A stretch of 58,400 nt of DNA, filler included, from Basidioascus undulatus (GCA_000826855.1; 5 parts of 5 records of this genome joined end to end with filler, not necessarily neighbours in it); one strand, 5' to 3'; positions 1 to 58,400 are shown, numbered from the whole stretch's first letter. Notes: generated by a model not told the origin, from the letters alone. Numbers and translations are program-made.

Positions 1-561
1 ACGGCGCCCGCCTCTTGTGGGCCAGGTTGAGCTCGTGGGCGCCGGGGGTGAAGAAGGTTGAGCGGGCGCGAGTGGCAGAGTCGGAAAGGAGAGATATGTG
101 CTCGTGGTATAGCGGCGGTTCCGCGGGAGGGAGGGGCTTTGTACTCGGCAGTGTACAGTACGTCCGCTGCCAGTTGTGGAACGCGAGGACTTCTTGGTTG
201 TGCTCGTGCTTGAAGACATCGGTGGCCCTCGTCAACCCCCGGACACTTTGATAAATGAGTGGAGGAGAATTCGGACAATGAAAACTCGAACTCCTCATAA
301 GAGAGTGGTGAGCAATGCTAGCGCGCGAGGACACTTTCAAGACTACCCAGCCCACCGCCGTCAATGCCACCCCGATGGAGATTCAGTGAGCAACACGCAC
401 CGTAGCTTCTCCTCAGGAGTGGGAGGGAACAGGAGCTGAGTGGGTACGGAAAGGAACACCTTCAACGAATGTGCCACGATGTGCGGCCGACTCAACCCCG
501 ACAACGTCGATCCCGGACGATCACTCGACAGCGACCCGGGGCGGAGTTTGCTGTCCGTCAT
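1..561 (-). pseudogene. Fungal RGS-domain-like protein, 5' part (runs off window), with an in-frame TAG
   Basis: Manual splicing gives MTDSKLRPG...EEKLR|LESVLAR*HCSPLSYEEFEFS..|HEHNQEVLAFHNWQRTY...STFFTPGAHELNL. This resembles fungal RGS motifs (PLSxxDFxxYL, EHxxENLxFxxW, GAxxELNL). The TAG is at 318-320. Confidence 0.5.
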
Positions 562-1688
562 TTGTGCACGGAGGCGGTAGCGGTGGGGTTCGACGACCAG
601 TCAAGCGAGCAGGGAGAAAAGGAGTGTTGGATGTGAGAGTGGGAGTTGAACGAGCGAGCTGCAGATGGCATCGAATGGGAGCACGCTGGAGGAGGACGAT
701 CACCCTATAACTCGTTGACTCCCCGCATCGGCGCCAAGGGTTGACATTTGAGAGAAAGCATGGTCCCCCAAGATCAATACCGTGGTGAATGTGCGTAGCG
801 CGAGGTGGCATGTCCTGTCTATCCGGAGGAGTCACCAGTTTTGTCATGAAGGCCGCTTGCTCGGGCGAGAAGGCACGGATCGACAGCCAAGCAGGACTTT
901 TGATCGCAGCGGGGCGGAAGTGGAGGCCCGACGCGATGATCGACGCCAGGATCGAGCTGCTGCCCTGAATGAAAAGGAAGACAACGATGTTAGCTTGGAA
1001 ATTTGCCACAACGCAACCAAGCGCAATAGTCCTTTGAGCCTTACCGAAGTTCCGCGCAAGCCTTCTCAAGTAAAAGGCTCCGAGTCCGAGCAGGAGCTGA
1101 GTATGTGCGCCCAAACACTCGACTGCAACGCGTCGCGATACTCAACCGTTAAAAGAGGACTCTTCGGGGTATGTACTTGTCCCCTTTCTTTGTCCAAAAA
1201 CTTCTCCAGTTAGATTGACACATCCTCCTGCAATTTCAGTATGGTTTTGGCCCGTCGTGCGGGTGTGCCCTTTGGCCTTCATGCAGACCGTTTCTGTCAT
1301 GCAGCCTGATGCCTCAGTATGTTTGGGTGTCTTGCCCTTATAGTCTTCCCAGTACGTATGCAGGCGATAATATCTTGCCTTGCAGGTTTCTTTGGTCAGA
1401 AAGTAGCGCGATCATGAGGCACCAATGTGGCAGGGCTGGCTGGCTTTCGATGAGAGCTGATCTTCCGATCCTCGGGTCAGATTTCGGTCAAGGACCTGCG
1501 TGTTTGCAACGCCGACAAACAGGGCCAGTGAGTGGCATTTTCACCATATCAGTGCTTTCCACTTCACAATAGTGACTGGGTGTTTGCACAAGTTTGGACG
1601 TACCGAGTGCACGCGGACCGTGTTTGACAGGCAGACGGCAGCGCGACGCTTGCCTTACCTCCGACCGCCATCATCCTCCCGCTCAAGC

Positions 1689-4084
1689 ATGCTGGCTGCA
1701 CTAACAACGCTCATCCTTGTTCTCGCCTGCTGCTATACACCCGAGCTCATAATATCTCTCGTAAAACCGCTCGAATCGCCGCGTCCCTCGGCGCTCGCCA
1801 GGTGCCCGTCCTCCCGGCGCTGCTGCCCGGCGGTCTGGACATTCTCGTCTCCTTCGCTCGCTCGATCGAATGGCACTACCCGTGCACGTGGTTCGCGCAG
1901 AAGGAGCGAGAAGTTGGAGGAGCCACGTATGACTTGCGCGTGGTCGGCGTTAGCGCTATAAGCCCTCATGTCTTCTGCTAGGCTGGCCGCCTCGGCGGAA
2001 ACGGCACTGCGCAAAGCGTTGACGTTCTCACCTCGACATCGATCCGCGTAGATCATCACCCATGACCCGAAGACACCCACTACATTCTCACTCACGTATT
2101 CTCCAATTCCGAAAAAGGTGCTGCCGCCTTGATCTGCCTCCCTGCCTGGCGTTCTGACACAGCTCCGCGCGGTGCTCAGGCCCCGATTTCCGCGAAGCCG
2201 TGGACTTCTTACTCGGCACAGGGGTTCCAACTCGGACGGCGACGTACGCTTCTTTCGTGCGCTTCCCGGCGCAACTGAAGGCTGACCCCGTCAGTCGATT
2301 CGGTACGCAGGCATGGCGATTCCACTGCACGCTCTCCCGTTCGTTCTTCGCGCGCGATCGCGTCACGGACCTCGCGCTTTTCGAACGATATGCGCTCGCC
2401 CTTGTCGATCGCTTGTGCCCGGAGTGCAAGGAGGGCGGCGCTGTGGACCTCCAGGACCTCTTCAGGCGCTTCACGCTCGACACGGAGTGGGTGCCCCTGC
2501 ACTCTCGTTACGTTTGAAGGATGGCAAGGTGACTCTTCTCCCAACTGGCAGTAAAAGAACTTCACTTTGGCAAGTCCACGAAGATGCTGAATGAAGGCGA
2601 AGACACCGGCGGGGCGACCGCCTCTTTCTTGCGGGCGTTGGACGAGGCGCAGGTGACCCCGCTCTATCTGATCGCATTCCGGTACGACGAAAGCTCACTC
2701 GATGGGATACACAATAGTTCATCATGACCAGACGCCTTCGATACGGCTCGCTGCTATGGAAGATGATCGAGTGGGTGGCCGGGGACCGCAGCGTGCAGTG
2801 TGTCGGTGAGCCCACCATCCAGCGTCACACTCAAAGCGCGCGCTAATGTCCGCTTGGCTTAGGCGTCCTGAACGAATTCGTCCAGCCCTTTCTGGATGCG
2901 GCCTACGGGCGCAAGGCCAAGCGCCAGGCACTGCTGCAGGCCGGCAGCAGCGAGGTGCCGCTTACGCTGCTGGACGAGCTGGTGGACGCGAGGAGCGGTA
3001 CGCTGTGAACACCTCATTCATTCACCCACTAAACGGACCAATTAATGGAAGCCGATCCAGATCCAAAGGTCGTCAGACGAGCTCCTCAACGTCCTCCTTG
3101 CAGCTCGGGACACGGTACGTCGCATCCATTGCTCCCCCACGTCTCAGCACTGACGGTTTCCAAACATACCGCCTGCTTGCTCACGTTTGCGTTCTACTCG
3201 CTCGCAGCGAACGCACACGTCTTCGCGCGTGTCAAGCAAGAAGTCACGGACACTGTCGGGCCGCACGCACTGCCCACTGTCGAACATCTCAAGGAAATGA
3301 AGTTGGGTGAGCAGCTTCACACACTCAAATGCGCTTGCAGTCCACACTGAACCTGTTGAACTTCTAGTACACGCCGTATTGCAGGGGAATCTTCGTCTCT
3401 ACCCACCTGGCCCGTGTTCCCTACCCTCCCTCAGCCGGAGACACCCGCGCCGCTGACACGCTGCATGCAACAGTCGCCATCAACGTGCGCACCTCCGGCC
3501 CAGAGCCGACCGTCCTGCCCTCCCCGCTTCAGGTGGCCCGCTGTACGTCCCCCCACGGACCGAAGTAAGCCTGGTGAGTTTCCTCGCGCACCGGCACCAG
3601 GCGGTCTGGGGCCCGGACGCAGAGACGGTCGACCCGGCGAGGTGGCTCGACGCTCGTTCAGAGCGCTACAAAGCGTGCGTGTCTTCCCTCCCCTCCCTCC
3701 TCTCCCTTTCCCAAATTGGGCATGCTGCTGAAAGACACAGAGCGAGTAGATCCAGCGATCCGACGATCTAACTCCCCTTTTCCGCCGGGCCGCGGATCTG
3801 CCTCGGCCAGAAGCTCGCGCTCACCGAGGCGGCGTACTGCTTCGTGCGCTTCGTCCAGCGTTTCCCGGGCGGGTTCGAGCTTGCCCCCGAGGCGCAGCCG
3901 CCGGGGAGCCGCCCGACGAGGGACCGCCCGAGCAGGGAGAGGGTCATGCCGAAGCTGGGGCTGATCTTGCAGGTCGAGGTGAGTCCGGGTTATGAGTGCG
4001 ATGGAGGACGTGCTGATGGTGATTCGGTTGACCATGCAGGGCGGACTATGGGGGTGCGTGAAGGTGGATGCAGAGGGGGGTTGA
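1689..4084 (+). pseudogene. Cytochrome P450 (CYP63/CYP52-like), disrupted
   Basis: N-terminal hydrophobic anchor, DLQDLFRRFTLD, I-helix DELLNVLLAARDT, WGPDAETVDPARW and heme motif [10 protein letters not shown] (3778-3807). Apparent 1-nt deletions at ~2069 (ITHDP/EDTHYILTHVFSNSEKG) and ~2227 (LLGTGV/NSDGD). The K-helix ExxR reads GNLR (3385-3396). Confidence 0.85.
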
Positions 4085-4683
4085 GGCGCATGCCACTTTG
4101 TGCGAAACGATAACGATTGCTAGGTGGACTGTGTAATGTCTTTCTTTTTCCGGAAATTCTGAAAGGACGTAGACAGTATGCGCACACCACACACGTCAAT
4201 CCTCTCGCAGGAAGCTTCTTCAAAGTGAATGTGTCTTTAGCCAGTCCCGACAGCGAAGCGATCCTCTAGGCAAGAAGCGACCTCGCTTCCTCGCCGGCGG
4301 CCTTCGCCTTCACTGTCAAGCTTGACCCATGAACACCGTTGTGAAACGTCCACACGCTGCACTTTCTCCCCCCGAGCCCAACGTGCTCGCATCTTTCGTC
4401 CCGGCTCATCTATCGCAGCATACGCGTCCCAGTCGCGTCCCTGTTGGCACGTTCCAGCACGTGCACGACTTTCATTAAAGAATGACAATCGCGCTCCATA
4501 CGCGCTCTCGCGCCGCGCCAGGCTCGAAGCCTGCGCCTTCGCCCTCACTCTCACCTTCCTGCACCGCATCCCAACGCCTCCCTTCCATCTTCCGTCTTCC
4601 TTCCCTTGCTCCCTCCCATACCCGCCCATAAATTCATCACCCGAGTGGCGAACCTCTCGTCTTCTCCCCAGCTCGAGCGCACG

Positions 4684-5987
4684 ATGCCCCCCTACCCGCA
4701 CGCGCCGCACCTGCGCCTGCTCGCCCTCCCGCTCACCAGATCCTCTCGGCAGCAGCCGCTCTTCACGCTCCTCGCCATCCCTCCCGCTGCCTCCCCGCCC
4801 TCCTCCCGGCAGACGCCCGCCGCCCCACCCCCGCCGCGGCTCTCACTCGCCAACGCCTCGCGGTTGACGAAGCAGAGCCTCGACAAGGCGGCCCAGCTGT
4901 GGGACTCGTTTGGCGCGGCGCCGAGGGGCGGGTGGAAGAGACGGACGTGGGAGATCGGGGAGAGGCTGATGGATCGGTGCGTGCGCCTGCTTTCTTTCTT
5001 ACTGTCTGTTTAGACCGAAGATCGCACGAGCTGATCGCTGGGAGAGGGGACGGCAGGGTGGAGTATGAGGAGTGGGCTTTGAAAGGGCTGGATCCGGAGC
5101 TAGGACCGCAGCTGAGTCGGGCGGGCAAGGCGGAGGGGAAGGAGGTCCTCCAAGATCCGGAGGAGAAGGTGCGTCGGATCCATCTCCGTCTCCCGCTCCT
5201 AACCCTCGCGCCCTGACTATCTTCCCTTTCCCCCTCCCCCCTGACCGCCCCCGAGCAGCTGCCGATCCTCTACCCGCCCTCGCTCCTCGCCCCGCAACCC
5301 CTCCTCTCCACCCTCAAAGACCACCTCGCACACCGCGGACCGCACCACAAGAAGCTGATGACGCGGTGTCTGGTGATATCGCCGTTCCTCATGTCCGTCT
5401 GTTCTCCTTCCCCCGTCCCCGGCCCCTTCCCCTTCCCCCAGCCGTTCTCCTTCCTTTTCCGCTTCCTTTTCCGCTTCCCCTGTCCCTTTACCTCGTCTCC
5501 TTCCCCTACCAACCTCCAACTGATCTCCCCCCCTTTGCTCCCAAACCAGCCCGTTCGCCCTCGTCCCAGTAATCCCGAACTTCCCGCTCTTCTACGTCCT
5601 CTGGCGCGCATGGTCGCACTACCGCGGTCCGTCCCCTATCCCCTCTCCCTCCTTCCCCTCCTTCTCCCATCTGACCCGACCCCCGCCCGTAACCCAGCCC
5701 TCAAATCATCCCAGTACCTCCTCGCCCTCCTCTCCTCGCACCGACTCCTGCCCACGCCGTCCGCAACCCTGGACAAGGTCTACACCTCCGAAAGGGATAG
5801 GGATGATCGGGGTGAGGAGGGGGACGGCCGGGTTCTGCTGAGCGAAGAGGGTGTGGAGGAGCTCGTCAAGGCTTTTGGGCTTGATCAGGCGAGGGAGACG
5901 GAGGTGCGGAGGGCGGTGGGGCAAGCGAGAGTTAGGCTGGGCGGGAGCGGGAAGGAGGAGGAGAAGGAGAAGGAGAAGGAGGATTGA
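4684..5987 (+). CDS. Mitochondrial K+/H+ exchange-related protein (Mit_KHE1 family, yeast YDL183C-like)
   Basis: Spliced product has LRLLALPLT..., LWDSFGAAPRGGWKRR, RVEYEEWALK, HHKKLM and PFALVPVIPNFPLFYVLWRAWSHYR, with GT-AG introns and TGA at 5985-5987. Confidence 0.75.
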
Positions 5988-7520
5988 GTGCGGGAGAGAA
6001 GGGGGTGGGGTTTGTGCGGCAGGCTGGGAAGGCAAGCTGCATGCATGCAGGCTGGTATAGGATAGGCTGCGAACTCGAGTGGCTTGCTCGCATGCTTTGA
6101 GGAACTACGCGCAGTAGAGGCAGGATTTGGGAGGCATGGGACCCCATGCAGTTGCACCGCGACGAACTTGTGTTGGGATTTGTATGGGCGTTGATATCAA
6201 GCGTGGCTTGACGCGCTGAAGGACCTACCTATGTGTCGGGGACCGTTCAAGTGCATGGACTTGTAAGTTACCCGCTGCGGCAGACTTGCTACTGCCGGGC
6301 ACTGCTTATACACACTGCGCAAACCCAGCTCCGCCGCGGCGAACTGTATGCAACGCGATGTGGACAACGAACGTGCCATGAGGTTGTCGAAAGCTTCGTC
6401 GACCTGTTTGCCTTTCCTTTCGATTTCCCTTCCCTGTCGTTCCTGCACCTCCATCAGTAACCTTCTGGCCCTCCCTGACAGCCAAAATGAAAGATCGACG
6501 GCCTTCCGCAGTGCAAAAGGAGCATGAAGGACTCGCGCAAGCATCGCAGATCGAAGTCCACGTTCACACTGAAAAGGAAGATCCAAGTTGATGAAACATC
6601 TCCTTTGCCCTTTGCCCCCGGGAGATCAGTGACGGATGACGAATGATGTGCGACGGAGGAGGCGTGTCTCGCGGCGGAGGAGGGAACGCGCAAGATGGAT
6701 AGCGGCGGAGATGCGCGCTGCGGGTATTGGGGTGAGCTATGGTGGGTTGGTCGTGGTGGGATCGCTGGCTGTAGAGAGGGGTGAGGTGGACTCTGAGGAG
6801 AGAAAGAGCGCGATGGGAGGGCTCCAGCTGCATGCGCGGTCCCTCGGGCTCCAGAGACACGCCAATCAATATTCGGACTTGCGCAGGGCGATCAGGGCGA
6901 TAATAATCAGTAAGCAACGCACACTTCTGCTTTGCAAGCATGTGCTCGAGACTAATACTCTAATGTGGGACCGTGGCGCATGGGGACGGGAAATCCGCGG
7001 GAACGAAAGTTGCTCTCCTGCGCCTCCCGACTCTATCGGGCACTAGCAAAAGGACTACAAGCGCTAGTGGGGTTTAGCACTGTCAGCTAATGTTGGGCGC
7101 AGGCGTATGCACGAGGCCTAGGGGCCTTGCCCGAGGCCCCTTTGTTTGAGATGCACAAAGTCTCAGATTTGCGACCGGCGTGCGTGCCTTCTTGCTTTCG
7201 CTGCGACTGCGACGACGACTCCAGGCCTGCTCGTCCCCGCCGTCAAGGGCTCCCCGCTCTCTCTCTCTCTCTGTCTTCGAGGAGACCCAGATCTACGCCG
7301 CCGAGGAGGAGTCCATTAACACACACCACCACCCACCACCAGTTTGTCAGCGCGAAGGCAGGCCTTTGTTCGGGACCGACAACACCAGCAGCGCCTTATA
7401 GCCCCGTCCGGCTGTGCTTTTTCTTTCTCCCTCTGTTCTCTAGCAACGCTTTGAACGACCCACGTCTGCCTGCGATCTCCACACAACCACACTCGCGGTC
7501 CATCCTCCTCCCTCTCCTCC

Positions 7521-7620
7521 NNNNNNNNNNNNNNNNNNNNNNNNNNNNNNNNNNNNNNNNNNNNTTAATTAATTAANNNNNNNNNNNNNNNNNNNNNNNN
7601 NNNNNNNNNNNNNNNNNNNN
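7521..7620. other. Artificial scaffold gap linker (N44-TTAATTAATTAA-N44)
   Basis: The identical all-frame-stop linker occurs four times in the window. Confidence 0.97.
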
Positions 7621-7739
7621 ATCTATCGAAACTTCCCTGTGCGCCCATGCAACACCCCCCAATTGCCCCCTTCCCGTCTTCCGCTGGTCCTTTGTTACCT
7701 GCCTTATTGATCCAAGGCTGATATGCGTTCGGCAAACAG

Positions 7740-9540
7740 GTGCTCTTGGGGTACGGTGGACACCTCGTCAGCCTCGGGGAGATCACGATTGGGGATCTGT
7801 CGAGCTTGCTTCTCTAGTTCGCTTGTGTCTTTTTTGAGAGATGTTGTAGGTTGGCTGGCTGATGTGGGTGTTTGGACAGCTCCGCATACGTCGGCGGCTC
7901 GCTCTCGTCGCTCTCGAGCTTCTTCTCGAGCGTCATGCGCGGGCTCGGGGCGGGCGAGCGGGTGTTTGGTCTTGTGCGTTCCCTTCCACCTTCTTCACGT
8001 TCCCCTTCTCTTTTCATCCTCATCCACACTCCTTATCCGTAGGTCGACCGCGTCCCCCAAATTCCTCTCGAAGTCGGTGCGCCCCTCCACACGTCCCGCG
8101 GGCCCGTGACGTTCGAGCGCGTGTCCTTCGCGTACCCGACCCGGCCCGAGGCGCGCATCATGCAGGATGTCAGCTTCAGTGTCGGCGTGGGGGAGAGCTG
8201 CGCGATTGTGGGGCAGAGCGGGGCGGGGAAGAGCTCGGTTATGGTGCGTCGGTTCGGTTAGGCTGGCTGAGGGGGTGCTAAGATGTGGGGAGGTGGCAGG
8301 CTCTCTTGTTGAGGTACTATGATCCCGAGAGCGGGCGGGTGCTGTTCGATGGGCGCGGTGAGTTGGCTTGTCGGAGAGGGAAGAGGGGGTGGGGATGCTG
8401 ACTGTGGTGGGATGGGGTGCGGTGGGCCCAGACATTCGCGAGTTCAAGCCTGAGGTGTGGCGCTCGATTATTGGCGTGGTTGACCAGCGCCCAATCCTGT
8501 TCAAGGGCACTGTGCTGGAGAACATTAGCTACGTGCGTTCCTCCCTTTCCCTCCACTCCCTCCACCCTTTCCCCTTCCTCTACCCTTTCCTCTTCCACCT
8601 TTCCTTTCTTCTCAACCCACCAAGCAATGCAGCCCACGCTGACCCGTGCGCACGCAACAGGGCACCAACGCCACCCTCGCGCAAGTGAAAGAAGCCGCCG
8701 CGCAGGCCAACTGTGACTTTATCGACTCGCTCCCTCAGGGGTACGAGACGCAGATCTTGGGAAACACGCTCTCGGGCGGGCAGATTCAGCGCATTGCTAT
8801 TGCGCGCGCGCTGTTGAGGAAGCCGTGAGTCTGCGACGACGGAGTGGTTGTAGGAAGGTGGATGCTGATGCGAATGCGGGCGGGGAAAAGGTCCATTTTG
8901 GTGCTCGATGAGGCGTCGTCGGCTCGTGCGTCGTTTCTTTCGGTTTGATGGAATTTTGGGGTGTGCTGACTGATTTGGGAGTCGGATGAAGTGGATGCCA
9001 AGTCTGAAACTTTGGTCCGTCCCAGCCCGCACATCGTCTCAGACGCAAAGCTGACCGGATCACGACTCGCAGGTGAACGACGCCATCGAGCGCATCCTGC
9101 GCCAGACTTCCACCACGGTCTTCATGTGCGTTCGTCCCCTCCACCTCACATGCGCACCCTGTGCTGATGGGTCCTTCCTTTTGCGCTGTACGCAGCATTG
9201 CCCACCGCCTGTCCACGATTGCGCGCGCACAGACGCTCGTCATGCTCGAGAACGGGCACGTCTCGGAAGTGGGGTCGTACGAGGAGCTTGTGCGTCTCTT
9301 CCTCCCTCTTTCCTCTCCCTCTCCATTCCCCCTCCCCAACTGATCCTGATTGATGGTGCGCCGCGGTAGTCCCACCGCGAGGGCAGCCGCTTTCGCGCGC
9401 TCATGGCCGCGCAGCTCACAGCCGCGACGGGCGAGACCCTCCCGGAGGTCGAGGCTGCTGCGCTCGCGGAGGAGGAGGCGGCGACAAAGGTGGAGGAGGA
9501 TGAGGATGGGACGGAGGCGGCGGCGCAGCGCGCTGCGTAG
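7740..9540 (+). CDS. ABCB-type half ABC transporter (MDL1/MDL2-like), 5' end lost in gap
   Basis: TM end [22 protein letters not shown], Walker [17 protein letters not shown], signature [15 protein letters not shown], Walker [10 protein letters not shown] and H-loop [11 protein letters not shown] at 9538-9540. Confidence 0.92.
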
Positions 9541-11428
9541 GGTTGGGGCTTGGTGCTGAGGTGGATGGAGGAAGGAAGAGGACGATACCATTACTGCTCT
9601 TGATTATTGATAGAATTTGCATTTGTTCTGGAATGCGGGGTCGGACGGATTGTTGGGATCGTTGGGAGTTGGACGATTGTGTTCGGGGTACAGCTGGCAT
9701 TCATACTCTCTTTGCATTGCATTGCAGGTTATGACTTGTTTGACAACGGGCCGAATGCACCCTATATACACTGCCCATGGCTTCTTCAGCTTGTCTTCCC
9801 GATGTTCAGCTTTGTGACTCAACTTCGTAAAACGCCGCATTCTCGTAGAGGTCGAACGAACCTCCGCACGCCCGTACGCCCGCTGCGGCGCAAGCCTCGC
9901 AAAGGCGGGCTACGACCTCGGGCTGCTGGTCTATGTCGTCCACTGTGAACTGTTCAAGGCCAGGCGCGAAAGTGTGCTTGTTGCTAAGGAAGTCAACCAG
10001 TCGTCGGACGGCCCTCGGTCCAAGCCATATGCAGCCGATTGACTGGGAGAGCTTCAGCGAGGTCAAGCCCGACGGGAGCGAGTGAAGGACCGGGCTGTCG
10101 AAAAGAGAATCTTCGGCTTGTCAGCCGATGAGTTGGCTGAACGATACATGGAGGTGGCGCAGAGATGGGTATTTGAACAGCCATTCCTCGAGCTGGGCGT
10201 TCGATTCGTTCAGCTCGAGATGCCGGAGGGAATGGCCCGAGTACGGGAACAGGCCTTCATGCAGCGCCGCACTAGTGATACCGAGCGACTCGTCTTGGTT
10301 CTCACACCGCCCGAATAAATCGATATTAGGAAAACGCTCGAGGGATGCGGAGGAGGCTGATCAAGGAGCCGGGGGTAGATATAGGGAGGGGATGTCCGAA
10401 AGAAAGCTCCTCGACTGTGGAGCTCCCGCGCAGCGAGCGAACGTAGGCGGAGAAGAGGCTGCATGAGATACAGGGAGAGAGCGGGAAGTTCACTGCGGGA
10501 ATCAAGGTGCCCAAGGTGCCATTCAAATAAGCCTTATGGGAAAACAAATGACCTGACGGCTGAGGCGTCTCGTTCGTAAACTTGCAGGGGGTGGGGGTGG
10601 GGCTTGCCGCGCTTCGGGGTCTTCACCTGTAGCTATGCATCGGGCAGTGAGGAGGTTGAAGCAGGGTAAATCACCCTCAGGGATGAAAAGGGTCTCACTC
10701 GCTGGTAAACGCGGGAATCGGAAAGCTTTGAGTATCGGGCTTGTAAATGCGGGCACAGCACATGCATGACTTGGCTTTCCATGCTTATGTTGTACTGTGC
10801 TTCTGTGTTTGCAAGCTAATGTCCGAAGCCCGCTTCCAGCAAGAATATGCTTGGGTCTCCTCAAGCTACGGTAAATCATGTTTATCTCGAACGGCCAGCG
10901 CCCTCGCTGCTCGGATAGTAACTACGGTGGTTCTTGTGGTTCGTACTGCAGCTTTGCTTCTGAGCTCCTGATGCCTCGTTGCCAACAGTGGCGCATAAAG
11001 AGACGTTATAAATTTGTGAGATCTGAGAAGTGAACAGCTCATAGACTTCGCTGATAACAGTCCAAGAATCCCAGGAATGCACTCGCTACAACGACAGGAA
11101 AGCAGGGTCGAGGGGGGACAAAAAGAAAACCGGTTCGAGAAGCTGAGCAGGCTGCCTTGGTGGGGTGGACACATTATGTGTTGAGCAACGGCGGCGTGGG
11201 CAGAACATTCATGACATGTTGCGGCTGTTGACAGCTCCGTCTTGCCGCACCGCGAGGACGTCGTCGCGGAGCCGTTCGCTAGCCGCCCGCTTCGCTTCTC
11301 GCCACCGCACTTATCGCCACCGCACCACGACAATCCGCTCGACCCCCACCTCCGACCGCAAAAGCTCACTTAACCCTCCTTCGATTCGTATTCAAAACCC
11401 TATCACATCCACCTCGCGCGTACTCGCG

Positions 11429-12266
11429 ATGCCCGCCTCAAAGCTCCCCCTCGATGTTCTGAAGCTCATCATTAGCCGCGCCGCCTCCTCCTCGCGCGTA
11501 CACCTCGGACACGGCCACTCTGGCTTCGCTGTGTCTTATCTCGAGGGAGCCCCAATCGTCACGCTACTCGGCATTTATACGAGCGCATCGACTTCTCGTC
11601 CTTATTCCCAGGAGCGGACCTACATCGCTTCCTCCGCCTTTACGCCACTCTCCAACGGGACCTCACCTTCGTCCGCTCGTGCGGTCAGTCTTCTTCAAGT
11701 CCGACGCCGACAGGGAGGATATCAGAAGAATATTGGGACTTACTCACCAAAGCTCGAGCGGATGGCTACTACCCGCAACTTTTTTCCGAACATTCAAGCA
11801 TCAAACATTGCGGAAGCCTGCTGCTTTGGTGCACTACGTCAACGATTTTACGTGTCTTCATTTCAAAGGTCTTTTCAACGACCCTTACCCGCCTGGCTTT
11901 CGAAGAACTGCCATTTGACTTGGACGAAGTATGAAGAACTTAGTAAAATGTCCAATCTGTCTGAGCTCGTCTGCGCATGCCCCTGGTGGGATATTAAGGA
12001 CAGCTACAATCACTGCGGGGATGGTCTTCAACGCTTCCCGAAGTATCCGAGTCTGAGAGAACCGTCACTCTCCTTTTCTGCGTTGACTATGCCCACGTGG
12101 AGGTCCAAGAAGAGGCGCAGGACCAACTCGATGTTTTCAGACGGCACTGCCGCGAGCGCTTGACCTCCTGGCAGCTCACCAAAGTTTGCCGGCTATCATG
12201 GACGACCCTTCAGCTCAGATCAAGGACGGGACGATATCGGAGCTGGCAGCGACTGACGGGACCTAG
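11429..12266 (+). pseudogene. Degenerate F-box-like/hypothetical gene
   Basis: Starts MPASKLPLDVLKLIISRAA (F-box-like LPxDVLxxI). Protein-like segments continue in shifting frames (RSVFFKSDADREDIRRIL; MSNLSELVCACPWW; EVQEEAQDQLDVFRRHCRER). Confidence 0.35.
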
Positions 12267-13654
12267 GGGAGCAATGAATACGCATGGTTAAGCATGCTTT
12301 CATGAAGATGCTGTATCGGGCTTTTGTAGGCATGAACACTTTTGCCGCTACGTATAGTCACGGCTGCCTACGTGTGCGACTTGATCGCTATGAACAGATC
12401 CAGGTCCTGAGTGCTGCTTGCACCCTGCTCGCGGCTGACCTTCACGACTGCTAACGGCAAACGCAAGCATTTTGAATTGATATTTCGATAGACCCGAGGG
12501 TGAACGCTATGATAGGAAGCTATGATAGGTGTTGCAAATGCAGGCAGACAAATAGTCACCAGCTCGACTATCAAGACGCCATGCAAGCACCTTGGCCCCT
12601 TCCTATGTGAGCGGGGTGAGGGACCGGTTTGGCAGGGATGCCAGAGTTTCTCCTCTTTCTGGAGAGATTGTGCAACTAGAAGGTCAAGGTGGCTGTATCT
12701 GAGGAGAAATAGAGAGCCCGAAAGAGCCCAAAAGTCGGAGGGGCCCGCCGCTGCGCCGCCCACACATAACAGCCGTCCGTACATCCCATCCCACCCTGTT
12801 CTCCTCTTTTCCTCAACCTTGAAGCAAGGCCAGATACAGTATTCTGCAACTCATGTCGATGTACGCAGGTGTGTGCGTCCGCTTGCAGTCTGAGAAACAA
12901 GGGTAACGCCGCAAACAGCAAATGAAATGAAATGAAAGTCGATTGTCAGCGCTGCGGATTGGAAGACCCTCGATCATCGCGTTTCACGATGCAGTCAATC
13001 GAGGAACGCGTGCTCTGCTCAGGGTTTGGGTCGGAGGTGCGACGTTGCGCTCGATGTATCCGGGCGGTGAGCTTGAAGAAAGAAGAAGAGACCACTTTGG
13101 AAAGTCGGATGAAAAGAAAGCTGTGAAAGGACAGACTGAGAAATGTGCGAGGCGGTTGACCTCCAGGCCCTGCAGCCATGCGGCGCGACTCGTGTTGAGC
13201 GAGTCGAACAGACGGAGCATGTGACTAGGCAAGACTAGCAAAATCATTAGTGAAAAAGGGTGCAGACGCTAGTGTTGATGTATTCAGTATTGTACGGCAG
13301 TCTGTTGCCCCGCCCGCGTTGCCCTCAACGCGCGCCCTGCGATCTCATCCCGACGCCCGACCGACCGCCCGGTCTCTCTTGGCCTCCCTCCACCGACTCG
13401 CTCGCCTTTTCGTTTCCTTTGCCTTTCGCTTGCACTCACCTCGCCGCTTTCTGCGGCTTACACTCGCTTGTGAGCCCACATAATTCAACGATACGCGATT
13501 CATTCGCAGGCGGGAACTTAATTATCCTGCGGTGGGCAGTCGCCGACACACCGACACTCGCTTGATACTCGAACCGACCACAGCACCACGTCGCGCGACG
13601 TCTCTGCTTTATACTCTTCCTCTTCACCCGATAAAAACACACTCCCCACCCGCT

Positions 13655-15134
13655 ATGAACTTTGACGGCACCCTCGAGCTCAGGCACGTCCGCAGGCGGA
13701 CGGGCAAGCACGCCCACCACCGCAGGCAGCTCGACCTGATCGGCGGCGGCAACGGCAACGCAGGCGACCCCTCTGTGAACACCAACACCCCGACCAGCTG
13801 TGCGTCTCTCCTTTTCTCTATCCTGCAGCAAGGTCAGGACTGAAGCGGGAGGCTCTGGGGGGAACAGCGTCGACCGGGTCATCCTCGGCTCCGACTCGCA
13901 GCTCGTCTCCGTCGTCTTCGGCCACGCCCACGTCTACCTCCTCCTCCCGCGCGGCGACGTCTTCTTCCCGTGAAGAGGAGACCTCGACGTCCTTGTCCTC
14001 GTCCCGCACCAGCTCCTCTGCCTCGGCGACGTCCTCGAACAGCGTGCGATCTTTCTCCCTCCCCTTCTTCCGTCCTCGCCCGGCCGCTTACCTCTCTCTG
14101 CAGTCCTCCTCCACTTCTTCCTCCTCATCCCGGAGCTCCTCATCCTCTTCGACCCGCCCCACCTCCACGTCTGAGGACGACACCGCTTCGTCCTCTGCGG
14201 ACGGGTACACCCGCTCGCGGTACAACATCGGCCCCATCACGTCGTCCATCACCGCCCAGGCGAGCTCGACGAGCGCCGCGAACGACGACTCGGGCGGCGC
14301 GACGGGCATGCCCACCGGCCAGGTCATCGGCATCGTTGTCGCCGGTCTCGTCGGCGTTATCGCGCTCGCGGCCCTCGTCGGGTGGGCCCTGGTGCGTCGG
14401 GTTGCTGCGGGGCTATGGAGTTGTGGAGCTGCAGGCTGATTGCGGACGCATACAGCGCAAGTACTTCCGTACCAGCCACGGCGGGTACGATGGGAGCGAC
14501 CCCTTCGGCAACGTTCGTCTTTCCTCCCTCTGCCCATCGCTTCCCTGCACCCAGACGGTACCTTACCCCTCAGCACCGCACACAGAACCACTTCAACTCG
14601 GACGACTTCCGGCGCCGCACGTCCGTCATGCTCCCAGACGACGACGGCGCGTCGATGCACTCGATGCAAGACACGGGCGCCGGTGTGGGTGCGGGCGCGG
14701 CCGGCCTCGGTCGCGCAAACACCATCCTCCCCGGCCTTGACCGCGAGGACATGCGCAGCCCGCGCCCACCCACCATGATCCAGCGGCACTACCTCAACGT
14801 CCCCGGACCCGGCGCGCCCATGCCCATGCCGAGCTTCCAGCCTGGGTCCGTTTGCGTGGCTTTCTTAGTCCTTGGAGAGACAGAGCGTCTGATTGTGGTT
14901 GGTTGGTGGAGGACAGCCAAGTGATCGCTCCGCCGCAGGCGTACCACCCTGATGACGCATATGGCGACTACCCGCCGCCGCCGATGCGCCAGCCGTCCCC
15001 GAACCCGGGTGGCATGATCCCTCTCCGCCAGCCGTCCCCGGCCCCGCTCGACGGCACGGGGATGCCCTACGCAGACTACCCCTTTTTATGAACTGACAGT
15101 CTTCTTCCTGCATTGCTGGGGACTGACCCCTTCC
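13655..15134 (+). CDS. Ser/Thr-rich single-pass membrane protein (Mid2/Wsc-like architecture), 3' end in gap
   Basis: Long S/T-rich ectodomain, TM GQVIGIVVAGLVGVIALAALVGWAL followed by RKYFR, and a Pro-rich cytoplasmic tail (SPRPPTMIQRH). GT-AG introns. Confidence 0.7.
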
Positions 15135-15234
15135 NNNNNNNNNNNNNNNNNNNNNNNNNNNNNNNNNNNNNNNNNNNNTTAATTAATTAANNNNNNNNNN
15201 NNNNNNNNNNNNNNNNNNNNNNNNNNNNNNNNNN
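15135..15234. other. Artificial scaffold gap linker
   Basis: N44-TTAATTAATTAA-N44. Confidence 0.97.
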
Positions 15235-15370
15235 GAGTTCTACCAGGCGGAGCACGACTTCAACTTCTTCCTTAAGGTCGGCGCCACCCCTCCGACTTCT
15301 CCCGCCCACCCACTTCAACTCAGCGGCTGATGGAGAGCGGCAAAGGAACAAGTGTCAGCCGCACACACAC

Positions 15371-15604
15371 CCGCGAGATCACCTTGTCCGTCGCGTCGTT
15401 CTGGAGCTTGTACATGATCTTGCTGAATCCGCCACCTAACTTCAGCTCACGGTGCCTGGAAGCGTTGTACCGTGAGGGAGGTCAGGAGGAGGGGAGCAAG
15501 GGAGGGACCGACCCGCGAGAGTTCTTGTAGATCTTGACGATCGTGGCGGTGCCCGAGGTCGAGCCGATGGGGTAGAAGACCTTCTCCTAGAGCTGGAAGT
15601 CCAT
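15371..15604 (-). pseudogene. Small Tudor/SH3-like protein fragment with in-frame TAG
   Basis: ATG GAC TTC CAG CTC TAG GAG AAG GTC TTC TAC reads MDFQL*EKVFYPIGSTSGTATIVKIYKN..IMYKLQNDATDKV, with strongly C/G-ending codons. Confidence 0.35.
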
Positions 15605-18597
15605 TTTCAGGAAACTTGTGGGTGGAATAGGTGTTACTGTGTATATACGAAGAGGAGATCTGCTCAAATGCCCGCCGCACCACGTCCAAGTCAGTCCCAG
15701 CCCCCTCACAGCAATACCGTCTGAAAAGGACAACTCACGGGAAGCAAGCGCGTTCTAGATACTGTGTATAGATCTGGAGCGCTGGAGTTTCAGACTTTGG
15801 GAGCATGGGGAGTCCAACCTTCCTCTCGCAGCCCAGCTTTTATTCCTCGAGCGAGCGCGGCGAGCTGTGGTATCCGCAAAACGACATGTGTGCTCTCTCC
15901 GAAAAAAAGGTTTCGAACCGACCGGGTGCTGAAGGACCCAGACTCTGGGGCGGCAGCGCAGCGTTGCGCAATGTGGACGACGACCAAGTTAGCGGCGGCT
16001 CGATTCGGCGTCAGTGGCAGGCCGGCGCATGGTAAGGATTGTCAGACTGTTTGACTCGCCGTTTTACATGCCACGGGCGACCCTGGCTCTGTGAGAAGAT
16101 GTCCTTTCAACATAATGGAAGGATGTGCATGGTAAGTGCGACCGACGGAAATCGCCACGTAGCAAGACAGGCCGGAAGGTTAGTTGCACATACTTTCACG
16201 ATAACATGGAGCAGGTTGGGGCTGTGCTTTGTCAGGAGAGCAACGAGCCCGGTTTGGAAAAAAGGTTAGATGTAATCTCTTAAGAGCATGTCCCGGGGAA
16301 TCAAGGCATTCGCGGAAAGCGATCCCAGTGCTGGCTATTGCATCCAGGACGCAAGAATGCACGGCACCCATGGGAGAACCATTCAAAGTTGATGCAAGAG
16401 TAGCTGGGTAAAGTAAGGGACAAAGTTACTGTAAGAAGAAGACATGGATATTTACACTCTCTAGCTTACCTGGAAGGCGAACGCTAGCGTGAATGTCGTC
16501 GTCCGACCTGCGGGGCAACGCCAGGTGAGTTGGCGTGTGATGAGCGGGCGTGAGCTCACTTATTTCTGGACTCTGAAATTGGGAGATATAAACATTCCCG
16601 CAATTCGTGCAGGAAACTCTGGACAACACATGGCCCATGACGCTGCGAGCGGCAGCCGACCCACATGCACGCAGCCAAAAGTCGCAGACCACCAAACGTG
16701 CTCGCCTTCAAGAGTAACATTCCGTCACAATAGATGCTGCCATCGCCAAGGATCCTCAGGACGTCCAACACGATCTACCACGCGTGCCATCTTCTCCGCC
16801 CGCCCTTCCGATGCGACCTCCGCTCGCATCCTCTTCAGCCGTCCCTCCAGCCCTGGTGCCCCGAGCTCGCTGACCTTCTTCCCCCTCCAGGCTACAAAAA
16901 GCTATTCCCTTCACCTCCTCCGCGATCTCCGGCGCCGCCGTCCTGCTCTGGGGCTCTCGATGCCCACAAGGCTAACAGGCCGTCTGGCGCTGCAGAAGAA
17001 CGCCAGCGCGCTGCCGAAAGCGGAAGAGGTCACCCTCATCAATCAAATAGGGCTTTGAGAGTCAACGTATGACTTTCCCCCTCGTTGAGAACTTCTGGTT
17101 GGAGAGTGTTGCAGAGCTAGGCTTGGCTGGCATATGGAGGAAACAGACGCGTATGCCCGATAAAGGCAGACTGACCTCGAAGGCATCCAGTGAAAACTTG
17201 AAATTTTCTGGTTTCAAAAATACTTTGTTGAGATTACAAATTCTGATATGGCGGAGAGGAGACATCTGCTCACGGCGCAATTCGAGGACGCAGAGAGGCC
17301 GACATCAGGACTCTGCGTGTGCAGCTGAAAACCATCGTCTGGAGTGTCCACTGCCAGTCGCCTATATGTTCCACTTGTGGGTGTTCTGTTGGCGCATGGA
17401 CGACATAAGCTTGGCTGAAGAGGAAATTGGGGAAGATGCAAATCTGAAGCGTTCTCGCCGCCAACTTCTTGGACCTCGTCCGCACAGTGGGTTGGTGAAT
17501 GCTCTAGGGGAGGCCCATGCCGTTACAGGGCAGTTAAAATTGCTGCGCCGAGGTATTCCTGGACGGCTTGTGATAGGCGAATCCCATTGACTGACAAGAG
17601 CCGTTGGTGCTTGGGTATCGTTTTCGCAAGGATCGCCGGCCTGATAGATTGCGGCGGAAGACCTCCGCTGGAAATTTGGGTTCGAGAGGGTAGCACGACC
17701 ATAAGTTGTGATTCGAGTTGGTGCAGGTACGTACGAGGAGGTTGTCGCAGCAGGGACACTACGGATACCTTTTCCAATCACTCGGCTGACCAAGATTATA
17801 TTTCTTGTACGGGAATGTTTTGCCTAGTATGTGCGAACGCGCGGTGGTGAAAGGGTCGAGTGCAGCCGGAGATCGCCAGCCTCGAGGAAATACACTGTGC
17901 TCCATGAGCTTTAAGTGGTTCAACCACCCCACCACCAGCAGTACTGGACATAATATTCTAAGTACCATGAATATGATTAGTAGGACGTATCCTTTGCGAG
18001 AGTGTGCATTTTCACAGCGCAAGCTTTGGCACAGTCTAGACGAGTGAGAGGTCACGTGACGGCGAAGGGGAAAGCCCATTCCTTCTTCTCCTCCTCCTCC
18101 TCACTTCGGTCACCGTTCAAGCAAAAGTCGTCGTGCGTCACGCCTCTCCACAGCCTCGAATCGACACACACGGCACGTTGAGCGTCGTCACGTCGTTCTG
18201 AACGACGAAAACGGCGGGATTGGACGGGAGAAAGGCTGGATTCCGGCGCTGGGCGCGGATTGAGGCGGGAGGGAGAAGGAGGAGGCAGGGGAGGGAGGGG
18301 GTCCCCCCGCCGAGCTCGCCCCTCTCCGACGGTCCCCACGGGCTTTCCAGCGTTCTCGGGGTGCTCTTCGGTGGCGAGCGCGCCGGTGGAATGGGCTTGG
18401 TCAGCGTCGGGACCGTCGCCATGGCGGGCGGCGTGCTGACTCGGCATACGAGCACCCAATTTCAAGCCTCCACCGCCTACTGAGATTCTTGAGCACTGAC
18501 TTGCACCTCCCTCTCTCTCCTCCGCACACACTTTCACGATCCACCTACGCCACTTTCACTTCACTCTATCACACACACCGCTCGACACTCACAGAAA

Positions 18598-19691
18598 ATG
18601 GGTCGCCGTCCTGCTCGTTGCTACCGCTACTGCAAGAACAAGGTTCGTCGCGCGCCACCGTCTTCGCCCCCTCCCTCTCCCTCTCCTCTGCCCCGCCATC
18701 CACTGCACCCCTCCCGTATGCTGACCCCCTTCTCGTCTACGCCCCCTTCACCAGCCGTACCCCAAGTCGCGGTACAACCGTGGTGTCCCGGACTCGAAGA
18801 TCCGCATCTTCGACCTCGGCCGCAAGAAGGCGCCCGTCGACGACTTCCCCTTCTGCGCCCACCTCGTCTCTGACGAGTACGAGCAGCTCTCCTCGGAGGC
18901 GCTCGAGGCGGCCCGTATCTGTGCCAACAAGTACATTGTCAAGACCTCGGGCAAGGAGTCGTTCCACCTCCGCGTCCGCGTCCACCCCTTCCACGTCATC
19001 CGCATCAACAAGATGCTGTCGTGCGCTGGTGCTGACCGGTGAGTTTGTTTCCACTATGGGCAGTTAGACCGGAAGCTGACTCGGCGTCCCTTTCCCCGCC
19101 CCCCTCCTCTAGTCTCCAGACGGGTATGCGTGGTGCCTGGGGCAAGCCGTACGGCACCGTCGCCCGTGTCAACATTGGCCAGATCATCCTGTCGATCCGC
19201 TGCAAGGACCAGCACCAGCATGTGATCAAGGAGGCTCTCCGCCGTGCCCGCTACAAGTTCCCCGGTCGCCAGAAGGTGCGCTTCCTTTCCCCTCCTTCCT
19301 CTGCCCTCTGCCCTCTCTTTTCCCTCTTCCTCCCCTTCTCTCCAGGTCTTTCCCGATACAACGGCGGAAGATGGACGCTGACTGGTGATTCGTGGGGCGC
19401 CCGCAGATCATCATCTCCAAGAAGTGGGGCTTCACCCCCCTCAACCGTGCGGACTACGAGAAGCTCCGCGCCGAGGGCCGCGTCCTCTCCGACGGCGCGT
19501 ACGTCCAGTTCATCCGCCCTTCCGGCCCCCTCGAGGACAACCTCAAGAAGCAGGCTATGGGTGCGTCGTTTTCCCTTCCCTCCTTCCTCCGTCCCTTCGC
19601 CGTCCCCTTCCCGCTTTCTCCTTGCCGGTTCCGTTCCTTGCGGAGAGTAGAATACTGATGTTGGGTGACATGCACAGCCTCCGCTCAGTAG
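18598..19691 (+). CDS. RPL10: 60S ribosomal protein L10 (uL16)
   Basis: [37 protein letters not shown]...[24 protein letters not shown]...[18 protein letters not shown]...|ASAQ*, with 4 introns. Confidence 0.98.
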
Positions 19692-20517
19692 ACGTCTCGT
19701 CGCATTGGGTTGAGTCGAGCTTGGGTTTTGGGTCATGTTCGCGCATGTACTCTATGACGGGTGGCCATGACCATGACTGCTTTCACTTCGCTCTATGTAG
19801 CTAGCTGGTGTGCATGTCCGCGCTTTTGTCGGGTGTGGAATCAGTGCTCAGGCGCTCAGGTGGAAGTTTTTACGCCTTCGAGTCAAGAGACTCCGCAGCT
19901 CGACTCAGGATAAAGAGGCCCGTCTTGGTGCTACCCTTGCTCATCACACGAGGCCCAACCTGGGCGAGGCGTAGAATGACTTTCCAGTGGCGGGAAACCT
20001 TGGCGAGCTGACGCGAGGTCGGGCAGCTTCTCAGAAAATGGACGCGCGCCTGCAGTGTCTTCGCTCATTCATCCCGTTCATCTTCCTTGACATATATTCA
20101 GCAGCCCTAAATGATTACACTCAAGATCTTCAACCTTTTTGGAAGCGATTTGACGCATGGAACACGAAATATCAACGACGCTGCAGCCGGTTTCAGCTGA
20201 CAGACTCTCAACATCTCTGCGATCCCTGCCCTGCCTTTCCCTGCCTCTATCCCTGCCTCTTTGCTCATCTACCAGACTACCGCTCCCTGACTTCCCGTCC
20301 GCTCCCACCCTCCGATGTCTAACGTCGTTCCTACAGGGGTGTCCTTGGGTTCTGCAAACATGCCCGCGATGGACCGGCGTCTTGCCTTGCCAGCTTACCA
20401 CCACCTTCACCTTCCTCACCAACCGGCGGCTGGTCGGTCTGCTTTCTTTTAATTGCTAGGCACCGGCTTTACCACGTTCTTTGGTTAGATCAAGATAAGT
20501 GTGCAGTCTCTCCTCTT

Positions 20518-21301
20518 ATGGATCGTCTTCTAACTCGGGTCGACGTCCATCAACACACTCTAGTTACCCTCTCGAAGCTCGTTCACATCCATCATGCCCT
20601 CCACCCCGATCATCATCGCCCTCTGATCGCCCTCGCCCTAAGCGTGCTTCTCCTCTTCGCCCTCATCCTCTCCATCAAGCTGCACTGCTCGGGCTACGGC
20701 CGCGCCGCCCGCGCTCTGGGCAGGGCAGCTCGAGGCCAAGGGCGTCGTCCTCCCCTTCTCCAGAGCGTCCTTTCTCCCCCCGCGCCAACCGCCCATGGCC
20801 GCCGTCAGCGAGAAGGACCGCCGCCCGGCCAGTCAGGCCGAACGCGTTAGGGGGTGGGGCTTCCCCTCCTCGCACTCGCATTTGCACTCGCATTCGCACT
20901 CGCATTCGCACTCGCATTCGCACTCGCACTCGCATTCGCACGACCACGCAAGGGGAAGCTCGAGCTCCAGCTTGGGCAAAAGCAGTACGAGTCGCACAGT
21001 GTCGACTTTGGCGCACGATTACAGACCGTCGAGGCCCTCGCTCCTTTCGCTTGGGACACACCCTCCCTCGACCTCTACCCCTCCACGTCCGCGTCCGCCT
21101 CGTCCACCTGTCCGGGAAGCCGCAGCATCATTTGCCGTCAAAGGGGTCTGTGAGGAGCTTTGGGAGCGTGAAATAGATGGACTGGAGGTGTGGAAGAGGG
21201 GGGCGGGGAGGGGGACGCCGGGAGGGTTGTATATCTGTGCATCTTGCTTCAGTCCGGATATCAAAGTGCTGGACACGACTCCGTGTGGATTGAATGTTTG
21301 A
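20518..21301 (+). pseudogene. Hypothetical membrane protein with His-Ser repeat, apparent frameshift near 20720
   Basis: His-rich N-terminus and TM LIALALSVLLLFALILSI. The coding-like frame then switches to GQLEAKGVVLPF...SHSHLHSHSHSH... Confidence 0.35.
20870..20941. repeat. Hexamer tandem repeat (TCGCAY)~12
   Basis: tcgcactcgcatttgcactcgcattcgcactcgcattcgcac... seen directly. Confidence 0.9.
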
Positions 21302-21722
21302 AAGAACATTTCTTTGAGGTTTCGAAGCTGTGGGTGCCAGGACTTGCGAATGCAGCCTGAAACTGCACTTTCTTACGCGACAGCGGAGTCGAGTTTGCAG
21401 TGTTGCAACGAAGCTGGTGGCTGCACGTATTATTCTGAAATACGCGCCCTTTATGTCTTTCTGCAAGACTAGGGATTAGTTCGCAGTCTTTGTTCTCTTC
21501 CTGTCGATGTCCACCGCGGCGCGTCTGGGGCGCGTCGACAGGCACCCTATCTAGGTGGTGTAGTTTACCATGACGTCATAGCTGTCTTCTCCGTTGGCGA
21601 CGCTCCTCCCCATCGCAGCATGCACCGCCTTACCTTCCAAGCAGTCCCATTACATCTGTAGACGCTCCCAACTCCAGTCTCCTCTTCCTTTCCCACCATC
21701 ACCCCCCCGAAATCCACGCACG

Positions 21723-22737
21723 ATGCTCCGACCGGTGATACCCCCCTTATCGATACCCAGATTCACCCCTGCCTTCCCTCTCGCCCGACTACGCGCTCGA
21801 CCACCACCCCGGGCCCTACCTGTTCTCCCCGCACGAACATTCCGCATCGCTATACCGAGATGGAGGGCCGAGGAGCCGAGCGCGCGCGTCGCGGTGGATG
21901 GGAAGGACATCGATCGCGTGCGCGGGGGGAACGCGCTGCGCGGGATGACGGAACACGAGACGGAGGGCGATCGCGGGCTGGAGGTAGAAGGGGGGATCAC
22001 AAAGGGTGAGTATACCCAGTTCCTCTTGAATCATGCGTGGGATTGGGCGGTCTGAAAGGAGGGACGGGCAACTGACACACTCCACCCTATCGCCAAGGCA
22101 AGCTGCAGTCCACCTCAACGCACCTCCTCCGCCTCACCCTGCCCCTCCCCTCGCCGTCCGAGCCCGTCGCGTTCGTCCTCCACCCCGCCCAGCCGCTGTC
22201 GTACCTCGCGCGTCTCATTGTCGCCGAGCTGCCCCCGGGCGACGTGGGCAAGGTCGAGTTCAAGGGCTTCGGGGAGAAGGAGAACGTGCGGTGGAGCGAG
22301 GCGTGCGTCCATTCTTCCTCCCATTGCCCTTTCCCCTCACGAGAATGTAGACTGAGAATTATAGGAACTTTCGGAGCGCAGGACGGACATCGGCGACTTC
22401 GTCAAGCAAGCCACGCAAGTAACTGAATTCACGATCCTGCTCTACCCCCCCTCCTCCGCCTCGCGCTCATCCGCGCAACCCCCGCCGTCCCACTCCCTAA
22501 CCGTCTCCGTGCCCTCCTTTCGCGCGCGGACGTACTACCTCCGCCTGCGCCTGCAGCGCGTCAACGGGCAGCTGCGGGAGATGAACGGCCTCAAGCTGCG
22601 GTGCGACATGGAGGCGCGGCGCGGGGCGCGGCGCGTCGCGCTGGGGGGGCTGGGGGGGCTGCTCGCGTATTGGGCGGTGTTCTACCGAGACGGCGATATC
22701 TTCCCTGCCATCGGGCCCGAGTGGACCCCGAACGCGC
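21723..22737 (+). CDS. MCU: Mitochondrial calcium uniporter, 3'-truncated at gap
   Basis: Arg-rich targeting peptide, [45 protein letters not shown] and [27 protein letters not shown] (TM1). The WDxxEP pore motif is not reached. Confidence 0.85.
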
Positions 22738-22837
22738 NNNNNNNNNNNNNNNNNNNNNNNNNNNNNNNNNNNNNNNNNNNNTTAATTAATTAANNNNNNN
22801 NNNNNNNNNNNNNNNNNNNNNNNNNNNNNNNNNNNNN
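22738..22837. other. Artificial scaffold gap linker
   Basis: N44-TTAATTAATTAA-N44. Confidence 0.97.
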
Positions 22838-23116
22838 GTCGTCGTCGTCGTTGTCGTACGGGGCGGTCCGCTGCTTCTGCAACGGCGGCCGACTGACCAC
22901 CTGGAAGCTGCGGACTGGCCCGCCGCCTTTGCCGTCCACGAAGCGCGCGAATGCGGCCTGCTCCTCGGCGTCGAGCGCGGAGCGGATCTCGGTCGGCGGG
23001 GGACGCGGGACGTCCGTCCAGCCTTCGCCGTCCCCGAGCGGGTTATTCGGCTCGATGGTGGAAGTAGGCGAAATTCTTTCCACAAAGGCGGACGTTGGTT
23101 GGGCTGCGGAGGGCAT
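22838..23116 (-). CDS. Hypothetical protein, N-terminal fragment running into gap
   Basis: Open frame MPSAAQPTSAF...RTAPYDNDDDD with coding-like codon usage. A TATA-like TATATAA lies upstream on the minus strand (~23280-23286). Confidence 0.5.
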
Positions 23117-23928
23117 TGGTGCCGGATGCGAGTGGGATGGAGGATGAGTGAAGTTCGAATGTGAGATTTCGAGTGATGAATGGGTCGATATTGAGTCGAA
23201 ACCAGTCAGCGTGGTGAGCGTAGCGAAGCGAAGAGCGTGAGCGTCGGGCGGAGCGAGAATCTCGATTCGACACCGCTTCTTATATAGTCAAGCACAGGGA
23301 ATCGAGGGTCCGCTATTGCCGTCGTGGAGAAAGCGTCATTCGAGGAAGCAGCTAAAGTTGGGAGGAGGGAGCAACGAGGAGGGAAGGGAGAGGGTGAGGA
23401 AGTGGCCGGCTGGTCGCTTGCGTCATTGTTAGAGCCGCGTTGAAGGCGCTTGTTTTTTTTTTTTTTCGCAGCCCAGCTCTCGAGCAAGTTCTCGTTCTCC
23501 TTTACAGGCGTTCTGGTTGACAGGAACAACCACTACAGAAAGATGGCACCAGCTTCAACTCCAGACTTCATGAAGTTTCCCCAGTACCCATCATCTCACG
23601 CCAGATGCGTCGAAACACGATGGCTTCAAAGACCCCGGCCCCTGGGCAGATTAGCGAGCTCAAGTTTAACATGAAGAGATGCTCCCAAAGTATGTGTTCT
23701 TCAATGATGGATCTGAAAGTTTCCAAGTATTGTGGGATTTCACAGCGCAAGGTGCTGTCACGGCCTTCTTGGGACTGATCGAGTGCGCAGAGGCGTCAAG
23801 CACTGTTAGTCCATATCCGCGAGGTGGCCTTGATTTCGACAATCCTAACAATCCCCATCCGTCCTCCATATGACTCTAGACTCCACTCTCGCTCCACGAC
23901 CGGCTCCGTATGATCCCATCGCGCCTCG

Positions 23929-24729
23929 TCACTCCTTCTTCCCCTCCTTCCCCTTCGCGTTCGCGGCCAGCCCCCTGCACACGAGCCCGCCTACGCGGCC
24001 CGCCATGTCGATCGCCATCCCGAGCGGGACGAGAAGGAACGGCACATAGCTCGCGAGGAGCATCGCGCGCTGCTGAGTGCTGAGTGCGAGCTCGCCCGGC
24101 GCGGGCGAGGCGTGCGAGGGCAGGGAGAGGACGGTCGCGATGCAGGCAATGGTCGTTGTTGCGGAGGAGGTAGCGTAGATCAGGAGAGGGAGGTAGATCC
24201 TGGGGGAGTCTGTTCAGAATGAGGAAAGGGTCAGCGATCGCGGGAACCGGCACCGAACGGTCAGGAGGTTGAGAGAAGACGCACCGCGGTAGAGCCCTCT
24301 CGCGCCGAGGACAAACATCGGCAGCTGCCCGACTGCTTCGAGGAAGAAGAACGAGCGGATCCACGCCCACTCCGGGCCCCCGTTCATGGCGCCTTGGAGG
24401 AGCGGGTCATTGGACGTGTTGAGGTAGAAGGAGAGGAGCGCGCGGATCGGCGAAGGGACGAGGTGCGGCGGGTAGAGCGGCTGCAGGTCGATGGCCAGTG
24501 TTGCAGGGAAATGGATCTTCCAGATCAAAGAACGACAAAGTGAGGAATTCTGGAAAGCGGGGAGGCTGCGTCCGTGCAGGGCAGAACGGGACGTACGAGG
24601 AGGAAGACGAAGTAGAGTAGGTCCAGCGGCCGGGTGGAGACTAGGACCAACGGAAAAAGGTCATTGGGAAAGAGTGAAGTCGTAGAATAAGAGCACTGGA
24701 GGCTTACGAGGCCTCTGGGGGTGCGCCAT
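23929..24729 (-). CDS. EXPERA-domain (TMEM97/sigma-2 receptor/Ema19-like) membrane protein
   Basis: MAHPQRP|LSTRPLDLLYFVFLL|IHFPATLAIDLQ...SNDPLL...WIRSFFFLEAVGQLP...LLIYATSSATTT...SYVPFLLVPLGMAIDM. Confidence 0.85.
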
Positions 24730-25139
24730 TCCTAGAGACGAGGCTGAGATGAAGAGACAGAGAGGCGAGAGGGCAAAGCGCGCTCGGGCTCAGCTGGCAC
24801 CGTCGCAAGTCGCCTCATTCCGTTGCAAGCCGCCTCGTCGATTCTACCGATCCCTGTTCATCCACAACAGTCTTTTCGGCTGTTGCGTACATCACTCTTG
24901 CACGCTTGTGCCTTGGAGAGCCTGTCCCCTGTCATTACGCTTGACAGTCGTGAAAATGCGCCGCTGCCCGAAAGGACCGGGCTTCATTTTCCGCCCAGAA
25001 ATCACGCGCCGTCCACGCGCCGGCGTTATGTCGCGTGTGCTATAAGAGTGCCGCCCGTAGCCGCCATCGTCCCTAAGCACATCTTTCGACCCTCCTTGAT
25101 CCTGTAACACTTGAACCATCAGTACTCAAATACTATACC

Positions 25140-28021
25140 ATGTATGCCTGAACGATCCCACCATCGGTATCGGCTGAGCTAACGCCTGTTTTTCGCTGCA
25201 GGACCACTTCCGACGCGGCGACTTCGGGCCCCTCCCACACGGCCTCGACGGCGTTCCTCGAGGCGCTCAAGCTCGCCGGCGTAAACATTGTGTTCACCAA
25301 TCTTGGCTCAGACCACCCTTCGTTCGGTGCGTACACGAGCCATTAGCCTACCTCACTCCGCCTGACCACCAGTGGCTTGAACGCAGTCGAGGCAATCGCG
25401 CGAGGCAAGGCGGAACAGAACGAGAAACTGCCCGAGTTCGTGAGCGTCACGCATGAGATGGTGCAAGTCGACCTCGTGCCTATGGCTTCATGGTATGGAT
25501 GCTGATCTGCCCGAGCCGTTTCCAGCGCCCTGAGTGCCGCGCAGGGGTACTACCAGGCCACTGGCAAGATGGCAGGGCTCTTGCTGCATGTGGACTGTGG
25601 TATGAGTTTTCGATCAGCTATACCATCAGCCGTGGAAGTCATTCACCTAATGTTACGGTGACTATAGGCTTGCTCAACGCCGGCGGTGCGATCCACAACG
25701 TGTTCCGAGCACGGGTGCCTGTTGTGGTGCGTCTCAACCCCTCAGCTGTAAGGCGGTCAACTGACACTGAGTATACTTTCTAAACAGGTCTTTTCTGGTC
25801 TGTCGCCGATTACGCAGGAGGACGAGCTTCGCGGCTCACGTAGCGAGTTCATTCACTGGGTGCGAAGCCTTTCACTGCTTCCCGGGGCTCGGCAACCACG
25901 CGACTTACCCATTGTTTTTTCCAGGTGCAAGGTACTTTTCAAAATTGTCCAGAAAATTTGATATTTCTCACGGACCTGACCGATGTCTCGTTCCCAGACG
26001 TTCATGATCAGGCCGGCATCGTCCGAGGTTACACGAAGTACACTTACGAGTTCAGGTTCGTCTCGTTCCATTGGTCAGAAAGATATTCTTCCCATATAGG
26101 CTGGGATTAACATTATGTCTCATCAGGACCGGACGCAACATCGGTCAAGTGACCATGCGTGCGGCGCAGATAGCCATGTCCGAGCCGCGAGGGCCAGTGT
26201 ACGAAAGCCTACACCGCAGTACCCGTCGGGTATGCGCTGACTGTGGTGTACTCCCATTGCTGATAGGTACCTCTTTGGATCCCGTGAGGTCATGGAAGAA
26301 GAGCTCCCCTCGCCAGTGCCGATCAATCCTTCGCATTGGCAAGCTGTCGAGCCGAGCGGTGCGTACAGCTTTCACTCGCTGCGTCCTCTTCCGCTCTGCT
26401 GACCTGCCCCCATTCGGAACAGCTTTGAGCCCCTCCGCAGTCAACCTGGTCAAGGACCTCCTCCTGTCCGCCCAGAACCCCCTCGTCGTCACTTCGTGGC
26501 TCGGCAACTCCGACAAGGCGGTCGCGGAGCTCGTCAGACTCGCCGAACGCCTTGCAATCCCCGTCGTGGACGCCACACCGTTCGCGGTCAACTTTCCTAC
26601 GACTCATCAGCTTTATGCCGGCTCGCATTGGACGGGCGGGGGGCAAAATGCTCTCCTGGCGGAGGCCGACGGCAAGTCATCCATTTCGCTGTGCATAAGC
26701 AACCTCTGGTGCTTACCATCCACCCACAGTTGTCCTCTTGCTCGACTCCGACGTCCCCTGGATCCCTACCCAGAACCAGCCCTCCGCCGATGCGACTTTG
26801 ATCCACATCGACTCGGACCCGCTCAAGGCGCCCATGCCGCTTTTCTACGTCGCCGCACAGCACCGTTACCAGGTCTCCTCGGCGGTAGCGCTTGAGCAGC
26901 TGAACGCTGCGCTGCCTGAGGAGTTCGAGCCGAAGCAGGCGGACGCCATATCCGCTCGCAATTCAAAGGCGGCGAAGCGCTCCGAGGAGAGGAAGAGCCG
27001 CTTGCGTGAGGCCGAGACGCCGCAGAAGGGGCTGCAGGGCCCTCAAAGCGCGGCGGTCGCGCTGGGGGCGCTTCGGAAGGTCTTGCCGGAGGACACTGTC
27101 GTCATCAGCGAGGCCATCAGCAAGTACGTTTGTCTACTTTACTAAGAGCATTAAGTTAGCATGTTCCGTCGACAAGCTGACAGACCGTCCGTGTCGTTTT
27201 CAGTTATGCAGTCGCGCTGGACCATCTCATGTTCACCGATCCGCGACGCTACTTTACATCGGGTGCGTCCAGAAGAAGGCAGAAAAAATAACAGCAGAGA
27301 CTGACAATTTGTCCTCTGAAGGCGCGTCCTCGCTCGGGTACCATGGCGGTGCGGCTGTCGGCGCCAAGCTCGGGCTGCAAGCTGGAAAGGGCAGAACGGG
27401 AACGAACGCATTTGTGTGCGCGGTGACTGGTAAGTCATGTATTTCCTGCTCTCGGGACTATGCTGGGCGCTGATCGGGAAGTCGCTTTAAAGGTGACGGC
27501 AGTTACATGTTCTCTGTGCCGTCCACGGTCCAGCACCTGGCGTCCAAGAACAACGCGCCCTTCTTGACTGTCGTCCTCTCGAATGTGAGTTGCGACACCC
27601 TGTTTAAGACTTTCCAGACCGCACATCCAAACTGCGCTTGATCGTATCTGACACTGCCGTGATCCTAATACAGGGCGGCTGGAAGTCGCCGAAGCTTTCG
27701 ACCCTTCTGGTTCACCCTACCGGTGCGTTGTCGTGCGCGCCCACAATTCTTACCATCTCCCAGATGCTCACATCCTTGGGCGTGCTCCCAGGCTTCGCCT
27801 CCTGCGTGCACGCCGACGCGCTCGGCGTGAGCTTCGGACCTGCTGCGACCCGCCCAGACTTCGCTGCGCTGGCAGTCGCGGCAGCCGGTGGCTTAACGAA
27901 GGCTTGGGGGAAGCGTGTTGTGTGTGGCGCCGAGGACTTTGAGGACACGCTAAAGGATGCGGTAGATGTTGTCCTCAAAGGGCGCAGCGCGACCGTGGAG
28001 GTCATCATTCCGGAGCTGTGA
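25140..28021 (+). CDS. Thiamine-pyrophosphate-dependent enzyme (acetolactate synthase/decarboxylase superfamily)
   Basis: AFLEAL..FTNLGSDHP, HE motif, ALSAAQGY, HVDCG, ELRGSRSEFIHW, DVHDQAGIVRGYTK, EPRGPVYL and TPP motif GDGSYMF...VVLSN..GGWKSPK. About 17 short introns. Confidence 0.9.
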
Positions 28022-28715
28022 CGGAGGCGGTCGGCTGTCGACCTTCTTGTAAGGTTGTATGGGCACTGCGATAGATTGAAGATTTTTGTTTCTACACAAA
28101 GCTACAGTTAGGTTGTTTGGTTGCGAATCCCGATATGAATTCTGGATCTTCGGAGCCGTCGTGCGCCAGCGGTCGAGTGAGGCGTGCAGAACCATTCAAC
28201 TTACTTCGTCAGTTGTTGCCTCCAAAAGGGCATTGGACCCAAAAGTGTATCTGCATGTAACAGAGTTTAACCAAAAAAGATACGTCAGAGCCGGAAGGAG
28301 GTGCACGGGCAGTCGCAAGCGTAAAGTTGCCCATCGGCACCGTCAAGCATAGGTACTCTATGTCCTCCCTCATAAAGAACTCGCATTTCATGGTTACTGA
28401 GATGTCATTCTGTTGATGGTTGATTCACTGAGGACCTATCCCAGCGCTGCCAAGTTGAGAACAACCGCACACGGCGGCAGTAGATCTCCGGACGAAGAGA
28501 CCTGGAAATGTTACTCAATTTCACACACAGAACCGCACGTTTCGTTAGAAACATTATTATGTATCATTTCGTCGTCTCGGGGTCGTGGGTTCGTCCGTGA
28601 ACGTAACAAGAAGGGGAAACGGCAATGCTAGTACAAACAACAGGAGAGTAACAAGAAGCTGGACCGACGCCGTCGGTCATGAAGAATCAAAAGAACCGAA
28701 AGAGCCAAAATGTAA

Positions 28716-30857
28716 TCAAGCGGCGAAACGCAGCGTGGCCAACCTGGACCACGCCCAGACGAGCAGAGCGATGAGGCAGTACTTCAAGATCAAGTCTGAA
28801 AGGGCGTAATCTCAAGAATGTCAGACGGATGCTGATCATATCACGGGGCGAACATTTGGAACGTACCAAAGTAGCAGATCGACGCAGGCCTGCTGTCGAC
28901 CTTCGCCTTGCGGCGGGCCTCCTTGCCTGCGTGGCCCTGTGCCTCGGAAACGGCGGAGCGGTAGCCGTCCAACAAGCCCTCCATGACAGCGTGCCAGCTC
29001 CCACGGCTGCGGCCCTCCGCCGCGGCGTTCGCGGCCATCGTGCGCCTACGGTTGTGGTCGGACGCCAGCGTGAGGAGCAGGTCGGAGTACGCGCGCGCGG
29101 ACGCGTTGAAGGGAGCGCTGAACGGCGTTGCGAGGTGCTCGGCCCAAGTCGTCGAAGTGGAGGGCAAGGGAAGGAGAAGACCAGTGGAAGACGGGGAGAC
29201 GAGGTCGCGCGTGCCCTCGGCGTCGAGGCCGACGACAGGCAGACCAGACGTGAGCGCCTCGAGGACGACTTGGCCTGCCGAAGGAGACACCGTCAGCATG
29301 GGTACCTCTTGAGGATGGGCCTTGAAGCGTACCGAAGGTCTCAGTGAAAGAGGGGAAGGCAAAGATGTCGGCGCTCGCGAAAGTCGTAGCGAGGTCCTTG
29401 CCCGACTTGTGCCCAGTGAAGACCGCATCGATGCCGCGCTCCTTGCAGAGACTCTCGAGCTCGGCGCGAGCCGGCCCGTGGCCTGTAAAGACGAGCTTGC
29501 AGGAGAGAGAGCGAGGGAGCATGTCGAACGCGGACACCAAAAGGAGGAGGTTCTTTTCCCAGCTCAAGCGGCCGACGTAGAGGATGATGAGCGAGGACGA
29601 GATCGGGGGCACATCGGCGCCTGCGTCGGCGCCAACTGGGAAGAGGTCCGGCGACGGCGGGGGCGTGAGTGGAGCGACGACGCCCTGCGGGAGGAGCGGG
29701 ATGTCGCCGGCGGCCTTTGATGCCTGCACCGGCTGGCCAGCGATCATGTCGGGCTTGAGTCCCCAGGACGCCCGCAGGGCGTCGTCGCGCAAGTGCGGGC
29801 CGAAGAGCGTGAGGTCGACGCCACGCGACCAAACCTTGACATTGTTGAAGCCGCGCTCGCATAGGATGGCGGCGGTCGAAGGCGAGGGACAGAAAACAGC
29901 TTGGCACCTGAGAACAGACACGAGGTTAGAATCCAATTCAACAGGAGGCGCAAGGGGTGTTCGCACTGGTTGTGCAGGTGAAGCAGCCAGTTCCACATCG
30001 TGCGCTCGAGCCACGGCATGCCGAAGAGGCGGGCATATCTAAATCGGCGCCAAAAATATCAGTATCCTTTGTCAACAAGATGCTCTTATGGGTCCGGCAG
30101 CAACGTACGTGGGGAGGTTGGTGTGATAGCTCGTGACGCAGGCGATCCCACTCTTGTCCCACAAGCCGCCGCAGATGCCGAGTTGAAGGGCGGTGATGAA
30201 CTGACCGCCGAGCCAAACGGGTTCCACAAAGTGGATAACATCGGGAGACTGGCCAAAGAAAGAAAGTCAGTCAGACACGACGCCAGTCTTCCATGCGTAC
30301 GAGGCGCAGACGCACAAATTCTTTGATGCGGTGGAAGAACAGCGGGCGGACGAAGTTAAGCTTGAGTTGCGGGTAAACAATCAGCGGCAGGCCGAGCGTG
30401 CCAAACACCGGCTGCGAGGCGTATTCATGCTGTCGTCCACGCGTGAAGTGAATGTGGCGAAGTCAGTTTTCATCCGTTCCATGACAAGCATTGGCAACTC
30501 ACAACGCCGGTCGCAGGCCCCAAGACGATTGCCTTGTGTCCCTCCGCCTCGATGTGCTCGAGGAGCCTGGCGAGTGTCCTAGTCACGCCGTCCACCTGGG
30601 CAGCGGCCCGCAAACATCCGCTCAGTCATGACGTCCTGATCGCACACAGAACATGGAACTGCTTGGCAGCCCTACCTTCGGCAGAAAGTTTTCTGAAAAG
30701 GGAAGGGGATTCAGTTTCTGCTGTTGACTCGAACACCTGAACAGTCCTACGCACCGGTAACAATAGCAATTCTGAGACGCTTGGACTTCGGTTGCTGCGT
30801 AGCAGCGGCCTCGAGCTTTGGGCTCGACGCGACAAGAGGAGCGGCGGCAGCGGTCAT
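28716..30857 (-). CDS. Family GT4 (GT-B) glycosyltransferase with C-terminal hydrophobic segment
   Basis: LRIAIVT|ENFLPK|VDGVTRTL, SYHTNLPTY, WSRGVDLTLF, LYVGRLSWEKN and FAFPSFTETFG|QVVLEA (EX7E). Final exon LILKYCLIALLVWAWSRL. Confidence 0.9.
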
Positions 30858-31576
30858 TGCAGCAACTGCGAAGTCCAAGAGGCGCACGAGGGTCGTCTGG
30901 CGAGAAGAACGCGATGTGGACAGTCAAAAGTCGTGAGCGCTGCTGTGGCGAGTTGACCGCAACAGCGAGCGAAAGGGTGGCGGTCGAGGTTGAAAGTGGT
31001 GGTCAGGGTGAAGAAACGACCGGCAGTTCGAAGTGTTCGGAGCGGAGAGTCCGCCCCCCAGAACATAGATAAAGTACGGAACTACGTTCCCCAACCAAAC
31101 AAGGAGAGGTCAAGAGCAGAGCGTCTGGGCGTGCGGCGCGTGCGAGCCTTCGACAGCGAGAACATGAGCGCGACGCGAAGCACATTAGCGGCGGCGGCAC
31201 GGGGCAGGGCGGGGAAGCATGTTTGGGCGCGGTCGCAGAGCGGCGAATCCGCACGCACGTGTACGGGAAAAAATACTGGAGAGCAAGACGAAGCCAGCAC
31301 AGCTAAGTCTGTTTGAAAGAACAAAGCGGCGTGAGATCGACTGCACGTGCGCGGCTCTTGATTGGCTCGCGCTTAGCGCCTGCCACAACCGATGCGAGGT
31401 ATGGCTGCCTCGCAGATTTCACTGCTAATTGCTTTCCCAAGCAAAGCGTGAGTGAGCCATTGCGCATAATACGATTGCGCGGACATAGCGTGGTACGAAG
31501 GCAAACGTTGGAGTTGTAGTTCGCCGCAAGCCCGTGATAAGGGAGGGAGCGCGCAAATCTGCATGGGCCAAACACA

Positions 31577-32667
31577 CTACAGATCCAGCGTATGACGATG
31601 CTTGAACTTGCGCCCCGCCCGATCGCCTGAGCGGTAAGCAAAGTTATTGCCGTGTAGTTCGAAGGCGAGACGGGGCGTGTCGGTCGAGGTCGCGAGCGGC
31701 GGATCGGATGAAGCCGAAGCGGTCGGAGATGGAGAGGGCAGCGGGATAGAAAAAGAGAAGATAGAATTGACTTTGGGGACGACTGGGAGAGCGAATATGC
31801 GTGAGCTCGGAGGCACAGAGGAAGAAGACAAGCAGGGCGCACTCTTGAGCTCGTTCTTTGGCGTCACGAGCTTGAACGTGTTCTCTGACTCCATGATGAC
31901 AATGCCCTCCAAACCGATTAGCGACGGGCTCTTGCTCTTGCCGACTATATGGGCCAGGAGTCAGACGCATATCCGAACATTCGAGTGGACCGAAGGACGC
32001 ACCGCTCAGCAGGGCGCCGTGGAAGTCGGCCTTGACGAGCTTCGCCTGCATGCCCGCCACAGTGGTCGCGTTCGGAAGCGCGACCTCTTTCTCCTTGCCC
32101 TTCCTCATCACTTCAGAAAGGCCAAGGAGTTCGTGCATGTACCCGACCCAAAGGCGATGCAGAGCTAGGAAGCGATCGTATCTACGGGGCCGGCCGACCT
32201 TTAGCTCTCATACCGCGCTCCCTCAGAGCTTGCCAAACTCAACGCACCTTATCGCATTCCGATCCACCTTCCACACTCCCAAGTCCCTTCTCTCCCGGCC
32301 AGTCAATCCCTTAACTTTCCTTGCCTGCTTCTCCCGCGCGTGGCGCTCGCGCTCCTCTATTCGGCGCTTCTTGTCTGCCGACTCGCGCGGAGGGTTTTCG
32401 AGCAGGAGCTGCTTCCCCTCGACCTTGGACGCATATGTTTGTGCCGGGTGCGACGTCGGAGCCAAATGCGACTGAGTGAACCAGGAGGCAAAGCTCGGGC
32501 CGCTCGCTGATGGCGCTGGCGTGCCGGCTTGTGAGCTCTGCGAAGTAGCCACGAGTTCAGCTTCTTCGCGAACCCTCTTCCAAGCTGGTCGTGGTGGCTT
32601 TACGCACGCGGACAAGGGCCGAGAGGGGCTTGTAAGGGTCCATCGGTACAGGCGGTGCAGTGCTCAT
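31577..32667 (-). CDS. POP4: RNase P/MRP subunit p29
   Basis: KLVKADFHGALLS, KSKNPSLIGLEGIVIMESENTF, VPKVNSIFSF and FELHGNNFAYRSGDRAGRKFK. Confidence 0.9.
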
Positions 32668-33632
32668 GGCGCTCAGCGAGTCTGTGATGTGAGGCGCGAG
32701 GGTAGGCGAAGGTCCAGATTCTTGAGAAAGTAAAGATCGACGCGGAGAAGACGAGCTGGTCGCCCGAGCAGCGCGCAGTCAAGCGCAGCGCGTGGCGCGG
32801 AGAACCGATGGATCCCCGGCACCCGAGTTGCCGTACGCACTTAAATCGGGCGTATACTTTTCTTTGTACATTTGGCTATTATTATTTTTGATTGTTGCAG
32901 CACCTCCGCCAACGGCCCGCTTTCATTGACGCCAAACACCTTTCCCATGCCTGGTCTTCTCCTCATTTCCTACCCCGGTTTTCCTCCGTGCGTACAAATG
33001 TTGGTCTGCAACAGGCCATGAGCTTGGTGTCGCGCCCGCAAAGCCAAGCAAACAAGCATTAATCAAGGAGAATGAAGGAGTGCCTTGCGTGACCACCAGG
33101 CGGCCGAAGGAGGTCTCACTCATCTGTCAAGCCTGGCAATCCAGCCGCGTCTTCTTCGATCGTCCTGCTTTTTCTGGCTCGCGTGCCGGGTAACAGCATG
33201 TACAGTATCAGAAACATGATCTGCACCTCCTCTCTTCATGGATACTGCGAATACGGCGACAGTCCTCTTGCTCTCTCCCCCCTCCACCGTTTCTACTCGT
33301 CTTTGCCATCTCTGTTGCTTTACCTCCTGTGCTCCCCACCCCCACCCCTCCTCTTCCACATTCAGACTGCCGCCTTCCTGCTGTGCGCCCACGCCCCGTC
33401 GCCTTCTATCCGCCAAGGACTAACGACAGAACTTCCTGCATACTCCTCGTTGATCAGTTGTGCATAGGATTGTGTTTACACGGCTTTGCCGTCCGCCGCT
33501 CTTTATCGCCCAGTCAACAGAAAGTGCGCCTTGTATTATTTTGTGGCGAACATCTCTCATCCAGAGCTCACCGTATTCTCTTGCACCGCCAGCCCTCCTT
33601 CCGACCTTCGAATATCGCTCCCTTCATCCGCG

Positions 33633-36600
33633 ATGCTCTCCCTCCGAGCGGCACCGCTCACGGTGGCAGCTGCGCTGCTTACCTTCTCTTCCGCTCAAGC
33701 TTCGTTCCTTGAACACGCTTATCAGAAGCGGGCCATCACGACCAACCACAACCAGCTGAACGGCAAGACGTTTGACTGTACGCTTCTGTTTATCCCGTCG
33801 TACCCTTGTCTTGGACGCGTCTTCTTACCCAGTGGTGCAGTCATCGTCGCCGGTGGCGGTACGGGTGGCTTGGCTATCGCTGCGCGTCTTGCAGGTGAGT
33901 TTCTCAGCCTCTTCGGAAACGCGATGAATACGGTCTCGTTAGTGACTGTGGGAGCAACGATTAGAAAACTCTTCTGTGACAGTCGCGGTTATTGAAGCGG
34001 GCACCCATGGCTCGGATCGCTTTGAGTCGGTGAGTTACGAGCTTCTATAGATTGTGTGCTCCATTGACTGTTTTGGGACCGCCTTAGATTGTCATCCCCG
34101 GAAACTCCTACCTCAACGGCACGGCAGGCACTGATGCAGACTGGTACGGCAGTGAACACTTCGACTCGCGTCTTACCGCTGACCCAACAATGCTCATTCA
34201 AGGCAATACCGGACTGTTTCTCAAACTTACGCCGGCAACGCGGAGAAGAGCTGGCCGCGTGGCAAGGTCCTCGATGGCTCGTCCGCTACGAACGGCATGT
34301 TCTTCTGCCGTGCCAGCGAGCCCGAGTACGACGCATGGGCGACCCTGAACGATGGACGCGCGCAAACCTGGGACTGGAAAGAGTACGTTCGGACAGCCCG
34401 GGTACTTGACAAGCAGCGAGCTCACATTGCCTATGACACTCTCAAGGTCCAGTCTCACATGAAGAAGGCGTAGGACGGCTTTCTTGCTACTCCATGTTGG
34501 ACAGAACTTGACGATTGCCGCTTCTTCCAGTGAGACTTTCGCTCCCCCTACCGACACTCCAGCATCGTCTTTCAACATCTCGTACGACACCGGCTCCCAC
34601 GGCAGCAGTGGCCCCATCCATAGCGGCTACTCGGGCTATATCTATCGTGCGGCCCATTCTCATTGATGGCTTGACCTCTTCGAATGACACAGGCGTTCTC
34701 TTCCAGCGGATGTTTGGCGTTGGTTCCAGCTCTCACCAGCCTCGGCGTTCCTTTGGTGAAGGATCTCGCGAGCGGTCTCGGTCGCGGCGTGGGCATTGTG
34801 AGCAATCGGACTTCCCCTTTTGAGATTGTTGCCGCCTTCTTACCACTTCAACTCTCGCTTCAGACCACCTCTGCCATCAACCCGACAAACATGACCCGCT
34901 CGGACAGCAAGACGGGGTACATCGACCCGCACAACCCCTCCAACCTCGTCATCCTCATTGGGCATCGCGTCACGAAGATCAACTGGGCTACCGGCTCTAG
35001 CGGCAACGCGACCGCGTCTGGCGTCGTGTTCGCGGCCGAATCAGACGGCAACAGCGGCACGCGCTACAACGTCAACGCTGCAAAGGAGGTCATCCTCGCG
35101 TAAGTAAATGGTCGTCGTGCTTTTCCCCTGCCAGGACGTTGTCAACTTAGCTATCTGAATCTCAGTGGGGGCACCGTCAACAGTCCGCAGATCCTTCAGC
35201 TTTCTGGCGTCGCATTGTCTTCGTTCCTGTCCAGCGTCAACATCGACACTGTCGTCGACCTGCCTGGCGTTGGCCACAACCTCCAGGAACACTGTGCGCC
35301 CCATACTTTTGCCCTTTCTCTTGCCGAGCAACGCTGACCATGTCTGCGATACAGACTCGACCGCGGTCTACTTCCAGACTTCCAGTCTGACCGACACCTG
35401 GACAAAACTTGAAGAACAACGGTTCGCTCGCCGCGGAGCAGCTTGAGCTGTACTGGCAGGACCCTGCGTCGAGCCAATGGAGCTACGTCAACGAGGTCAG
35501 TTTCAGTACCCTCCAACCCACACGAAGTTTGCCAACCCTGACCTGCTCATTCCAGGCTATCGGCTATCTTTCCGCTGCCGACATTTTTAATGACCGTGAG
35601 GATACTCTCCGCCATGTTTCAGGCGACCGTTTGACGTTCTTTGCCTCGACTTTCTTTTCATTTAGCGGGCCACTCTTTCGCCTCTGGCATCGAGATCGAC
35701 GCGATCGTGGAGCTCAACAAGGACCACAACCCCGAAGCGGACGACACCGTCCTTGCCGGCTACAAGAAGCAGCACGCACTGACCAAGGAGTTCCTGTACG
35801 TGTTATGCGTTCAATAGCCTCTCTGTGATACCTTTCTGATTCCGGTTCGTCTACAGGTCAAACGACGTCGGCCAGTTCGAGGTACGAATGAGAGCAAAAG
35901 CCATTCATTGCGCACAAACTTAAACCTCGCATGTAGGTCCTCTTCACCATGCTTGGTGGATCGGAGGGCATCGTCGGTATCCAGGTACGCCTCGTAATCG
36001 TGTCTGCAGCGGACTCAACTTACAGCTCTGCGTCCCGTCTTGCAGTTCGCGCAGCAGCACCCCTTCGCGCGTGGCAGCATTCTCATCAACTCGACGAACC
36101 CCTTCGACAAGCCGGCTATCAACCCGAACTGTCGATCTTTTGTCTACGGCATTTCCTTTCAAACATGAATCTTATTTTGCCCGAGTTTCCCAGACCTTGA
36201 CAACGACTACGACAAGATGCTCGAGCGCGCCGCTTTCAAGCTCGTTCGCCAAATCGCTGCCACCGACTCTTTCGGTGCGCCTTCCGTGGAACTTGCCTAA
36301 TATGGCACCAGCTGACCTTGAATGTCTTCTCAGCCGGCTGGGTTGAGTCTGAGTCCTACCCCGGCAACGGGACGAGCTCGGACGACGATATCGACAACTA
36401 CATCGCTACGAGCGGCGGCACCGTGCGTGTCCACGATTACTATGGCGGCCCAGTCCTACGGCGCTGATTTGTGGACTATAGGAGTATCACCCGCTCGGGA
36501 CGGCGTCCATGCAGCCGAAGGAGGATGGCGGCGTCGTTAACACCGAGCTTCTGGTGTACGGCACGAGCAACGTCCGCGTCGTGGATGCGTCGGTGCGTAT

Positions 36601-36949
36601 CTTTAGCACCATCGTCGCTGCCCTCTGGCTAACAAGCCTGCGTCGCAGATCATACCGCTTCAAATCTCTGCTCACTTGATGCATTCGTATGCACAAGAAC
36701 TCTCCAAGCTGCTGTGACACACTGCTGATGCGCCTATGTTGGTCGGACAGGGTGTACGGCGTCGCGGAGAAGGCCGCCGAGATCATCGAGAAGAAGTACA
36801 ACCCCGACTTGACGTCCACGGGCGGCAGCTCGACGTCCACGGCCCGGCCCGAAGATGCGGGTTCGGGCGCTTCGACAATGTCGACTCGCTCCGTGATTAT
36901 TGGCTGCGTGTGCGGTGCAGCCGGGCTCGCCGTCATTGCTGTGAGCTAA
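33633..36949 (+). CDS. Secreted/membrane-anchored GMC oxidoreductase (AA3_2-type, His/His catalytic pair); two apparent frameshifts
   Basis: Signal peptide, [62 protein letters not shown] and SAHL. Frame breaks at ~34723 and ~35405. The gene may extend to 37778. Confidence 0.88.
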
Positions 36950-38335
36950 GCCTCCCCTCCTCCATCCTTCGAACACACTTTGCGAAATGGACGCTTTTCC
37001 TTCCAATCACCATTCCTCTTTGCTCGTGCCCAGCGCATTCTTTTTCCTGAACACCCCTGTCGCAAGTTGCAACTTTTGTCATACCACTGTTTCGGCGCAC
37101 TCCATACCACTTATACTCCACCTTCTGCTCGCATTGGTGGACCCGAAAGCCGCATAACCATACATCGCATCTGTTGCACTATAATTCCTTGCGCGCATAT
37201 CCTTGTTGCCCCTCTACTCCCTCATCGTCATGCGCAGCCGGACGCTCATACACGCTCCTTTCTTTCCGCAATGCTGGAGGTTGGCGACCTTCCTGGTCGC
37301 ACGTCGCAAGAACAAGGCTGCGCAAACTTGGTCCGTGAATAGGTCTTGGTATGCTACCGAGGTAAGTCCAGCAGCAGGCGGCGCTGCATGGACGTACAAG
37401 GACAACTCGTCGGCCGTAGACCTCGCCGGCATGGCCCCGCCCCGCGGCTACCGCGACGACGACATCGGTCGCAGCTCCTTCCAGTCGCTGGACAATGGTG
37501 CGGGGCCCCTCAGCGTATACAACCCGATGAACGGAGGAGGGAGTACAACAACGTTCCTGGCAACATGCCTGTCGTCCACATCCCCTTTACAACAGCTTGA
37601 TCATCTTCGCTCACGCAGCTGGGGGTACCCTGTGTTGATAGGATTCCTACGGCTAGGCAGTGTTCAGCAACCGCCGCGAGCAGCGAGCTCCGCAGGCGGG
37701 TACACCGACAGGTCCCCGCTCGCGAGTCCTGGCGGCAGCACGTCCGACGTGCGGACAACGCCGCCATACAGGCGCTGATTTGGAGCTTTTCATGGGCCAT
37801 GTGTTTCCTCTCATGTTCTCTTATTTGCTCGCCATTGTGCGTTCCTTCCCCTCCCTTCAAATTCAGTTCCGTCGTCTAACGTGCCTTGTTTCCCTTTCCC
37901 AGTCACCGCATTGCGCTCACGGACGCTCTCCTTCCACTCGGTTTTGTCTATCCCTACGCAACCTTCCTACACTCTTTCGGACCCCGAGGCTGTTTGGAAA
38001 TTCATTCCTTTGTCTCCCGCGCATCCCGCATGTAATTGGTTCACTTGCCGGCGCCGGCCGTTGTCTTGCTAAACACAGGCTGTCGTTCTCCTCGTCAACG
38101 GGCTTACAGTCTCGCTCGACAGAACTTGACTGATCTCAAAAACCTGCAGCTGTCCCGTTTACTCATCTTTCTCTGGAGCAAGCCCTAATTCAACCAAGCA
38201 AACCGTGCGCAATGGGCCTATACGATGCTCGAGGCTCTGTGCAAATGTTCGTCAAGCATTGCTCAAACGTGTGGTTCAAGTACAAACTTAATAAAGCGTC
38301 CTTGTCGCACAATGCATATCCCAACACACCCGGTC

Positions 38336-39192
38336 TCAGTACCCGCACCCCTCGTAATCGCCAGGGATGACCGTCTGGCATCCGCTCGTGTCGAGGTCGA
38401 TGCGGCAGTCGGCGGGGTTCTCGCAGCACCGAATGCATGCGCGGTTGCCTGAGCCCGGACCGGGCCATCTTCAGAATGTGTTGCCTTATATTTCCCCTGA
38501 AATAAAGTACGTACCAGCAGGCTCGAGAAGCTCGACGTAGGAGCTGTAGCCAAGGCAGGCCGAGTTCTGAGGGTTGCCCAGCCCGCCCTCGCCGCCGTTC
38601 GAATCGTACTGGCCGCCACTATCATCAGAATTGAGTCTGTCCATCGGGTATCATTCCATGTCAATAGTTATAAAAACGCAAGACGGTCTAAATTTATAAG
38701 GTAAGGTGGAACTTACCTGTCGAGCGTCTCCGGGCGAATGCAGCCGGTCAACTGCACGTACGCGCCCTGGCCGTTGCCTCGGGCGAGTGTGACGCGCGAC
38801 CAGAAGTCGGAGGGGAGGGTGCCTTGCGCGGGGTAGGCAGGAGAGGTGCAGTAGCTCTGAATATCCGACAATGTGCTCCTTCGGGTCAGTTGTAAATGCG
38901 GTTGGTGCGCGGAGTGTGTCCATGCGCAAAGAAAGACGTACCTGCATGCCGCCGGGATACTCGCTGTCCCCGACGTTCGTGTACTCGTACTTGGGGACCT
39001 TCAATAGACCAATATGAGTTAAAGTCTAAAAGAGAAAAGTGTTATTCATCATCCAGAAGAACGCACGATGAGGCAGTGATCCGTCTCGCTTGTCACCCAG
39101 ACTGTGACATCCTGGTCCTGCCTGCGCACAGCGCGCGCCGAAACGCACCCGATGGTAGCGAGAGCAGTGATGATGATACCGAAAGAGTGCAT
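38336..39192 (-). CDS. Small secreted cysteine-rich protein
   Basis: Signal MHSFGIIITALATIGCVSA, RRQ processing site, HCLI|VPK, VQLTGCI, DSGGQYDSNGG, CLGYSSYVELLEP and ACIRCC...GCQTVIPGDYEGCGY*. Confidence 0.75.
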
Positions 39193-39775
39193 GACTAGAG
39201 TGAGTTTGCGGATAATTAAGGAGGTATGTTGGTGGTTGAGTCGGGGAGGAATTCGGGAGTGTGCGGAAAGAGGGAAGTACTCTTGCAGACACTGGCAATA
39301 TAACTGCCAGCCCGGCCCCTGCGTCGTCCGCATCGCTGTGCTATGTTCCACAAACCTACTTGCCCGACCTACGAGAAAAGTCTTAAAGGGAACTAATATT
39401 GCTACTCCACTAAGTTGCAATGCATTCTAGGGTAGTTCGGCGGACGGGCGGCGAACGTGACAGCGGTGATGGCTTCGTCCTCGCGGCATTGACATCGTTA
39501 GTGCCGGAGACGCAGCAGCTGTGCGGTGATGCACGTATGCAGCAATGCGGACAAAATAAGAACGGCGGTGCGCAGGGCTCGCTAAAAATTGCTTGCGGAC
39601 GAGTGAGCGCGAAGGCGGTGCTCGCAGGATCACGCGCTGAGATGCAGTCTGGCACGATTTCGACTGCAGTCGGTCCCGCCGGACGGAATGCGAGACGCCA
39701 ATAGAAATAAACTACAAGCATCAACGACCGCAGATAACTGGAAAGTAGGGTATTCATGTCCGTGTACGATGTAAC

Positions 39776-40887
39776 TTAAGCGTGATATTGCGCCGGCTGC
39801 GGCACAGACTGCTCTGCCTGCTTCTCCTCCACGCTGGACTTCTCCGCTCCGGACTCGACTGCAAATATCAGTTCCAGTAAGTCTAAACCAGTATCTGAAG
39901 ACGAACGTCGCAACCAGACGCACCTTTCGCCCTGCGCTCCAACTCATTCTTCGGCCACGCCTCGATCCACTCCACGCCGAGCTCAAAGCCCTCTTCGCGC
40001 TCCCGCCTGCCCTTCGCCCCGCCCGCCGCATCGGCCAGGATCGAGATGCCGACGGTGCGGATCTTCTCGCGCATCATCTTGATCTGCTTCTTGACCGTCT
40101 GGCCAGAGTTGGTCAGGACAAAGTTGTCGAGGGGCACGACGACCGTCTCCCATTCGCCCGGCGTGCGGAGGAACAGCCGGTGCTGGAAGAGGTCGGTCTT
40201 TATGGGTCCGTCGGTCTGAGGGAGAGGGACACGTGAGACTAACGAGTATGATGGGTGTAAGAGGCTGGGGCGACGGACCTGGATGTTCACGAAGTAGCCG
40301 GAGGAGGAAGGACCGCGCTTGGGCGGGCTGTTCTCGCGCACGCGGAGAGCGAGGTAAGGGCGCATCGAGGTGTCCCAGGTCGTGACTCCGAACAGGCGCG
40401 TCTTCGTCTATGTCCAGGCCATCCCCACCCGGCACCCCGCGTCAGCTACGCTCCTCGCCTTCGCCCGCCCATCACGGCGACTCACCTTAGTCCTGAACCC
40501 CGCATACCCGCTCCGCGCAGACTCGCCCTCCTTCAGCTTGCGCTTCCACTCCTCGGGCACGCTCGTGCGCAGCGTGCCCCAGAAGCGGCCCTTTCCCTCC
40601 GCGTCCGTGTCGAGCGCCGCGTTGCTCGCCCCGCCAATATCCGAGTCGCACCCGACCGCGCATTCGGCGAGGTCGGACGGCTTCTCGAGGCTGAGAAGGC
40701 GAATCGGAGGCCAAGAGGGGGATGGATTGGCGGCGAGGACTGCCGGAGACGCGGCGGATCAGTTGAGGATGACGGGCTAGGAGCCGAAGACAGACGCACC
40801 GCGTTGGGTGCTGGTCGTGAGATGCTCTGCCGTGTTTTTAAGGTAGTTCTTCCAGGCAGTGGACCGCAGCGGCGCAGTTGCAATCAT
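39776..40887 (-). CDS. CIA30: Complex I intermediate-associated protein 30 (NDUFAF1)
   Basis: VGCDSDIGGAS, RFWGTL, RSGYAGFRTK, YLALRV, YFVNIQ|TDG..TDLFQHRLF, WETVVVPLDNFVLTNSG and IRTVGISI. Confidence 0.92.
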
Positions 40888-41314
40888 TGTGAGTTCGAGG
40901 CGGTTTGGGTGAGGAAGGGGAAGGGAGGTGATGACGAGATCACCGACGGCTTCTTCGCGTAGACTTTGGTTAGGTTTCTCACTCAGGGTACATGCCTTTG
41001 CTCTGTTACTCAGGAATTATTTCATCGGGAATGCATACATGTGATTCGTGAGGTCTGTGATACGATGCACTTTACACGCTTAGCATGCCGTGAAGACGTC
41101 AGAGGCCGAAGCAGGGAGCAAGCTGTTGCTGCACCGCTGCGTTTCGCTGCCCGAGTTGAAAGCACGTGAAATCGACCGGACGTCGAGACGCCGGACTTGA
41201 TCTGCCTCGTTCACCGCTCTTCCCTCCTCGCATCCTTCCCTCTGCACCATCATCACCAACGAACACCATCACAATATAACAGAAACCAACTTATTCTTCC
41301 TCGTATATACCGAC

Positions 41315-44300
41315 ATGTCTCTCGACTTCAAGGGCCAAACGGCGCTCGTCACTGGGGCTGGCGGCGGGCTGGGAAAGGCGTGCGTCCTCCATTACACCCT
41401 TTTATCTACTGCTTCGCATGGGGGCATCTGTAAGACATAATCTTACGCCGATAATACTCTAGATACTCTCTATTCTTCGCCTCTCGCGGGGCCAACGTCG
41501 TCGTGAACGACGTTTCGGCTGAGGCAGCGCAGGCCGTTGTGGACGAGATCAAGAAGGGTTCGTCTTTGAACAGCGCTTGATCCGTGCCTCGTTTGGAGGA
41601 TTTACTCACGATTGAGTGGATTTTCAGCTGGTGGAAAGGCCGTGGTCAACACGTCGAGCGTTACGGAGGGGGACAAGGTTGTGAAGTCGGCTGTGGATGC
41701 GTTCGGAGGACTGCACATCCTCATCAACAATGTATGTCTTCTGTTCTGCGCAGTCATAAGGGAAGTAGGTTGACGGATATGCTGTAAATAGGCTGGTATC
41801 CTGAGGGACAAGTCCTTTGCCAAGATGAGCGACAAGGTCAGACTCCCGCTCCCGGTTCTGCCAACCATGTCCTGACCTCACACTGTGCCAACGCCTCGCA
41901 GGAATGGGACTTTGTCATGGAGGTCCACGTCAAGGGATCATACTCGTGCACCAGGGCAGCCTGGCCGATATTCAGGTATGCGCTCCATGACACCTTCTGC
42001 CCCTCCAGATTGCATTGTTGACCGAGCCTGCGCGAATGCAGGCAGCAGAAGTACGGCCGGATCATCAACACCGCGTCCGCTGCAGGCCTGTACGGCAACC
42101 GCGGACAGGCAAACTACTCGAGTGCCAAGATGGCTCTCGTAGCCTTTACGAAGACTCTGGCGCGTGAGTACTGCGTGCTCTCAATCGTGATTCCCGGCCG
42201 TCTGACTGACGCATCTACGCAGTCGAGGGATTCAAGTACGGCATCAGGGCGAATGTCATCGCGCCGGTGCGTCTCGGGAGGTGTTTCGGAAACGTACGAA
42301 TCTTTCTCACACACAGAGACGGTATGCGCAGATGGCCAAGAGCGCTATGACCGAGACGGTCATGCCGCCCGACATGCTCGAGCACCTGCAGCCGACGGCG
42401 GTCGCGCCCTTCGTAGCGTTCCTCTGCGCGCCAGACGGGTACGCGCCGGACTCGAAGCCAGTCAGCGGCCGGTGAGTATCAGATAATCATTTGCTGCCCG
42501 AGGGACCGCTCTCACGCTTTGGCATCCCCAGCATTTTCGAGGTTGGCGCCGGCTACTGCGCTGAGGTCAGGTGGGAGCGAGCTAAGGGTGCGTTGGATGA
42601 TCGAGCTGAGCGTTGAGGACCAGCACAGCTCATTCTCGACGCATTGGGATTCAGGCACTACCTGGCGCCCGGACGACTCCTTCACCCCCTCGGCAGTCAA
42701 GGCCAAGTGGGAGGAGGTCATCGACTTCGACCGGGGCGTCGAGCACCCGGAGACGATGGCGGACGCTTCATCCAACATGCAGGTGCGTTTGCTTCCTTCC
42801 AGGCTGCCCCTCAATCCTTCCAACCCTAAACATTCCGTTCACTCGCAATCGCAGGACATCCTGCAAACGGCTGCTAGCCTGCCCGGGAACCCGCAGGCGG
42901 ACCCGCCCGTCCGGTACGACGGCAAGACGGTCATCATCACCGGCGCGGGCGCGGGTCTCGGCAGGGCGTACGCACTCATGTTCGCCAAGCACGGTGCGCA
43001 GGTCGTCGTGAGCGACGTATCGGAGAAGGGCGCGAAGGCGGTCGCGGAGGAGATCAAAGCTGGTGCGTTCCTCCTGCTGTTTCTCTCAGACAAGAACAGC
43101 AGGCTTATTGTTGCGCGTACACAGCTGGAGGCAAGGCCATATCCGTCGTTGCGTCCGCCGAGGACGGCGAGGCGATCGTGAAGGCCGCCGTGGACGCGTT
43201 TGGGAGCGTCCACGTCCTCATCGCGAACGCGGGCATCCTCCGCGACAAGTCGTTTGCGGCAATGTCGGACAAGGAGTGGGACGACGTGATCGCTGTTCAC
43301 TTGCGCGGTACGTCTTATCCATCTCCGCTCAGGGCGAGAAGCCGATGCTGACGACTGCGGAGAACGGTTGGCAATAGGGACGTACAAGGTCCGTTATGCA
43401 AGGCGAGGGACTCAGAGAAGCGCAGATGCTGAACTATATGATTTTTGCAGTGCGCCAAGGCCGTTTGGCCGATCTTCCAGAAGCAGGGATACGGCCGGAT
43501 CGTCACCACGGGCTCGGCAGTCGCCCTCCAGTCAGTCCAGTCCGCTTCGTACCGCAGCATACCTCTGTTGCTCACGCGCGTTACCTGTACAGCGGAAACT
43601 TCGGACAAGCAAACTACTCGGTCTGTCGTCGCACCAGTCGAGGAGATCAGACAGGCGGATGCTGAATCTCGTGACTTGGACAGACTGCGAAAGCCGGTAT
43701 CATCGGGCTCACGCGCACGCTCGCGATCGAGGGAGAGAAATATGGGTACGTCGTGATAGGACTTCAGCAGAATGTTTAGTCAAGAGTGAGAGGCTGATCG
43801 TCCCGGTGCTCCAGCATTCTCGCGAACGCCATCGTGCCTACTGCTGGGACTGCTGTGAGCCTTCAGGCGTCTTTCAACTGCATCGCTGCTTCGTGATACT
43901 GAATAAGCGGGGTTTTAGATGACGGCTACTATTTGGCCCGACGAGATGGTCAGTCAGGCTTTGCTGAACGTGCCAGGAAATCTGGCCTTGACACCTTTCA
44001 CACGACTGCAGGTCCAGCTCTTCAAGGCAGGCACTGCGAATTTCACTTGAGAGCGCGACGTGGCACTGACGCTGTCCCAAGCAGCCTGACTTTGTCGCTC
44101 CCGTTGTGGGTTTCCTCGCATCGGAGGGTGAGTAGCTGAATCGCTACATCCCGTCCTGAGCGAGAGCTTACGCCACACGCTCGTTCAGACAATGACGGCA
44201 CCGGTGGCATCTACCAGGTCGCGGCCGGCTGGGCGGCCAAGACCCGCTGGCAGCGCGCGGGTGGATACGGCTTCCCGCACGGCAAGTTCACGCCCGAGGA

Positions 44301-46115
44301 CGTCAAGACCAAGTGGAACGTCATCACCAACTTTGACGACGGCCGCGCGACGCACCCGGAGTCGACCGCCGAGGCTCTGCAGCAGGTGCGTGAGATGTGC
44401 AACTCCAACCCCGGCTCCTGAGACCAGCTGTTGCAACGACGCTGATGCGGGCATGATTGGAGCAGATCGTCGAGAACTTCGACGCGGACGAGGAGGGAGC
44501 CGACGACGAGTTCGCGGACCCGGAGGACGCGGACATCGTCAAGGAGGCCAAGAAGGAGCGCTACGACCCGCAGGAGTTCGAGTACACGGAGCGGGATGTC
44601 ATCCTCTGTAAGTTCCTATTGTGCACAGTCCCATGGCAGCTGTCGATGCTGACTTGACATGACTGTTCCAACAGACAGTGCGCCGTTTCTTTGCTTGCTG
44701 CGCCGCGCACCGTGACTGTGACTGACTTTCGACCCTCAGACCTCGGCATCGGCGCGACTGAGAAGGACCTGCAATGGGTCTACGTAATTCAATTCAGCTC
44801 TCATGCTCCAACATGGATGGCTCACAATGTCTGCAGGAGAACCAAGACGGCTTCGCGCCGCTCCCCACCTTCGCAGTCGTACCCTCCTTCGGCGCCTCGT
44901 CAGCTATCGACTTTGGCTTCTTGCCCAACTTCTCTCCCGTACGTTCACAGATATTTTGAACCGCATCAAGATGATGTTGCTGATGGTTTGGGGCGACACT
45001 TGCAGATGAAGTTGCTGCACGGCGAGCAGTATATCAAGATCCACAAGCCGCTTCCGACTAGCGCAACCCTTGTGAACACTGCGAAGCTCGTCGAGGTGAG
45101 CTTGGCCTTGGGACAAGCATGACTCATGATGAACTCTAATTGAACTGGCGGTGATACAGGTCCTCGACAAGACGAAGGCGGCGGCGGTCACGATCAAGGT
45201 CGAGACCAAGGACCGCGAGTCGGGCGAGCTGTACTGCGAGAACGAGATGACTGTCATCCTTCGTGGCTCGGGTGGCTTTGGTGGGTGCAAGGACGGCAAG
45301 GGTAGGCCAACGAGCTCCCAACCAGTTTCTGCATCGACGTTCTGACCCGCGTGCATCGCACCAGACCGTGGCGCGGCGACCGCTCCCAACAAGCCGCCTA
45401 AGCGCGCACCGGACGCGGTTGTGGAGGAGAAGACGGACATCAAGCAGGCTGCGTTGTACCGGTGCGTTTCTTCCGTGCCGTTCTTGACTTTGCACATCAG
45501 GCGACTGACTGCTCTTCGGGAGTACAGCCTGTCGGGCGACTACAACCCGCTCCACGTGCGTTGCTGAAGAGTTTGGGCGGTTGATATTTGGAGCTCACTG
45601 AAAGGCTGCCCTACAGGTGGACCCCAACTTCGCCGGCGCTGGCGGATTCGACAAGCCAATCCTCCACGGTCTCTGCAGCATGGGCTTCGCTGGCAAGCAC
45701 GTCCTGCAGAAGTTCGGTCCTTGGCAAGACATTAAAGTTCGGTAAGTGCTCGCTTTATCTCACGAGTTGAACAATCTCATATAGACCACATCTGATGTTT
45801 CGATGATTCTTCCTTCTTCAGCTTTGTCGGCCACGTGTTCCCGGGCGAGACGCTTCGTACGCACTGACGTGGCGGACACACAGATCTGAGCTGGCACTGA
45901 CCGAATATGTCATTGCGCAGGCACCGAGATGTGGAAGGAGGGCGACAAGGTCATCTTCAGTACGTTCTTCCCTGGCCCATCCTTGGAAGTGCTGCAGTTC
46001 TAACCCCTACCGTGACGCAGTCGCCAAGGTCAAGGAGCGCGACAGTGTGGCCATCGCGGCTGCCGCCGCGACGCTCGTGAACGACGGCAAGTCCGAGCTC
46101 AAGGCGAGGCTGTGA
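41315..46115 (+). CDS. FOX2: Peroxisomal multifunctional beta-oxidation enzyme (two SDR domains + MaoC hydratase)
   Basis: TGAGGGLG and [49 protein letters not shown] and C-terminal PTS1 -ARL*. Roughly 30 introns. Confidence 0.96.
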
Positions 46116-46428
46116 GATGCGAGGGGAGGCGGGGAGCGGTGGCGATACGAGGGAGCTATGAGGAGATATTTGTACGAGTACGAGTAAGAGAAGCGAGTAA
46201 AGAGAAGTGAATTATCGTGCACATCTTATCAAACTGCTGTGCGGTGCGGTACATGTCTCTCCTCGCCTCGAAGTCTCCTTAGAGTGTTTAAAGCAGGTAG
46301 ATGTGGATCACAGTATAGGGCGTAAACGCGAGTGGAAAAGAACGTAAAAAAACGAACAGGAAACTCCACAACAGCACAGCAGCTCGCAGCCACGCGTCCT
46401 CCAAACGCACCCCTGCCAGCCTGTGGCT

Positions 46429-47629
46429 CTACTTCTTCTTCTTGCTAAGCGCGTCAGCGTGGACGTCCCCGTCCGTGAGCGAAGCAGACTGGTTGGCGTT
46501 CTGGGAGATGGCGGCAGCACGGGTTAGTTCCGAAGAGGGGAAGTTGAGGCCTGAAGAAAGACGAGGACACAGGGTGGCCCCTTCTCCTCACGTTCTGCGA
46601 AGTATGTGAAGAGTTTGCGGGAACTATTTTAGTAAACTTCTGTAGGAATTGTACAGATAAGTTAGACTTACAATGTTCTGAACCTCCAAATCGCCACGTT
46701 TCTTGCGGTGCCGGCGCTGCAAGCGCCACGGGCCTGTAGAGCTCCTGCGCCGTTTGTCCTTGGAGTACTGTCCACCGTGCGAGCTCGTGTCCCTGGCGAA
46801 TGCTTCATGATAAGGCGTCGGTATCGAAAACAAGATACATAGATAGGCTCACATGTTGAAGAGCGCTTGATTCGCGTTCTGCAAGTCCGCCTCTCAGCAT
46901 CGGCAGGGAGAGGAGCAAGTCTGACGTTACCGTACGTTCTGTTGAGCAATCAAGCGAGTGAGCCTTACTGATCATGGTTTCTCGAAACAAATAATTTCGA
47001 CGAACCGAGCTAACAAGTGTAGCATCGCCATCCATCCGCTTCTTGAGCTCGTTCTCCCGCTCAGCGAGCTGCTGCTCGCGTTTCTTGAGGTACTCCTCGC
47101 GCTTGGCCAATTCCGCCAGCCGGTCACCTCGCTTCTTGAGCTCTTCTCCGCGCTTCGAGAACTCCTCCTCCCGCTTCTTCAGGGCGGCCTCCCGCTTTGC
47201 GTGCTCCTTCGCCTTCTCTGCGGCGGCCTGGGCCAGGTTGTAGTAGTGGGTGTCGTTCTCCGTGACCGCGAATGCGCCGTCGATAGTCCTGTAGTACCAA
47301 GGGTACCCAATTCAGTTCGAGTCTAAACTCTTGAAATAAACAGGAACTCTGTATACATACGGCTTAACGATGTTCTTGATGTTGAGACCCTTCGCACGAC
47401 GGACTTTGTTGGCAGCGGGTGCGGGCACGACGGGCTCGGGCGCTGCGGTGCGGCGATAGAGCGTGTTGGTGTCCGCCTCGACGAACATATTGGGGTCAAC
47501 GTCGTTGCCTTTGTCGATATCGTGCGCGAGGGCGTTGATAGGGATGGGCTCGGCGAGCGGTCGGGCGTGCACGACGCACGCCAAAACGAGTGACGCTGCA
47601 AGTGAAAAAAGTAGGAGAGGACGAATCAT
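46429..47629 (-). CDS. Secreted Kex2-site repeat protein, copy A
   Basis: Signal MIRPLLLFSLAASLVLA and many KR/RR sites. The reconstruction ends GDLEVQNI|N|NANQSASLTDGDVHADALSKKKK*. Intron positions are shared with copy B. Confidence 0.8.
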
Positions 47630-48945
47630 AGCTATAGATCTCTTCACCATTACCTGGAATTTGGGGGCGGGGGAGGGGGGGGGTACTTGAGAGGGGGAAG
47701 CAGAGGGGAACGTCCCTTTCACTTGAATGCAGCCGGTCGCCAGACAGATAAGCGGTGTTGTCTGGCTGGAGCTGTGTACGGCCTGAAGGCCAAACATCAG
47801 GGGTAATTTTGTGATTGAAACACAGAGGCAACACGTGGTTAAGACTGACATCAAGAGATACGTTGGGCGAGGGCTGGAAAGGAGGCGTCGAGGCCAAGGC
47901 GAGGCAGCCAGCCATCGAGGAGATGGCAAGCACCGACAGGAGGAAAGCAGCCCTGTGTCCGTTGGCTGGATACCCTATCCACATAAAGTTTTGAAAACAA
48001 ACCACTTCCGGGACCGTCTGCAGGATATTTGGATGAACTTTCGAGACTCGCAGCCGTGTTTCCGCGCTTTATCGACACTGAGCTCTAACTTATTGTTGAG
48101 CATTTGGCCGGTACATTCCTTTGCTTCTTAACAAACGAAAAATACTTAGATCTGCTTCCTTTCAGAGGACCGGCAAGCGTGGAGGAGTAATGGGTTCGAG
48201 GTCAACGACCGAGATTGCACAGCCGAAACAGGCACTAAGATTTGGAGGGAGCGTCAGAAGAGCATCTTGAGGACATTGTCACTTCGCTTTCTTGGGTTCA
48301 ATTGAATACAAAGTACCTGAAATTTATCTAGCGTTTTTCCATAATTAAGGACTCATCTTGGCACGAGCGAGAATGGCTGCAGGTCCTCGAGGGACACAGG
48401 CCACAGGCGAGCAGGGAGGGGCAGGGGGAAAGGTTGCAACGGACGAGCCGGGAGAAAGTGATCAGAGCTACTGGTTCATATGAATGGTTTGTTTGGCTTC
48501 CATCAGTCGGTATAAGGTTCCATTGCTTCAACCCCTCTGTCGGCGTGCATCGTGGCAAGCTCGCAGCTTTGAGTGGAAAGCGTCGACAGGCGACCGAACA
48601 TGCCGGAAAACGCCAATTTAAGGGAAAGCACTCTCTAAGACTTACCTAAAAATAGACACAATCAATTATCGCCCGACTTGGGCTGATGTAGGTTGAGACT
48701 GCCATCTGCCATAGAGCTGCCTCTGCCGAAACGCTTCCAAGGTCTAATAACCCTCCATGTGCTAGTGAATTTCAAAGTCCAGTATAGATATTCTGTGGCA
48801 TAAAATAAGATATAGATGCTGAATGCGGGTATGTGAGGTGACTTCCGTGGATGGAAATACAAGAAAGAAGAGATACAAAAAAGCGAAGCAGTTTCGAAGA
48901 CCTCTGGAAATGAGGACCCATCCCAGACTCGAGCCCTTCCTTCCT

Positions 48946-50151
48946 TTACTTGCTCCACTGGTCGGCGTGGACGTCTCCTTCGGTGAGGGAGGCAGATTGG
49001 TTGGCGTTCTGTGTGATCGTGGGATACGTCAGACGCGGTTCATAGGAGGCCGGACCAAGGCAGAAGAACCATTTCTGCTTACGTTCTGCGAAGTGCGGAC
49101 AACATTCAGCACACGTTGGTGTCTTCGAGAGGGGTGGAGAGAGGGATGGTTTTGGACAGACCGTGTTTTGAACCTCCAAGTCGCCACGCTTCTTCTTCCG
49201 CGACCGGCGCTGCAGGCGCCGCGGGCCTGGAGAGCTCCTGCGCTTCTTGCCCTTGGAGTACTGTCCACCGTGTGAGCTCGTGTCCCTGCACATGCGGTCG
49301 CTACTTCAGTTTCGGTATTAACCTGGACACCGCATAGTGACTTACATGTAGAAGAACGCTTGGTTTGCGTTCTGTAAGCCTGCCTGTCAGCATCGGCAGT
49401 GGGAGGTGCTTGTCTGACGTTACCGTACGTTCTGTCGAGCAACAAAGAGACTTAGCCACACTGAACACGGCCTATCAAGATACAGGGGCTCGTAGAACCT
49501 GGCTGATAAGCGTAGCATCGCCGTCTATGCGCTTCTTGAGCTCGGTCTCGCGCTCAGCGAGCTGCGCCTCGCGCTTCTCAAGGTGGTCTTCGCGCTTGCC
49601 AAGCTCTGCGAGCAGCTCCTCCCGCTTCTTGAGCTCCTCCTCGCGCTTCGAGAACTCCTCCTCACGCTTCTTCAGCGCTGCCTCCCGCTTCGCGTGCTCC
49701 TTCGCCTTCTCGGCGGCGGCCTTCGCGAGCGTGTAGTAGTGCGTGTCGTTCTCGGTCACTGCGTACGCGCCGTCGATGGTGCTGCCCCATCATCAACGTG
49801 TCGGTCTGTACATGGAATAACATATGAATAATGGACCCAGTCTACATACGGCTTCACGGTGTTCATGATGTTGAGGCCCTTGGCGCGCTTGACCTTGTTG
49901 GGGCCCGCAGTAGGTGCAGGCCCGACAGGCTCGGGCGCAGCGGTGCGGCGACCGAACGTCTTGGTGTGCGCGATGACGTGCGTCTTGGCCGCGTTGTAGC
50001 CGATCGAGACGGACGGCTCGACGTCGTTGCCGATGTTGATGCCGTACGCGAAGACGTTGACGGGGGTCGCTTCGGCCTGCGGCTCGTCGTGCACGATGCG
50101 CGCGAGGACGAGAGGGGCGGCGAGGGAGAGGAGGAGGAGGGGGCGGATCAT
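48946..50151 (-). CDS. Secreted Kex2-site repeat protein, copy B (tandem paralog)
   Basis: Signal MIRPLLLLSLAAPLVLA and the same exon structure as copy A. Ends GDLEVQNT|N|NANQSASLTEGDVHADQWSK*. Confidence 0.8.
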
Positions 50152-50801
50152 TGTTGGGGTGGATGCGTCCGGGGGGGACCTTGAAGGAGAATTGAGAGAG
50201 AAGGAGAGGGAGAAGGGGAGAAGCCTTTTCTTTAAGTATGCTGTGATGGGTGAAAGACAAGCAGTGTTGTCGAACGGCGGCTTTGCGTGGGCGTGCCACC
50301 TTGCAATACAGATTGGAACACGTGAAATGGAGCAAGATAAATCCCAAGCGCGATAAACAGGCACGCACACAATCAGCCATCATAGAGATGGCAGGCTGTG
50401 AAAGGGGAGTCAGCGAGGTCTGGTTCCGCTCGAAGTGTTGCCTGCTCACGAAGAGCCCCAAGACAAGGACAGCCTTATCTTTCGACAACAGGCTGTGATT
50501 AATGTAGCACCCCTTTTCGTGAAAATCACGGTAAAATGGGCTTGCCCTGAGTAGCTAGATCCGACTTCTCCCATGAGCGTTGCATTCCCAACGGCGCCGT
50601 TTCTTTGTTCGCACAACGAATCTGTCCCCTTGAGAAGTTCCTACGAGGCCTGGACCTCCACTTGTTTGTTCACGAGAAACATGAAAGACGGGGAAGTCCT
50701 TAGCGGCGCGTGCATTAGGCGGATGCTGCCTAACCGTTGACGGCCAATGAAGTCGCAAGCTGACTGCACAAATTTTCACCCAACAAACGTGCAGTGCACA
50801 T

Positions 50802-50901
50802 NNNNNNNNNNNNNNNNNNNNNNNNNNNNNNNNNNNNNNNNNNNNTTAATTAATTAANNNNNNNNNNNNNNNNNNNNNNNNNNNNNNNNNNNNNNNNNNN
50901 N
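50802..50901. other. Artificial scaffold gap linker
   Basis: N44-TTAATTAATTAA-N44. Confidence 0.97.
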
Positions 50902-53508
50902 TCGTCCTTCTTCTTCTTGTCAACCTTCTCCTCACGCTCGTCCTTCTTCTTGTTCTTCTGGCCCTCGCCCGCCTCGTCCTTCCACCGGAACGCCTTTTTG
51001 GGCGGCGCGGCCGCGGGTGCGGGTGCGCCGGATGACGAGGCGACGCCGGGGCGGAGGGTGACCTTGCGCGGGGATTCGCGGGGGTAGGCCGCAGAGACGC
51101 GGCGGGCGCGAGAGGGGCGGGGCGGGGATAGTGGCGAAGCTTTGCGGGAGAGCGGCATGGCTAAAGAGAGGGGCGGCGGTGCGTTGAACCCGCCAGACTT
51201 GCCGGCGGGTGAGGAGGTAGCGGACGAAGGGGGCGGGACTGGAAGGTGGGTGGTCGACGTGCTGAGCGCGGCAGCGAGGGCCAGCTCGGCGTCCTCGCTC
51301 GCCTTCTGCATCGCCCGCGCAGTTTCGAGCACCCGTGCCGCATCCCCAATGACCTCCTGCAACGCCCTCCCCTCCCCGCCGAGGACGCCCGCCGCGCGCG
51401 CGCCCGCCGCCGCGGCGTCCGCGCAGGCCCCAAACGCAGCCTTCCACGCGTCCTCGCGCTTGCGCGCCTCCTCCACGCGCGCCTCGAGCCGGCACAGCGC
51501 CATCGCGTCTCGGATGCGGTTCACGGACGGCGCGTCGAGCGAGTCGTACCGCCGCTCGCCGATCGCGCGCAGCGTCGCGTCCAGCATGGCGCTGCTCTTC
51601 TGCGCTTGGGTGAGGTGTGCGCGCGCGGGCGACGTGGGCTCGAGTATCGCGGCGAGGGGCGTGAGGAGCGTGGTGAGGAGAGCCTGCTCGGCCAGGGCAG
51701 CAGGGGAGAGAGGTTGGGGCATGGCGGCGAGGACGCTCAGCCGCGCCTCGAGCGGCGCAGCCTGCACGGCCGCGGTCGCGAGGACGGTTTCCCAGCCCGC
51801 GCCGGCGGCGATGCTGGGGAGGGTCGCGTCGAGCTTGGCGCGCATGTCGGCGATTGCGCGCTCGACCTCGCGCGCGGCCGCGTCGCGCTTGCGCTGCTCC
51901 GTCGCGCTCCGGAGCTCGGCGCCCTCGTCGAGAGCATTCTGCAGGCGCGCGTTCACCTCACGCAGCTCGGCGATCGTCTGCACGTACTCGCGGACGTGCC
52001 GGTCGACGTTGATCAGGTTGCGCGACACCTTCGTCTTGATGTTCTTGGCGCGGTTCGCGTACTTGAGCGTGTTCTGCGACTCCTCGTAGTGCATCGAGGC
52101 GGGGGAGACACAGACGATCTAGGGGGAAGAGTGAAGAAAGCATGAGCAATGAGAAAAAGCGCTCGGCGCAGAGAATACCGAAAACGCACCATGACCGTCT
52201 TGCAGTTCCCGCCGAGCGAAAACTTGAGCAGGCGCGTGAGCTTCGAGTTGCGATAAGGAATGTGACCCTTCGCGCCCTCGCAGAGCGCGTTGATACAGTT
52301 GCCGAGGGCGAGCAAGCTTTTGTTGATGTTTGCGCCCTCGGCCATGCGCGCACCCGAGTTCTGCGTCGCACTCGCGCGCTCCGACCCGGCGAGGTCGATG
52401 ATGCTGAGCGTCGCGCACTGCTCGACGTCGCTCGTCGGCTCCTTGCGCTTGACGTTGACCTGCAGCACGGCGTGCGAGCGCGAGCTCGTCGCGTTCGCCA
52501 TCGTCGGGCTCATCGTCCGCCGTCGATTCCCCTCGAGCACCATCTCGAGCACTTCCTCCCACGTGCGCGGGTGGTGCTCCGACAGGCGCGCGACGCTGAT
52601 CCGCCGGTCCGCGTTCTCCTGCAGCGCAAGGCCGCCCTTCGGCGGCGGCGGTGAGCCCGGTGGCGCAAGAAGGTCCCGGATCGTCTCGTTGTAGATCTCG
52701 AGGTAGGAGAGCGAGACGTGGACCGAGACGCCGGTGGGCTCGAGCTCGGAGATGCGCAGGAAGAGCTCCTGCATCGTGCGGATGATGATGCCCGGGTCGG
52801 TGGGCGTGCCGGAGATGGTGTGCGTCTTGCCGCAACCGGTCGCCTACCCTCACCCACCCTGCGTCAGCGTGCCTTTCCAATCCACGTCGTCTGCCAGGCC
52901 ACGAGACTCACTCCATATGCGAACACCGTCGCGTTGAACCCATCCAGAATCCCATCCAGCAACGGCCTCGTCGTGTTATCAAACACCTCCTCCTGGCTCG
53001 CGCCCTCGCCAAACACGCGGTCGAACGCGTAGCGCTGGTCCTTAAAGCGCTTGGTGCCGGGGCGGACGAAGCCCTTCTCGGCGAAGGCGCGGGCGGGGTC
53101 CGAGTCGGGCGGGTCGAAGACTAGGACACGGTCGTCAATGACCTCGATGATGCGGCGGGCGGAGCGGGTCTTGTTTGGTGTTGGAGGGGCGAGGGAGCCG
53201 TCGCCGAGGAAGACTGCAGGCGCCGTCGAGACTGGCACGATGAGACCGGACTCTTTGGCGGTCAGGGGACGGACGCGGACTGTTGAGAGGGAAGACCGGG
53301 GTCAGTCTGGTCTGTCGTGGGGATACTGAGCATTATCTGGCCATCTGGCATGAACAGCCATCGCGACTGAGCGCCGGGATGATCGTCCGGGCTGGTGTGC
53401 TCGCTCGCTCCATCCCAAGCATCGACGGAGCTCCCAGCCGAGCTCTCTCCGCCTGTTCCAGGGCAAATCCCACTCACCCGAGACGTTGATGCTCGAGTCC
53501 GCCGACAT
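50902..53508 (-). CDS. KIP3: Kinesin-8 family motor (Kip3/Klp5-like), 3' end in gap
   Basis: MSADSSINVS|VRVRP, LVFDP, YAFDRVF, P-loop FAYG|ATGCGKT, NATSSRSHA, DLAGSER, EGANINKSLLALGNCI, HIPYRNSKLTRLLKFSLGGNC and NTLKYANRAK. Confidence 0.92.
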
Positions 53509-53847
53509 TGTTCAGGCAAAACGGGAGGTAACTGTATCCAAATGCAGGGCTCGAGCTGGTCGGTCGCAGAGGGGATGTTGTGGGGCTCGAGCGGTGGGAG
53601 TGTCGAGCCGGATGTGGAGTGTGCGGGGGAATATGTCGGCTAGAGAATGAGTGTAATTCAGATGGGGTCCCGCACGCAGCAGGTCCAGGCTGGTAGAATG
53701 AGGATCGTAGTGGTTGATGATGGCGGTCCGAGGCTGGAGGGCGGGCGATGGGCACAGGGAACGTCGGTGAACGAAAGCAGCGCCCGCCTGTCAACCCACG
53801 ACATGTCCTTCGCGTAAGACGCTGACGCGCCGGCGCACGTGACCTTT

Positions 53848-53912
53848 TTTTCTCAGATTAACAGAGCCCCGAAACAACACATAACAAACGATTTTCTCAG
53901 ATTAACAGAGCC
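53848..53912. repeat. 21-bp direct repeat TTTTCTCAGATTAACAGAGCC x2
   Basis: Copies at 53848-53868 and 53892-53912. Confidence 0.85.
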
Positions 53913-54882
53913 ATCTTTCTTGGAAGCAAGGAGATGGCATGTATGGTCAGAGAAGTGATCGAACTGCAGCCTCCTGGCCTAAGCCTGCCACTTCGCCTTC
54001 ATGTCCCCCGCTTCACCTGGTGGCACACTGCTCCTGGGCAATGAGCCATACTCCAAAAGTAATCCTGTACACTATTTTGGGTAACGGTTGAAGAGTGATG
54101 AAGGGCTGCAGGGGCACCCTAACTGCTCACCTGGCGGTGGCCTGTCAAGTGACTGAAATCACACCCTCGCCCATCTACTTCTCAGACTGCTCTGCAGGCG
54201 TTCACCCGACGTGAATGCCCGAGGACTACTTAGAAATCTATTATTTATTTGAATGAAGAGTCGCGGTGGCTTAGTGCTTTGTGATTGTATGAGCATGTTC
54301 ACCTTTGGCTTTGGCACACGTCTGCCGGCTTATGCTGGTCCCCTTAGCTCGCTGGCTTTATTTCTTACCGATACGATTTCGAGCAGGTTGTAGCTGTAGC
54401 AAGAGATGGGAGACATTTTTCGTTTCAACAGCACGTTGAGAGTTTGACTGAGAATCGTAGGACATCGTAGCCGTGTACCACTTGCACGCTGCAGTATTCG
54501 TATACTGCACGCACATTACTAAAGTGATTCGCGAGAGGATACATAATATATCTAAAGATTAAAAATTCAAGAGTTCCAGTATACGTGTCACCATGTGGGT
54601 GTCCAGCAAGCCAAAGAGCAAGGAGTCATCCGGGAGCTTTCCGTTCGGGTGTCTGTGTCGGCTGCCGGGGCTTACTTGCATCTGGGGATGGAAGAGCACA
54701 CTTTTGAGGTCGAAATAAAACCCTCGTATAATTACCAAATATAATTCATAATAGCGTCGAGCACGGCAGCAACAACGTATCAAATAGTGGACAACAACTT
54801 CACGATGCCCCCGTTGAAAGAGGATTGGTTTGTGCTATTAAGGATGTGTAGATCGGTGGGGATGGCGTTTGTATGGGCCCGT

Positions 54883-55511
54883 TCACGACTTGTCCTGTTT
54901 TGAGCAAGCGAAGAGAGATGTCAGTGAAGCATCGCGGCCAAACCAGTCGCACAACGCTGGAGGCGAATGAGCCGCTCGCCTTGATCGGGATGTCTTTGCC
55001 GGTGACCTGTGATGACAGAGATAAGCTTTGGTCATGCGAGTGCTGGAGAGGAATACTTTCTAACCTTCCGGAAAGCGGTGCGGATCCCGTCACTTGATGT
55101 GAAAAACACCTCAAGGTCAGCGGAAGGTCTGAAAGAGCAGGTGCAACAGCAGCGCGTACGATATCTTCTCAGTGGTCGACGCGTTCTAGTTCAGTAATAC
55201 TCCACTTAAGCACATTTCTTCCTTCCTAAGACGGAGCAGGCAAAGAACGCACCGTCTTGTGTCCCGCCTTCCCCGCAGCGTACTGCACCCTTCAACATTC
55301 AGCCTCGGTCTCCTCCCCTCTCCACGCATTCACACTCACCGCAACGCCCTTATCGTGCATGTCCTTCTCCCTCCTCCAACCAATCAGCCCAACTCTCTTT
55401 CCCCACTTCCCGCCTGCATCGACGCACCTGCTGCTGAGGCGCGCCGCCCGCGCCATTCTGTCCCTCATTCGCCGTCGTGCCGGTGGGAACGTTGGTAGGG
55501 TTGGAGGACAT
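54883..55511 (-). CDS. ~77-aa hydrophilic microprotein in 7 tiny exons
   Basis: MSSNPTNVPTGTTANEGQNGAGGAPQQQ|(K)DMHDKGVA|YAAGKAGHKT|NASTTEKIS|DGIRTAFRK|VTGKDIPIK|DKS*. The frame is preserved through GT-AG introns and a final GC-AG intron. Confidence 0.72.
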
Positions 55512-56118
55512 TTTCGAGCTTCTCGCTGGGATTTTTACTGGTACGCAAGAAGAGCTATGTGGGGATAGGTGGGGGAGGGAAAGGGAGAGTGGCGATAGCG
55601 ATACGGCAGCGGGACTGAACCAAGACGGACACTGAGTTTAGCTAGGCTGAATATAGGATCGGAGTGCAGGCTCGAGGGGAGCTGTTAGCAAATCAAAGGC
55701 CCTTAAGAGGCGTAGGATAATGCGCGTTTGATAGTAAAGTCGCAAATGTCTGTTGGCGATTCGGTATAGGGAGAGTCCGTCGATATCGGTCGACATGGCT
55801 CGTGGCTTGCGATGACGAGAATCAGACTGCTATCGCAATTTTCCCGTAATTTTTGACTGCGGCTTGGAGGGCCGCGGCGCATCGGCTATGGGAACATGAG
55901 TCCAGAGATTTTGGATACTCATGAGGCTGGTGATGAAGCTAAAAAAGGATAGAGTCAGCGATGGGACAGTGGGAGGGCGCGGTGACAAACGAAACGCACC
56001 CTGGAGCACCAACCACCCCATTATTGACCGCCACCAGCCCGAGCGCCTTCACAGAGGGAGAAGGTCAAACTGTTCTGCAACAGCTTTCCTGAAACTCTTC
56101 AGGAGGATATATATCCAA

Positions 56119-56667
56119 TCAGTCAGCCAGTAGACCGCAGTTGAGATGGGCGATCTTCGTTACTTCGTCATGCGCGGCCTCCCCGACAGGCGCAGAGAGC
56201 AAGAGGAACGCGTTTGCCCAACTGGAAGAAGCCCCCAACAGAAGCGCCCAGAAGCTGTAGCGTGCCACGTCCACCGCAGCCGGAACGAGTGGCCAGACTC
56301 CGATTGGTGAAGCTGATAAACGGAGATGCGACGTAAGCGACGCACACCAGGAAGTTGAGCAAAGGAGCGAGATACCGCGCTGCTGGCTGGCCCAGGCGCC
56401 ATGGAAGACGGGGATGAAGGTGCCGAGAAGAAGGACTGCGGTGCCTCGATCCGTCAGAACATGTGACGAATTTCTGGGTATTAACATACACTTGCGCCCA
56501 AACAAGGCCACGCGGTTCAGGTCGTAGATCGAAAAAGGCCCGATGTAAGGCGCGATATAAAGCTGGGTACACAGACAGACGAGTGCGAGAGCAAAGTCTG
56601 GGAAAGGTATTTCAGGACGCTGGTAAAAGACAGCCGTATCAGAACACGTCTCGCACGCACACTGCAC
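56119..56667 (-). CDS. Possible multi-pass membrane protein fragment
   Basis: Hydrophobic stretches (LALVCLCTQLYIAPYIG; VLLLGTFIPVF; YSFWALLLG) separated by intron-like segments. No family recognised and the start is undefined. Confidence 0.3.
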   Translation of the reverse strand: MQCACETCSDTAVFYQRPEIPFPDFALALVCLCTQLYIAPYIGPFSIYDLNRVALFGRKCMLIPRNSSHVLTDRGTAVLLLGTFIPVFHGAWASQQRGISLLCSTSWCASLTSHLRLSASPIGVWPLVPAAVDVARYSFWALLLGASSSWANAFLLLSAPVGEAAHDEVTKIAHLNCGLLAD

Positions 56668-58400
56668 AACTCTGGCACACTGTGATTAGAGACGCCAGTA
56701 ACCAAGTAGTGCTGCTTGTGATCCTCGTATCGTGTCGCGTCTCACCTGATAGCGTCCGGTCCTGCTTTCTAGTAACGTCGACAGCTCGGAAAGAGCTGGA
56801 GCGGGACGTGACATCTGATTCTTGGTGCTGGAAGACGCTCACATAAGCGGTTGGTTGATGTGGATGATAGTCTGGGTCAACCGGCACGCGGCGTTGTCCC
56901 CTCAAGTCGCCTGCCTCGCAGTGCCAACTATAAATTGGGAAGCTCGGCTTCGGGAAACGCAACCTAAGTTGGCAGATAAGGCCGGCGGAGCTGTTACATA
57001 TCTTATCTAGCCCAAACAACTTGCAGCATGTCATTCGATACGAGGTCAGTTTTCGCTGGAGGGTGTACTCCATGGGCGTCCCTGCTTAGTTCCGGGTCAG
57101 GGTATTGAGGGTGTAGAGCTGCCAAGTATTTGAGCCTTACAAAACTCGGTATCACTGCTCGTAGGTGGTCGCACTTTCCGGCCAGCTGCAGGTCCGTTTT
57201 CTCGTTCGCTCGGCCTGGTTTCCGGCACTATCCCCGTCTGATGGGAGACCGTCGTTGTGACAGTACATTTCATAACCATGAAACTGGGCCATCCAATTAG
57301 TTCATCGCGTTTCTTTGAATACTCCCGCTTTCTCACCCACTGGGACGAGCGGACCGCGAGAACGTCTGCACCGACCCTTATCCACCCTTATCCTTGGGAG
57401 AGCTTACCTCGGTTTCATTCCTAGCAGGCCGCAATTCCAGGGGGAAATTTTGGATGAATTTTGAGAAACGGCTCAGGGTATTGTCTAGGGTACTGGTTCG
57501 GCAGAAGACTGTCTACGACTGTTAACTTGTGCTACTCTGAAGGGAGAGTCAGGCTGCGCTAGAGGTAGAGAACCTTGGCTACTTGGAAGATGCATACTTG
57601 AAACGGATACAGGCCTGTCGAGCCAAGTCGAGCTATGTACAAAAAAGAGGCGGTGATTGGGACGTCTGGAAATGCTGTTACACAGTGAACTGCTGATGTC
57701 TGGATTATTCAGCATCACAGCAACAGATAAACGTTTGTTCTGCAAGATAGCTTAACGCGCCAGCTTATCTCATCCAGCTAAGCAATTAAAAAGATCAGAA
57801 GGGAATGTGTGTTAATCAGACGAATTGTTTGCCGCGCGCGGAGCCCGCGAGCCGGCCCTGTGTCATCTATAGCTCTTTTTGAATTCGCTCTGCCCGTCTC
57901 TCCTTCCTTCCACACCCCGAACCTAGCAGCTCGAAGGCTACGAGGCTCGCCACACACAGTCGGTTCTCCCCACACCGACCCACTCGCGAGCGGGCTAAGG
58001 TCTGAGTATTCTAATCCCCATCACACTGGCTCTAGCTGGGCCCAGCGGTAACCCGCTGCGCGGCGCACCAGACAATCACCTCGCCGCCTCCCTCCTCTCG
58101 CAGGAAGCCCGATGATACGAGGGCATGGGGGCGTATTCGAGGTTGGGAACACGTCGCGGGGATCGCGGGACAGCTGGCTATTTTGCTAACGGCCACTTCC
58201 ATGACAACTCGTCTTCCTCCCCCGGTGCGAGAGACGGGCTGCCCCGCTTCAGTGCACTTCGTAGCGCCCGCGTGGCGTTCTTGGACGCACGCGGGGAACT
58301 CGATTCAGACTATTCTCGAGCTACTGGGCTTTGGGTTCATCCCACTTTTTTCCTCACCCTGCTCTTCGAGCGGCGGTCTTACCTGGATGCGGTGGCGTGG

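What the first reader, a model, noticed from the sequence alone, without database searches (positions are those of the whole stretch)
46429..50151. Tandem pair of secreted Kex2-processed repeat proteins: candidate repellent/functional-amyloid peptide precursors
Seen: two head-to-tail paralogs with signal peptides and identical intron positions. After manual splicing each has four ~25-30 aa modules bounded by dibasic sites. In copy B these are GINIGNDVEPSVSIGYNAAKTHVIAHTKTF-GRR; KR-AKGLNIMNTVKPTIDGAYAVTENDTHYY; KR-IDGDATLISQNNANQAFFYMDTSSHGGQYSK-GKKRR; and KR-GDLEVQNTNNANQSASLTEGDVHADQWSK. The modules are N/Q/G/T/V-rich with alternating polar/apolar residues and no Cys. Established: fungal Kex2 cleaves after KR/RR, and Ustilago maydis Rep1 is a Kex2-processed repeat precursor whose peptides form surface amyloid-like fibrils. 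Inference: this may be an undescribed family of self-assembling surface or signalling peptides. I recognise no known domain.
Basis: partly seen in the sequence, partly recalled or inferred. Interest (0 to 1): 0.8.

Follow-up and report, generated by a model that had tools for sequence, protein, structure and literature searches.

The report
Orphan secreted repeat-protein gene pair
Two neighbouring fungal genes encode a previously unseen kind of small, cysteine-free secreted protein with four loosely similar short modules, a long charged helix and clusters of basic residues, which may be cut into peptides, but nothing yet shows what they do.

Summary
The tandem pair is real. Both copies lie on the minus strand (B 48946-50151, A 46429-47629), share all six intron positions and evolve under purifying selection (Ka/Ks 0.21, Ks 0.69). 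Each encodes about 260 aa with a signal-peptide-like N-terminus. The mature part has no Cys.

Only 3 of 6 module pairs in copy B, and 1-2 of 6 in copy A, are similar beyond shuffles.
- a Pro-rich linker;
- a 68-aa charged heptad helix holding 7 of the 14 KR/RR sites;
- a 21-22-aa polybasic linker.

No homologue turned up in any search. The genome is a draft basidiomycete assembly with no close annotated relative.

Cutting by a Kex2-type protease at the conserved linker sites is plausible but untested. The Rep1-like amyloid reading gets no support. The modules are hydrophilic, neutral to acidic and not amphipathic beyond chance, and two carry conserved N-glycosylation sequons.

Each gene also appears to contain two 3-nt microexons. 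No RNA data could be had. Interest is modest: an orphan secreted protein with a KEP-like but atypical layout.

The parts
48946..50151 (-). Copy B gene (ATG 50151-50149 to TAA 48948-48946), 7 exons if both microexons are used, 267 aa
Evidence: Spliced by coordinate to an open frame of 804 nt. Ka/Ks against copy A is 0.205.
46429..47629 (-). Copy A gene (ATG 47629 to TAG 46431-46429), same exon plan, 258 aa. An in-frame ATG 21 nt upstream (47650) is an alternative start.
   Evidence: All six introns are at positions homologous to copy B.
49850..50151 (-). B exon 1: signal peptide (res 1-17, 50101-50151), pro-region, module M1 (49954-50046), RR, Pro-rich linker (49885-49944), K-V-K-R, start of M2
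   Evidence: AlphaFold2 on this exon alone gave only the signal-peptide helix, mean pLDDT 50.8.
49499..49781 (-). B exon 2: rest of M2, charged heptad helix (res 118-185, 49529-49732), first 10 residues of M3
   Evidence: AlphaFold2 gives one continuous helix, residues 2-93 of the exon, mean pLDDT 91.2. E+K+R is 57%, with Leu/Phe every 7 residues. The DNA shows 21-nt periodic repeats (family D1).
49429..49431 (-). B putative 3-nt microexon 1 (AAC, Asn196)
   Evidence: Context is CAG|AAC|GTACGG. The junction is 30/31 identical between the copies inside otherwise diverged introns.
49346..49371 (-). B 26-nt exon (middle of M3)
49162..49285 (-). B exon 5: end of M3 (to 49252), polybasic linker (res 217-238, 49186-49251), start of M4
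   Evidence: Five of the 14 KR/RR sites lie here.
49083..49085 (-). B putative 3-nt microexon 2 (AAC, Asn247)
   Evidence: Context is CAG|AAC|GTAAGC, with the junction conserved between copies.
48946..49008 (-). B last exon (rest of M4 plus stop)
47361..47629 (-). A exon 1 (signal peptide, shortened M1, RR, Pro-rich linker, K-V-R-R, start of M2)
47006..47288 (-). A exon 2 (rest of M2, helix res 107-174 at 47036-47239, start of M3)
46936..46938 (-). A putative 3-nt microexon 1 (AAC)
46853..46878 (-). A 26-nt exon
46672..46792 (-). A exon 5 (end of M3, polybasic linker res 206-226 at 46696-46758, start of M4)
46592..46594 (-). A putative 3-nt microexon 2 (AAC)
46429..46500 (-). A last exon (rest of M4, K-K-K-K tail, stop)
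49372..49428 (-). B intron 3 (57 nt). Its counterpart in A is 46879-46935. It is unusually conserved.
   Evidence: 84% identical between copies, against 50-64% for the other five introns (z 13.8). It has in-frame stops if retained, no Rfam match and no fold beyond shuffles.

Best explanation
These are two real, old tandem duplicates of a lineage-specific gene for a small, cysteine-free secretory pre-pro-protein.

LAYOUT
- Signal peptide.
- Fast-evolving module M1.
- R-R, then a Pro-rich linker, then K-[KR]-R.
- Strongly conserved module M2.
- A 68-aa charged heptad helix with the repeat unit L/F-x-K-R-E-E-x.
- Module M3.
- A 21-22-aa polybasic linker.
- Module M4.

MOST LIKELY MECHANISM (inferred, not shown)
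1. The protein enters the ER.
2. In the late Golgi a Kex2-type convertase cuts at least at the conserved dibasic sites in the flexible linkers. These are after R-R before the Pro-rich linker, after K-[KR]-R before M2, after K-K-R before M3, in the polybasic linker, and after K-K-R before M4.
3. This releases three or four neutral-to-acidic peptides of roughly 30-45 aa.
4. The helix then acts as a charged spacer or pro-region. It either stays on M2 or is itself chopped at its L-x-K-R sites.

The layout is therefore that of a Kex2-processed repeat protein (KEP), but an atypical one, with few, diverged, non-tandem cores. What the peptides do outside the cell is open. A Rep1-like amyloid coat is the least supported of the options considered.
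For: SHOWN BY THE SEQUENCE
- Purifying selection, Ka/Ks 0.205. It is strongest on M2 (0.05), M4 (0.13) and the helix (0.15). M1 is near 1.
- Signal-peptide-like N-terminus and no further hydrophobic segment.
- No Cys in the mature part.
- 14 KR/RR sites against about 4 expected, 0/5000 shuffles.
- Every module is preceded or followed by a dibasic site in both copies. K/R exchanges keep the site: K-V-K-R vs K-V-R-R, G-K-K-R-R vs D-K-R-R-R, R-K-K-K-R vs H-R-K-K-R.
- The linker sites sit in P/G/S-rich, presumably exposed sequence.
- 6 of 7 helix sites in each copy have Leu/Phe at P4 and mostly Glu at P1'. This matches the Kex2 preference for P1 Arg, P2 Lys/Arg and aliphatic P4 (PMC8528282, passages read).
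- The formal KEP screen of Le Marquer et al. asks for a signal peptide, no TM segment, and at least 4 fragments on KR/RR cleavage. That part is met, with 15 fragments per protein (PMC6339444 passages).
- Stand-alone KEPs without homologues are common: 2560 of 7878 (PMC7329392 abstract).

WEAK
- AlphaFold2 finds no fold in exon 1. Mean pLDDT is 50.8 from a two-sequence alignment.
Against: - No expression, secretion or cleavage data exist. No RNA run was listed.
- The modules are far more diverged than typical KEP cores, which are described as 'identical or nearly identical motifs' (PMC6339444 abstract). Only 3 of 6 pairs in B, and 1-2 of 6 in A, exceed shuffles.
- The only fragments that would match a common pattern in the KEP pipeline are the four 7-aa helix heptads, not the modules.
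- Half of the dibasic sites lie in a confidently predicted continuous helix. There they can be explained as i/i+3 and i/i+4 salt-bridge partners of Glu, with 17-19 and 15-16 opposite-charge pairs.
- The helix is under purifying selection (Ka/Ks 0.15), which is unexpected for a disposable spacer.
- Five more sites form one polybasic cluster. Only two isolated sites remain.
- Whether this fungus has Kex2 could not be checked, because no genome is held.
Confidence: 0.4

Rival explanations
1. This is an intact modular secreted protein. The four short modules pack together, or bind a ligand or the wall. The central segment is an ER/K-type single alpha-helix or weak leucine-zipper stalk. The K-R pairs in it are structural salt-bridge partners, not cleavage sites. 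The polybasic stretch tethers the protein to an anionic surface such as wall phosphomannan or a membrane.
For: - AlphaFold2 gives one uninterrupted helix over exon 2, mean pLDDT 91.2.
- E+K+R is 54-57%, with many i/i+3 and i/i+4 opposite-charge pairs and only 5 same-charge i+4 pairs.
- Leu/Phe falls every 7 residues, at helix positions 20, 27, 34, 41 and then 44, 51, 58, 65.
- The helix is under purifying selection, Ka/Ks 0.15.
- The modules are too diverged to be copies of one bioactive core.
- Conserved N-D-T and N-Q-S sequons suggest a glycoprotein.
Against: - There is no Cys to stabilise a small extracellular fold.
- Dibasic clusters in P/G/S-rich linkers are good convertase substrates and are conserved as such.
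- Only one hydrophobic position per heptad, so this is not a canonical coiled coil.
- The E/K/R share is below what I recall for classical single alpha-helices. That figure is recalled, not tested.
Confidence: 0.33
2. This is the first reader's specific reading, a Rep1-like repellent precursor. Kex2-released modules self-assemble into amphipathic amyloid-like fibrils on the hyphal surface.
For: - Signal peptide, dibasic-bounded modules of about 30 aa and no Cys, as in Rep1 (PMC4617103 passages).
- M3 and M4 are 19-24% N+Q.
- Aromatic patches occur, for example in B M3.
Against: - Four non-tandem modules, against 12 mostly tandem repeats in Rep1.
- The modules are hydrophilic, with mean KD -0.06 to -1.14.
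- Their net charge is 0 to -5.
- The beta hydrophobic moment is not above shuffles, with 374-1130 of 2000 shuffles as high.
- Conserved N-glycosylation sequons lie in M2 and M4.
- No sequence relative of any kind was found.
- TANGO and Waltz were not available, so aggregation propensity was not properly scored.
Confidence: 0.07
3. This is a secreted effector or antimicrobial pro-protein aimed at another organism. The arginine/lysine-rich 21-22-aa stretch acts as an uptake, nuclear-targeting or membrane-active element. The acidic modules mask it until release.
For: - The polybasic linker is flanked by modules of net charge -2 (M3) and -1 to -4 (M4).
- M1 evolves at Ka/Ks near 1, as effector surfaces often do.
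- It is an orphan, tandemly duplicated small secreted protein.
Against: - The lifestyle of the fungus is unknown.
- The same stretch contains four or five canonical convertase sites and would probably be destroyed in the Golgi.
- There is no similarity to any known effector.
Confidence: 0.1
4. The gene models are artefacts, or the genes are silent relics.
For: No transcript evidence could be obtained. There is no homologue anywhere.
Against: - Ks is 0.69 with Ka/Ks 0.21.
- Every splice junction is kept and the frames are open in both copies.
- Introns and flanks have diverged much more than exons.
Confidence: 0.05

Closest known systems
Kex2-processed repeat proteins (KEPs) as defined by Le Marquer et al. 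2019 (PMC6339444) and Umemura 2020 (PMC7329392)
   Same: Signal peptide, no TM segment, many KR/RR sites (15 in-silico fragments), peptide-sized pieces between sites, no known domain. Orphan 'stand-alone' KEPs are common.
   Different: KEP cores are near-identical and tandem. Here the four modules are weakly similar and are separated by 20-, 68- and 22-aa non-repeat segments. The only near-identical KR-bounded fragments are 7-aa units of a helix. No DUF3328-type tailoring gene appeared in the ORFs scanned on the same contig.
Ustilago maydis Rep1 repellent precursor, with Hum3 and Rsp1 (PMC4617103 and PMC3133707, passages read)
   Same: Basidiomycete, secreted, Cys-free repeat region, imperfect repeats of about 30 aa bounded by dibasic sites. 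The overall size is close to Rsp1 (260 aa).
   Different: Rep1 has 12 repeats, Hum3 17 and Rsp1 11, mostly tandem, and the Rep1 and Hum3 repeats are amphipathic. Here there are 4 modules that are non-tandem, hydrophilic and neutral to acidic. A long charged helix and a polybasic linker have no counterpart in those descriptions. No sequence similarity was detected.
ER/K single alpha-helix (SAH) domains and leucine-zipper-like heptad helices (recalled from general knowledge, no paper read here)
   Same: 68 aa with 54-57% E/K/R, dense i/i+3 and i/i+4 opposite-charge pairs, predicted as one straight helix.
   Different: It sits in a secretory protein. It has one Leu/Phe per heptad and an Ala-rich first third. 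Its K-R pairs coincide with ideal convertase sites.
Yeast alpha-factor precursor (recalled; mentioned in PMC6339444)
   Same: K-R followed by acidic residues (K-R|E-A, K-R|E-E) with an aliphatic residue at P4.
   Different: There is no repeated identical mature peptide. The acidic stretch after K-R is part of a heptad helix, not an X-Ala/X-Pro Ste13 spacer.

Membership tests
KEP (Le Marquer 2019 screen) | N-terminal signal peptide, no transmembrane segment | tested here: met
   Heuristic only. h-region mean KD is 2.3 and V-x-A precedes the likely cut. The best 19-aa window after residue 25 scores only 0.53-0.58. SignalP and TMHMM were not available.
KEP (Le Marquer 2019 screen) | At least 4 fragments of at least 2 aa after in-silico cleavage at every KR/RR | tested here: met
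   15 fragments in each protein. 13 (A) and 14 (B) are at least 2 aa long.
KEP (Le Marquer 2019 screen) | At least 3 fragments sharing one near-identical motif | tested here: inconclusive
   Four 7-aa helix fragments per protein share E-x-x-[LF]-x-K-R. The four long modules do not form one pattern: 3 of 6 pairs are significant in B and 1-2 of 6 in A. The authors' own pipeline was not run.
KEP (Le Marquer 2019 screen) | Actual processing by Kex2 and release of peptides | not testable with these tools
   Needs proteomics or a kex2 mutant.
Rep1-type repellents | Sequence relationship to Rep1, Hum3 or Rsp1 | tested here: not met
   No protein of any kind matched exon 1. Exon 2 matched nothing beyond two unrelated repeat proteins. 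No direct pairwise comparison with Rep1 was made, because its sequence was not fetched.
Rep1-type repellents | Ten or more mostly tandem imperfect repeats of 34-55 aa separated by Kex2 sites | tested here: not met
   Four modules of 23-32 aa, separated by 20-, 68- and 22-aa segments.
Rep1-type repellents | Amphipathic peptides forming amyloid-like fibrils | tested here: inconclusive
   Crude test. The beta hydrophobic moment is not above shuffles and the modules are hydrophilic and neutral to acidic. Fibril formation is not testable here.
Ustiloxin/dikaritin-type RiPP precursors | Short repeated Y-x-I-x cores plus a neighbouring DUF3328 gene | tested here: not met
   No such cores are present. 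Pfam scans of 38 ORFs across the window, including 38-50.8 kb on the same contig, found no DUF3328. Only ORFs of at least 102 aa were scanned, and the contig ends at 50801.
Hydrophobins | Eight conserved Cys | tested here: not met
   0 Cys in B. A has 1, inside the signal peptide.
ER/K single alpha-helix | Long helix rich in E/K/R with i/i+4 salt bridges and no hydrophobic seam | tested here: inconclusive
   The helix is predicted at pLDDT 91. E+K+R is 54-57% with 15-16 i+4 opposite-charge pairs, but Leu/Phe falls every 7 residues.
Canonical coiled coil | Hydrophobic a and d positions; oligomer | tested here: inconclusive
   Only one hydrophobic position per heptad.

The most novel reading that the evidence does not exclude
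This would be a new class of fungal peptide precursor. In it a heptad helix built from L-x-K-R-E-E-x units is a self-destructing, convertase-cleavable charged spacer. The spacer keeps four diverged neutral-to-acidic, glycosylatable modules apart and soluble until the late Golgi, and the released modules then act outside the cell as wall-associated or signalling peptides. The Asn-rich core of two modules is built with conserved 3-nt microexons, which would allow N-N-A-N-Q and N-A-N-Q isoforms by exon skipping.
Probability: 0.1. Interest if true: 0.6.

Novelty: new variant of a known kind. Interest (0 to 1): 0.3.

Why it matters
If the proteins are processed, they would extend the KEP and repellent concept to precursors whose cores are few, diverged and separated by a structured charged helix. 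Current repeat-based KEP screens would detect such a layout only by accident, through the helix heptads. The pair is also a compact case of two conserved 3-nt microexons per gene in a basidiomycete, which is useful for testing how gene finders and spliceosomes handle such exons. As it stands it is one more orphan small secreted protein from an unannotated draft genome. It has no expression data, and its function cannot be assigned.

Tried and rejected
- **RNA evidence:** The look-up of sequencing runs listed no RNA holder for 46300-50300.
- **Whole genome:** none is held, so paralogue counts, Kex2 presence and genome-wide intron statistics could not be obtained.
- **Earlier findings:** three look-ups returned nothing.
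- **Pfam:** exons 1 and 5 of both copies matched nothing. Exon 2 gave only sub-threshold hits typical of charged helices, the best being RNase_Y_N at 26.9 bits against a cut-off of 32.
- **PDB sequence search with exon 1:** one chance-level hit, E 0.13.
- **ESM Atlas:** best scores were 0.80 and 0.76, below the level the tool calls a lead.
- **phmmer with exon 2:** the two hits (E 2.8e-5 and 3.7e-5) are a bacterial-type glycosyltransferase with A-Q-I-x-E-R-D repeats and an E-A-x-L-A-x-R-E repeat protein. I rejected both as compositional matches.
- **Metagenome scans:** 594 and 445 pattern matches, none confirmed by tblastn.
- **Complex prediction** for helix self-association was not available.
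- **AlphaFold2** could be run only on single exons. The full spliced protein could not be submitted, so whether the four modules fold together is untested. The exon 1 model is uninformative.
- **Conserved intron 3:** no Rfam family and no fold better than shuffles, z +0.7. Reading it as coding gives stops in the gene's frame in both copies (my reading of the sequences).
- **Module duplication at DNA level:** the introns of M3 and M4 are not similar beyond splice junctions, except A intron 2 against intron 5, z 3.5. The internal duplication is therefore old.
- **Fold search** was not run, because a lone helix and a low-confidence model would give meaningless matches.
- **Literature:** text searches were for comparators only. 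They cannot show that this family is unpublished.
Full report
**What is there**

Both genes lie on the minus strand. Copy B runs from ATG 50151 to TAA 48946 and copy A from ATG 47629 to TAG 46429. A 1316-nt spacer separates them.

Splicing by coordinate gives open frames of 267 aa (B) and 258 aa (A).

The exon plan is identical in the two copies:
- exon 1, 302 nt in B and 269 nt in A;
- exon 2, 283 nt in both;
- a 3-nt AAC;
- a 26-nt exon;
- exon 5, 124 nt in B and 121 nt in A;
- a second 3-nt AAC;
- a last exon.

**Are they real genes?**

- Exons are 67-85% identical between the copies.
- Five of the six introns are 50-64% identical, and the 300-nt flanks 45-49%.
- A codon-wise comparison of 255 codons gives Ka 0.141, Ks 0.688 and Ka/Ks 0.205.
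- By region, Ka/Ks is 0.05 for M2, 0.13 for M4, 0.15 for the helix, 0.17 for the Pro-rich linker, 0.20 for M3, 0.40 for the polybasic linker and about 1 for M1 with its pro-region.

This is an old duplication kept under purifying selection, so the frames and splice sites used are almost certainly right in outline. No RNA run could be listed, so expression and exact splicing are not shown.

After a signal-peptide-like N-terminus the B protein reads as follows:
- an 18-aa pro-region;
- M1 (31 aa), followed by G-R-R;
- a 20-aa Pro-rich linker ending K-V-K-R;
- M2 (28 aa);
- a 68-aa charged helix;
- M3 (31 aa);
- a 22-aa polybasic linker;
- M4 (29 aa).

The signal peptide is judged by heuristic only. 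The h-region has mean KD 2.3, V-x-A precedes the likely cut, and no later hydrophobic segment exists.

The four modules make up 119 of about 250 mature residues. The finding described only these.

The helix is 54-57% E/K/R. It has 17-19 i/i+3 and 15-16 i/i+4 opposite-charge pairs. Leu/Phe occurs every seventh residue, with a 3-residue register shift in the middle. AlphaFold2 on exon 2 alone predicts one continuous helix, residues 2-93, mean pLDDT 91.2. Its DNA shows 21-nt periodic repeats (family D1). Exon 1 alone gave no confident structure, mean pLDDT 50.8.

**Are the modules repeats?**

Only partly. Local alignment scores against 2000 shuffles:

| Pair | Copy B | Copy A |
|---|---|---|
| M1-M2 | z 4.75, 0/2000 | z 0.59, 524/2000 (chance) |
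| M3-M4 | z 7.75, 0/2000 | z 5.25, 0/2000 |
| M2-M4 | z 3.96, 4/2000 | z 2.59, 44/2000 |
| M1-M3, M1-M4, M2-M3 | at chance | at chance |

Copy A's M1 is cut down to 23 aa. A chain of similarity M1~M2~M4~M3 is therefore plausible. M3 and M4 also share the same odd exon structure. These are still diverged modules, not copies of one core.

**Dibasic sites**

Each protein has 14 KR/RR sites, against 3.7-4.3 in shuffles, with 0 of 5000 shuffles reaching 14. They are distributed as follows:
- seven are in the helix;
- five are in the polybasic linker in B (A has four there, plus one formed where its M3 joins the linker);
- two are isolated, after M1 and before M2.

All module boundaries carry a site in both copies. 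Several sites are kept through K/R exchanges while neighbouring residues change.

Six of the seven helix sites in each copy have Leu/Phe at P4, and P1' is mostly Glu. Passages of PMC8528282 give the Kex2 preference as P1 Arg, P2 Lys/Arg and an aliphatic P4. The helix repeat L/F-x-K-R-E-E-x is therefore both a heptad helix design and a string of good convertase sites. The sequence alone cannot say which role matters.

An in-silico KR/RR digest gives 15 fragments per protein, including four 7-aa helix units. Under the screen of Le Marquer et al. (PMC6339444 passages) the helix units would be the 'repeat', not the modules.

**The amyloid/repellent idea**

Rep1 has 12 mostly tandem amphipathic repeats of 34-55 aa and is processed into 11 peptides that form fibrils (PMC3133707 and PMC4617103 passages). 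The modules here differ:
- mean KD is -0.06 to -1.14;
- net charge is 0 to -5;
- their best beta-type hydrophobic moment is matched by 374-1130 of 2000 shuffles;
- N+Q is 10-24%;
- M2 and M4 carry N-D-T and N-Q-S sequons in both copies.

This is a crude test, since no TANGO or Waltz was available. It gives no support to a surface-active amyloid.

**Relatives**

None were found.
- Pfam: nothing at threshold.
- Word-based search of 5.8 billion clusters with exon 1: none in the longer or the near length class.
- phmmer of exon 2 against 1.84 billion representatives: two hits, both unrelated repeat proteins.
- Two metagenome scans: none.
- PDB and ESM Atlas: nothing usable.

Even the window's own protein is absent from the collections. 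A neighbouring GT4 glycosyltransferase has its best matches at only 47% identity over 63% of the query (Rhodotorula). Other matches are 51% to Mixia and 55-56% on one third of the query to Ustilaginomycotina. The host is therefore a basidiomycete without a close annotated relative. Failure to find relatives of a fast-evolving secreted protein is weak evidence of true uniqueness.

**Surroundings**

The window is a chain of contigs joined by N44-TTAATTAATTAA-N44 spacers. The gene pair sits on the piece 22838-50801. Copy B starts 650 nt from that contig's end, so the kinesin gene beyond 50902 need not be a neighbour.

On the other side lies an MFE-2-type dehydrogenase/hydratase gene ending at 46115. 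No tailoring enzyme of the DUF3328 kind was seen in the ORFs scanned.

**Microexons**

All four AAC triplets sit in CAG|AAC|GT(A/G) contexts. All four following exons start CAG|AACGC. The junctions are the best-conserved spots of otherwise diverged introns: 30 of 31 columns at the first site.

Each half-intron is 57-91 nt. Gaps between tblastn segments of the GT4 gene are similar, at about 53-70 nt. A single intron would measure 127 nt at the first site and 153 (B) or 171 nt (A) at the second.

Exons of 3 nt are documented in Coprinopsis, 27 of them in 26 genes (PMC12230235 passages). Including or skipping them keeps the frame, giving N-N-A-N-Q or N-A-N-Q.

The 57-nt intron after the first microexon is 84% identical between copies, as high as the exons. 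No coding, Rfam or folding explanation was found.

**Verdict**

The most likely reading, at about 0.4, is a KEP-like secretory pre-pro-protein cut at its linker dibasic sites into a few neutral-to-acidic peptides. The charged helix would be a spacer or pro-region.

An intact helix-bearing modular protein is nearly as likely, at about 0.33. The Rep1-like amyloid reading is unsupported, at about 0.07. The finding is a new variant within the broad, already crowded class of orphan fungal secreted repeat proteins.

Noticed in passing
B 49429-49431 and 49083-49085; A 46936-46938 and 46592-46594: Two putative 3-nt microexons (AAC) per gene. All eight acceptor junctions read CAG|AACG, and the junctions are the most conserved points of the introns. 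Skipping would stay in frame.
   Followed up: partly
B 49372-49428; A 46879-46935: The 57-nt intron after the first microexon is 84% identical between the paralogs, against 50-64% for the other introns. It is not coding in the gene's frame, has no Rfam hit and no stable fold. Unexplained.
   Followed up: partly
window 7521-7620, 15135-15234, 22738-22837, 50802-50901: Four spacers of N44-TTAATTAATTAA-N44. The one at 50802-50901 was read directly and the other three are inferred from matching N-run coordinates. The window looks like a concatenation of draft contigs joined by an all-frame stop linker, so adjacency across these points is not biological.
   Followed up: partly
window 49529-49732 and 47036-47239: 21-nt periodic DNA repeats underlie the heptad helix (repeat finder family D1, copies 21 nt apart). 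This suggests growth by tandem duplication of a 7-codon unit.
   Followed up: partly
window 50152-50230 and 47633-47720 (minus strand upstream of both ATGs): Pyrimidine-rich (CT) tracts lie directly upstream of both start codons, although the promoters are otherwise unalignable (49% identity). Copy A also has an in-frame ATG 21 nt upstream of the one used here.
   Followed up: no
window 42022-46115 (+), 28937-30696 (-), 39883-40407 (-), 50902-53301 (-): The other genes are ordinary housekeeping genes: MFE-2-like SDR/hydratase, a GT4 glycosyltransferase, a CIA30 domain and a kinesin motor. There is no secondary-metabolite or RiPP-tailoring context.
   Followed up: partly
A residues 142-145 and 225-228; B residues 237-240: R-G-D tripeptides occur at K-K-R|G-D junctions, before M4 in both copies and once more in the A helix. 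This is probably incidental to K-R followed by G-D.
   Followed up: no
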